Part shown: positions 1-64,000 of the stretch, piece by piece
Layout of the letters: the number at the start of each line of letters is the position of its first letter
Position numbering within the stretch: position 1 is the first letter of the stretch
Assembly (NCBI GenBank): GCA_964016885.1
Contig: OZ024740.1
Coordinates: 74,276,001 to 74,340,000 of the forward strand
Source of the DNA: Eledone cirrhosa
Taxonomy: Eukaryota
Direction of reading: 5' to 3'
DNA length: 64,000 nt
Made by a program: the position numbers and the translations under genes
The notes under the pieces: model-generated
The model's input: the letters and a program-made list of their open reading frames with translations, nothing else
Databases searched by the model: none
What the model was told of the DNA's origin: nothing

Positions 1-593
1 CATGAAAGTCGATAGCTGTATAACAAAGTGCAGGGCAATAAAGATAGACAGTAGTCACGGAATAGGCAGACCTAGAAAAACCTGGGACGAGCTGATAAAC
101 TCCAACATCACACACTTACACCTCTCCAAGACAATGTCACTGGACCGAGACCTTTGGCGGTACTCAGTAACAGAGAAGACCCGCCTTACCTAAATATATA
201 GTAAAACCTACTCCAGCCAGTAGGCATCTCTTTACAAAATACACCCCGTCCCACCACCCCCACCCCCACCCGATCCACACCACCCCGTTCTATGTAAAGT
301 TATGTTGGTGCCGCGCCTTCGAGGCCGAAACAAATGAGATCGTGTAGGTGTCACGACAAAAAAACACACAGTCCACGCTGTAATGTGGCCGTGTAGGCAA
401 CACGGTAAAAACCTCCCAGACCCACACTGTAAATGTGGTTGGTGTTAGGAAGGGCATCCAACTGTAGAAAACCTGCCAGACAGTCCTATGCGAGCAAGAC
501 AATCACTCTTGCCTCAAGTGGGACTACCCCCGTCCAAACCCATGCAAGCGTGGAACACGGACGTTAAACGTTGATGATGATGATGATGATGAT
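1..593 (+). mobile_element. RTE-clade LINE (family A) 3' end: ORF2 C-terminus, 3' UTR, (GAT)n tail
   Basis: ORF 2-193 contains the RTE C-terminal motif GRPRKTW...DRDLWR. The 3' UTR has ggttggtgttaggaagggcatcc and ends in acgttaaacgtt(gat)n. Near-identical to copies at 25454, 44349 and 52299. Confidence 0.9.
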
Positions 594-631
594 ATATATA
601 TATACACACACACATATACATACATACACAT

Positions 632-662
<31 letters not shown>

Positions 663-721
663 TACATACACATACATACACATATATATACACACACACA
701 TATATATATATATATATACAC

Positions 722-786
<65 letters not shown>

Positions 787-855
787 TATATATACACACA
801 CACACATACATACATACACCTACATATACACACATATATACACATACACACACAT

Positions 856-954
<99 letters not shown>

Positions 955-1032
955 TATAAAAACATATATATATATATATATATACACACATACACATACA
1001 CATACATATATACATACATATATATATATATA
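594..1032. repeat. (TA)n/(CA)n compound microsatellite
   Basis: Directly visible dinucleotide repeats. Confidence 0.95.
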
Positions 1033-1087
1033 AATCAGGAAAGAAGGTTTACATGGTTTGCTATACAAAAAAGTTTTTCATCACATA

Positions 1088-1193
1088 GCTTACATTTGTT
1101 TCACTGAACTGGTATGTCTAGAGATCGCTATCCGCCTAATTTTGCGTCACTCGATCGCCAATACAGAATAATAACTAGTCAGATCTTCGGAGC
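1088..1193 (-). ncRNA. Degenerate type I hammerhead ribozyme motif with long stem II
   Basis: Minus strand reads gct-CCGAAGA-t-ctgactagt...accagttcag-t-GAAA-caaatg-TA-agc. The core has C in place of U4. Confidence 0.45.
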
Positions 1194-1404
1194 ATGCGAG
1201 AATGAAGAAAATACACAGGCAATCTTTCCTGATTTATTATTACTCCAAGTGTTTACAACATAGGAATTACAGCATACCCGCAGCATCACTACGAAAACGC
1301 CTTGTTGAGTCAAACCAAGCCAAGCGTTAATATCATCCACTACCTAGAATACCATAACTGGACTTCACCTAACTGGACTGCATTTAACTATTATTTGTTA
1401 ATCC

Positions 1405-1405
<1 letters not shown>

Positions 1406-1451
<46 letters not shown>

Positions 1452-1594
1452 TATACATATATATACATACATATACATATATATATATATAAACACATAT
1501 ACACACATACACATATACATACATATACATATACACACACATATACATACATATATATACATATACATACATATACATATACACACACACACAT

Positions 1595-1627
<33 letters not shown>

Positions 1628-1731
1628 CATATATACATATATACATACATACACACATACACATATATAAAATATATATATATATATACATACACATATA
1701 TATACACACAGAGAGAACCACACAAACACAT

Positions 1732-1775
<44 letters not shown>

Positions 1776-1865
1776 ACACACACACACACACCCACACACA
1801 TATATATATATAAATATATACACATACACACATACATACACACATACACACACATATATATACAT

Positions 1866-1910
<45 letters not shown>

Positions 1911-2076
1911 TATATACATATACATATATATATACATATACACACACATATATAAATATATATATATATACACAAATATATATATATACACACACATATA
2001 CATGTGTACACATACATATACATACATATACATACACATACATATACACACATACACATAAATATATACACATACA
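1406..2076. repeat. (TA)/(CA)/(TACA) microsatellite
   Basis: Directly visible. Confidence 0.95.
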
Positions 2077-2139
2077 AATAAATAAGTACTCAATAATTAT
2101 ACGCATATACACAAGCACATAAAAACAGCTCTACAGGCA

Positions 2140-2710
2140 GAAATGGCAGATAGGTAAGAGGTACTCACATAACCATAGTGGCCGTATTTCAGGTTGAGGG
2201 GGGTGGGGGTAGGGTGGGAAGGAGGTATAGGGGCTAATAAGAGGAGGTCGTTTTTAGCCATCGGGCTTTAACACTAGCTTAAAGTATTTGAAAGTTGCAA
2301 AGTTCTTGTGCATGCAGTTCGGGCAGTGTTCAGAGAGTTTGTTCAGTACCGTGCCCTTGGCGAATAAAATTTTGTAGCTCTCGGAGATACAGAGGTCGCA
2401 ACCCTTGTGTCCTCCGTTGTAAGAGCGTGCTTACTGGAGTATTTTCCATTTAAGCGTGAAGGGGGTGGAGTTCCTTTTGAGGTCCCAAACATAGGAGGCG
2501 AGTGTTGACTGGTTTGATTTGTCTGGTCTTCTGAAGGAGTAGGTATGGGCATACCAAAGGGTCTTAAAGTTGTTGGAGGTCATGGCGATGTAAGTTTTTT
2601 TGTTATTGCAATCATCGGTGCCTGAGATGACATCGCATTTGTATACGATATCATTTGTGAGGCATTTGTTTTCAAGTGGGCATGCTTCCTTATTTAGGCA
2701 GTTACACAAA
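2140..2710 (-). mobile_element. Penelope-like element fragment (GIY-YIG endonuclease region)
   Basis: ORF 2431-2709 reads CNC...[18 protein letters not shown]...TYIAMT...FK..W..H..SF...[11 protein letters not shown], typical of the PLE GIY-YIG domain. It continues, frameshifted, to a CDLC motif. Confidence 0.85.
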
Positions 2711-2722
2711 GCCCCAATGTAG

Positions 2723-2769
<47 letters not shown>

Positions 2770-2897
2770 GATATATATATATGTATATATATATATATAG
2801 ATATTATATATATATATATATATATATGTAGATATATATATATATGTGTATATATATATATATATATATGTAGATATATATATATATATAGGTAAGG

Positions 2898-3316
2898 AGA
2901 AGACCCGCCTTACCTAAATATATAGTAAAACCTACTCCAGCCAGTAGGCATCTCTAACAAAATACACCCCGTCCCACCACCACCACCCCCACCCCATCCA
3001 CACCACCCCGTTCTATGTAAAGTTATGTTGGTGCCGCGCCATCGAGGCCGAAACAAATGAGATCGTGTAGGTGTCACGACAAAAAAACACACAGTCCACG
3101 CTGTAATGTGGCCGTGTAGGCAACACGGTAAAAACCTCCCAGACCCACACTGTAAATGTGGTTGGTGTTAGGAAGGGCATCCAACTGTAGAAAACCTGCC
3201 AGACAGTCCTATACGAGCAAGACAATCACTCTTGCCTCAAGTGGGACTACCCCCGTCCAAACCCATGCAAGCGTGGAACACGGACGTTAAACGTTGATGA
3301 TGATGATGATGATGAT
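2898..3316 (+). mobile_element. RTE family A, short 5'-truncated 3' end
   Basis: Matches 173-593 and ends in a (gat)n tail. Confidence 0.9.
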
Positions 3317-3354
3317 ATATATATATGTAGATATATATATATATATATATGTAG

Positions 3355-3415
<61 letters not shown>

Positions 3416-3416
3416 G

Positions 3417-3447
<31 letters not shown>

Positions 3448-3465
3448 TGTAGATATATATATATG

Positions 3466-3508
<43 letters not shown>

Positions 3509-3525
3509 GTAGATATATATATATG

Positions 3526-3559
<34 letters not shown>

Positions 3560-3594
3560 TGTAGATATATATATATGTATATATATATATATGT

Positions 3595-3628
<34 letters not shown>

Positions 3629-3679
3629 GTAGATATATATATATGTATATATATATATATATGTAGATATATATATATG

Positions 3680-3747
<68 letters not shown>

Positions 3748-3908
3748 TGTAGATATATATATATGTAGATATATATATATGTATATATATATATGTAGAT
3801 ATATATATATATATGTAGATATATATATATGTAGATATATATATATGTATATATATATGTATATATATATATATATGTGTAGATATATATATATGTATAT
3901 ATATATAT

Positions 3909-6900
3909 AACTTTGAATAACTTTGAAATGTTTTGGCCAGTATTGGCCCAGGCCATGTCTAACTTAATAGCACCACCTGGCGAAGTCTTTCAATTCAGGA
4001 TTTGGGCACCATGGCCCATTCGAGAAGAGAATTACTGTTTGCGGAGACATATCCGGGTGTGGGTGGTTTGTCCGGGATTACTTGGAGGAATTTGTCCAAA
4101 GACTTCTTGAATTTTGTGTGGTCAGTTTCTGTTTTGACGTGTCCTGGTGTGATGTTGAAGAGAGCAGGGCCGATTGAGGTGAAATAATTGTGCCGTATTG
4201 TTGTTATGAGTTGCGATTTAGATTTTTGAATGGGACGGATAGCACGGGGCCCAAGCCTTGGGTGTATCTTGAAGGCGATGCCAACATCATTTGGGCAGTG
4301 ATGATGGAACATTTTCCACATCATGCAGATAATATAACGCTCACGGCGACGTTGGAGTGAGTAAAGTTTCAGGTTTTCCAATCGACCCCAGTAGTCAAGG
4401 TCTGACATGCCATCTATCTTTTTCGTGATTGCCCTTTGAGGAGCTTCAAGTTTCATGATACTTTGTTTCGTGTGGGGAGACCACAGTGGACAACAGTATT
4501 CAAGGTGTGGTCGGGCGAAAGTAGAGAAGAGAAGGATAATGGTGCGGGAATCTCTCGACTGGAAGGTTCTGAGGATCCAGGAACACATTCTGCGGGCCAT
4601 GTCAACTTTGCTGCTTATATGCGTGGTCCAGCTTATGTTGCTGTCCACGGTTACTCCCAAGTCTCTGATGTTGTTAGATGCCACGAGAGTTTCCCCGGAG
4701 GGAAGGGAGTACGGGAGTTTCAGAGCATCCTCTTTTCCAAAGTGGATCAGTTCGAATTTGTCTTCGTTCAGTAACATGTTGTTCTTTTCTGCCCATTGGG
4801 TAACAGCCAGTAGGTCTGACTGAAGGCTTATCCGGTCATCCACGCCATTGATGACCTTTTGGAGCTTGGAATCATCAGCGAAAATTTTAATGTTGCTGTG
4901 TTTGATGATGTCAGTGATGTCATTAATATAGATGATGAAGAGAAGTGGGCCCAACACAGTGCCTTGTGGGACTCCACTACTGACTTTGGCTGGGCTTGAT
5001 TTGACTCCCTCAACTACAACATGTTGGGTTCTGTTTGACAGGAAGCTCTTGATCCACTGCAGCAGCTTTCCAGTGACACCAATATTGGACAGCTTTCTCA
5101 GTAGAATGTTATGATCAACCCTGTCAAAGGCCTTGCTGAAATCAAGGTAGATAACATCAGTGTTGGAACCCTCTCCCAAGGCTCTCAAAATGTCATCAAA
5201 GTGATGCAGTAGTTGCGTCAGGCAATCCCTTCCATTACGGAATCCATGCTGGTTGGAGTTCAGCATATTGTTACTCTCAAGGAAGTGGGTCATTCGCGAT
5301 CTCACCACTCGCTCAAATACCTTAATGATATGAGAGGTGAGTGAGATTGGACGGTAATTCACGGCAAGGGATTTGTTTCCCTTTTTGAAAACTGGGACAA
5401 CAGACTGGGATAGAAGGTTTTCTGGCACATATCCAGCATCCAGTGAGTTCCGCCACAGATTGGCAAGAGGAGAAGCAAGTTGGTGTTGACACGCCTTCAA
5501 GACACAAGCAGGGAACCTATCGGGACCTACTGCTGAATTATGCTTGATTTCCTTTATTGCCGCCAAGACATCAGGGGCGCCAAACGTTATGTCCGATAAG
5601 GTGTAATGGGGAGTAACATCGCCGATACAGCCCAGATCGGCCATATCAGGATTGCTGAAAACAGAGCAGTATTGTTTCTGCAGTATCTCACCCATGGTTT
5701 TAGCATTGTCTTGAAGAGTGCCATTTTCATCAATTAGAGGGCCAACAGTAGAGCCAGTGATTTTGTGTTTTTTTGCAAATGAAAAGAACACTTTGGGATT
5801 GAGTTTGATCTTCTCAATGGCCCAGGCCTCTTCAGCTCTTCTCTGATTGTTGATGAGGGACATTATGTTGTTTTGGAGGTTATGTTTTTTAATCTCTAGT
5901 GATGAAATGGCAGTCAAGTTGATGTGTTGCTGCTGACAGTATTTCAGCTTGTTGATTTTTTTGTTCGTTCTCTTAATTTTTCTGATGAGTGTTTTTCTAT
6001 TTCTAGGGATTCTGCTCTTAGATTTGTTTATAGTTCTTAATGGGGTGTGTTTAGCACATATGTTTGTAACAGTGTCCACAAATGTCTGCCAGGACTTTTT
6101 GATGTTAGTGGGTGTATGAGTGTGCGTGAAGGACCAGTCGACATGTGCAAGATCATGACTGATCGCTTCCCAGTTTGCATTGTGGAAATCCATAGCGTCA
6201 AACGGATGGACAGGAGAAATGACATTGGGTTTGTATATTGGACGGTGGAAACTCAGATCACAGAGAACCATGTCATGATCAGAGAGTAGAGTTTTCTCCA
6301 CTGCAATATTGTGGATATTGTCAGTGTGATTGCTGAAAATTAAGTCTAGGACGTTTTTGTGGCACCTCGTTGGTTCGAGCACTAGTTGGGATAGGAAGAA
6401 ATCATCCATGAAGTCAAGAAGCGATTCCACAGCTTCCCTGTCAGAGGTTGAGGCAGAAGAACCTGGTGGCAGGGTGTTTGTGGACCAGTCAACTCCGGGG
6501 AGGTTGAAGTCCCCCATCATTAAGATGTTGTCAGGGTGACACTCTTGGATGAAACACTTTATGCTGTTGAGGCATTCCTTGAAGCATGGTACAGGCGTTT
6601 GGGGTGGCCTATAGAGCCCAACTACTAATAGGTTGTTGGTTTGACTGAATACAGTGACTGCCTCACAGTATCCATTAGTGAATATGTTCATAGCCTCTGT
6701 TGAGAAAGAATTATGGACATAAATGGCAGTTCCGCCCTTTCTTCTGCCAGCGCGATCAGCACGGATGGCTTTGAAATTTTTCACTTTCACCTCGGCTTCC
6801 AAGTGGAGGTTACTGAGATGGGTTTCAGTGAGGACGAAGAAAGGGATGTGGTTTGGATGGACATCAATCCAGTCCTCCAGGAATTTGATCTTCCATTTTT

Positions 6901-7086
6901 GAGTATTGGTGGAAGGGCTGATGCCTTGGGCGTTAAGCAAAAATGTAGAGGCGAGAGTGGATGGTTTTAATTGTTTTGGTGTGTTGTTAATTTGTTTGTT
7001 TGTTAATGGCAGCAATGGGAGTTTGTGCAGTGGGGTGATAGTGGAGGGTGGTGCTGGGTGATAGCTCGAATGTTTTTTTCCAGTTT
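3909..7086 (-). mobile_element. CR1-group LINE, 5'-truncated, with uninterrupted ORF2
   Basis: Has an APE and an RT domain, a short 3' UTR ending in (ttcaaagtta)x2, and TA tracts on both sides. Confidence 0.93.
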
Positions 7087-7090
7087 CCAT
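3995..7090 (-). CDS. LINE ORF2: apurinic-like endonuclease + reverse transcriptase (1031 aa)
   Basis: APE motifs LTETHL, GLYRPP, MGDFNLP, LDLIF, SDH. RT motifs [42 protein letters not shown]1-type C-terminus [22 protein letters not shown]. The ATG lies at the TA junction and may be adventitious. Confidence 0.9.
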
Positions 7091-7118
7091 ATATATATGT
7101 ATATATATATATATGTAG

Positions 7119-7237
<119 letters not shown>

Positions 7238-7238
7238 G

Positions 7239-7286
<48 letters not shown>

Positions 7287-7299
7287 GTATATATATATG

Positions 7300-7335
<36 letters not shown>

Positions 7336-7629
7336 TATATTTATTCAGGTTTGAGGTTCACCACTGTATAGAGCTGGTCTATTCCGTATGGTCAATCGTA
7401 ATGCAATAATATAGAGAATACTCAACGTAAAGCAGTTCAACCGTCTTTGTTTTTGTAGTTGGTGGTGCTATTACGGAGTTAAATATTATAATGAAATGAC
7501 AGGAGGCTGGATTTGTGTAAATCCTTGAAAGGTTTATTATACTATGATCATTTCAATGACCGGGTTCCGTATGAATCCGGTGATTTCATTATAATATTAT
7601 ATATATATATATGTAGATATATATATATG

Positions 7630-7738
<109 letters not shown>

Positions 7739-7787
7739 ATATATATATATGTATATGTATATATATATATGTATATGTATATATATG

Positions 7788-7928
<141 letters not shown>

Positions 7929-7933
7929 GTATA

Positions 7934-8491
7934 TAACTTTGAATAACTTTGAAATGTTTTGGCCAGTATTGGCCCAGGCCATGTCTAACTTAATAGCACC
8001 ACCTGGCGAAGTCTTTCAATTCAGGATTTGGGCACCATGGCCCATTCGAGAAGAGAATTACTGTTTGCGGAGACATATCCGGGTGTGGGTGGTTTGTCTG
8101 GGATTACTTGGAGGAATTTGTCCAAAGACTTCTTGAATTTTGTGTGGTCAGTTTCTGTTTTGACGTGTCCTGGTGTGATGTTGAAGAGAGCAGGGCCGAT
8201 TGAGGTGAAATAATTGTGCCGTATTGTTGTTATGAGTTGCGATTTAGATTTTTGTATGGGACGGATAGCACGGGGCCCAAGCCTTGGGTGTATCTTGAAG
8301 GCGATGCCAACATCATTTGGGCAGTGATGATGGAACGTTTTCCACATCATGCAGATAATATAACGCTCACGGCGACGTTGGAGTGAGTAAAGTTTCAGCT
8401 TTTCTAGTCGACCCCAGTAGTCAAGGTCTGACATGCCATCTATCTTTTTCGTGATTGCCCTTTGAGGAGCTTCAAGTTTCATGATACTTTG
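7934..8491 (-). mobile_element. CR1-group LINE 3' fragment (same family as 3909-7086)
   Basis: Near-identical to 3909-4465 ([10 protein letters not shown]...WAMVPKS plus the 3' UTR). Confidence 0.92.
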
Positions 8492-10955
<2,464 letters not shown>

Positions 10956-11359
10956 ATTAAAATAACAGATTAAAGTTTAAGCAAAGAATCGCTGCTTTCA
11001 CCCTTAACGGGATCTTCTGAAACTAACAAAGTCAATCTGTAAACGCAGAACTGGATATTTAAAAAAACGTTGCAACCGGAGGAAGACAGGAAGTCGATAC
11101 TTTGGTTCGTGGAAACGTTTGCTGGCAAAGAACGGGAAAAAACGAATATAATACGTCATTAATAGGAGCGGTGAAAAACAATTACGCGCAAAGACAGAAC
11201 CACGTTTATGATATAAAAGAGGTTGTAGACTAATGTTCTCTTAGGTGGTGCATGGAGACGTTCTGTGGCAATGAACGAAAAAAACGAAGATAATACGTCA
11301 TATGTGGAGCGTAGAGAACAGCACGCAAAGACAAAACCACGTAAATGGTATAGCATAAG

Positions 11360-11490
11360 GGTAAATTAGAGAACATAGAAATAAAAATAGAATCTACACA
11401 CAGAAAAGACGCAATGTTTAAACAAATCACAGAGGCAATAAACATAAACGAACTCCAACCAAAATTAAATAGAAAACATGAATGGAACAG
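11360..11490 (+). mobile_element. Penelope-like GIY-YIG C-terminal remnant
   Basis: Translates as KLENIEIKIESTHRKDAMFKQITEAININELQPKLNRKHEW, resembling the PLE end motif EA..I....P.LN...E. Confidence 0.55.
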
Positions 11491-11779
11491 CAACATCACA
11501 ACTTACAATTAAGGACAAAATGAAAACACAGACGCACTTAGAACAAACAACCAACCAGTAACATGTAAATAAACAAATAAATAAACAAATATAAACACAC
11601 ACAGACACCCGGATGTAACACATGCGCAAACTAAGCACACAGCACACACAAAAACAAAATGGCGTAGGACAGAACAAAGGAAAGGCACGAAAACAAAAAA
11701 AAGAATCCCCAGTCACTGAAGAGGTCACAGAATGTGTGACGAAAGAACTTTGACAATATATGAACAATCATCTCGTTGT

Positions 11780-11963
11780 GGAACCAACCAACCAACCGGA
11801 AATTTATAAATTCCTAAATTTATAAATTTATTATAATAAATTGAAGTGAAAGCAACTGGTGCGTGTGTTTCTTATTGGCAACATGACCCTCCCAAAGTAT
11901 AACAATATCGGTTTCAACACACGTTTTCAGATAAAGAATCTTGCTAAACAAATTCAGAAACGA
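11780..11963 (+). repeat. Unclassified interspersed repeat; second copy inverted at ~22146-22310
   Basis: catgaccctcccaaagtataacaatatc...aagaatcttgctaaacaaattcagaaacga matches the reverse complement of 22146-22270. Confidence 0.7.
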
Positions 11964-12136
11964 TATATATATACATATATATATGTATATATATATGTAT
12001 ATATGTGTATATCTATATATGTGTGTGTATCGTATATATATATATGTGTGTATATATATATATATGTGTGTATATATATATATGCATGTATATATATATA
12101 TGTGTGTATATATATATATGTGTATATATATATGTG

Positions 12137-12171
<35 letters not shown>

Positions 12172-12357
12172 GTGTAACCCGAGATTCCACCAGCCAAAAG
12201 CTAATCCCAGGTCCTCTTTCCAGCCCACACATTTGATAACATGGATCCCTACAATGCCAACTGGGATGCAATTATGAACGAACTATCACATGTCGACTGG
12301 TCTTTTACACATATATGTGTGTGTATATATATATATGTGTGTGTGTATATATATATA

Positions 12358-12418
<61 letters not shown>

Positions 12419-12419
<1 letters not shown>

Positions 12420-12910
12420 AACAAATGAGATCGTGTAGGTGTCACGACAAAAAAAAAAACACACAGTCCACGCTGTAGAATGTGGCCGTGTAGGCAACAC
12501 GGTAAAAACCTCCCAGCCCCACACTGTAAATGTGGTTGGTGTTAGGAAGGGCATCCAGCTGTAGAAAACCCGCCAGACAGTCCACGCTGTAATGTGGCCG
12601 TGTAGGCAACACGGTAAAAACCTCCCAGCCCCACACTGTAAATGTGGTTGGTGTTAGGAAGGGCATCCAGCTGTAGAAAACCCGCCAGACAGTCCACGCT
12701 GTAATGTGGCCGTGTAGGCAACACGGTAAAAACCTCCCAGCCCCACACTGTAAATGTGGTTGGTGTTAGGAAGGGCATCCAACTGTAGAAAACCCGCCAG
12801 ACAGTCCTATGCTAGCAAGACAACCACTCTTGCCTCAAGTGGGAAAACCCCCGTCCAAACCCATGCAAGCGTGGAACACGGACGCTAAACCTGATGATGA
12901 TGATGATGAT
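12419..12910 (+). mobile_element. RTE family A 3' UTR with a triplicated 112-bp internal unit
   Basis: Three copies of acagtccacgctgt...aaacccgccag start at 12463, 12577 and 12689, followed by a (gat)n tail. Confidence 0.88.
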
Positions 12911-12935
12911 ATATATGTATATATATATGTATATA

Positions 12936-15900
12936 TAACACAACATGGCTACTGTGAATCAGTCACTGTGCACAATAAAGCCAATGACCTGACATTATTT
13001 GCGCTCTATAGGCCACCACAACCAACCACACATAATCTGCTTCAAAGAATGCCTCAAGAAAAAAACATTTTAGCCATCATCTAACACCAACCTTGCTGTC
13101 ACTAACACACAATCTCAAAACAAGCCCCCTGCAATAGTCAAAACCAGCCACCACACTAGCCTCCACATTTTTACTCAATACACATGGTATCAGCCCATCC
13201 ATCAATGCACAGAAATGGAAGATCCAATTCCCACTTGGAGGCCGAAGTAAGAGTGAGGAATTTCACAACCATTCGTGCGGATCGTGTTGGCAGAAGAAAG
13301 GGTGGAACTGCCATTTTCCTGCATGATTACTTTACAGCAGATGGTAACACAACATTCTCCAATAGCTACTGTGAATCAGTCACTGTGCACAATAAAGCCA
13401 ATGACCTGACATTAGTTGGGCTCTATAGGCCACCACAAACACCATAATCTGCTTCAAAGAATGCCTCAACAGTATTAAATGCTTTATTAAACAGTGCCAT
13501 TCTAGCAACATACTTTTGATGGGAGACTTTAATCTCCCCTGTGTCGATTAAACAGTTTGAAACCAGGCACCCCAACCTCAACCACTGACAAAGAAGCAGT
13601 CGAGTCACTTCTTGACTTCACGAATGAGTTTTTCTTCTCCCAACTTGTCCCTGCACCAACAAAGCATCAGAAGAACATTCTGGATCTAGTGTTTAGTAAC
13701 CACACTAACACTATCCATAATATTACAGTGGAAAAAACTCTTCCCTGAGACCATGACATGGTTCCTTGTAACCCGAGATTCCACCAGCCAAAAGCTAATC
13801 CCAGGTCCTCTTTCCAGCCCACCCATTTGATAACATGGATCCCTACAATGCCAACTGGGATGCAATTATGAACGAACTATCACATGTCGACTGGTCTTTT
13901 ACACACACTTCCACCAACATCAAAACATCTTGGCAGATCTTTGTAGACACTGTCACAAATATATGTACAAAACACACCCCACCAAAACCTGTGAACAAAA
14001 CCAAGTGCAGTATCCCCCAAAACAAAAAAAAATTATCAGAAAAATAAAAAGAACAAACAAAAAAATTAACACACTAAAATACTACCAACAGCAACACACA
14101 TTTGATGGCTATCGCACTGCTTGAGTCAAAAAAATATAACCTCCAGCAATGCATGATGACCATCATCAATAACCAGAGAATAGCTGAAGAGAGATGGACC
14201 ATTGAGAAAATCAAACTCAACCCCAAAGTGTTCTTTTCATTTGCTAAAAAACACAAGGTCACCGACTCCACTGTTGGCCCCCTTGTTGATGAAAATGGCA
14301 CACTCCAAGACAATGCCAAAACCATGGGCGAGATACTGCAGAAACAATACTGCTCTGTTTTCAGCAATCCTGATATGGCCGATCTGGGCTGTATCAATGA
14401 TGTTAATCCCCAACACACTATATCAGACATAACGTTTGGCGCCCCTGATGTCTTAGCGGCAATAAATAAAATTAAACACAATTCAGCAGTAGGCCCCGAC
14501 AGGTTCCCTGCTTGTGCCCTGAAGGTGTGTCGACACCAACTTGCATCTCCTCTTGCTAATCTGTGGAGGAATTCACTGGACACTGGCTATATTCCTGAAA
14601 ACTTTCTGTCCCAGTCCGTTCAAAAAGGGAAATAAGTCCCTTGCAGTGAACTACCGTCTGATCTCACTCACCTCTCATATTATCAAGGTATTTGAGAGGA
14701 TGGTGAGATCACGAATAACCCATTTTCTTGAAAGCAACGGCCTGCTGAACTCCAACCAACATGGGTTCCGTAATGGAAGGGACTGCCTAATGCAGCTCCT
14801 GCATCACTTTGATGATATTTTGAGAGCCTTGGGAGAGGGCTCCAACACTGATGTCATCTACCTTGACTTCAGCAAGGCCTTTGACAGGGTTGATCATAAG
14901 ATTCTACTGAAAAAAACATCCAATGCTGGTGTCTCTAGAAGGTTACTACAGTGGATCAAATGTTTCCTGACAGACAGAACCTAGCATGTTGTAGTCGAAG
15001 GAGTAAAATCAAGCCCTGCCAAAGTCAGCAGTGGCGTCCCACAAGGCACTGTGTTGGGCCCACTTCTTTTCATCATCTACATTAATGTCATTACTGACAT
15101 CATCAAGCATAGCAACCTAAGAATCTTCGCAGATGATTCCAAGCTCCAAAGGGTCATCAATGGGGTGGGTGACCGGACTTGCCTTCAGTCAGACCTACTG
15201 GCTGTTATCCAATGGGCAGAAAAGAATAATATGCTGTTGAATGAGGATAAGTTTGAATTAATCCACTTTGGAAAAAAGGATTCCCTGAAACTACCATACT
15301 CTCTTCCTTCGGGTGGAACTCTAGTCACATCCAACAATATCAGAGACCTGGGAGTAATTGTGGACAACATAAGCTGGGCCACTCATAAACAGCAATTTTG
15401 ATATGGCCCGCAGAATGTGTTCCTGGATTCTCAGAACATTCCAGTCGAGAGATATCCAAACTGTTATCCTTCTCTTCTCCACTTTTGCCCGACCCCACCT
15501 TGAATACTGTTGTCCACTGTGGTCACCCGATATGAAACAAAGTATCATGAAAGTTGAAGCACCCCAAAGGTCAATTACAAAAAAGATAGATGGCATGATA
15601 GGCCTTGACTATTGGAGTGGATTAGAAAAGCTCAACCTTTATTCTCTCCAACGTCGCCGTGAGCGCTACATTATCTGCATGATGTGGAAAATATTCTATC
15701 AGCTTAGCCCAAATGATGTTGGGATCACCTTTAATGTACACCCAAGGCTTGGGCCCCGTGCTATCCGCCCACGATAAAAATCTCACTCGCATCTCATAAC
15801 AACAATACGCCACAATTATTTCACATCAATTGGCCCTGCTCTCTTTAACATTACACCAAAACACATCAAAGCAGAGACAGACCCCATCAAGTTCAAGAAG

Positions 15901-16095
15901 TCTTTGGATAAATTCCTTCAAGAAATCCCGGATAAGCCTCCTACACCCGGATATGCCACCGTAAACAATAACTCTCTGCTCGAGTGGGCCATGGTGCCCA
16001 AACACTGATTTGTAAGACTTCGCCAGGTGGTGCTATTAAGTTAGACATGGCCTGGGCCAATACTGGCCGAAACCTATCAAAGTTATCAAAGTTAT
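12936..16095 (+). pseudogene. Older, disrupted CR1-group LINE ORF2 related to the 3995-7090 element
   Basis: Fragmented ORFs 13184-15777 align to the intact ORF2 ([34 protein letters not shown]). They contain stops and frameshifts and share the same 3' UTR. Confidence 0.9.
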
Positions 16096-16165
16096 ACATA
16101 TATATACATACATATATATACATATAAATACATACATACATATATACATACATATATATACATAC

Positions 16166-16224
<59 letters not shown>

Positions 16225-16225
<1 letters not shown>

Positions 16226-16270
16226 CATCATCATCACCGTTTTACGTCCGTTCTTCCACGCTAGCATGGG

Positions 16271-16272
<2 letters not shown>
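16225..16272 (-). mobile_element. RTE family B extreme 3' end
   Basis: (cat)n-caccgttttacgtccgttcttccacgctagcatgggtt is identical to the 3' end at 56526. Confidence 0.75.
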
Positions 16273-16357
<85 letters not shown>

Positions 16358-16689
16358 CATACATATATATATATACATATATATATATATAGATATAAAG
16401 TTGTAGTTCCTGTTTGTTCACAAACTCCTCCCTCCTATGGTTTTGGAGATAGACCCCCATAACCATATATATTCTGAAACTACATTGCGAGGGTACTTGG
16501 ATAAGTATATTTCATTTTAATCAAAGGGTTCTCCGGCGGCACAAATCCTTCGATTTATATGAAATTTAATACATAGGTAAATGACAACATATGATGCCTA
16601 TTCACAAAATTTCAGCAAATTGCAATAATATAAAGACACTCTATAGTAAAAGTTTTGGCCAATAAATGGAACAAGATGTGTTGTAACAA

Positions 16690-17382
16690 GATTGCATGAG
16701 AACTTGATTGAAGCAACCATTATATTCTGGGCTTACAAATGTCAAGCTCTTCTCATTCCGAGGATTCCACTTATACCAAGTGATAGCGAGTTGCCTTTTA
16801 CATTTAAGAGGCTGCAGTTCCCAGTGAGGCCATGTTTGCCATGAGCATCAATAAGAGTCAAGGTCAAACTTTCAAAACTATTGGTATAGATCTGACAAAC
16901 CCATGTTTCAGTCATGGCATGTTTTATGTGGCTGTTTCAAGGACTGGAACTTCAAAAAATCTATACATTTTAGCCAAACAAAGAAAGACAAGAAATGTTG
17001 TTTACCCTGAAGTTCTTCATTAAGGACAAAGTATGAAATATATTTTCATGTATTTATTATGTTAAAAAATAAATAATTAAACTTTGAATTTCTAATTTGA
17101 AAATAATGCTTACACAAAAATGAAATGATCAATGAAATGAATTGATATTTTGAAAAAAATGATTTACAAGAAACAAAATAAGAATAAGATTTAATAATGT
17201 AATTTTGATTTGATATATTACAAAAAATGATGTTTACCAATTTTTCATGCATTACATTTTACATTGAGTAATATTGAAATGCAGAGTTTTTCTCAATAAA
17301 TTATATCACTGATTTAAAATGAATCATCATTTTCTTACAAAAGAATTGTGAGAAACACAGCAAGGAGCGGGTAATTCAGCTG
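16690..17382 (+). mobile_element. Helitron 3' fragment (PIF1-family helicase C-terminus)
   Basis: Reads LIPRIPLIPSDSELPFTFKRLQFPVR, then a frameshift, then FAMSINKSQGQT...CFSHGMFYVAVSR...TRNVVYPEVL*. An AT-rich tail ends in gcaaggagcgggtaattcagctga, resembling a Helitron 3' end with degenerate CTAG. Confidence 0.88.
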
Positions 17383-17666
17383 ATACATGTATATCATCAT
17401 CATCTTCTATATACATACATATATATACACATATATAAATGCATATATATACACATATATATACACATATATATACACATATATAAATGCATATATATAC
17501 ACATATATATACACATATATAAATGCATATATATACACATATATATACACATATATATACACATATATATACATATATATATACATATATATACATATAT
17601 ATATACATATATATACATATATATATACATATATATACATACATACATATATATATACATACATAC

Positions 17667-17697
<31 letters not shown>

Positions 17698-17726
17698 CAT
17701 ACATACATATACATACATACATATAT

Positions 17727-17761
<35 letters not shown>

Positions 17762-17884
17762 CATACATATATATATATATATACATACATATATACATAC
17801 ATACATATATATACATACATATACATACACATATGCATATATACATACTTATACATATATACATACATATACATACATATACAT

Positions 17885-17927
<43 letters not shown>

Positions 17928-18019
17928 ATAATTGTAATAAACGAAAGGTATATACAGAGTGCCCATAAAGTCTCTTTATGGACACCACACTTAGGATTTT
18001 ATCTATGTATGTATGTTAA

Positions 18020-18752
18020 ACGAAAATGACCGCCACATAAACTAAAAAAGAGGTATAAGGATTCCTTGAAAGCCTCTTTGAAAGACGCTAACATCTCTGC
18101 TGATACATGGGAAAATGTTGCTGCTGATCGTAATAAATGGAGAAAGACTGTATATGAGGGAAAAGTTGCCTTTGAGGCATCTCGAATCGCATACGAGAAA
18201 GTAAAGCGGGATGTGAGGAAGGGCATTGCTATTGCACTTCCAGACGGTGAAGGTCCTCCTATGGTTCTGACATGCAGCGTCTGTGCGAGACTCTGCCTAA
18301 GCAAAGCTGGACTCGAAAGTCATCTTCGCAGTCATAAAGTAAGACCAGTGGTTGATTACCAAGCTGCTGTTGGAGATGCTACTCATCATGCTTGCCAAAC
18401 ATGTGGTAGAGAATGTAAATCAGCAGGAGGGCACAAACAACATGCACAAGTACACAAACTCCAACCACAGCCGGCTATTCCCAGTGAATGTTTTGGTTGC
18501 CGACTCTGTGCAAGACATTTTAGATCATTAGTTGGACTAAAAAGCCACATTCGATCGCAGCGCTGTTAATTGCTATCGTGTGTGTATAGATATGTTTATG
18601 TGTTTGCGTGTGTGTATATATATGTATATTATTATTGTTGTTGTTGTCGTTATTATTATTGATATGATTATTTTTATTATTATTATTGTTATTATTATGT
18701 TGTTTTTTTTCTCGTGCAATGGCCATACTCGATAACGAGGGGCCAGCCATCA
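18020..18752 (+). mobile_element. RTE-type LINE 3' end (family C) with C-terminal C2H2 zinc fingers
   Basis: KRYKDSLKASLK...WENVAADRNKWRKTV is an RTE C-terminus. It is followed by three C-x2-C-x12-H-x3-H-like motifs, the last degenerate. Confidence 0.8.
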
Positions 18753-18766
18753 TGTATGTATGTATA

Positions 18767-19158
18767 CATCATCATCATCATCATTTTACGTCCTCTTTTC
18801 CCTGCTTACAAGGGTGGGACGGGAACTGATTCTGGCTTGATTTCTACAGCTGGATGCCCTTCCTAACACCAACCTCATTTACAGTGAGTGCTGGGTGCTT
18901 TTTTTTCCGTGGCGCCTACACGTCCACTTTACAGTGAGTACTGGGTGCTTTTTTTTGCCGTGGCACCTCCACGACCACTTTGCAGTGGAATGATAGGGAC
19001 CCCAGTCCCTATCATCTCATTTCTACAGCTGAGTAAACTGGAGCAATGTAAAATAAAGTGTCTTGTTCAAGGAAACAACACATCACCCAGTCTGAGAATT
19101 GAACTCACAACCTTTTGATTGCAAGGCCAATGCTCTAACCACTAAGCCATGTGCCTCC
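18767..19158 (-). mobile_element. tRNA-derived CORE-type SINE with RTE-derived tail
   Basis: Minus strand has A box tggcttagtgg, B box gttcaattc, a CORE-like ccttgaacaagacactt...cagtttactcagctgtagaaatgag, and an RTE tail ending (gat)n. Confidence 0.85.
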
Positions 19159-19161
19159 ATC

Positions 19162-19203
<42 letters not shown>

Positions 19204-20375
19204 ATGCATGTGTGCGTGTGTGTGCATATACTATTCCAAAATATCAATGCCATTATTCAAGAACTATGATAAGTCCAATAGTCTATGAAACTGGAAAACA
19301 AAATTAAAAAAAGGGTCAAATAGTTAAATTAATAATTTTTATAGGGTAAGCAATGTTTACTCTCCTCCTCAGGAAAACACACCACTAATATTTATGAGTG
19401 TTTCAATATGTATATAGGTATATGTAGATATATGAACTGATATATAAGTAGGCAACAAAACTTATTGTAATGCGTATATTTGGTTAAGTCTGCCTGAACA
19501 AAGGAACGTCTAAGAGTGCTAAATGCTAACAGAATGAGTGCTGGCACAAATAAATACAAACGCAAATTCTTATTCTAATGTTTCTGGTCAACTTTTGTAA
19601 ATGTTACAAGTTGTTGAGGTAATAAACTACGAACTAAATAAATAAAATAATTATAGGAAGATTATACATTTACAGAGGAAGGAATAGATTTTAAGTAGTG
19701 GGAAGTGTTTGAGAAGTGGGAGAAAGAGAGAGAGAGAGAGGAAGAGCAAATATCACAGATAAATGAATGATGTGCAGGAGGAGAAAAAGAATAATAATTG
19801 ATAGTTTACCCAAAGAAAGAGGAGGGACAGAAGACATAGAGGAGGGAATTACATGATTGGCACTTTTTCTATCAGTGTTATGAGGCTAGCTTGGAAATTG
19901 ATGCTGTTACTGCTGCTGCCACTGTAGCTATAATGATTATTGCTCAAAAGAACTTATTTGTCATCTTACAAGTAGTTACAAGAGGTGGGGACAAATGAAC
20001 AGAAAACAAAATATATTTTTTCATGTCTGCAAGAGTTATAGCCAAGCAATGGAGGGGGCGGATAGATTAGAAGAATTAATCCATAATGGAGGCGTTTGAT
20101 GTTAGAGATGTATATATATATGAGCAGTGTTGGAACCTTCATTAAAGGTTCCTATGTAATCCAGTACAAAAGAGGAAAGTTGCTGCAACATTGCAACAGA
20201 CATAGAAGCAGAAAAGTAACAATTTCAGCAGTTTGTACTTAGCATTTCTCCACCTTCAATCAGTAAGTTAACTTTTATATATTATTGAATTCAACTTCAG
20301 TTAAAACAAAATATTTTCTCCTCAAAATTCGCATTTTTACATTAGAGTGCTGCCAGGCTGATATAATCAAAAAGG

Positions 20376-20425
<50 letters not shown>

Positions 20426-20472
20426 GATATATTAACAAATGGAAACTATATTTATAAAAGCATATTTATTTC

Positions 20473-20528
20473 ATTATACATGTTTCAAGGACACCAAGTT
20501 AAATGATGGTGCGCTTTCATCAGATAAA
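20473..20528 (-). ncRNA. Type I hammerhead motif (intact core, weak stem I)
   Basis: Minus strand reads CTGATGA-aag-c-gcacca...tggtgt-c-ctt-GAAA-catg-TA. Stem III acatgt is palindromic. Confidence 0.55.
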
Positions 20529-21182
20529 ATATAATATAGATCAGTTTTATAAATAAATATTGACATACCCTTAAAGAATGCGACCATTTCTGTTGGAAGC
20601 TCACGGATAGTGGGGTTATTAAATTTATTTAGTCTATTATGCAAATTAGTGTCGGATATGTTAAAATCACAGTGGATTTAAAATAAGCCGTTGAAGTATG
20701 GAAAAAAAAAATAAGCCGTTGAAGTATGGAAAAAAAGGGAAAGAAAAAGAGAAAAAGAGAAAAAAGAGAAAAAAGAGCAAACTCTAAGAGGAAAATAAGA
20801 AAACAAGAGAAAGAGAAAGAGAAGAAAAAAAGGAAAGAGAAAGAGAAAGCCCTAAGTGATAGGTTGTTGTATTAGCGTAACTTTTAAGATGAAGTGAAAA
20901 AATAAATATTTATTGGATGAGTTAGGAAGAGTAAATAAGCGTGAATAGAAAATAAATAATAATAATAACTGGAGAATTTTATCCGGTGTTTAAATATGAT
21001 TAAATGTTTAGTTTATCAATTAAATTATCAATTAAATTATTGAGATCTATATATTATTAAAATCTATATAATATTAAAACTATATATTATTAAAAATCTA
21101 TATATTATTAAAAGAATATATTCATATATATACACACACATATATATACATATACACATACACATACATATATATACATACA

Positions 21183-21525
21183 GGCACATGGCTTAATGGT
21201 TAGAGCATTGGCTTTGCAATCAAAAGGTTGTGAGTTCAATTCTCAGACCGGGCGATGTGTTGTTTCCTTGAGCAAGACACTTTATTTCACATTGCTCCAG
21301 TTTACTCAGCTGTAAAAATGAGATGATAGGGACTGGTGTCCCTATCATTCCACTGTAAAGTGGTCGTGGAGGTGCCACGGCAAAAAAGCACCCAGCACTC
21401 ACTGTAAATGAGGTTGGTGTTAGGAAGGGCATCCAGCTGTAGAAATCAAGCCAGAATCAGTTCCCGTCTCACCCTTGCAAGCAGGGAAAAGCGGACGTAA
21501 AATGAAATGATGATGATGATGATGA
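21183..21525 (+). mobile_element. tRNA-derived CORE-type SINE
   Basis: A box tggcttaatgg, B box gttcaattc, CORE-like ccttgagcaagacacttt...cagtttactcagctgtaaaaatgag, RTE-like tail and (gat)n. Confidence 0.88.
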
Positions 21526-21727
21526 ATAAAGGATTTTTTATGTTTAAGATATAGGAATTTTTCTAAACATACTGAGAGTTAAATTCATTTTTATACTGAA
21601 TTTTTAGACATATTCTTATTTTTAAAATCGTATTTTTACTCCAATAATTTGTTGAGTGCTTTATATCAGTTATAAAAATATTTGCTTGTTGTATCCCAAC
21701 AATTTAAATAGAACTTCTACATATATA

Positions 21728-22063
21728 TCATTTCATTTCATTTTACGTCCGCTTTTCCCTGCTTGCAAGGGTGGGACAGGAACTGATTCTGGCTTGATTT
21801 CTACAGCTGGATGCCCTTCCTAACACCAACCTCATTTACAGTGAGTGCTGGGTGCTTTTTTGCCGTGGCACCTCCACGACCACTTTGCAGTGGAATGATA
21901 TGGACCCCAGTCCCTATCATCTCATTTCTACAGCTGAGTAAACTGAAGCAATGTGAAATAAAGTGTCTTGCTCAAGGAAACAACACATCACCCAGTCTGA
22001 GAATTGAACTCACAACCTTTCGATTGCAAGGCCAATGCTCTAACCACGAAGCCATGTGTCTCC
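21728..22063 (-). mobile_element. tRNA-derived CORE-type SINE, inverted relative to the 21183 copy
   Basis: Reverse complement of 21183-21510. Confidence 0.88.
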
Positions 22064-22445
22064 ATATATATATAATTGCATGGATGTATGTGTGTGTGTG
22101 TGAAAGAGAGAGTGTGTGTGTGTGTGTGTGTGTAGGGGGGGGGATTCGTTTTTGTATCTGTTTTGCAAGATTTCTTATGTGAAAACATGTGTTGATATTG
22201 TTATACTTTGGGAGAGTCATGCTGCTAATAAAAACACATGCACCTGTTGGTTTTTACTTCAATTTATTACAAATTTCCAGCTGGTTGTTTTAATAACCGG
22301 ATGGTTGTTTGTTTATAGAAAAGGTTAATATATTTGAAGTAGTGAGCAAAGAGCATGAAATTTGTGAGAAAATACAAAAAAGTGAGTGTCAAGAAGTTAT
22401 TACATATGGAAGTTGTAGTCTAGTATTTACATGCGAATATTTACC

Positions 22446-22980
22446 TAAGTGGCCAAATGGTTAAGAAGTTCACTTCACAATCATAAGGCCATGGTTTTAA
22501 TTTCATCATGTGACATCTTGAGCAAATGTTATTTAACATAGCCTTGTAAAAGAAACTGGGTAGACAGAAACAGTTTGAAAACTTGTTGGATGGATTGTGC
22601 CTCTAATTCAAAGGGCCTGCTTTTTCACACAATGTATCATGCTAAATCAACTTCAGTTAACCCTTTAGTTACCAATCCAGTCAAAACTGGCTCTGTTTCT
22701 ATGAAATAAAACCACCCATTTTAAAGGTTTCCATTTTTTTTTATTTAAATTTAAATCTCCCAACATAATTTTTTTATAAGAACTTTACATTAAGTTAGTA
22801 TCTTAGTAATCAATAATTTTAGTAAGCCCCTCAAAATTATTTCCTGAATTAATTAAAATAGAGTGCATTTCATTAGAAATGCAGCCATTAAACAGCACAG
22901 ATGTCTGTGGAATACTCAGCCACATACATGTTAATTTCGCGAGAAGGCTTTTCAATAGACACAACTGGAACAGTCCCATT
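22446..22980 (+). mobile_element. Old degenerate tRNA/CORE SINE of a second family, apparently interrupted at TTAA by a MITE-like insert
   Basis: tggccaaatggttaag (A-box-like) and tcttgagcaaatgt (CORE-like). ttaa|ccctttag at 22657 resembles a piggyBac-type end. Confidence 0.4.
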
Positions 22981-23260
22981 CATTTACATAGATGACAAAT
23001 ATAATTGTTTAAAATATTTAATGAAAATCTAATTTCAGTAATTTTGTTAGATAAAAATTTGGATGGTAATAATTCATTTTTTATTTTATATCACAATTAG
23101 TGGAAGATATTGTTTTTGTTACAAGCTTTTAATAAGCCAAGCAGAGATTCACTGTATATCTAAGAGTAACTGGAGTTTAGCAACAAAACGTCACTCAAGC
23201 GGTATCCAGACATGCACACACACACACACATATACATTTATATATATACACACACACACA

Positions 23261-23377
23261 CAAGTAAAATTCGGTTATAACGAATTTTTCAGTATAACAA
23301 AATTTTTTTCGAACCCCGATGTAATAACAAACACTCACTTTGTTTCGGTCTATCTCGTTATAACGGAATTTCACTGT
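23261..23377. mobile_element. Tigger/pogo-like MITE (~117 bp)
   Basis: Imperfect TIRs caagtaaaattcggttataacga / tcgttataacggaatttcactg, followed by TA. Confidence 0.6.
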
Positions 23378-23473
23378 ATATATATACATATATGTGCATA
23401 TATACATATATATGCACATATACACATATATACGTATATATACATGCATATATACACATATACATACATATAT

Positions 23474-24025
23474 CATCATCATCACTGTTTTATGCCCATT
23501 CTTCCACGCTAGCATGGGTTAAATGGGTTGTCCTGTTGTGGGCAGTGTCCGGTCGGATGACCTTGTCTTGCTCATACGGGAACTGATTCTGGCTTGATTT
23601 CTACAGCTGGATGCCCTTCCTAACACCAACCTCATTTACAGTGACTGCTGGGTGCTTTTTTCCAAGGCGTTAACACGTCCACTTTACAGTGAGTGCTGGG
23701 TGCTTTTTTGCCTTGACACCTCCACGACCACTTTGGAGAGGGGTGGGGCATATTGTCTATATGCTTCAGCTTCGGCTTGTACCCGTGGGAAGTCGGGTCT
23801 TCTGTATTACTGCATGACGCCAGAGGTCACGGTCGTGTGTCATCGCCTTTGAGAGGTGCAATTGGGTATGGTCGGCTTTTATCACTTCATCACAGATCTT
23901 TTTGGGTCTCGCCACTCCGCGGCTTCCATCAACTTCTAGTGCTCTGCACCTTTTTATGCAGCTGTCATCCTTCATACGCATCTCATGTTCCATACCAATG
24001 CAACCGCCTCTCCTGCACACAGCAT
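23474..24025 (-). mobile_element. RTE family B 3' fragment
   Basis: [19 protein letters not shown]...DRDLWRHAV plus a 3' UTR matching 56526-57075. Confidence 0.88.
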
Positions 24026-24528
24026 TATATATATATATATACAAACCCATGCAAGCGTGGAAGATGGACGTTAAACGATGATGATGATGATGATATACAT
24101 GGCAGGGTGGAAAAATGGACGTTAAATGGGGATGATGATGCACACAGACACATCATCATCATCATTTTACGACCACTTTTCCCTGCTTGCAAGGGTAGGA
24201 CGGGTCCTATTCAGCACATCATCTCTCCACTTGTCATATTCCTTCGTCACACACACACACATATATATATACACATATATACACATAGTTACATATATAT
24301 ACGAATATACATATATAAAGATATATACATATATTTACACATATATATATACACATATACATATATATGCACATATGCATATATATACATATATACACAC
24401 ATATATACATACATATATACACATATACATACATATATACACACATATATATATACATATATACACATATACATACATATATATACGCATATATACACAT
24501 ATACATACATATATATACGCATATATAT

Positions 24529-24596
<68 letters not shown>

Positions 24597-24604
24597 TTAC
24601 ATAT

Positions 24605-24920
24605 AAATTCCGACCTCACGCACTTACATCTCTCTAAGACAATGTCTCTGGACCGAGATCTTCGGCGCTACGCAGTAATACAGAAGACTCGCCTTGCCTA
24701 TGTACGAAGCGAAAGTAGGCAAATACACACCAAATATACACCCCAACCACTACCCCTACCCTATCCTCCCACCCCCACCAACAGCACGAGAAAATGAGAT
24801 CGAGATCGTGTAGGTGTCACAACAAAAAAACACACAGCCCACGCTGTAATGTGGCCATGTAGGTAACACGGTAAAAAATTCCCAGTTCCACACTGTAAAT
24901 GTGGTTGGTGTTAGGAAGGG
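24605..24920 (+). mobile_element. RTE 3' fragment (family A-like)
   Basis: [19 protein letters not shown] plus a partial 3' UTR. Confidence 0.8.
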
Positions 24921-25071
24921 CACACACATATATATACATATATACACATATTTATATACATATACATACACATATACATATATACATATATATATATATA
25001 TACATATATATATACATATATATATACATATATATATATATACATATATATATACATATATATATATATAC

Positions 25072-25146
<75 letters not shown>

Positions 25147-25147
25147 C

Positions 25148-25202
<55 letters not shown>

Positions 25203-25312
25203 TATATACATATATACACATATACACATATACACATATACATATATACACATATACTTATATACGCATATACATATATACACATATATGTGTATATATA
25301 TATGTGTATATA

Positions 25313-25411
<99 letters not shown>

Positions 25412-25453
25412 GTGTGTGTATATATATATATATATGTGTGTATATATATATAT

Positions 25454-26411
25454 ATCTGGGTGACAAAATCAGCAGTGGTGGAGGGTGCTCTGAAAGTACA
25501 GTAGCTAGAGTCAGAACTGGATGGAAAAAGTTCAGAGAGCTTATACCACTATTAGCCGCTAAAGGGTTCTCCCTAAAAATGAAAGGCAGGTTGTATGATG
25601 CCTGCATACGGACAGCAATGTTGCATGGCAGTGAGACCTGGGCATTGTGTGCAGAGGATATACGCAGACTAGAGAGGAATGAAGCTTGCATGCTCCGCTG
25701 GATGTGTAATAGTAATATACGTGAACGGCAAAGCATAAACGAACTAAGGAAAAAATTAGAAATAAGAGGGATCAGATGTTGTTTACTCGAGAGAAGGCTA
25801 CGTTGGTATGGACACGTGATGCGCATGAAAGTCGATAGCTGTATAACAAAGTGCAGGGCAATAAAGATAGACGGTAGCCACGGAATAGGCAGACCTAGAA
25901 AAACCTGGGACGAGCTGATAAACTCCGACCTCACACACTTACACCTCTCCAAGACAATGTCACTGGACCGAGACCTTTGGCGGTACTCAGTAATAGAGAA
26001 GACCCGCCTTACCTAAATACATAGAAAAACCTACTACAGTCAGTAGGCATCTCTAACAAAATACACCCCCGTCCCACCACCCCCACCCCATCCACACCGC
26101 CCCCTTCTATGTAAAGTTATGTTGGTGCCACACCATCCAGGCCAAAACAAATGAGATCGTGTAGGTGTCACGACAAAAAAACACACAGTCCACGCTGTAA
26201 ATGTGGCCGTGTAGGCAACACGGTAAAAACCTCCCAGACCCACACTGTAAATGTGGTTGGTGTTAGGAAGGGCATCCAACTGTAGAAAACCTGCCAGACA
26301 GTCCTATGCGAGCAAGACAATCACTCTTGCCTCAAGTGGGAAAACCCCCGTCCAAACCCATGCAAGCGTGGAACACAGACGTTAAACGTTGATGATGATG
26401 ATGATGATGAT
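25454..26411 (+). mobile_element. RTE family A 3' fragment
   Basis: Open frame [11 protein letters not shown]...MLHGSETW...[10 protein letters not shown]...GRPRKTW, then the 3' UTR and a (gat)n tail. Confidence 0.92.
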
Positions 26412-26448
26412 ATATGTATATATATATATATAGATATAGATATCATCA

Positions 26449-26706
26449 AGCCTGAAACAAATGAGGTCGTGTAGGTGTCACGACAAAAAACACACAGTCC
26501 ACGCTGTAATGTGGCCGTGTAGGTAACACGGTAAAAACCTCCCAGTTCCACACTGTAAATGTGGTTGGTGTTAGGAAGGGCATCCAGCCGTAGAAAACTT
26601 GCCAGACAGTCCTATGCGAGCACGACAACCAATCTTGCCTTTAGTGGGAAAACACCCGTCCAAACCCATGCAGGCGTGGAATATGGACGTTAAACGATGA
26701 TGATGA

Positions 26707-26710
<4 letters not shown>
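26449..26710 (+). mobile_element. RTE family A 3' UTR copy followed by (GA)n
   Basis: Matches the family A 3' UTR; (ag)n runs 26711-26760. Confidence 0.85.
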
Positions 26711-26764
<54 letters not shown>

Positions 26765-27609
26765 GCTTCTACAGTTATAAGGTATGACATTATCCTGCAC
26801 TGTTTGATTAATTATGCCTGATGATGTAGCTGTCTTCTCTATCTTCATATCCTTAATTATTTTGACTATCACACTGCTGTTAAATTTTATGGATGGTCCC
26901 TCAGTTAGGTTTATATGGCATAGATTCTTATTCCCAAATGTATTCTATTCATTCATCAATCTCTCATAATAGGACTTCCATGTCTCTTTCTTTTTGGCAT
27001 CAGTCAAAGCATCAACTCCACTATCATTTCAGTCAAACTTTTCTCCAACTATGTCATAGTTTTCCCTGGAACACTGTCTCGCAATCCGGAACACTTCATA
27101 CCTCTGTTCCTCGCTTCTTACTAAATATATGTGGTGCCTAGGCTCTCTTTTATCTATTAAGTATTGCTCTCTTTCCTCCTTTCTTTCAGTTTTTCCAGGC
27201 GTGTCTCTTTGCTTTTATGGACCTACCCAATTATTCCAAGATTGTTATGTAGAAATCCTCAATTTTCATATATATTATTGGTACCTATCCCCTCTTCCTT
27301 ACTGTCATAGATGTCAAGTAGGATTTCCCTTAATCTGTTGCTAGCTGAAGGTTCCCCCAGTTTCCTTGTCTTCCTACTCTAAATTCTTTTCTCTGCATCT
27401 GTTTAGCCCTAACTCTAAGGTCACTGACAACTAATTTATGTTGAGGTGTAATTTCTTTGCAAAGGATAGACTTAGCATTTATGACAATTTTTCTAACCCA
27501 TTTCCTTGGAAATTTGATTTCTGTGACCTCCTGATAGATAGTAAGGCTGTACTTCCACTAGGTTGTTTTTTTTTAATGATCCGGAAGCACTTCCCACTGT
27601 AGCACTCCT

Positions 27610-28120
27610 ATCATAAGATCTTAAATAAAAATATGGTGAAGCTGTCATACTCAATAACACCAAATATTGCACAGAACATTGCTGCATCTAACAAGTGTAA
27701 GCTGATCAGGCACAAACCAACTGATCTCACTAACTTGACTACAGTACTAAACTGTAACTGCTACCCATTAGACTCTCAGCGCCTCACTAAGAATGTAGTG
27801 TACAAGTGCAAAGTCACAATCAACACAGAAAAAGGCATTATCGCAAACAACTTTAAATCTCACCTCAAACAACCAAATGATTTGTTCAGGCACCAGGAAA
27901 AGAAGCATGCAACAAACCTCTCCAGCTACTTGTGGGGCTTACATGATAAAGGGGCATGATTCCATCTAAGATGGAGCATTATCCCCAAGGCCTAACCATA
28001 CACAGGAGGAGGAGGAGGCCTGTGCATATTGTGCTCGGCTGAAACAACATGCATCTTGTTTGAAAACAGTCAAACAATGCATGACCCTGGAGGATAAAAA
28101 AATACATTTACTGGGGCTAC
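27610..28120 (+). mobile_element. Degenerate Penelope-like element (GIY-YIG region)
   Basis: VKLSYS.TPNI...CNC..PL...LTKNVVYKCKV...LSSYLW.L, followed by a C..C motif. Confidence 0.8.
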
Positions 28121-28297
28121 AAACTATACAATACCCAATCTAGTTTGATAGTCAATACCTGGACAAGGCAATGCCCTATACAACCCCTCTATCTATATAC
28201 CTTCCCTCTTGATCTAATATTCCTGTGTATATTCCTCTCATTTATATACATGTGTGAGCATATGCATGTTTATATTTATATTTATGTATGTATATAT

Positions 28298-28388
28298 AGG
28301 GTCCAAGAGGCGATTAGGAAAATGAAAAATGGTAAGGCTGCCGGACCATCGGGAATAGTTGCTGAGATGCTGAAGGCATCAGGGGACA
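28298..28388 (+). mobile_element. 90-bp internal RTE ORF2 fragment
   Basis: VQEAIRKMKNGKAAGPSGIVAEMLKASG; compare VSKAIRDMKIGKATGPSGIAAEMLKASG in the family B ORF. Confidence 0.75.
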
Positions 28389-28460
28389 CCAAAATCAGTG
28401 ACAGGTCTCGATTCACTCGCGAGATACATCACAGCTACACTATATATTTAAACATATATA

Positions 28461-28520
28461 CAGTGATACCTCGCTACTTGGCGGTTCAACTATCGCGGAT
28501 TCACGATTTTGCGCATTTTT
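28461..28520 (+). mobile_element. Tigger/pogo-like terminal inverted repeat remnant
   Basis: ta|cagtgatacctcgctacttggcggttcaactatcgcggattcacg is a typical pogo-family end; the partner TIR was not found. Confidence 0.45.
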
Positions 28521-28716
28521 AGAATATATATATGAACACCTAAAATTTTTCATTAAATCCATTAAAATATTAATAATAAACACAGTTCTAATCATACGCT
28601 ATATATATATATATATATATATAAATATAAGTAATTAATACCGTATAAATGGTACAAAGACTGTTTATGTAAAATGTATTTCTCAACAGAGTATTGAATA
28701 CTTAGGAGAAATTCAA

Positions 28717-28910
28717 AACGAAGAGTGATAAAATTTCAAGCAAAGAGTTTAATTAGGTAATGACTTACAAATTTGTTTCAGTATATAGACAAAGCCTGAA
28801 GCGCTAATTATAATAATTAGTTAATAATATTATATTAAAGATATACTGAAACAAATTTGTAAGTCATTACCTAATTAAACTCTTTGCTTGAAATGTTATC
28901 ATTCTTCGTT
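28717..28910. repeat. ~70-bp inverted repeat around a degenerate hammerhead-like hairpin
   Basis: 28717-28786 is the reverse complement of 28841-28910. The spacer has cctgaagc-gctaatta-ta-taattagt. Confidence 0.8.
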
Positions 28911-30029
28911 GAGAGAGAGAGAGAGAGAGAGAGATTTATCTAGTCCTTCGCTCAAGATTAATCTATAAGTTTAGATGTCTGCCTTCGTTTAAGTAAATAT
29001 TACAGTAAGATTTTTAATATAAACAACTACAAAAAACAATTAATATTAAAACGAAAAAATTATCAATGATAAAAGAAGCGGATGCAACTTTTTTTTTTAT
29101 AAAGTTATATTCCTGTTTCTTTAAAGAACATTTCATTTTTGTTCTATTGTAGGCGAAATAATGCAATGGTTTAATAGGGAAGATATAACTTACCAATTAT
29201 GTCTCTAACCGTGTAACGCTTTTTAAGTAGATAACTACAATTGAAAATACTAAAGAAATGCAACCAACAATTCAATTTGAAAGTCGTCTACTTATAGTGA
29301 CAGTGTATTACTGGTACTTTATTTTATCAACCCCGTAACGATGAAAGGCAAAAATGCAAATGTTTAAAATTTAAATTGCCTTAATTCTATCGTCTGCTGT
29401 TTCATTAAAGGGAGATTCTCGTCTGTATTTAATTCTATCGTCTACTGTTCCACTAAACAGATATACCTCCACTATCGTCTCTATTTATACATTTTAACTT
29501 ATAACTTATACACATTTGATTTGAAATATTTTATCTAGTCCCCCCTCTCAATATTATGATGATTTCTTTCGAATGAAACAGTTCTAGTCCTGTAGAAGCC
29601 ATTTATATATATAATTGAACTGAGTTAAAAATTCACAATATTTATAATTAAATAAGCTCATATATATATGTGTGTATTTATCTGTTTATTGTATTATATA
29701 TAATGTGTGTATATACAGGATGTCCCCCAAAAATATATACACACTTCAACAGCATTCTAATAACTATTGCTTGTACAGGTAATCAAAGTGTCAATCGAAT
29801 GTTAGTTTCGTGTTTTAACAGTACAAATTTACAATACACACATAAAACCAGTGTATATACATACATGAGTGTGTATACACATACATGAATGTGTATATAC
29901 AATATATATGTATATATATATATAGACACATATATTCACGGTGCAACGGAACATTAAAATATAGATGCGGGAGGGGGGTGTATATATAGGGGCGCTGGGA
30001 TAAAGGAGTGTAAAGCGTGTGTAATTGAT

Positions 30030-30260
30030 ATATTGAAGGAGAGGAGCGTGCAGCGATAGAGTAACAAATATATAGAGAGGGGGAGAGATGGTATTGAAGG
30101 GGAGGAGTGCAAAGAGTAAGAGAGATATATATAGAGACGGAACAGATAGAGAGAAACAGGCGTAAGTAACAGTGGAAGAGATATATAGAGAGGGGGAAAC
30201 GTGTTATTGAAGGGGAGGAGTGTAAAGCGAAAGCGTAAGATATATATAGAGAGAGGGGGA
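30030..30260. repeat. Purine-rich minisatellite (~60/120-bp units)
   Basis: Recurrent tattgaagg(g/a)gaggag and atatatagagagggggg. Confidence 0.6.
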
Positions 30261-30263
30261 ATA

Positions 30264-30321
<58 letters not shown>

Positions 30322-30478
30322 ACACTTACTCTGATTGGTTGAAAATTAGCCAATGACATACGATCACCACCACCACGGCTATCCCCGAAAAATTTATGAA
30401 GAAGCTAGGCATATATGTTATGTTAGAACACGAAAAGTGAACATTCTGTTGTTTCACACTTTTCGTGTTCTAACAGAT

Positions 30479-31573
30479 ACCAGCTAGAAAAATGCGTACA
30501 GCAAAAAAAAGTAATATTGTTGGAATATAAACCTTTAAAAATACAGGACAAGAAACTAAAATAAAACTTTAAAAGAATAGGACAAGAAACTAAGATAAAA
30601 CTTTAAAAGAATAGGACAAGAAACTAAGATAAAACTTTAAAGAATTGGATAAGAAATAAAAAATTTTTCAATAATATTAGTGGCAAAATTTTTATTGGTA
30701 AAAAATCGAGTTCCACATTCATAGGCTCTGGGTTCCACATTCAGAGGTCGTCGTCAGACCGGGGGGATCATTTGATCCTGGTTTGAACACCAATTGGGCC
30801 ATAACCATACCCCTATTTCATCATTCGGCGACACGCGTCATGTGTCATGCATAATGTGAATGGACCCATGGGCCCATGAGCACAGATCTTGAGCAGCAGC
30901 GGACGGTCTTGTTGTCCCGCTCATCCTTGATCTTGACCAACCCGTCCATCTTCCCCTTGCATCTTGTCCTTGAGCTCAAGTCCGGCAGTCCAGATGAATG
31001 TGTGCCACAGCTTTCTGGTACAGGAAGGGGGAGCAGGAGGGCTGGAGGGATGACGGGACAGAGGGAGGGAGGACCGGTGGTTGAGGGAGGTGCCATAGTC
31101 GGTGGTCAGAGTCGATATCTTGTCCCGGTCGTCTTCTCCATCTTCGTCTGGTGTTGCGGGACCAGAAGTGCATTCTTGGAGGAGACCTGCAGCTGCATCG
31201 GCCAATTCTTCTTGCAATGGTCATTCTGACGGAGCAGAACTGCTCAGCCAACCAACCCCAACCAGAACCAACCACTCAGGGGCAACGCACAATGAGAGCA
31301 TGACAATTATTATGCACTAATCAAGAAGATACTGGGGCATAGCACAGGAAACGAATAAAAAAATTTTGCCACTAATATTATTGTAAAATTTTTTATTTCT
31401 TGTCCAATTCTTTAAAGTTCTATCTTAGTTTCTTGTCCTATTCTTTTAAAGTTTTATCTTAGTTTCTTGTCCTATTCTTTTAAAGTTTTATTTTAGTTTC
31501 TTGTCCTGTATTTTTAAAGGTTTATATTCGAACAATATTACTTTTTTTTGCTGTACGCATTTTTCTATCTGGT
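30479..31573. repeat. ~215-bp inverted repeats (30479-30692 / 31357-31573) with internal ~31-bp tandem subrepeats
   Basis: accagctagaaaaatgcgtacagc...gtggcaaaattttt versus aaaaattttgccac...gctgtacgcatttttctatctggt. About 3 copies of aaactttaaaagaataggacaagaaactaagat per arm. Confidence 0.92.
30845..31301 (-). pseudogene. GC-rich coding relic of unknown family inside the inverted repeats
   Basis: ATG at 31301 opens MLSLCVAPEWLVLVGVGWLSSSAPSE*PLQEELADAAAG...WHTFIWTAGLELKDKMQG, with a probable frameshift to KMDGLVKIKDERDNKTVRCC. No family recognised. Confidence 0.35.
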
Positions 31574-31846
31574 CTACTATTTTTTAAGGCAATGCAAGCA
31601 ACAACTATCTAATAATTAAATGATCATAGTGAATTACTGACAAGTGATTGACATTTTAAAGTTCTTTTGAGTATAATTGCAATCTAGTTGAGGCAACTGG
31701 CTTAATGACAAAGCTAGTAAATCATGAATGCATTTGAGATGATTAGTGCATAATAGTGAATTGGTGAAACTTTTGCATTTCAATGGTGTTACAACAATAG
31801 ATGTAAGTTATATAGTAGTAATACTTTATTATTTTAACTTTTTAGA

Positions 31847-32206
31847 ATGGACAAAAACCCATGCAAAGAAATGACTTTGACTGCAGTGATTCTCTCCAAT
31901 TTACTTACAAAGCAAAACGTGGTCAAATACCTTATCATCTCTGATAAAATGCCCATTGAATCACTGAAAATCGGATGCATGGAATTCCTCATAAAATGCA
32001 CCTATGAATCGGAAGCCATCACATATATCAATGGATATAGGGAGTTGTTCACACTGGAAGACCATCACTTCATTTGTGACTTCATCAGTTATCTCCACGA
32101 TTATCTCAGACACCTAATGCCATTGATGAGAGGTGATCAAATGTGTGAGCATGTAACTAATCTTATAGAAGTTGTTATCAACCACCTGGCTTTTAGTGAC
32201 ATTTGA
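31847..32206 (+). CDS. Orphan 119-aa protein, preceded by a 43-nt GT-AG intron (31803-31845)
   Basis: Non-repetitive ORF. The donor gtaagt at 31803 and polypyrimidine ttttag at 31845 lie immediately before the ATG; aataaa follows at ~32283. Confidence 0.5.
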   Translation: MDKNPCKEMTLTAVILSNLLTKQNVVKYLIISDKMPIESLKIGCMEFLIKCTYESEAITYINGYRELFTLEDHHFICDFISYLHDYLRHLMPLMRGDQMCEHVTNLIEVVINHLAFSDI

Positions 32207-32359
32207 CTGATAATGATGTATTTTTAAAAAGTATGTGTACATTCTTGTTACTATTTTAAGGCAATGCAAGCAACAACTATTTAATAAAATTTAAATTTAA
32301 AAATGACCATTGTGCATTACTAGTATGATAACATTTTATTAAGTCAAAAAATTAGTCAG

Positions 32360-33173
32360 TCAGCCATAGAACAAGGACCAGGTGGCAAAAACATTGGCAA
32401 AAATTTGTGTCAATTTAAGATTTCCAACATTGTTCAAATGAATCATATCTGGTTTGAAGTCAGATTTGTCAAATTTTGACCAATTTTCAATGTTGTGAAG
32501 ATTGGGCAAGTTCAATTTTTGAATCATTTCTTTCATGCAGTAATTAAACTTTTCCAAACGAGAATTTCTCTTGCCCAAGTCATTTTTATTTTCAATTACA
32601 CTTTGTAGACGTGGAATGACACCACTGTAGAAAATGGGTGTACAGTGGTGCTTTTCCGCTATTTTCTGTAGCCTTGCAAAGAGACTCTTCTCCTGTTTTT
32701 CCGGTTTTGTGCCTCGAATGGGCACTTTGTCCTTAATTTACAAATAAATGATTAATAAAAAATACTTGGGCAAAAATTATTGTAATACTTTGCACAGCTT
32801 TGTAGTGCCAACGGTGCGACGAGGATTCAGATCATTAGAGCCGACATGAACCACCAATACTTTCACAAAAGGACAACAGATAACAATGTTGGCGATTAAC
32901 ATTACCTGGCCCTGACGGGCCCCAGGTATACAAAATATCTAAGTATTTTTGTTGGTATGATAAGTAAATACATTTGAATTAATATTTTTATACCTTCTGG
33001 TCATTCGATTTCGCCACATTTTTAATTATGGATTTGTAAAAACTGGCATGAATGTGAATTTGATCAGTCCAATTGCCCGATTTTAGTGAAAAGTTTTGAT
33101 TCGAAATGGAAATACTCCATTTCCGTGCCATGGAAAAAATGAATAAGCCGATCAAAAAGCCGCGAAACATCAT
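32360..33173 (-). CDS. Spliced SGNH/GDSL-type esterase (3 predicted exons: 33173-32994, 32938-32789, 32731-32360)
   Basis: Block I-like KSIIKNV, block II IFCIPGAR, block III VLVVHVGSNDL, IFYSGVIPR and block V DMIHLNNVG. Removing phase-0 introns 32993-32939 (55 nt) and 32788-32732 (57 nt) joins them in frame. Confidence 0.72.
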
Positions 33174-34209
33174 TTTTAATTAAGCGAAATTAGTGGATGC
33201 AAATCTCAGAAAATATTGTACACTATTCGCACCTATCGCACTATTCGCACCTATCGGTACAAAAAATCGCACGACTGTTAATAATACTAGAAGTGCAAAC
33301 TATCTGTTGAATACCTGGTATATGAAGAACAACCAATACGATTGGTCGGCGATCGATCTTGAAGAAGAATGAAGAATGAAGTGAAATTTTGGTCTGGTTG
33401 TTGTCATCGGTGTTTCGCAGAGATGCTGGCACGAACAAAGGTGTCAGTGACACAAAGTTGTCCGCTTGAACAAAGGTGTCGGTCCGACAAAGGTGACAGT
33501 CAGACAGACAGTCAGAGAGTGTCACAGTCGGTGCGACAAAGCGATCGATGCGATTAAAAAAAATTTAACTCACATGTTTACCTATATTTTCACAAACTAT
33601 TGATAGATTGGTACAAAAAATAGCTTTGATAATAAACATAAATTTTTAACGAAGTATTTAAAAAGCATTTTAGCAGTGAAAAGTGAAGTAATGTTTCACA
33701 CTGACGTAGTCAATTAGGAGGAGGGGATTCGGCGATTTGACTACATTTGACTAACGTAATCACAATCACAAGAGTTCCGCCGAAAAAAATTCGTCATTTC
33801 TGGATTACCTCCCCTAGCGTCACGCTTACTACTCACTCACTTGAACACAAGATTTATCAGCAAACTTTGATTATAAACTTTTTCCCGCTGGACCAAATTT
33901 CTAGATTTTTAAGCCAAAAGATGTGTAATGATCTACTGTTCATGCTCATATAAGTTTTATCTCAGTTAAATAAAGTAGAGCCGCGCTGTACTGTCATAAA
34001 CAGACGATTGCCAACGAAAACACGACCACAACAATATTACTAAACGGACTACCGTCCGTTTAGGATATATATAATATCAGGTTCAATAAAACGTGGTTTT
34101 GATGACTCCTAACCAGTAGACGATCCGGTGGACCATCCACCATAGGGACCACAAACTATGGGTGTTTGTTGTTGTCCATTGGTACGGGGTGTAGGGGACC
34201 TACAGGGGG

Positions 34210-34928
34210 GTTTATCCATATAGCTTGAGGAAAGTTCCCGTCCTTAGGTGTCTGCAGGCACCGAATAAGTCGGTCCTTCTGTTTAATAGCTTGGTTCCGC
34301 CATGAAGTATCTCGAGTGTCCCACTAAGACAGAGGTTGCAAATACCAGACCCACCTCTGTCTGGGGGAACCTATCTAACCACAGGTAAGACCACAGAGTG
34401 CGGGGTCTTTTCAAGTTTGAGCTTCCAGGTCAATTCAGAAAGGGCCGTACATTTCCTCTTATCTATTCTGTTAAAGTAATGGCGATGGTTATACCACCGA
34501 TCTTTGAAGCTCGTCACTGTGGATCCTATGTAGTGGTGCTCCGAGTTAGGGGTTGTGACCTTGCACCTGTAGACTACGTTTTTCGTCATGCATTCTTTAC
34601 TAAGGGGGCATAGTGATGGGTCTCTGCAATTACATGACTTCTAAAGCCCCACCACATGTACCGCATGGTTACCATCACTCGGGGGTTGGCTGGGTAGCCT
34701 CCGCAATCAGCACAGGGTCGTTGGGTTCCGGTGTGCTAGTTGGGCCTGTTCGGGTTCCGGTGCATCCCGCATGCTGGTTCTGTTGGGTGGCTCCGGGGTT
34801 TACGGTGGTATTAGAGGCAGTGAGCCTATTCCTATTTATGCCAACTATGTGCTGGGCTACGGAGCATGTGGTTGAGTAGGAAAGTTTCACCGTGTGCCTG
34901 TTGAATATTTTATGGTACTTGTGGGCCC
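34210..34928 (-). mobile_element. Penelope-like element fragment (GIY-YIG)
   Basis: HKIFNRHTVKLSYS...CMTKNVVYRCKVTT...YIGSTVTSFKDRWYNH...LSELTWKLK, followed by CNLC. Confidence 0.87.
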
Positions 34929-34960
34929 TATATATATATATATATAATATATATATGTAG

Positions 34961-35022
<62 letters not shown>

Positions 35023-35063
35023 CGAAACATAAGTCAATTGCATGAACTCATAATCCTTTATTT

Positions 35064-35119
35064 ACTGCTATATATATTTTGATGATAGCCATTGAATGGC
35101 TATGACCTCATCAGGCAGT
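35064..35119 (-). ncRNA. Type I hammerhead motif in a PLE-like terminal repeat (G12-to-A mutated)
   Basis: Minus strand reads actgc-CTGATGA-ggtcatagccat-tca-atggctatcatc-AAAA-tatata-TA-gcagt, then aataaa. Confidence 0.6.
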
Positions 35120-35604
35120 TAGTCAGTTCTTAGATATGCCAGCTCTGTGTTTATAGTGTTGATGGTATCAGAGCCTTGGACATATGAGCTTGTTAGGAAT
35201 AACTTAATGTTGTCAGCAGGAATAGTCTTAATTCTCATTGGTCAGTTTGTAGATGCTAGTAGGGTTGGTTATTTGACCTCAAAGAGGCAGGTGGTGTTGT
35301 AAAGTTTAAACCATCAGGCAAGTTGACAATAGTTCCATATGACTGATTTTCACAAAAAGCATTCCTGGTCAGATATATATTCAATTAAGATTAATAGTAT
35401 GAAATAGATATTACAGGTGATTCTTAAATTGAGGAATGTATGTGGAGTGGTGCTACTGAAAATTATGGTTAGAGTAGAAAACTTACAAATAAAAAGACTT
35501 ATGTAGGTTGGCTTGCACATACACTCACACCCACCTCCACAGACACACACACACATCCACACATACAAATTGAGGGATTAATGTGGGGTCGTAATACTTA
35601 AAAT

Positions 35605-35939
35605 AGAGAAGGACCTGAGTGGGCCAGTTGGTTATCTAGTCCCTCTCGTCTGATAGCTCTGCGGATGGCTGTTATTGTTTCCAACTGGCCCACTCAGGTC
35701 CTTCTCTACACGGACAGCTAACCAAAAGACACTCCACCAGACATGACAACTGCTGCAGGCTAGCCAACTGCCCCATCAATGACACAGACCTATGCCACCA
35801 GGCTTACGTTGTATACAGACTAGAGTGTGACAAATGCAGCAACTTCTACGCAGGAAACACCACCAGACCACTCCACAAAAGAATAAAAGAAGACCTCAAT
35901 ACTAACGCTTCCTCATTTAAGAAACACCTAGATAAATGC
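35605..35939 (+). mobile_element. PLE fragment with a local inversion; same family as 40993-41566
   Basis: 35605-35680 is the reverse complement of ~41112-41187. 35681-35938 matches 41161-41418 with indels. Confidence 0.8.
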
Positions 35940-36139
35940 NNNNNNNNNNNNNNNNNNNNNNNNNNNNNNNNNNNNNNNNNNNNNNNNNNNNNNNNNNNNN
36001 NNNNNNNNNNNNNNNNNNNNNNNNNNNNNNNNNNNNNNNNNNNNNNNNNNNNNNNNNNNNNNNNNNNNNNNNNNNNNNNNNNNNNNNNNNNNNNNNNNNN
36101 NNNNNNNNNNNNNNNNNNNNNNNNNNNNNNNNNNNNNNN
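35940..36139. other. Assembly gap (200 N)
   Basis: Run of N. Confidence 1.
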
Positions 36140-40800
<4,661 letters not shown>

Positions 40801-40805
40801 TGGTT

Positions 40806-40968
40806 GTAAATGTGGTTGGTGTTAGGAAGGGCATCCAGCTGTAGAAAACCCGCCAGACAGTCCTATGCGAGCAAGACAATCACTCTTGCCTCAAGTGGGA
40901 AAACCCCGTCCAAACCCATGCAAGCGTGGAACACAGACGTTAAACGTTGATGATGATGATGATGATGA
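40806..40968 (+). mobile_element. RTE family A 3' terminal fragment
   Basis: 3' UTR with a (gat)n tail. Confidence 0.85.
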
Positions 40969-40992
40969 TATAATATATATATATATATATAT

Positions 40993-42102
40993 GGAAGTAC
41001 TCAAACTGAACGGATACACAATATCCACCACAAACCGTGCCAGAAAGAACAGAGGACACCACACCCGAGGCACTAACCCTTGCTTCCTGAAGCTCCCACA
41101 CTTCAGTGAAGAAACAACAACAGCCATCCGCAGAGCCATCAGACGAGAGGGACTAGATATCCAACTGGCCCACTCAGGTCCTTCTCTACGCGGACAGCTA
41201 ACCAAAAGACATTCCACCAGACATGACAACTGCTGCAGACTAGCCAACTGCCCCATCAACGACACAGACCTATGCCACCAGGCTTACGTCGTATACAGAC
41301 TAGAGTGTGACAAATGCAACAAGTTCTACGTAGGTAGCACCACCAGGCCACTCCACATAAGAATAAAAGAACACCTCAATACTAACGCTTCCTCATTTAA
41401 GAAACACCTAGTTAAATGCAAAAACACCGACAAAACCATAACAGTTAGGATAGAAACTAAGCAAAGAAACCTCGGCAATCTTAGAATTAAGGAAGCACTA
41501 ATTATAGATAAAACACAACCACCAATCAATAATAGACTAGAACTCAACACCCAATTTATAACCTGATAGAGCTTCTAGCCCCATATTTACACCCCCCCCC
41601 CACACACACGCACGCACACACACACACACACACACTTACACCTCCACTTATTCTCTCTCACACATACACACACAAAACCAGTTCTAACACCAGATAACAC
41701 CTATCCCCCACATTTACGAATAGACTTATCTTCTCACACACACTCACATACTTACACCTTCATGCATTCTCCCACACACTTAAACAGGCATGTATATAAA
41801 AAAAAAAATTTAAAAAAAACCCTTTTAAAGGGAGACTACTCTTTATCCACCTAAGTTTAACTCTTTGACATTAGAGATAGAACAGATACTCTATATTTCC
41901 TGTCAGCATGGCTTGGCAAGCTAGTTAGAATGCTGGTTTGAGACCTTTATTTCCCTCTGAAGAAGAGATATTATCTCGAAAATTAAGGACATTTAAATAA
42001 ATCTAAGGTAAAAGACGAATTGTCAACAATATCTTTTGCAATTGCATTCTTTTTTCTATGTCCATACCTGCATTGTTTTGGCTTTATTATACATATTCAA
42101 AC

Positions 42103-42105
<3 letters not shown>
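40993..42105 (+). mobile_element. Penelope-like element 3' part: open GIY-YIG frame to 41566, then terminal repeat with hammerhead motif
   Basis: LKLNGY...FLKLPHFSE...C..ANCPI....LC...VVYRLECDKC..FYVGSTTRPLHIRIKEH...EALII....P.IN. CTGAAGA-agagatattatctc-GAAA occurs at 41957-41981. Confidence 0.88.
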
Positions 42106-42152
<47 letters not shown>

Positions 42153-42499
42153 TATATATAGAGAGAGAGAGATAGATATATAATATATATATATATAAAT
42201 GAAAATAGACCGAGAAACAGGAATGTCCATCATCAGTAGTCTGCTGATTATCATTGGTATTTCTTCGCATTAAAGACTAGATACCTCAAATAAGTGTGAG
42301 CAATAACTAAATTAAGTTATCGGAACAGAGGAAAGTAAACAAACAACATGGTAGTAATGCAACGTAAAGAGAGGAAAAGAGAGACAAGTCAATGAATCTT
42401 GTGGGCTTAAGTCCGACAAATCAAATGACGAGAAGAGGCAGACACGTCCGAGCCACGCGAAAAGTGAGAGAGGAAAGAATTCCTTCCTATCTCACTTTT

Positions 42500-42850
42500 T
42501 GTGATGACTGGAACAAAAGGAATGTATCATGATCTGTTGGATGAGTGACATTAATTTGCATGAATGACAGACTATAAATGAGTTGAGAGAAAAGCTGAAT
42601 ATAAGAGGAATCAGATAAAGTGTTCAAGAAAGAAGATTGTGCTCATATAGCCATATAATTAATATAGAAGATATAAGATGTATCAAGAAGTGCTAAGTTT
42701 TCTAAGTTGCAGGAATTTGTGGAAGAGGGAGGCCTAGGATATGAGATCAAATGAAGATTGATTTCAAGATATTCAGCCTCATAAAGGAAATGACGAAGGA
42801 CTGTGATGGGCAGTGACATGTACTGGACAAGATTCATCAAGCGCATGCAG
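42500..42850 (+). pseudogene. Highly decayed RTE ORF2 3' fragment
   Basis: MICWMS...INELREKLNIRGIR..VQERRL with stops. Confidence 0.6.
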
Positions 42851-43481
42851 ATATGACAACACAGTATCTTGCCCTATTACATTGTTCATGCTGTTTTTCT
42901 ATTCAATCTCCTTACCAAAAACCAATATGTAGCTATCTGCTTCTCTCTTTTCCATTACTGCTTCCTCATGCCTCACTCCTATACTTCTGTTTTTGCCATC
43001 ATAATCTTTCCTTTATCACCATCATGTCCTTGTTCTCTATTTTTCATCAATCTCTCATATTCACTCTCTTAGCTATGTTGCCTTGGATGAGTAGAGGCAA
43101 TGTTGAGTAGACAGGACTCTAGTCTTACTGAAGAAAACATAATCATCCTAGTGAAGGAGCAATAATGAATGGCACCAGTACACTTTATAAAGTGGTTGGT
43201 GTTAGGAAGAGCATCCAGCCCTAAAGATATTGTTACCTGTATAAACAATATGGGTTGCAGTTTAGTTCATTACTATATAACATACTTTAAAAAACAAATG
43301 AATGGGTTCACACCAGGATGGACATCTGGCAGTAGAATTACTGCTAAAAAAAATATCTAAAGGGTATCCCCCAACCCATGGTTGACTAGGTAAATATGCA
43401 ACTGTCTGATTGTCTGATGTAATTGTATGCATTTTCAGCTGATACTATATATATGTATCATCTTTAATTTCTCATTCTATT

Positions 43482-43515
43482 TTCTGATGAAAGACTACCG
43501 TCAGAAACATTAAGA
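43482..43515 (+). ncRNA. Minimal hammerhead motif (sister of 45717-45751)
   Basis: ttt-CTGATGA-aagactaccgtca-GAAA-cat-TA-aga. Confidence 0.5.
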
Positions 43516-43736
43516 CGCTTTTCTTACTATATCAAGAAAAAAACTAATAATATATTTCTTCATTGTACTGTATTGTTTGCTTTGTTATTTTTGTTTGCTT
43601 TTTGCATATATATATATATATTTAAGCCAAAATCAGTTCTGTATAAACAAAGCATGGTCACCTGACCAAGCATTGCCCATAACAGGACAACTCATCTAAC
43701 CCATGCTAGCGTGGAAGAATGGATGTAAAACCGTAA

Positions 43737-43769
<33 letters not shown>

Positions 43770-44289
43770 TATAACAATTTGGGCGACAAAATTGTTGGTA
43801 TAGCAGATTTTTTGATACTGTAATATTTGTTTTATGTTAGACATTGTTTAATTCTAGCTTTAGAATGAAATATCTCTAGCATTGAGTTAGTAATTATTGA
43901 AGGATTATTTGTTAATTCATGTGTGACTATGTAAACTTATTTTTATATTGAAATATTGCCGTAATTTTCCACTTAATGGTCAGATAACATGAATTAAATG
44001 TTATAAATTTTAACAGTAAAAAAACATGAAAATAAAACTACTCAATAAAAATAATCCCTGTATATGATAGGCATAAGCATAAATGTGTCCTTAAGAAGTT
44101 TGCTTGACAATCATGTAGTTTTCACTTTTACTAATTAATTAGAAAAGGGGGGATAAGTGCTTAGGCTTGAGTCAACCAATGGAATCTGGGAGGAAGCCGA
44201 ATGTGTGTCTTTATACATACATACATTCATATATAAGGGAAAAAAGAATCAGTGTTGCATCGTATACATATATATACATACATGAAATT

Positions 44290-44348
<59 letters not shown>

Positions 44349-44351
<3 letters not shown>

Positions 44352-45594
44352 ACTCCATTTTATGTCCCAAATGCAAAGTATGGGTGCATAAAAGATGTAG
44401 TGGGATCACAGGTAAGCTAACTAAGAACACAGATTTTACATGTGGCCGGTGCTCTGGTGCAATAAGTAGCAGCAAGTGCCCACTAAATACTAGCTCTTTC
44501 AATTGCGCAGAGGGTTCTATAGAAATAGTGGACAGCTTCCGTTACCTGGGTGATGAAATCAGCAGTGGGGGAGGGTGCTCTGAAAGTACAGTAGCTAGAG
44601 TCAGAACTGGATGGAAAAAGTTCAGAGAGCTTATACCACTATTAGCCGCTAAAGGGTTCTTCCTAAAAATGAAAGGCAGGCTGTATGATGCCTGCATACG
44701 AACAGCAATGTTGCATGGCAGTGAGACCTGGGCATTGTGTGCAGAGGATATACGCAGACTAGAGAGGAACGAAGCTTGCATGCTCTGCTGGATGTGTAAT
44801 AGTAATATACGTGAACGGCAAAGCATAAACGAACTAAGGAAAAAATTAGAAATAAGAGGGATCAGATGTTGTTTACTCGAGAGAAGGCTATGTTGGTATG
44901 GTCACGTGATGCGCATGAAAGACGACAGCTGTATAGCAAAGTGCAGGGCAATAAAGATAGATGGTAGCCACGGAGCAGGCAGACCCAGAAAAACCTGGGA
45001 CGAGCTGATAAATTCCGACCTCACACACTTACACCTCTCCAAGACAATGTCACTGGACCGAGACCTTTGGCGGTACTCAGTAATAGAGAAGACCCGCCTT
45101 ACCTAAATACAAAGTAAAACCTACTACAGCAGCAGGCATCTCTAACAAAATACACCCCCATCCCATCCACACCGCCCCTTTCAATGTAAAGTTATGTTGG
45201 TGCCACAATATCCAGGCCGAAACAAATGAGATCGTGTAGGTGTCACGACAAAAAAACACACAGTCCACGCTGTAATGTGGCCGTGTAGGTAACACGGTAA
45301 AAACCTCCCAGCCCCACACTGTAAATGTGGTTGGTGTTAGGAAGGACATCCAGCTGTAGAAAACCCGCCAGACAGTCCACGCTGTAATGTGGCCATGTAG
45401 GCAACACGGTAAAAACCTCCCAGCCCCACACTGTAAATGTGGTTGGTGTTAGGAAGGGCATCCAACTGTATAAAAGCCGCCAGACAGTCCTATGCGAGCA
45501 AGACAACAACTCTTGCCTCAAGTGGGAAAACTCCCATCCAAACCCATGCAAGCGTGGAACATGGACGTTAAACGATGATGATGATGATGATGAT
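44349..45594 (+). mobile_element. RTE family A 3' fragment including the PHD-like Cys region
   Basis: Open frame RNSILCPKCKVWVHKRC...FTCGRC...FRYLGD...GRPRKTW. The 3' UTR has a duplicated 112-bp unit and a (gat)n tail. Confidence 0.92.
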
Positions 45595-45716
45595 ATGTAA
45601 TTACACACATATATATATGAGATGTCAACATGAATAGACCTGTAATTTTTATCTAAAGACATTTTTTCCAATTCCATCCCGCCCGTCCCCTCAATCTATC
45701 TTATTTCTCATTCTTT

Positions 45717-45751
45717 CTTCTGATGAAGGACTAGCGTCCAAAACGTTAAGA
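45717..45751 (+). ncRNA. Minimal hammerhead motif (G12-to-A)
   Basis: tctt-CTGATGA-a-ggac-tagc-gtcc-AAAA-cgt-TA-aga, with a palindromic aacgtt stem III. Confidence 0.55.
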
Positions 45752-45835
45752 CCCTCTTGCTGCTATATCAAGTGTTAACCTAATATATCCCTTCCATATA
45801 CTGTACAGATTGTGTTGTTATTTCCGTTTACCTTT

Positions 45836-45885
<50 letters not shown>

Positions 45886-45932
45886 ATTACACATATATAT
45901 ACACGTAATTACACATATATATACACGTAATT

Positions 45933-45980
<48 letters not shown>

Positions 45981-45988
<8 letters not shown>

Positions 45989-46086
45989 GAGCTTCTACAG
46001 GACTAGAACTGTTTCATTCGTGAGAAATCATCCTGATGATTTCTCATGAATGAAACAGTTCTAGTCCTGTAGAAGCTCTTCTATAT
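45981..46086. repeat. ~106-bp near-perfect palindrome containing a hammerhead-like core
   Basis: atatagaggagcttctacagg...gagaaatcatc|ct|gatgatttctc...cctgtagaagctcttctatat. A single-arm copy lies at 29556-29600. Confidence 0.9.
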
Positions 46087-46211
46087 TAACACTTTTATAC
46101 TCTGCTATGTATTGAGTACCTTACTTACTGTGTTTACCTCCGATTTAACCCAGAATAACTTTTACATATATATATAAATGTAATTACACACATTTATATA
46201 TACATGTAATT

Positions 46212-46288
<77 letters not shown>

Positions 46289-46317
46289 ATTATACATATA
46301 TATGTACATGTAATTAA

Positions 46318-46369
<52 letters not shown>

Positions 46370-46382
46370 ATTTATATATATA

Positions 46383-46960
46383 TGAAGGCACATGGCTTAG
46401 TGGTTAGAGCATTGTCCTTACAATCGAAAGGTTGTGAGTTCAATTCTCAGACTGGGTGATGTGTTGTTTCCTTGAGCAAGACACTTTATTTCACATTGCT
46501 CCAGTTTACTCAGCTGTTGAAATGAGATGATAGGACTGGGGTCCCTATCATTCCACTACAAAAGTGGTTGTGGAGGTACCACGGCAAAAAAGCACCTAGC
46601 ACTCACTGTAAAGCGGTCATGTAGGTGCAACAGCAAAAAAGCACCCGGCACTCACTGTAAATGAGATTGGTGTTACGAAAGGTATCTGATTCTGGCTTGA
46701 TTTCTACAGCTGGATGCCCTTCCCAACCTCATTTACAGTGAGTGCTGGGTGCTTTTTTGCCGTGGCACCTCCACGACCACTTTACAGTGGAGTGATTGGG
46801 ACCCCAGTCCTATCATCTCATTTCTACAGCTGAGTAAACTGGAGCAATGTGAAATAAAGTGTCTTGCTCAAGGAAACAATACATCACCCTGTCTGAGAAT
46901 TGAACTCACAACCTTTCGATTGCAAGCCCAATGCACTAACCACTAAGCCATGTGCCTCCA
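46383..46960. mobile_element. Two CORE-type SINE copies fused tail-to-tail (46383-46685 +, 46686-46960 -)
   Basis: tRNA-like heads at both outer ends; the bodies are reverse complements of each other. Confidence 0.85.
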
Positions 46961-47251
46961 CATATATATATATATGTGTGTATATATGTGTATGTCCGTG
47001 TACGTGAATGGTTGTGTATATATATATATATACATATATATATTTTTTTTACTTTTATCTGAATGCGTGTATGTGTGTGTATATGTAGGCACACATCTTT
47101 TTCTATATAGCTATATATTTTTATATTTTTATTTTTATATATTATTTTTCTTACCCTTCTTTTCTTACGTATATTTCCCATTATTTTTGCAGCCTCACTT
47201 CCAATATTTAACAGATTTTAAATCTCATTTCATATTTTTTTAACATAACAT

Positions 47252-47316
47252 CTCTGTCTGATGACCGATCCAGTCGTATATTATTATCTGGGATCCAGAA
47301 ACCTTTGGTAATGGAG
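47252..47316 (+). ncRNA. Type I hammerhead motif
   Basis: ctctgt-CTGATGA-ccgatccag...ctgggatcca-GAAA-cc-ttt-gg-TA-atggag. Stem I has 6 bp with two G-U pairs; the base of stem II is mismatched. Confidence 0.6.
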
Positions 47317-47524
47317 TAGTTATATTTTGTGTTGTCACTTTCTAATTAAATAGCTCTGTTCTATACATAGAGCACTCTTCTTTCCTTTGTTTTTCCTTTG
47401 GAATTACCTAACATACACACACACATATATATATCACCCCCCCCCCCCCCCCACCACTCTCAAGAGCGTGAAACTAATAAACATTTGTTCGTACTGCCTC
47501 TCTGTTTTGTTCCCGTTCCATTTT

Positions 47525-47560
<36 letters not shown>

Positions 47561-48252
47561 AATATAATTATATAAATATTATTTATTATTAAGATGTATA
47601 AACTGGACACAACTGTTATCATCCTATATTCTCTCAACGAATCACACTTGATCAGATTTCTCTATCCTGTTTTCTCCCCCCATAATTATTATATTTTTAT
47701 TACTTTTATTATTTTTTATTATTGTTTGAAAAAAAATCGGTTTTTTTACATTGTGTTTTCCCCTCCAAATATTCGCTTATATTTCCTTATATATTCTCTA
47801 TATATTTTTTATCTTTAGTATTATTTCCACTTTTATCCTCCTTTATATTTTACCTTATTCTTACCTTTACACCTTATTATAGTGTAATCTTCCCCATGCC
47901 TTATTATACACTATTAATTATAGATTATTATTATTACTCTTCTTCCATTTCTAATTACCTCATGTACCTTTTCCTCCGCTATATGTATATATGTATTCTA
48001 CGCCCTTCGTGTTTGCGTAGCCTCTGCGCACCCTCTGCACCATACTACCCACGCCACCCCATCTATGGTTCAGCTAACCACCCGACCCCCGGGAATGAAT
48101 ATGACCGCAGCTAGTAAACAAGGACCAACACCCCACCCTCCCGCACCAAAATTAGACTTATCATCCCCTACTTTTGCTCTTTACTCTCTCTACCCTTTGT
48201 TCTTGGGTGTTTGGTTGGTAGAGTCCATAACACCAATCAAACCCCTTTTATA

Positions 48253-48299
48253 GCTCTGATGAATCCTACGGTTACACGTAAGGAAGAAACATTGTTAGC
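48253..48299 (+). ncRNA. Type I hammerhead motif
   Basis: gct-CTGATGA-atcctacg-gttaca-cgtaaggaa-GAAA-cattg-TT-agc, followed by aataaa. Confidence 0.6.
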
Positions 48300-48529
48300 C
48301 AATAAAACTCTTTTGATGTTGTAGACGCTCTTGTGTTCTTTTTCATATACATTTTTATATATACGCTTGGAAGGAACAATTGTCAGCAATTAAATGTTCT
48401 AACATAGCTTTGATTCTTGTGTATTCTATATTACTGCTCTGTATAACAACTGATGTTCTTACATTGAGCTATTTATCTTACTGGTAATAAGGTAGTAATA
48501 AATTACTGACACATTACTGTTGACACATT

Positions 48530-51216
48530 CAAACTCAGTCTGTGGCACACTGATAGTACATATGAAGCAACTAAAGACAGTAATATGTGTCACATATCGG
48601 CCGCCCGATGCCCCCAAGAGCGTGAAACTAATAAACTTTTGTTCATGAGGGTAAATTTGAGGATAGCCTCAGTAGGATAGAAGAGGTCCTTGACAAACTG
48701 GACCAGGGTCTCAACATTCTACTGCTGGGAGACTTCAACCTGCCAAAGGTAAAATGGTCTGAGGGCCACTTCCTCCCTGGAATGACGTCAATAGAAAAGA
48801 GACAGACGGAATCTCTGCTGGCCCTCACACACAGGCTGTTCATGGAACAAGCAATACTCCTCCCAACAAGAGGCAAAAATGTCCTGGACCTCTGTTTTAC
48901 AAACAACGAAGTGCTCATCCACAATGTAAAGATGACACCAACAATTTTCTTGGATCATAACTTAGTAGAACTAATGATATGTGGTCCGAGAGAACCAACA
49001 GAGACAAAACCATCAAGAAGCACCGGGACATTATCCAGCCTTAACTTCTAAAAGGCTAACTGGAAAAAGATCAAGAGAGAAATCCGGAAGCAGACATGGA
49101 GTGAAAACACCGCCACAGAAGACACCAACACACAATTTCAACACTTCATGACAACGATACATACTATATGCAAAAGGTTTGTGCCAGAGAAAAAGGCAGA
49201 CAGACACAAAAATCTTATTCCCAGAGATAGGAAAATCCTTATGAGACTTAGAGCCAAGCTCTCAAACCAGTTGCACTCAAACTTTCCCATGAAAATGAGA
49301 GGGAAAAAGAAAGAAAGCAGGGCCATAGAAAACATTAAAACAAACCTTAAGGCCTTCTTTAAATTTGCAAAAGAAACTGCCTCGGTACACTGCAAGATTG
49401 GGCCACTCTTCCATACAGACGGTTCATTAACCGAGAATCCCCAACAGATATGTGAAATACTGAATGAACAGTTCAAAAGTGTGTTCACATGTCCACTGAG
49501 GCACATGAAAATAACAAAGCCAGATGAGTTCTTTGATGCCACAACACTACATGAAGAAATGGCAACCATCAACCACATAGACATAACGGAGGAGGATGTG
49601 GTATACGCCATAGATGAAATTAGAACAGACTCAGCTGCTGGACCTGATGGATTCCCAGCAGTCCTCTTAAAAACATGTAAGCGGGCCTTAGCAACTCCAC
49701 TGAAGATGCTCTTCAGAAGCTCCTTGGCTAGCAGTATACTACCCAGGGAGCTGAAAGAAGGCACAAAATACCCTATCCAAAAACTATAGGCCAGTCTCCC
49801 TGATGTCGCATATCAGTAAGGTCATGGAGTGAGATGTCAGAAAGAAACTAATCACTTTCCTCGAGGAAAATAACCGCCTGACTAGCACGCAGCATGGCTT
49901 CCACCCAGGAAGAAGCTGCCTTACACAACTGTTACATCACTACGACTGGGTACTAAAACAACTGCTAGACAGCTCACATGTGGATGTGATATATCTTGAC
50001 TTTGCGAAGGCCTTTGACAAGGTCGGTCACGGAATGATATGTCACAAACTACACGGACTCGGCATAACTGGAAAAGTAGGTGAATGACTGCATGACTTCT
50101 TAAAGGACAGAAGCCAAACAGGGACCTCTCAAAGGAAACATCAATAACAAGTGGGGTGCCCCAAGGGACAGTCCTGGGACCACTACTGTTTTTGGTGGCT
50201 CTCTCAGACATGCCCTCTGTAGTACATACAACAACATCCCTCACTAGCTATGCTGATGGCACTAAGGTAGCACAGGCAATCAAAAACCCGGCTGACGCTG
50301 CCCTTTTACAACAAGATCTGGATGCCATATACAAATGGGCGGAAAAAAACAACATGCAGTTTAATGCTAGCAAATTCCAAGCCCTACAATAAAAACCTGC
50401 AAACACAAATACAGTACAACACAGTTACGCAGGACCAGGAGGGACCGATATCCCCATGTCAAAATTGATGAGACCTGGGTATAGACATGAGCGAGGATGC
50501 ATCTTTTTCCTCACACATCATGAAAGTGGCGACAATGTGCAGACGACTCGCTGGCTGGATCTTGAGGACTTTGCGGACAAGGGACCGAGACACCATGTTG
50601 ACACTATGTAGGATATTTGTCATAAGCCGCCTGGACTACTGCTCCCCATAGTGTCAAACTAACCACGGAGCTCGAGGCAATCCAGCAAAGCTACACCAAG
50701 AGGATTGCCACGATAAAGGAGATAAGTTACTGGGAGAGGCTAAAAGAACTGAACCTCTACTACTTGGAATGAAGACAGGAGAGATACGCAGTGATCTACA
50801 TGTGGAAAATCCTCGAGGGACTAGCACCAAACTTTGGCATTGGGAGCTGGACCAACCGTCGGACAGGACGTCACTGTGTGGTGCCAAAGATCCCGTCTTC
50901 CACATCTAGAATAAGGAGCAGATATTGCAATAGCCTGGAATTCAAGGGCCCTCAACTCGTCAACAAGCTGCCGAGGCATCTGAGAGACTTGCATGACGTG
51001 GAGGTGGATGTCTTTAAGAAACATCTCGACACCTTGTTATCCAGGATCCCGGATGAGCCCACAGCAAGAGACGAGGGAACCTAAGGGCAGCAGCAACAAA
51101 CTCCCTCTTACACCAGTGGCCAACCTATACAGGCTGGAGATAAAATGTGTAGCAACAAGGGTGGTGCCCCAGCATGGCCTCAGCCGAATGGCTGAAACAG
51201 GTAAAAGAGTAAAAGA
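48530..51216 (+). pseudogene. Decayed CR1-group LINE ORF2 of a second family
   Basis: [59 protein letters not shown] and IYMWKILEG, with many stops and frameshifts. Confidence 0.88.
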
Positions 51217-51322
51217 GTATATATATATACATATATATATACATATACATATATATATACATATATATATATACATATATATATATACATATATATACAT
51301 ATATATATATACATATATATAC

Positions 51323-51353
<31 letters not shown>

Positions 51354-51377
51354 CATATATACCTAATATATATATAC

Positions 51378-51476
<99 letters not shown>

Positions 51477-51574
51477 CATATAAATATATACATATACATA
51501 TATATACATATACATATATATACATATATATATGTATACATATACATATATATATACATATATATATATATATA

Positions 51575-52045
51575 TTACACCTCTCCAAGACAATGTCACT
51601 GGACCGAGACCTTTGGCGGTACTCAGTAACAGAGAAGACCCGCCTTACCTAAATATATAGTAAAACCTACTCCAGCCAGTAGGCATCTCTAACAAAATAC
51701 ACCCCGTCCCACCACCACCACCCCCACCCCATCCACACCACCCCGTTCTATGTAAAGTTATGTTGGTGCCGCGCCATCGAGGCCGAAACAAATGAGATCG
51801 TGTAGGTGTCACGACAAAAAAAACACACAGTCCACGCTGTAATGTGGCCGTGTAGGCAACACGGTAAAAACCTCCCAGACCCACACTGTAAATGTGGTTG
51901 GTGTTAGGAAGGGCATCCAACTGTAGAAAACCTGCCAGACAGTCCTATGCGAGCAAGACAATCACTCTTGCCTCAAGTGGGACTACCCCCGTCCAAACCC
52001 ATGCAAGCGTGGAACACGGACGTTAAACGTTGATGATGATGATGA
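51575..52045 (+). mobile_element. RTE family A 3' end
   Basis: Near-identical to 116-593. Confidence 0.9.
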
Positions 52046-52064
52046 TATATACATATATATATAC

Positions 52065-52097
<33 letters not shown>

Positions 52098-52298
52098 CAT
52101 AGATATATATACATATATATATATATATACATACATATATATACATATATATATATACGTATATATATATACATATATATATATATACATATACATATAT
52201 ATACATATACATATATATACATATACATATATATACATATACATATATATACATATATATACATATATATACATATACATATATATATATATATACAT

Positions 52299-52957
52299 AA
52301 AAAATTAGAGTTAAGAGGGATCAGATGTTGTTTACTCGAGAGAAGGCTACGTTGGTATGGACACGTGATGCGCATGAAAGTCGATAGCTGTATAACAAAG
52401 TGCAGGGCAATAAAGATAGACGGTAGCCACGGAATAGGCAGACCTAGAAAAACCTGGGACGAGCTGATAAACTCCGACATCACACACTTACACCTCTCCA
52501 AGACAATGTCACTGGACCGAGACCTTTGGCGGTACTCAGTAACAGAGAAGACCCGCCTTACCTAAATATATAGTAAAACCTACTCCAGCCAGTAGGCATC
52601 TCTAACAAAATACACCCCGTCCCACCCCCACCACCCCCACCCCATCCACACCACCCCGTTCTATGTAAAGTAATGTTGGTGCCGCGCCATCCAGGCCGAA
52701 ACAAATGAGATCGTGTAGGTGTCACGACAAAAAAACACACAGTCCACGCTGTAATGTGGCCGTGTAGGCAACACGGTAAAAACCTCCCAAACCCACACTG
52801 TAAATGTCGTTGGTGTTAGGAAGGGCATCCAACTGTAGAAAACCTGCCAGACAGTCCTATGCGAGCAAGACAATCACTCTTGCCTCAAGTGGGACTACCC
52901 CCGTCCAAACCCATGCAAGCGTGGAACACGGACGTTAAATGATGATGATGATGATGA
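52299..52957 (+). mobile_element. RTE family A 3' end
   Basis: [12 protein letters not shown]...GRPRKTW plus the 3' UTR and a (gat)n tail. Confidence 0.9.
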
Positions 52958-55476
<2,519 letters not shown>

Positions 55477-55860
55477 AAATGATGTTGGCATCGCCTTCAA
55501 GATACACCCAAGGCTTGGGCCCCGTGCTATCCGTCCCATTCAAAAATCTAAATCGCAACTCATAACAACAATACGGCACAATTATTTCACCTCAATCGGC
55601 CCTGCTCTCTTCAACATCACACCAGGACACGTCAAAACAGAAACTGACCACACAAAATTCAAGAAGTCTTTGGACAAATTCCTCCAAGTAATCCCGGACA
55701 AACCACCCACACCCGGATATGTCTCCGCAAACAGTAATTCTCTTCTCGAATGGGCCATGGTGCCCAAATCCTGAATTGAAAGACTTCGCCAGGTGGTGCT
55801 ATTAAGTTAGACATGGCCTGGGCCAATACTGGCCAAAACATTTCAAAGTTATTCAAAGTT
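55477..55860 (+). mobile_element. CR1-group LINE 3' fragment (young family)
   Basis: Reverse complement of ~3909-4293. Confidence 0.92.
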
Positions 55861-55882
55861 ATATATATACATATATATATAC

Positions 55883-55927
<45 letters not shown>

Positions 55928-55942
55928 CATATATATATATAC

Positions 55943-56013
<71 letters not shown>

Positions 56014-56165
56014 CATATATATATACATATATATATATACATATATATATACATATATATATACATATATATATACATATATATATACATATATATATAC
56101 ATATATATATACATATATATATATACATATATATATACATATATATATACATATATATATACATA

Positions 56166-56434
56166 TCATCATCATCATCATCATCATCAACGTTTAACGT
56201 CCGTGTTCCACGCTTGCATGGGTTTGGACGGGGGTAGTCCCACTTGAGGCAAGAGTGATTGTCTTGCTCGCATAGGACTGTCTGGCAGGTTTTCTACAGT
56301 TGGATGCCCTTCCTAACACCAACCACATTTACAGTGTGGGTCTGGGAGGTTTTTACCGTGTTGCCTACACGGCCACATTACAGCGTGGACTGTGTGTTTT
56401 TTTGTCGTGACACCTACACGATCTCATTTGTTTC
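56166..56434 (-). mobile_element. RTE family A 3' UTR
   Basis: Reverse complement of ~325-593. Confidence 0.88.
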
Positions 56435-56822
56435 GGATATATATATACATATATATATATACATATATATATACATATATATATACATATATATATATAC
56501 ATATATATATACATATATATATACATCATCATCACCGTTTTACGTCCGTTCTTCCACGCTAGCATGGGTTAGACGGGTTGTCCTGTTGTGGGCAGTGTCT
56601 GGTCGGCTGACCATGCCTTGCCCATACAGGAACTGATCTGGCTTGATTTCTACAGCTAGATGCCCTTCCTAACACCAACCTCATTGACAGTGAGTGCTGG
56701 GTGCTTTTTCGTGGCGCCTACACGTCCACTTTACAGTGTGGGCTGGGTGCTTTTTTGCCGTGGCACCTCCACGACCACCTTGCGGTGGGGGGGGGGGGGG
56801 GGGGGCATATTGATTATATGCT

Positions 56823-59800
56823 TCAGCATGTACCCATGGGAGGTCGGGTACCCTGTATTACTGCGTGACGCCAGAGGTCACGGTCGTGTGTCATTGACTT
56901 TGAGAGGTGTAGTTGGGTAAGGTCGGCTTTTATCACCTCATCCCAAGTCATCTTGGGTCTCCACACTCCGCGGTTTCCATCAACTTCTAGTGCTCTGCAC
57001 CTTTTTATGCAGCTGTCATCCTTCATACGCATCACATGTCCATACCAGCGTAACCGCCTCTCCTGCACGCAGCATTTGATTCCTCTTATGCTCAGTCTCT
57101 CTCTCAATTCCTTTATGCTTTGTCGTTCACGTATATTACTGTTACACATCCATCGGAGCATGCAGGCTTCGTTTCTCTCTAATCTACGTAAGTCTTCCAC
57201 CTTCAGCGCCCAGGTCTCACTACCATGCAACATCGCTGTTCGGATACACGCATTATACAGTCTGCCTTTCATTCTGAGGGAGAAGCCTTTTGCAGCTAGC
57301 AGTGGTAGTAGTTCCCTAAACTTCTTCCATCCCGTTCTTACCCTAGTTATTGTACTTTCTGAGCACCCACCTCCGTTGCTAATTCGGTCACCTAGGTAGC
57401 AGAAGCTGTCTACTGTTTCTACAGGGCCCTCCCAGAGATTGGTGGTACTTGTTTCCTGTGGCTGTTTGCTTGCTGTTTCAGCACAGCTGCTGCATGTGAA
57501 TCCTACATTCTTAATTAAGCTTCCTGAGATCCCGCTACATCTCTTGTGTACCCATTGTTTGCATTTGGGGCAAAGAATGGAGTTCCTACCTACACCTTTC
57601 CTACATACTGAGCAAGGCCATTTCCCTGAGGGGATCTGGGTTCTGTTTTCTCGTCTACTTATAAGGACCTTAGTCTTTGTCATGTTGACTTTGAGGCCCT
57701 TTCTCTCTAGTCCCTGCTTTCAGGTTTGGAATTTATTCTCTAGTTCTACCATAGATTCAGCTATGAGTGCGAGGTCATCAGCATACAGGAGTTCCCATGG
57801 GCATCCGGTCTTAAACTCCTCCGTTATTGCCTGCAGGACTATGATGAACAGAAGAGGGCTAAGAACAGAGCCCTGGTGGACCCCAACCTGTACGCTAAAT
57901 TCCTCGCTATACTCATTGCCAATCCTAACTTTGCTGACTGCTCCCCTATACATGGCTTGTACCGCTTTCACAAGCCATTCATCTACTCCTAGTTTTCTAA
58001 GAGCCCACCAGATTACTGCACGTGGAACTCTGTCAAAGGCTTTCTCAAGGTCGACAAATGCCAAGTAGAGTGGCTTACTTTTAGCTAGGTACTTTTCCTG
58101 TAATTGCCTCACAAGGAAGAGGGCATCAGTGGTGCCTTTCCCTGGTACAAACCCAAATTGCATCTCGTCTATATTCACCCGGTCCCTAATCAGCTGTGCT
58201 ATAACTCTTTCTGTTACTTTCATGACCTGGTCCATCAACTTTATACCTCTATAGTTTCCTCTATCTAGTGCATCGCCTTTACCTTTGTAGCAGTTGACAA
58301 TGATGCTACTGCACCAATCTTTTGGTATGGCCCCCTCTAGTATTACCTGGTTAACGATACGTGTGGTTATAGTGTGACCTACAGACCCAGATGCCTTCAG
58401 CATCTCGGCAGCTATACCCGATGGACCGGTTGCCTTCCCTATCTTCATATCTCTGATTGCCTTACTTACTACGCTGCCGCTGACTTGTACTGCTGGTCCC
58501 TCTATAGGGTCTACGTGGGGTAGGGTCTCTTCTTCCCATGCATTCTCCTCATTTAGTAATCTATCATAATGACTCTTCCATGCATCTTTCTTCTCAGCAC
58601 TTGTGAGGGCAAGCTCACCTTTATCATTCCGGATACACTTCTCTCCAATGACATCACAACTATCTCTGACACACTGCCTCGCAATCTTGAATACCTCCTG
58701 TTTCTGGTCCTCACGTTGTAAAACATGCTTGAATTTTCTATCCTCTGCTTCCCTCCTAGCTAAGTATACTTGTCGCCTAGCTTCCCTCTTGGTCTCTATG
58801 TAATGTACCCTGCTCCCCCCGTTCTTCCATTCTTTCCATGCCTGTCTCTTGGCCTTGACTGCTTCATCTACCTTATTGTTCCACCACCAAGTCACTCTCC
58901 TCCTGCTTGAGGTCTTACTCCAGCCACAAACCTCATCCGTCGCCTCTAGTAAGTTATTTTTTAGGAACTCCCAGTTCTCTTCTACGTTAAATGTCTCTAT
59001 CTGTTCTTCTTTACTGTCGTAGGCGTTGAGTAAAATATCTTTAAATCTGTTACTGGTTGAGGGGACTTTCAGCTTCCAGATCTTTCTTCTCCAGGTTGGC
59101 CTCTGTTTCAGGGCTCGTCTAGTTCTGACCGTGAGGTCGCTGACAACTAAGCTATGTTGGGATGTACATTCCTCACTAGGGAAGGCTTTTGTGTTTACGA
59201 CCGTCCATCTGTCACGTCCTCTGATGAGGATAAAATCTAACTGACTAGAGTGCTCCCCTGATCTATAGGTGATCAGGTGGTTGTCGGGTTTTTTAAAGTT
59301 TGTGTTACATATCGACATGTCATTGGCGTCGCAGAATTCTAGAAGTCTGAATCCTTCCTCATTCCTTGTGCCAACTCCATGGCCTCCATGTACTCTATTG
59401 AAGCCGTCGCAGTGTTTACCTACGTGTCCGTTAAAATCTCCTGCAATGATTAGGAAGTCCTTGTCGTCTGTTAGAGCAGTAGTGTGTATTAGGGACTCAT
59501 AAAACCTATCCTTAAGTTCGTCTGGCAGCCCCGATTGGGGTGCGTAAGCTGATATTATTGTGGTAATTGTCTTATTCAGGACTAGTCTGAGTTTAATGAT
59601 TCTTGCATTTACCCTGTACACTGAGATTACTTTATCTACCCACTTGTCAGCTAATAGTATACCTACACCACCCATCCCATCGTCATTTCGCACCCAGAAA
59701 AATTTGTAGCACTGGCTTTTTCCTACAAGGACTCTAGCAGACCCTCCTCTCCATCTAGTCTCTTGCACACAGCATACATCAACTTCCTTTCGCTCTAGCA

Positions 59801-59942
59801 TTTCTACGATTTCTCCTGCTCTTCCTTTCATTGAGCCTACATTGATGGTACCAACTCGGAGTTTTGGGCATTTGTCGACACTCGTAGGGGAGGGTCTCTG
59901 GGTTGGCGCTTCACGTGGGTGCTTGGTAGCTCGCAGATTCAT
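56823..59942 (-). pseudogene. RTE ORF (APE + RT + PHD-like finger), interrupted by one in-frame TGA at 57720-57722
   Basis: ORFs 57720-59942 and 56823-57683 are in the same frame. Motifs: CVQETRW, AYAPQ, AGDFNGHVG, NYRGIKL, FVDLEKAFDRV, GVHQGSVLSP, LYADD, CSVC..CPKC..WVHKRC..TCSSC and [10 protein letters not shown]. Confidence 0.9.
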
Positions 59943-60184
59943 ATTTCATCTATTGATTCAGAGTTGCTCGTGTATTCCCAGCTCATCCATCCATAACGGT
60001 GGGAAAATTGAGGGCTAGAAGGACAGTGGTGGTGGGGTATGGCAGGGTGTGTTGGGATGCGCCAGAGGAGGAGAGAGTTAGTTAGGCAGGTAGTAGCAGC
60101 AGCAGTGGAAATGGCATGCTAGGTTTGATTGGTCGAATAGACTATGGTGGTGTGTGGGGGTGGGGGGGGAGGGAAATTGTGAGG

Positions 60185-61020
60185 TAGGAACTGAGGGTCG
60201 CATGGTAAATATCCAAGTTAATACTACATCAGTAAAATTAACAATAATAACGTCATGAAAAAACTACTAAGAGAAACCCTCGAAAATTTATCGCTAATAC
60301 AGCAGGGAAAATTTAACGCTAATACAGCAGGGAACATCATAATATTAACGACAATATGTAGGCTAAAATACCTTCGTAGATTAGATGGATGGCTGGCTGG
60401 AAAAATTGGAATCAGCTCTAGTGATACATTTTAGCAGAGAAGAATGGGAAAGTGTCTTATCTCTTCAATATTTTCAGATTGAATGAATTAGGTTAAAGAC
60501 AGGGTAGTAAGCCTTAAAGAAGTGCATAGAGAGGGGGGGGTAGGAACTGAGGGTCGCATGGTAAATAACTGAGAGAGATACAATAGGATTAGAATACCGC
60601 ATGGTAAATATCCAAGTTAATAAGTTAATACTACATCAGTAAAATTAACAATAATAACGTCATGAAAAAACTACTAAGAGAAACCCTCGAAAATTTATCG
60701 CTAATACAGCAGGGAAAATTTAACGCTAATACAGCAGGGAACATCATAATATTAACGACAATATGTAGGCTAAAATACCTTCGTAGATTAGATGGATGGC
60801 TGGCTGGAAAAATTGGAATCAGCTCTAGTGATACATTTTAGCAGAGAAGAATGGGAAAGTGTCTTATCTCTTCAATATTTTCAGATTGAATGAATTAGGT
60901 TAAAGACAGGGTAGTAAGCCTTAAAGAAGTGCATAGAGAGGGGGGGGTAGGAACTGAGGGTCGCATGGTAAATAACTGAGAGAGATACAATAGGATTAGA
61001 ATACCGCATGGTAAATATCC
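60185..61020. repeat. Tandem ~407-bp repeat (units start 60185, 60541, 60948 partial)
   Basis: taggaactgagggtcgcatggtaaata recurs and the unit bodies are essentially identical. Confidence 0.92.
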
Positions 61021-62036
<1,016 letters not shown>

Positions 62037-62199
62037 AAAAAAGTGAAGAATAACATGGTCAACAGTACAAACAAGGAGATTTATTTACAGTCTGACAATT
62101 GTTTGTATCATAGAATTGTCTAAAAATTGCTAAACACTGAATATAGTGGCACTCAATTTAAAATACATGCAACCTCCATCATTTTATTGGAAATTATTA

Positions 62200-62275
<76 letters not shown>

Positions 62276-62315
62276 ATATAATATAAAATCAAAAGTTGGT
62301 TAAAAGAGTTCCATG

Positions 62316-62386
62316 TATTTTCTTATGCGCATTTCAAAAACAAATATCATCATGGCATGATATTTGCGTTCTCATCAGATAAAATA
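62316..62386 (-). ncRNA. Type I hammerhead ribozyme motif with intact core
   Basis: Minus strand reads tattttat-CTGATGA-gaac-gcaaatatcat-gccatg-atgatatttgt-tttt-GAAA-tgcgca-TA-agaaaata. Confidence 0.68.
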
Positions 62387-62613
62387 GGGAGACATGACAT
62401 GAAGCTTAAAAAACACTTAATGAAGTGTTAAATCAACATATGAAAAATAAAATAAGATGGATATATGAGATTGGGAAAAAAAAGGAAAGGAAGGGAGGAA
62501 GGAAAATGTAACGAAGAGGAAGAAAGAATATAATAAGAAAAAAATATATAATAATAAGGAAAGGATGACAGAGGAGGAGTATAAGAAGGAATGATGAGAG
62601 GGGAGGAGAAAAT

Positions 62614-62656
<43 letters not shown>

Positions 62657-63507
62657 TTTACTACTGAGAAACACTGTCTCATAGAGATAAATTTTTAAAA
62701 AAACCGTTGTAAGATCATACATAATTTTAAAAAAATTTAGAAATTAAAAGTTAATGAGGTTTATGAATGGTGATGCTTATGATTAAAGAAAAAGGAATTA
62801 AGAATACTATTTATTTAAGGGTTTAATAATATGTGCGAAAAGGAATTTATTAAAATGTATTATTAAAATAAAATATATTAAGAAGATAAGGTGAATGAAG
62901 ATAAGGTTAAAGGAATTATGAACTTAGAGGAATTAATTAGGGTCCAAGTTTGTTTCTATGTATTGTAATAGGAAAAAGTAAATAATAGGTTTAATACCAG
63001 CATGGAAGGAGAGAAGAAAGAAGAAATTCAAGGAAGAAAAAATATATAATGTCAAAATATATATGTTTACAAAATTTCACTAATGGTAATATTAGTATAT
63101 ATTAAAAATAGAAATTTGTATGGCCGAGAATATAAGGAAAATGCTATAGTGAGTTATAATATGAATTAAGAAGTAATTGAGAAGTAAAAGTTGCAGATTA
63201 AAGATTAGAAAATAAGAGCGAAAAAAAGAGCGAAAATAAATCCGTACGTCTATTTATTATAGAATTAAAATTAGAGATAATGGTAAATTAAGGGGACCGC
63301 TAACAACATAGTATGAGTAATATTGTATAATATACTGAAATAAGGTAGAAGGATGGGTATATTTGTAAAAAATATAAAAGCGTTTGAGAAAAGAAGATTT
63401 TAAACTAATTAGGTAGTAAGATATTAGCTGTATACTTTATGGAATGTTCCATGGGATTTATGCAAGCAGAGCGAAAATAAATCTGTATGTCTATTTATTA
63501 TAGAATT

Positions 63508-63539
<32 letters not shown>

Positions 63540-63758
63540 TGGTAAACGGAATAGAAAATGCTGACAAATTGTTCACAGTTGAAAAATGGTTTAATTAGGG
63601 ATAAAAGAGTATTAGTGATTGTATGGGTTAGTATTCAGTTGTGGTTTTAAGTTTTTAAGTTTTTACCGGTTGCGCATTTCTAAATGCTTTTCAAAAATAA
63701 TTTTGAGATAGAGTGTCCGTGTTGTTTGCTCTGATCTGATTAGTTTTGGGAATTCTAC

Positions 63759-64000
63759 CTGTTTTTATGTTAAAAAAGTGGCTCCAGCGTTACTTTGGTG
63801 TTGCAAAAATTCTTGTGGTCAAAACAATTTTGATTGGTCGGTAGAGGTCATGTGAATGTAAAAAATTGATTTTGCGCCAAGACTGTTTTTATGTTAAAAA
63901 AGTGGCTCCAGCGCTACTTGGTGCTTGCAAAAATTCTTGTGGTCAAAACAATTTTGATTGGTCGGTAGAGGTCATGTGAATAAAAAATTGGTTTTGCGCC
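63759..64000. repeat. Tandem ~124-bp repeat running off the window end
   Basis: Units start at 63759 and 63883 (ctgtttttatgttaaaaaagtggctccagcg...ttttgcgcc). Confidence 0.88.

Follow-up and report, generated by a model that had tools for sequence, protein, structure and literature searches.

Positions 30480-34065 of the window (the whole 64,000-nucleotide stretch of DNA analyzed) very probably represent an HLE2 Helitron of ~12.6 kb reduced to 3.6 kb by internal deletion; this derivative is likely copied in trans by RepHel, and its terminal 1.1 kb would fold back on the displaced strand. The window element itself is an ordinary deletion derivative, and published cases already include SGNH genes carried by Helitrons (texim) as well as HLE2 elements whose 5' end bears a stem-loop (proto-Helentron, HLE2-reverse); what appears to be new here is the terminal structure, in which mixed HLE1/HLE2 ends are combined with a long 3' fold-back.

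The block that an earlier note on this DNA had described as one element splits into two mobile elements, designated A and B, with a gap of two bases between them (Table 1). The two ends proposed for the block belong to different families, as indicated by a search of the 3.0-Gb genome that returned 761 and 681 candidates for the two ends, 40 of which were scored and 30 loci fetched per end. All 30 left-end loci fetched extended to the left across the TA tract and stopped at 30478-30479, the window copy being the only one among them to continue past 30479 into the rest of the block, and the right-end loci stopped at 34066 and, where long enough, began at 30479. The proposed left boundary had to be given up, because 30319-30477 belongs to family A, which reaches left to 28382, and the supposed left end, a CCAAT-like motif near 30331 together with a 19-bp hairpin (30421-30475), lies inside element A and represents its 5' end. 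The left TA tract (~30264-30319), which had been taken to flank the block, is also internal to A, and the right flank has just a short run of TA before the next repeat begins. The CpG retention ascribed to the block was seen as an observed/expected ratio of 0.75 versus 0.65 in the rest of the window, which is a weak difference.

Table 1. Positions in the window of the two elements and of the features within element B
Feature	Positions	Strand	Remarks
Element B, 3586 bp	30480..34065	-	5' TC at 34065, 3' CTGG at 30480; host A at 34066, host T at 30479
Element A, 5' 2.1 kb of a sister HLE2 family, 3'-truncated	28382..30477	-	Parent 12.8 kb, 2230-aa RepHel-UCH
5' terminal hairpin of B, 10-bp stem, 4-nt loop	34040..34063	-	Begins at the second base after the terminal T
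12-bp subterminal inverted repeat	34030..34041	.	Partners 30510-30521 and, in the inner arm, 31531-31542
RepHel first codons (first SGNH exon of the earlier note, to the junction)	33033..33173	-	Start of the parental RepHel ORF
Deletion junction, ~9 kb removed (parent ~1158 to ~10137)	33026..33032	-	In frame, short imperfect microhomology
SGNH-hydrolase-like part of the parental NADAR-SGNH gene	32360..33025	-	Predicted introns 32993-32939 (55 nt) and 32788-32732 (57 nt)
119-aa ORF	31847..32206	+	Predicted 43-nt 5' UTR intron 31803-31845; also in parent
Motif adjoining inner arm	31580..31595	+	Kept in families A, B, C and D
Inner arm	31359..31573	.	Holds 34-bp tandem units
Spacer, 665 nt, G+C-rich, broken coding-like sequence	30694..31358	.	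Flipped in 1 of 35 B copies
Outer arm	30479..30693	.	Ends at the element's 3' CTGG plus host T

The DUF6570 profile matched 54 places in the genome, several of them 5-7 kb from SGNH matches, and the 20 of these loci that were fetched comprised twelve of the B type, two C, four A and two of a fourth family, D. At about 42.936-42.949 Mb lies the fullest B parent (G000:C28, 12.6 kb), in which the 5' hairpin is followed by RepHel ending in a UCH protease domain, a multi-exon NADAR-like/SGNH gene, the 119-aa ORF in antisense and finally the fold-back. The RepHel of B parents contains DUF6570, Helitron_like_N (the HUH Rep), a PIF1 helicase and the C-terminal UCH domain (domains scanned on the C12 and C2 copies). 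DUF6570 gave E values of 1.5e-12 and 1.9e-14 in two B parents and was absent in an HLE1 control, and no Exo_endo_phos match indicative of an AP endonuclease was obtained in RepHel, the C-terminus of which is UCH-like. No unbroken RepHel ORF was found among the B parents examined (longest, 1174 aa); unbroken ORFs of 2230-2245 aa were present in family A, at 7 of the 54 DUF6570 loci, and family C had a 1904-aa ORF with the remainder in another frame. Family C would be the likelier helper for B, because its ends closely match those of B. Canonical HLE1 elements were considered as partners (3704 candidates, 150 of them scored and 20 loci checked), but those whose ends were read had other termini.

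Window element B corresponds to parent positions 1-1158 joined to 10137-12630, and its 5' part (34066-33026) and 3' part (33032-30479) flank, in the parent, ~9 kb that contain DUF6570, Helitron_like_N, PIF1 and UCH. The exact junction sequence was found at 98 places in the genome (control, 0), and the B/C 5' hairpin pattern had 458 exact matches. No copies were seen whose ends occurred apart from the RepHel parent. Fifteen full-length copies were 98.0-98.8% alike (mean, 98.3%), which points to a recent burst of the B derivative; shorter derivatives with other deletions also exist. The earlier note suggested a large cargo-carrying DNA transposon of which the block might be a deleted, non-autonomous member, to be recognized from longer copies; this agrees with the ~12.6-kb RepHel-coding parent found in the same genome, which also allows the assignment that the note had withheld. 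No transposase was seen inside the block, as had been stated, and a window copy with only cargo genes could suggest a Crypton, a Maverick/Polinton, an endogenous viral fragment or a single-copy host locus; however, the DNA missing from the window copy encodes RepHel, and ~100 dispersed copies have unrelated flanks, so that any of these identities is hardly credible.

The SGNH gene of the window is a chimera, in which the RepHel N-terminus is joined to SGNH block I. Since the deletion makes this join in frame, the first exon assigned to an SGNH esterase in the earlier note lies outside the esterase gene, whereas the two GT-AG introns (55 and 57 nt) and the exons downstream of the junction do belong to the parental SGNH gene. 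The 119-aa ORF behind a 43-nt GT-AG intron was found as described, and the three short introns, as judged from sequence, are predicted to be spliced. Contigs of unspecified type from four runs showed no spliced joins, which speaks neither for nor against expression. In block I of the window copy, the Ser is kept and the preceding Gly-Asp is lost. SGNH blocks I, II, III and V (Ser, Gly, Asn, Asp-x-x-His) were recognizable by eye in the parent with Pfam scores below the cut-off, as was the score of the window exons (Lipase_GDSL_3, E 0.002), and a homologue search with SGNH exon 3 gave no true homologue, its two matches being repeat proteins. A homologue search with the 119-aa ORF gave nothing real, and its single-sequence fold had a pLDDT of 42; language-model features offer a BTB/BACK-like identity as a lead only. 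The NADAR call is weak: two parent exons match consecutive parts of the profile (E 0.003 and 0.075), the sole genome-wide NADAR match (E 5.7e-4; 4 candidates) falls in a B parent, and the exon at the NADAR end had no match in PDB and no significant match to a fish protein (P0040). These cargo genes would be carried as passengers in the deletion derivative.

On the minus strand, A and B each open with TC, preceded by a host A, and close with CTRR, followed by a host T. A|TC was found in all unique 5' flanks (76 of 76 for B/C and 30 of 30 for A), and CTRR in 52 of 58 B/C and 15 of 15 A 3' ends, with T as the next base in 54 of 58 and 15 of 15, respectively. An uninterrupted site was matched for 10 of the 59 copies that had both flanks; five of these matches were informative (two B, two C and one A), and in all five A|T was contiguous with no target-site duplication; the remaining matches were of low complexity or at the same locus, and that of L088 was dropped as the same locus as L012.

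Both hairpins reported earlier were confirmed, and relative to RepHel the strong hairpin sits at the TC (5') end of each element, the 10-bp hairpin at 34040-34063 in B (z -5.3) and the 19-bp hairpin in A (z -8.4). In sister family C, one stem pair of the 5' hairpin is swapped compensatorily relative to B. At the 5' end of B, the stem-loop (34063-34040) precedes a short inverted repeat (34041-34030), which links the two ends of the element; such subterminal inverted repeats are 12 bp in B and C, 10 bp in A and 11 bp in D. The 3' terminal 91 nt of B had no significant hairpin (z -0.03), with only a 3-bp hairpin ahead of the end. The ends thus carry the HLE1 signature of a 5' TC, a 3' CTRR and an A|T target but lack the strong HLE1 hairpin ~11 nt before the 3' end, and they depart from canonical HLE2 termini (3' stem-loop, T|T insertion), the hairpin being 5' and the insertion A|T.

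The long inverted-repeat cassette of the earlier note was verified, its 215-nt arms (30479-30693 and 31359-31573) being 98% alike, and it constitutes the terminal 1.1 kb of element B in parents and derivatives alike. Of the termini inspected, 36 of 40 in B, 22 of 22 in C and 13 of 16 in A had the fold-back, as did 14 of 15 further D loci, ten of which end in CTAG|T; the arms measure 215, 190, 220 and 137 bp in B, C, A and D, respectively. The RepHel DNA of A, B and D is only ~65% alike, yet a short motif just upstream of the inner arm was found in all four families. As an alternative, the 1.1-kb cassette could be an independent TIR transposon (MITE) nested in the end of the element, since read depth at the outer arm is far above that of the interior and MITE-like repeats are common in this genome; yet the arm terminates in the CTRR|T of the Helitron itself, there is no target duplication, the arm sequence is family-specific and carries the element's subterminal repeat, and the inner junction is fixed across copies with only the outer flank varying, all of which makes such nesting very improbable.

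Among related loci outside this genome, 14 of 86 had long flanks, and five of them, from three families, show arms of 173-304 bp that are 99-100% alike. These five encode RepHel-OTU with DUF6570, and their arms begin 2.4-5.1 kb after the ORF; the five fold-backs were found in 69 kb of downstream sequence, versus none in 96 kb upstream. As a control, 20 HLE1 loci of this genome were examined, and two had long near-perfect inverted repeats, which lay outside the elements. Loci L261-L264, which come from bacterial MAG records, probably represent host DNA in that assembly. The search for TC/CTRR ends outside this genome gave no clean termini, as metagenome contig alignments mostly broke at assembly or repeat edges, and the outer arm of L261, L262 and L264 does not end in CTRR. 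The fold-back can be dispensed with, because the inner arm is absent from an A copy with an unbroken 2245-aa ORF and from an older A relative, and because, among external loci with at least 5 kb downstream, the fold-back was found at five of nine and was lacking at four. No report of a long 3' fold-back in Helitrons was found in the open-access papers searched or, figures excepted, in the entries looked up in the HELIANO supplement (PMC11417382); Repbase, Dfam and subscription papers may describe these families.

In Helraiser, an HLE1 element, RepHel makes a nick at the 5' end and displaces one strand until halted by a structure at the 3' end (PMC4778049, PMC5876387). By analogy with Helraiser, RepHel would nick element B at the 5' TC and peel off one strand, on which the last 215 nt, including the T after CTRR, would pair with the inner arm, and RepHel would then cut after CTRR and join the strand into an AT site. 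The 215-bp stem would put the CTRR|T cut site in a duplex, and the reading tentatively favoured over its rivals is that this stem acts as the stop signal in place of a 3' hairpin that has almost vanished. Were the strand released in linear form, its paired 3' end could also prime the second strand. In such a scheme, which is unlikely on present evidence, the 3' end of the released strand would be extended from the inner arm to the 5' end, yielding a double-stranded intermediate with no separate primer. The stem does end exactly at the 3' terminus, and the template goes on past the inner arm, where it bears the motif conserved in four families. Minus-strand priming is treated as an open point in the available text of PMC5876387, although the Helraiser circles are covalently closed, with no free 3' end (PMC4778049, PMC5876387).

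The two arms of the fold-back evolve in concert. The arms of B and C were alike at 132 of 148 positions (~11% apart), compared with 149-150 of 150 within a family, and rare substitutions common to both arms of one copy numbered 5, 1 and 1 in B, C and A, versus 0.22, 0 and 0 expected. Unshared rare arm substitutions were far more numerous (97, 4 and 7 in B, C and A), no shared substitution fell in the terminal 75 nt of B, and arm length differed within the copy in 10 of 32 cases (concordance p 0.07). The predominance of unshared substitutions and the differences in arm length indicate that the arms are not obviously re-copied at each jump. In L261, L262 and L264, the arms of a copy agree at five of six variable columns although the spacers differ by 5-7%, and the outer arms stop at different points, both of which would be consistent with self-priming. 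The product predicted from self-priming was found in L138, a palindrome of a C element with ~2.6-kb arms that is centred in the fold-back arms (705 nt at 100%, 21-nt loop) and runs on into the inner flank, with no repeat of at least 150 nt in the host flanks; however, it was the single palindrome among 20 C loci fetched, and a break-induced fold-back could also make one. L054 was not retained as support, as it is an inverted B rearrangement that is not centred in the arms. Parvovirus terminal resolution gives even flip/flop, unlike the spacers here, which were flipped in only 1 of 35 B, 1 of 21 C and 0 of 13 A copies. These rare flips, together with the copies that have no inner arm, argue against an obligatory rolling-hairpin cycle.

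The rare flips and rare shared variants would also fit an old inverted duplication that is homogenized by occasional recombination between its arms and has no role in transposition, or has one only at the RNA level (hairpin RNA, convergent promoters). The existence of copies with no fold-back, one of them with an unbroken ORF, and of spacers that are unrelated between families is consistent with such a passive origin, which nevertheless seems somewhat doubtful, because the geometry (arms of 137-304 bp, spacers of about 540-850 nt) is kept despite RepHel divergence to ~65%, also in other hosts, and because the junction motif is conserved.

A broader proposal is that a widespread animal clade of endonuclease-less HLE2 elements, with a C-terminal UCH or OTU protease, ends in a conserved fold-back and that the displaced strand self-primes; as a whole, we regard it as unlikely. 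If true, it would introduce a rolling-hairpin step in a transposon and answer how Helitron single strands turn double-stranded. Tools that look for a 3' hairpin or for TIRs of 11-18 nt would overlook the ends of this clade or place them wrongly. The long 3' fold-back constitutes a defined element in cis that lends itself to deletion or to the introduction of mismatches, and the unbroken ORFs of family A offer a natural, probably functional HLE2 in which termination and second-strand synthesis could be tested, the mechanistic literature found being confined to the reconstructed HLE1 Helraiser.

The element is a member of HLE2 and is neither a strict Helentron nor a strict HLE1. In a Rep tree, A and (B,C) formed a group with a support of 1.00 that lay among DUF6570 proteins lacking an endonuclease, with HLE1 and the Helentrons that bear an endonuclease placed elsewhere. 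This tree was made with FastTree from 47 sequences and 388 columns, with 41 of 44 database relatives, A, B, C and three HLE1 sequences of this genome as the outgroup, and with no curated HLE2 references; four sequences with no motif, and family D, were left out. The named database relatives were from a rotifer, insects and a sponge, and UCH was present in 15 of the 44. Of the three guesses in the earlier note, Helentron-like came close in that the element falls in the HLE2 group, but it does not describe a strict Helentron, as there is no AP endonuclease and insertion is at A|T, not T|T.

DUF6570 is an HLE2 marker, and UCH is enriched in HLE2 subgroups c and d of HELIANO (PMC11417382); the UCH domain alone thus suggests that the element belongs to subgroup c or d, with which it has in common a DUF6570-bearing RepHel, UCH and the lack of an AP endonuclease. 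The termini, compared with those of HLE2 in general, differ in that HLE2 has short TIRs, a 3' stem-loop and T|T insertion (PMC11417382), whereas A|T insertion, TC...CTRR ends, a 5' hairpin and a long 3' fold-back were found here.

The cargo resembles texim, an intron-bearing SGNH hydrolase gene mobilized by fish Helitrons (PMC4021074), although here SGNH lies behind a NADAR-like part and, in the derivative, is also fused to the RepHel N-terminus. Proto-Helentron of Phytophthora (PMC4067079) and FoHeli3-5 of the HLE2-reverse type (PMC5148889, PMC11417382) share with B an HLE2 enzyme with no endonuclease and a 5' stem-loop upstream of a short inverted repeat. Proto-Helentron also has a CTAG end and A|T insertion but starts with TT, unlike B (PMC4067079), and FoHeli3-5 have other termini (PMC5148889); neither is from an animal, and the portions of these sources that were available describe no long 3' fold-back, UCH or NADAR-SGNH cargo for them. 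DINE-1/HINE, which are non-autonomous Helentrons, are likewise derived by deletion; they carry subterminal inverted repeats and have a hairpin at one terminus plus a further inverted repeat close to the opposite one, but they insert at T-rich sites, the hairpin is 3', and the further repeat is short instead of 215 bp (PMC4067079). HLE1/Helraiser has the same 5' TC, 3' CTRR and A|T insertion with no target duplication (PMC4778049, PMC5876387), and the element described here differs from it in belonging to another Rep clade, in its DUF6570 and subterminal inverted repeats, and in lacking a strong 3' hairpin.

Composite and nested structures were found among copies of family C, a sister HLE2 family close to element B. 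Many non-autonomous C copies (L121-L140) carry at least two tandem 5' ends, which are spaced by several hundred bases of extra DNA common to the copies, and these are composite elements with newly acquired 5' ends. One non-autonomous C element forms a near-perfect palindromic dimer with the fold-back arms at its centre (L138 2226-8379; G000:C15, 42.865-42.871 Mb). At a further locus (L139; G000:C28, 136.46 Mb), a B element has a C element inserted within its NADAR-SGNH region, and this provides a clean empty site, A|T.

The N-terminus of the C RepHel (L149 3349-9060) contains, at about residues 113-133, a stretch terminating in NPGP, which we take to be 2A-peptide-like. The C spacer contains a Cys/His-rich ORF of 205 aa (L150 2470-3084), which was judged by eye to be PHD-finger-like and gave zero matches in a Pfam search.

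In element B, the 119-aa BTB-like ORF is bracketed by direct repeats that are about 76% alike (window 31575-31658 and about 32251-32340), whereas family C has a single copy of this repeat and no BTB-like ORF, hinting at the route by which the gene was gained.

The neighbours of elements A and B are listed in the table. A Pfam search of the GIY-YIG-like frame region returned zero matches. The RTE-like fragment at 28300-28381 adjoins the truncation point of element A, a 3'-truncated piece of a sister HLE2 family, and window 36000-41000 is a nearly pure TA microsatellite of about 5 kb.

Features neighbouring elements A and B
Feature	Window	Strand	Remark
Multi-copy repeat	34067-34930		Right of B
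GIY-YIG-like frame	34374-34640	-	Within the multi-copy repeat; similar to Penelope-like retroelements
Reverse transcriptase-like fragment	28300-28381		Similar to RTE-type LINE
Reverse transcriptase-like fragment	25470-26010		Similar to RTE-type LINE

Near-identical Rep matches of the canonical group, HLE1, recur on one strand every ~100 kb (G000:C20, 3.5-5.2 Mb; C27, 13-15.5 Mb; C19, 35-40 Mb), suggesting large tandem segmental arrays.

Outside this genome, animal-type HLE2 transposons were found inside records titled bacterial MAGs (L261-L265), and are likely host DNA within those assemblies. An SGNH ORF (L215 2199-2837, minus strand; Lipase_GDSL_2, E 5.5e-10, Pfam) lies upstream of a RepHel-OTU relative, and Lipase_GDSL_2 is also among the domains listed for the fish Helentron protein P0040; SGNH recurs in the neighbourhood of HLE2.

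Follow-up and report, generated by a model that had tools for sequence, protein, structure and literature searches.

The window analyzed here is a 64,000-nt stretch of the Eledone cirrhosa genome (GCA_964016885.1, contig OZ024740.1, positions 74,276,001 to 74,340,000 of the forward strand), and it contains, on the minus strand at 32360..33173, a 233-codon reading frame joined across two short introns. The frame lies inside a non-autonomous Helitron-like element, the features of which are collected in Table 1. The frame and intron coordinates of the first-pass annotation, a reading of the sequence alone, proved exact, with pieces of 180, 150 and 372 nt being joined across an intron of 55 nt (GTATAA...ACTTAG) and one of 57 nt (GTATTA...ATTAAG), both in phase 0, and the motifs PGA, HVGSND, YSGVIPR and PDMIH occur in the joined frame as it had described. 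The family stop is a TGA, which ends the frame at 227 codons and is visible in the translation of 18 of 20 other copies, the remaining two being frameshifted. A private TGA to TGG change in the window copy lets the frame read through to 32360 and adds six residues; four sequencing runs read the stop base too.

Table 1. Features of the Helitron-like element in the window, in the 5' to 3' order of the element (coordinates are those of the window).
Feature	Position	Strand	Details
Non-autonomous Helitron-like element (HLE2-type family)	30480..34065	-	3,586 bp; boundaries common to 21 copies
5' end: TC and hairpin	34040..34065	-	hairpin 34063-34040, 10-bp stem, 4-nt loop; fold -10.2 kcal/mol (DNA parameters)
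Left 12-bp subterminal inverted repeat	34029..34040	-	directly after the hairpin
5' non-coding region	33174..34028	-	87-97% identity to parent copy L041
Codons 1-48 of the RepHel transposase frame	33030..33173	-	hydrophobic leader ending YKS; the first frame (323 aa) of parent copy L041 starts with these residues
Deletion junction	33028..33031	-	loss of about 9.1 kb, with 1 base common to both sides; RepHel joined in frame to esterase
End of the third cargo exon of the parent (12 codons)	32994..33029	-	directly after the block I serine
Intron, third of the parent gene	32939..32993	-	55 nt, GT-AG, phase 0; sequence-predicted
Exon with SGNH blocks II and III	32789..32938	-	PGA, HVGSND
Intron, fourth of the parent gene	32732..32788	-	57 nt, GT-AG, phase 0; in-frame stops inside
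Last exon, with SGNH block V	32378..32731	-	DMIH; family stop 32380-32378
Inner arm, an inverted copy of the final 215 bp of the element	31359..31573	+	98% identical to terminal arm
Spacer between the arms	30694..31358		665 bp, 52% GC; longest frame without Pfam match
3' terminal arm	30480..30693	-	right 12-bp subterminal repeat 30522-30511; terminal CTGG

When the 70 GT..AG intervals that are between 40-80 nt long were removed one at a time, the frame did not exceed 113 codons, and two pairs of intervals reached at least 200 codons, namely the pair proposed in the first pass (233) and one that has three of its four sites in common (225). The proposed pair is the best that the 70 candidate introns allow, and the opening of the frame goes beyond chance. 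In a longer parent copy, described below, the GC content of the same two introns is 18-19% as compared to 35-45% in the adjoining exons. The two introns of the window are predicted from their kinship in size and composition, from frame restoration and from motif order. Four sequencing runs, all of a single study and made up of contigs whose kind is not recorded, contained no joints skipping either intron; DNA deletion joints of other derivatives were present in the same runs.

SGNH blocks II (G), III (GxN) and V (DxxH), as defined in PMC4021074, follow one another in the window as PGA, GSND and DMIH. Block I (G-D-S) is absent from the window copy, which reads YKS, and was present in all seven parent exons on DNA alignment. 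The last exon, scanned alone, matched Pfam Lipase_GDSL_3 with E=0.0025 and 18.6 bits, under the curated cut-off of 27, and those of its Atlas neighbours that have a family were GDSL clusters at 0.89-0.91. The motif order, the sub-cut-off Pfam match and the Atlas neighbours point to an SGNH-type product. A single-sequence fold of the last exon alone gave a low-confidence half domain (pLDDT 63) with no PDB match, PDB sequence searches gave no meaningful match, and no homologues of the last exon were found at E<=0.001 among 60 longer candidates. Two matches from a search of 1.84 billion proteins, a Pyrin-repeat protein and a low-complexity repeat, were dismissed as chance. The sole Pfam Lipase_GDSL_2 match in the genome (L104, G000:C18:42.43 Mb) is an intronless, apparently single-copy ORF1-like frame of 466 aa with GCS at block I. 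A pairwise comparison with the one LINE-type ORF1 esterase of the genome scored 3.4 bits, as compared to 5.3 bits for shuffles.

The surrounding sequence is a young dispersed repeat. In the 3.0-Gb genome, all 40 scored matches (of 366 candidates) showed 92-100% identity, and the 20 copies fetched with their flanks had both ends in common with the window copy, with 18 of the 20 reaching the 3' end. The 37-nt 5' end gave 287 exact matches in the genome and its control gave none. The base preceding TCC was A at 47 of 48 5' ends, and the base following CTRR was T at 44 of 45 true 3' ends, a count made from 51 rows listed after six inner arms had been set aside by eye. One sister element has inserted within a parent copy, where the empty site is known, and it is flanked by A and T, the target not being duplicated. 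The inverse of the left 12-bp repeat stands 31 nt ahead of the terminal CTGG, and no strong hairpin forms at the 3' end (-2.7 kcal/mol). In the sister family one pair of the 5' hairpin stem is swapped from G-C to C-G and the hairpin is kept. The 5' non-coding region is likely the transposase promoter and leader.

The inverted arms at the 3' end were a feature of all three Helitron families examined: in each, the terminal 190-215 bp recur in inverted orientation about 0.5-0.7 kb upstream of the 3' end. Identity between arms was 97.7-99.5% within a family and about 91% over 140-158 bp between two close families, and it fell to about 77% over 31-71 bp with the third family; the spacers were unrelated. 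Since the likeness within a family exceeds that between families, the arms are homogenised family by family. A cut-and-paste MITE built of the 215-bp arms was considered and set aside, since the subterminal repeat and the CTRR end of the Helitron itself lie within the arms. A literature search on inverted duplication of Helentron ends, judged by title, gave nothing relevant among the papers listed. In the sister family the spacer (L062:971-1585, +) has a 205-codon frame with a Cys/His pattern and no matching Pfam domain, which by eye we take to be like the PHD finger and coiled coil of a LINE ORF1, and this spacer is possibly DNA captured between the arms.

The window element is an internal-deletion derivative of a RepHel element of about 13 kb. 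In the parent copy (L041+L042), the 5' end and the opening frame are as in the window, but the YKS is followed by KKRNYP... into a frameshifted RepHel with DUF6570 (E=1.9e-14), Helitron_like_N (7.7e-24), PIF1 and a C-terminal UCH protease domain, and the 5' end is located 10.5 kb from the esterase exon. A stretch homologous to codons 1-48 also occurs in the 1,904-aa RepHel frame of the sister family. The genome has about 25 copies of Rep with 90-100% identity, and among the matches listed none has a complete open frame. The cargo gene of the parent is a separate gene downstream of the RepHel stop, and its exon reads YIVGDSIIRNV, with a true block I; this GDS exon was found in seven copies, RepHel sequence being present ahead of it in four of them. 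Comparison of parent and window base by base placed the serine codon of the transposase before the IIRNV of the esterase, and the serine at the nucleophile position of the fusion comes from the transposase side. The 33-nt sequence spanning this junction has 90 exact copies in the genome (control 0) and was recovered within three edits in 39 of 43 further copies.

These results change the reading of the N-terminal part of the frame. The first pass had read YKS as possibly a one-nucleotide lesion of FTDS in a copy that may be decaying and the hydrophobic N-terminus as a part of the esterase; the former is a 9.1-kb deletion junction carried by many exact copies, and with the latter the RepHel reading frame of the Helitron begins. 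Given that both leader and YKS are the transposase's own, a point lesion is not needed. The check that it proposed, on whether block I in other copies is GDS or TDS, gave GDS in the undeleted relatives.

The internal deletion joined the first 48 RepHel codons to the last two-and-a-bit exons of the cargo gene. In the mechanism that we propose, the RepHel of an intact family member would then copy the shortened element in trans by rolling circle, a step suggested by the retention of both ends and drawn from Helitron biology as given in PMC11417382 and PMC5148889. The fusion would lose the esterase activity, and it is likely inactive because the parent strand and the Gly-Asp before the serine (YIVGDS) have been replaced by ASFYKS from the transposase. 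We consider it very probable that the frame is a chimera of this origin, made of the RepHel start and the end of a NADAR-SGNH cargo gene, likely copied in trans and likely an inactive passenger.

Several features of the RepHel elements are recorded here as side observations. Helitrons of these families insert into one another, and second 5' ends occur in several parent copies (L087-L089 at G000:C28:136.46 Mb; L093; L073). The hydrophobic leader is present twice in the RepHel of the sister family. About 80 residues into the RepHel frame (L041:1395-1455; L061 RepHel N-terminus) there is a hydrophobic stretch ending in GCVELNPGP, which presumably resembles 2A-like ribosome-skipping motifs; a search for literature linking such motifs to Helitrons found none.

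In the parent, the cargo gene has five small exons, and a NADAR domain is encoded by three exons upstream of block I. The four GT-AG introns of the model are 55, 217, 54 and 57 nt long, with a GC content of 18-29% as compared to 34-45% in the exons; the longer second intron (213-217 nt; L081:1187-1403) has internally repeated A/T-run sequence and is perhaps a small insertion. With a YbiA-like profile made from E. coli YbiA and 120 relatives (121 domains), the spliced model scored 48.4 bits (positions 13-152 of 153), as compared to 15.3 for the highest-scoring unspliced frame and 2.1 for the top one of 200 shuffles, and the spliced alignment showed no gap at either NADAR exon junction. The three NADAR exons match one PHROG in order (12-64, 79-112, 125-161). 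These matches are the strongest argument for the reality of the small introns of the cargo gene. Pfam NADAR matched exon 1 with E=0.0018 and exon 2 with E=0.067, or 30.7 bits against a cut-off of 35.1 when read through an intron, and its matches in the genome were confined to two of these Helitron copies. No homologues of NADAR exon 1 were found among three candidates, the Atlas was blank for parent exon 3, and among the 236 longer YbiA relatives the 120 that were listed all lacked a GDSL Pfam domain. The four-intron model is stop-free in one of seven parent copies, and the rest are interrupted by frameshifts, deletions or an insertion; in none of the seven is the cargo gene fully intact, the open one having NxxH in place of DxxH.

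On alignment to YbiA (E48, K55, E125), the parent NADAR retains the catalytic Glu, the Lys at the seventh position after it and the Glu of the last strand, residues named in PMC11543638 and shared with the guanine-ADP-ribose hydrolases of the YbiA/NADAR group (PMC11543638 and PMC11125620). In contrast to these hydrolases, the parent lacks Asp130, which is invariant in 121 of 121 YbiA-like sequences, as well as the Gly78-Arg79 pair, and the window copy lacks the NADAR domain altogether. We infer that the parent product would be a two-domain enzyme, with a putative YbiA-type N-glycosidase or ADP-ribose eraser ahead of the esterase, presumably made from a spliced transcript of its own downstream of RepHel. 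YbiA-family domains in mobile elements are also described in PMC12477816, where NADAR occurs in an Ectocarpus Gypsy Pol and a Crassostrea Tx1 ORF1; those domains are intronless and lie inside a retroelement Pol or ORF1, whereas the one modelled here belongs to a separate spliced gene of a DNA element and is fused to SGNH. No description of a NADAR-SGNH cargo in a Helitron was found in the open-access literature, though Repbase or subscription papers may hold one, and the terms NADAR, GDSL and SGNH are absent from one supplementary file of PMC11417382.

We also compared the cargo among families. In the sister family (90% Rep identity) the 2.2-kb cassette is cleanly absent, and the third family (66% Rep identity) gave no match to the esterase exons. 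This distribution, seen in three families compared as sequences with no tree, favours a gain of the cassette by the parent family after its split from the sister rather than a loss. An exon-wise genome search, which has low power for spliced genes, found no host source gene for the cargo. An imperfect direct repeat of 95 bp (76% identity; a 34-bp core at 97%) occurs at 32338-32249 and 31658-31575 of the window, that is, after the esterase gene and before the inner arm. Its second copy is the edge of the cassette missing from the sister family, and for this reason the cargo may have arrived by recombination with another Helitron.

The first-pass view that an intron-bearing SGNH-type esterase here travels with a DNA element rather than with a LINE was upheld by the Helitron ends and the RepHel-bearing parent with no RT. 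Neither an intronless ORF adjoining an RT nor an APE-RT ORF2 was found in the element or its parent, and the introns are present in the parent. Ngaro/DIRS, Penelope/Terminon and LINE carriers were likewise dismissed, the frames of the parent having no RT or recombinase. Motif spacing in the frame does resemble that of the ORF1-type esterase L104, as would be expected if it were a plain LINE ORF1 esterase whose indels look like introns, but element and parent offer RepHel and no RT, and of the four AT-rich GT-AG gaps in the parent gene two bring back a NADAR alignment free of gaps, so that we hold this explanation to be very improbable. A LINE ORF1 may be a distant ancestor of the cargo, with the introns gained later.

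The nearest known counterpart is texim/teximY, a multi-intron SGNH hydrolase gene related to CR1 esterases that travels with a fish Helitron according to Tomaszkiewicz et al. (2014; PMC4021074). Both are SGNH genes with introns that accompany a Helitron and no RT. In that account texim is located upstream of the coding region of the Helitron, comprises up to 15 exons and is expressed in the testis, whereas the cargo here, which is likened to texim by description, lies downstream of RepHel and has five small exons and an N-terminal NADAR; the window copy differs further in being a truncated fusion.

The element does not fall neatly into a described class of Helitron-like elements. It resembles HLE2-reverse, FoHeli3-5 and proto-Helentron elements, as described in PMC11417382 and PMC5148889, in DUF6570 (an HLE2 marker domain in PMC11417382), in UCH and in 12-bp subterminal inverted repeats, HLE2 repeats being short (12-16 nt). 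The resemblance extends to the HLE2-reverse layout, with a 5' stem-loop ahead of the left repeat and no 3' hairpin (-10.2 kcal/mol at the 5' end here versus -2.7 at the 3' end), and to non-autonomous deletion derivatives. An HUH Rep and a PIF1 helicase are joined in the RepHel of the frameshifted autonomous partner; the window element itself has no RepHel. In contrast to those elements, UCH here lies within the RepHel frame and the three families have the 190-215-bp inverted copy of the 3' end. The same papers give T^T as the HLE2 target, TGCCT and CTCCTGT as the start and end of FoHeli3-5, and ascribe TC...CTRR ends in A^T to HLE1. Insertion here is into A^T, and the 5' TC, the 3' CTRR and the target without duplication are HLE1-like, but the hairpin that HLE1 has 10-12 nt ahead of CTRR is absent. 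Nor is the element a strict Helentron, the RepHel frames of all three families having UCH and no Exo_endo_phos (APE) domain. We therefore call it HLE2-type rather than a plain member of HLE2 or of HLE1, given its A^T target and HLE1-type TC...CTRR ends.

We then asked how the fused frame has changed among its copies. In the first 21 copies, omega was 0.49 raw and 0.62 after mutation-spectrum correction (p=0.04), which would have suggested purifying selection. This signal was gone in the 39 junction-bearing copies (of 43 examined), where omega was 1.05 overall and 0.88 on exons unused for ranking, with 44 synonymous changes versus 49 expected, 147 non-synonymous versus 157 expected and 10 stops versus 10 expected; 16 of the 39 were fully open. 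The early low value is explained by ascertainment bias, since the ranking exon gave 0.41 in top-ranked copies and 2.19 in low-ranked ones. The change among copies is neutral, and the distance from the majority was about 0.5-1.2% in 19 of 21 copies; the frame is open in the window because the copies are young, not because it is functional. These values describe private changes of dead copies, which cannot reveal selection on a master copy.

These counts bear on whether the fusion might be expressed from the transposase promoter, as a membrane-targeted esterase or pseudo-enzyme that helps the derivative to out-copy its parent (90 versus 7 copies). Such a product would fit the frame kept across the deletion, the serine thereby set precisely where the nucleophile belongs, the intact state of blocks II, III and V in the family majority, and the omega of the first 21 copies; against this, one deletion in three is in frame by chance, the low omega did not persist in the larger set, and derivatives that delete the esterase are numerous as well, most of the fetched 5'-end sites without a listed full last exon being 1.5-2.4-kb deletions. 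Sequencing depth was lower over the esterase than over the shared ends. We regard an expressed and useful fusion as improbable, and the argument against it is one of weakening, because master-copy selection would be invisible in the changes counted. A domesticated host esterase, which the first pass had offered beside capture by a DNA element, could account for canonical introns and an open frame, but it is extremely improbable for a sequence that has at least 90 near-identical dispersed copies within element ends, that changes neutrally and that in the window copy has a private stop read-through; of the two options, carriage by a DNA element stood, on the Helitron ends, and domestication did not.

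The neighbourhood contains further mobile-element sequence. Two bases past the element's 3' end lies a 5' fragment of the third-family Helitron (30477-28382, minus strand; about 1.9 kb, 78-100% identity in pieces), a family whose 5' hairpin is long (-22 kcal/mol) and which has several intact 2,230-aa RepHel-UCH frames in the genome. The 5' flank has a decayed frame at 34640-34200 (minus strand), which to the eye looks like the GIY-YIG endonuclease end of a Penelope element. Two APE-RT LINEs, two PHD-finger frames and one C2H2 zinc-finger frame were noted at 3995-7357, 56823-59945, 44237-45106 and 18030-18569, and very long AT microsatellites surround these other mobile-element frames of the window.

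A bolder picture of the parent can be drawn, in which an HLE2 transposon with HLE1-like ends would use a working spliced NADAR-SGNH enzyme as a counter-defence that strips ADP-ribose from guanine on rolling-circle ssDNA, the host would defend itself by DNA ADP-ribosylation, and the homogenised 200-bp inverted 3' copy would serve a fold-back step of replication; we put this forward as an unlikely conjecture. Returning to the chimera, the window copy is a dead fragment, and its value is that of a countable case in which a Helitron deletion fused the start of the transposase to the cargo and was then amplified. Intron-containing SGNH genes in Helitrons are already known from fish, as texim, and the association recurs here in another lineage, with the parent adding an apparently undescribed Helitron cargo, NADAR plus SGNH with introns. 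The end structure mixes the rules of HLE1 and HLE2, and annotation based on structure would mis-sort such elements. If the NADAR half should be active on ADP-ribosylated DNA, a role of DNA ADP-ribosylation in transposon control would become testable.
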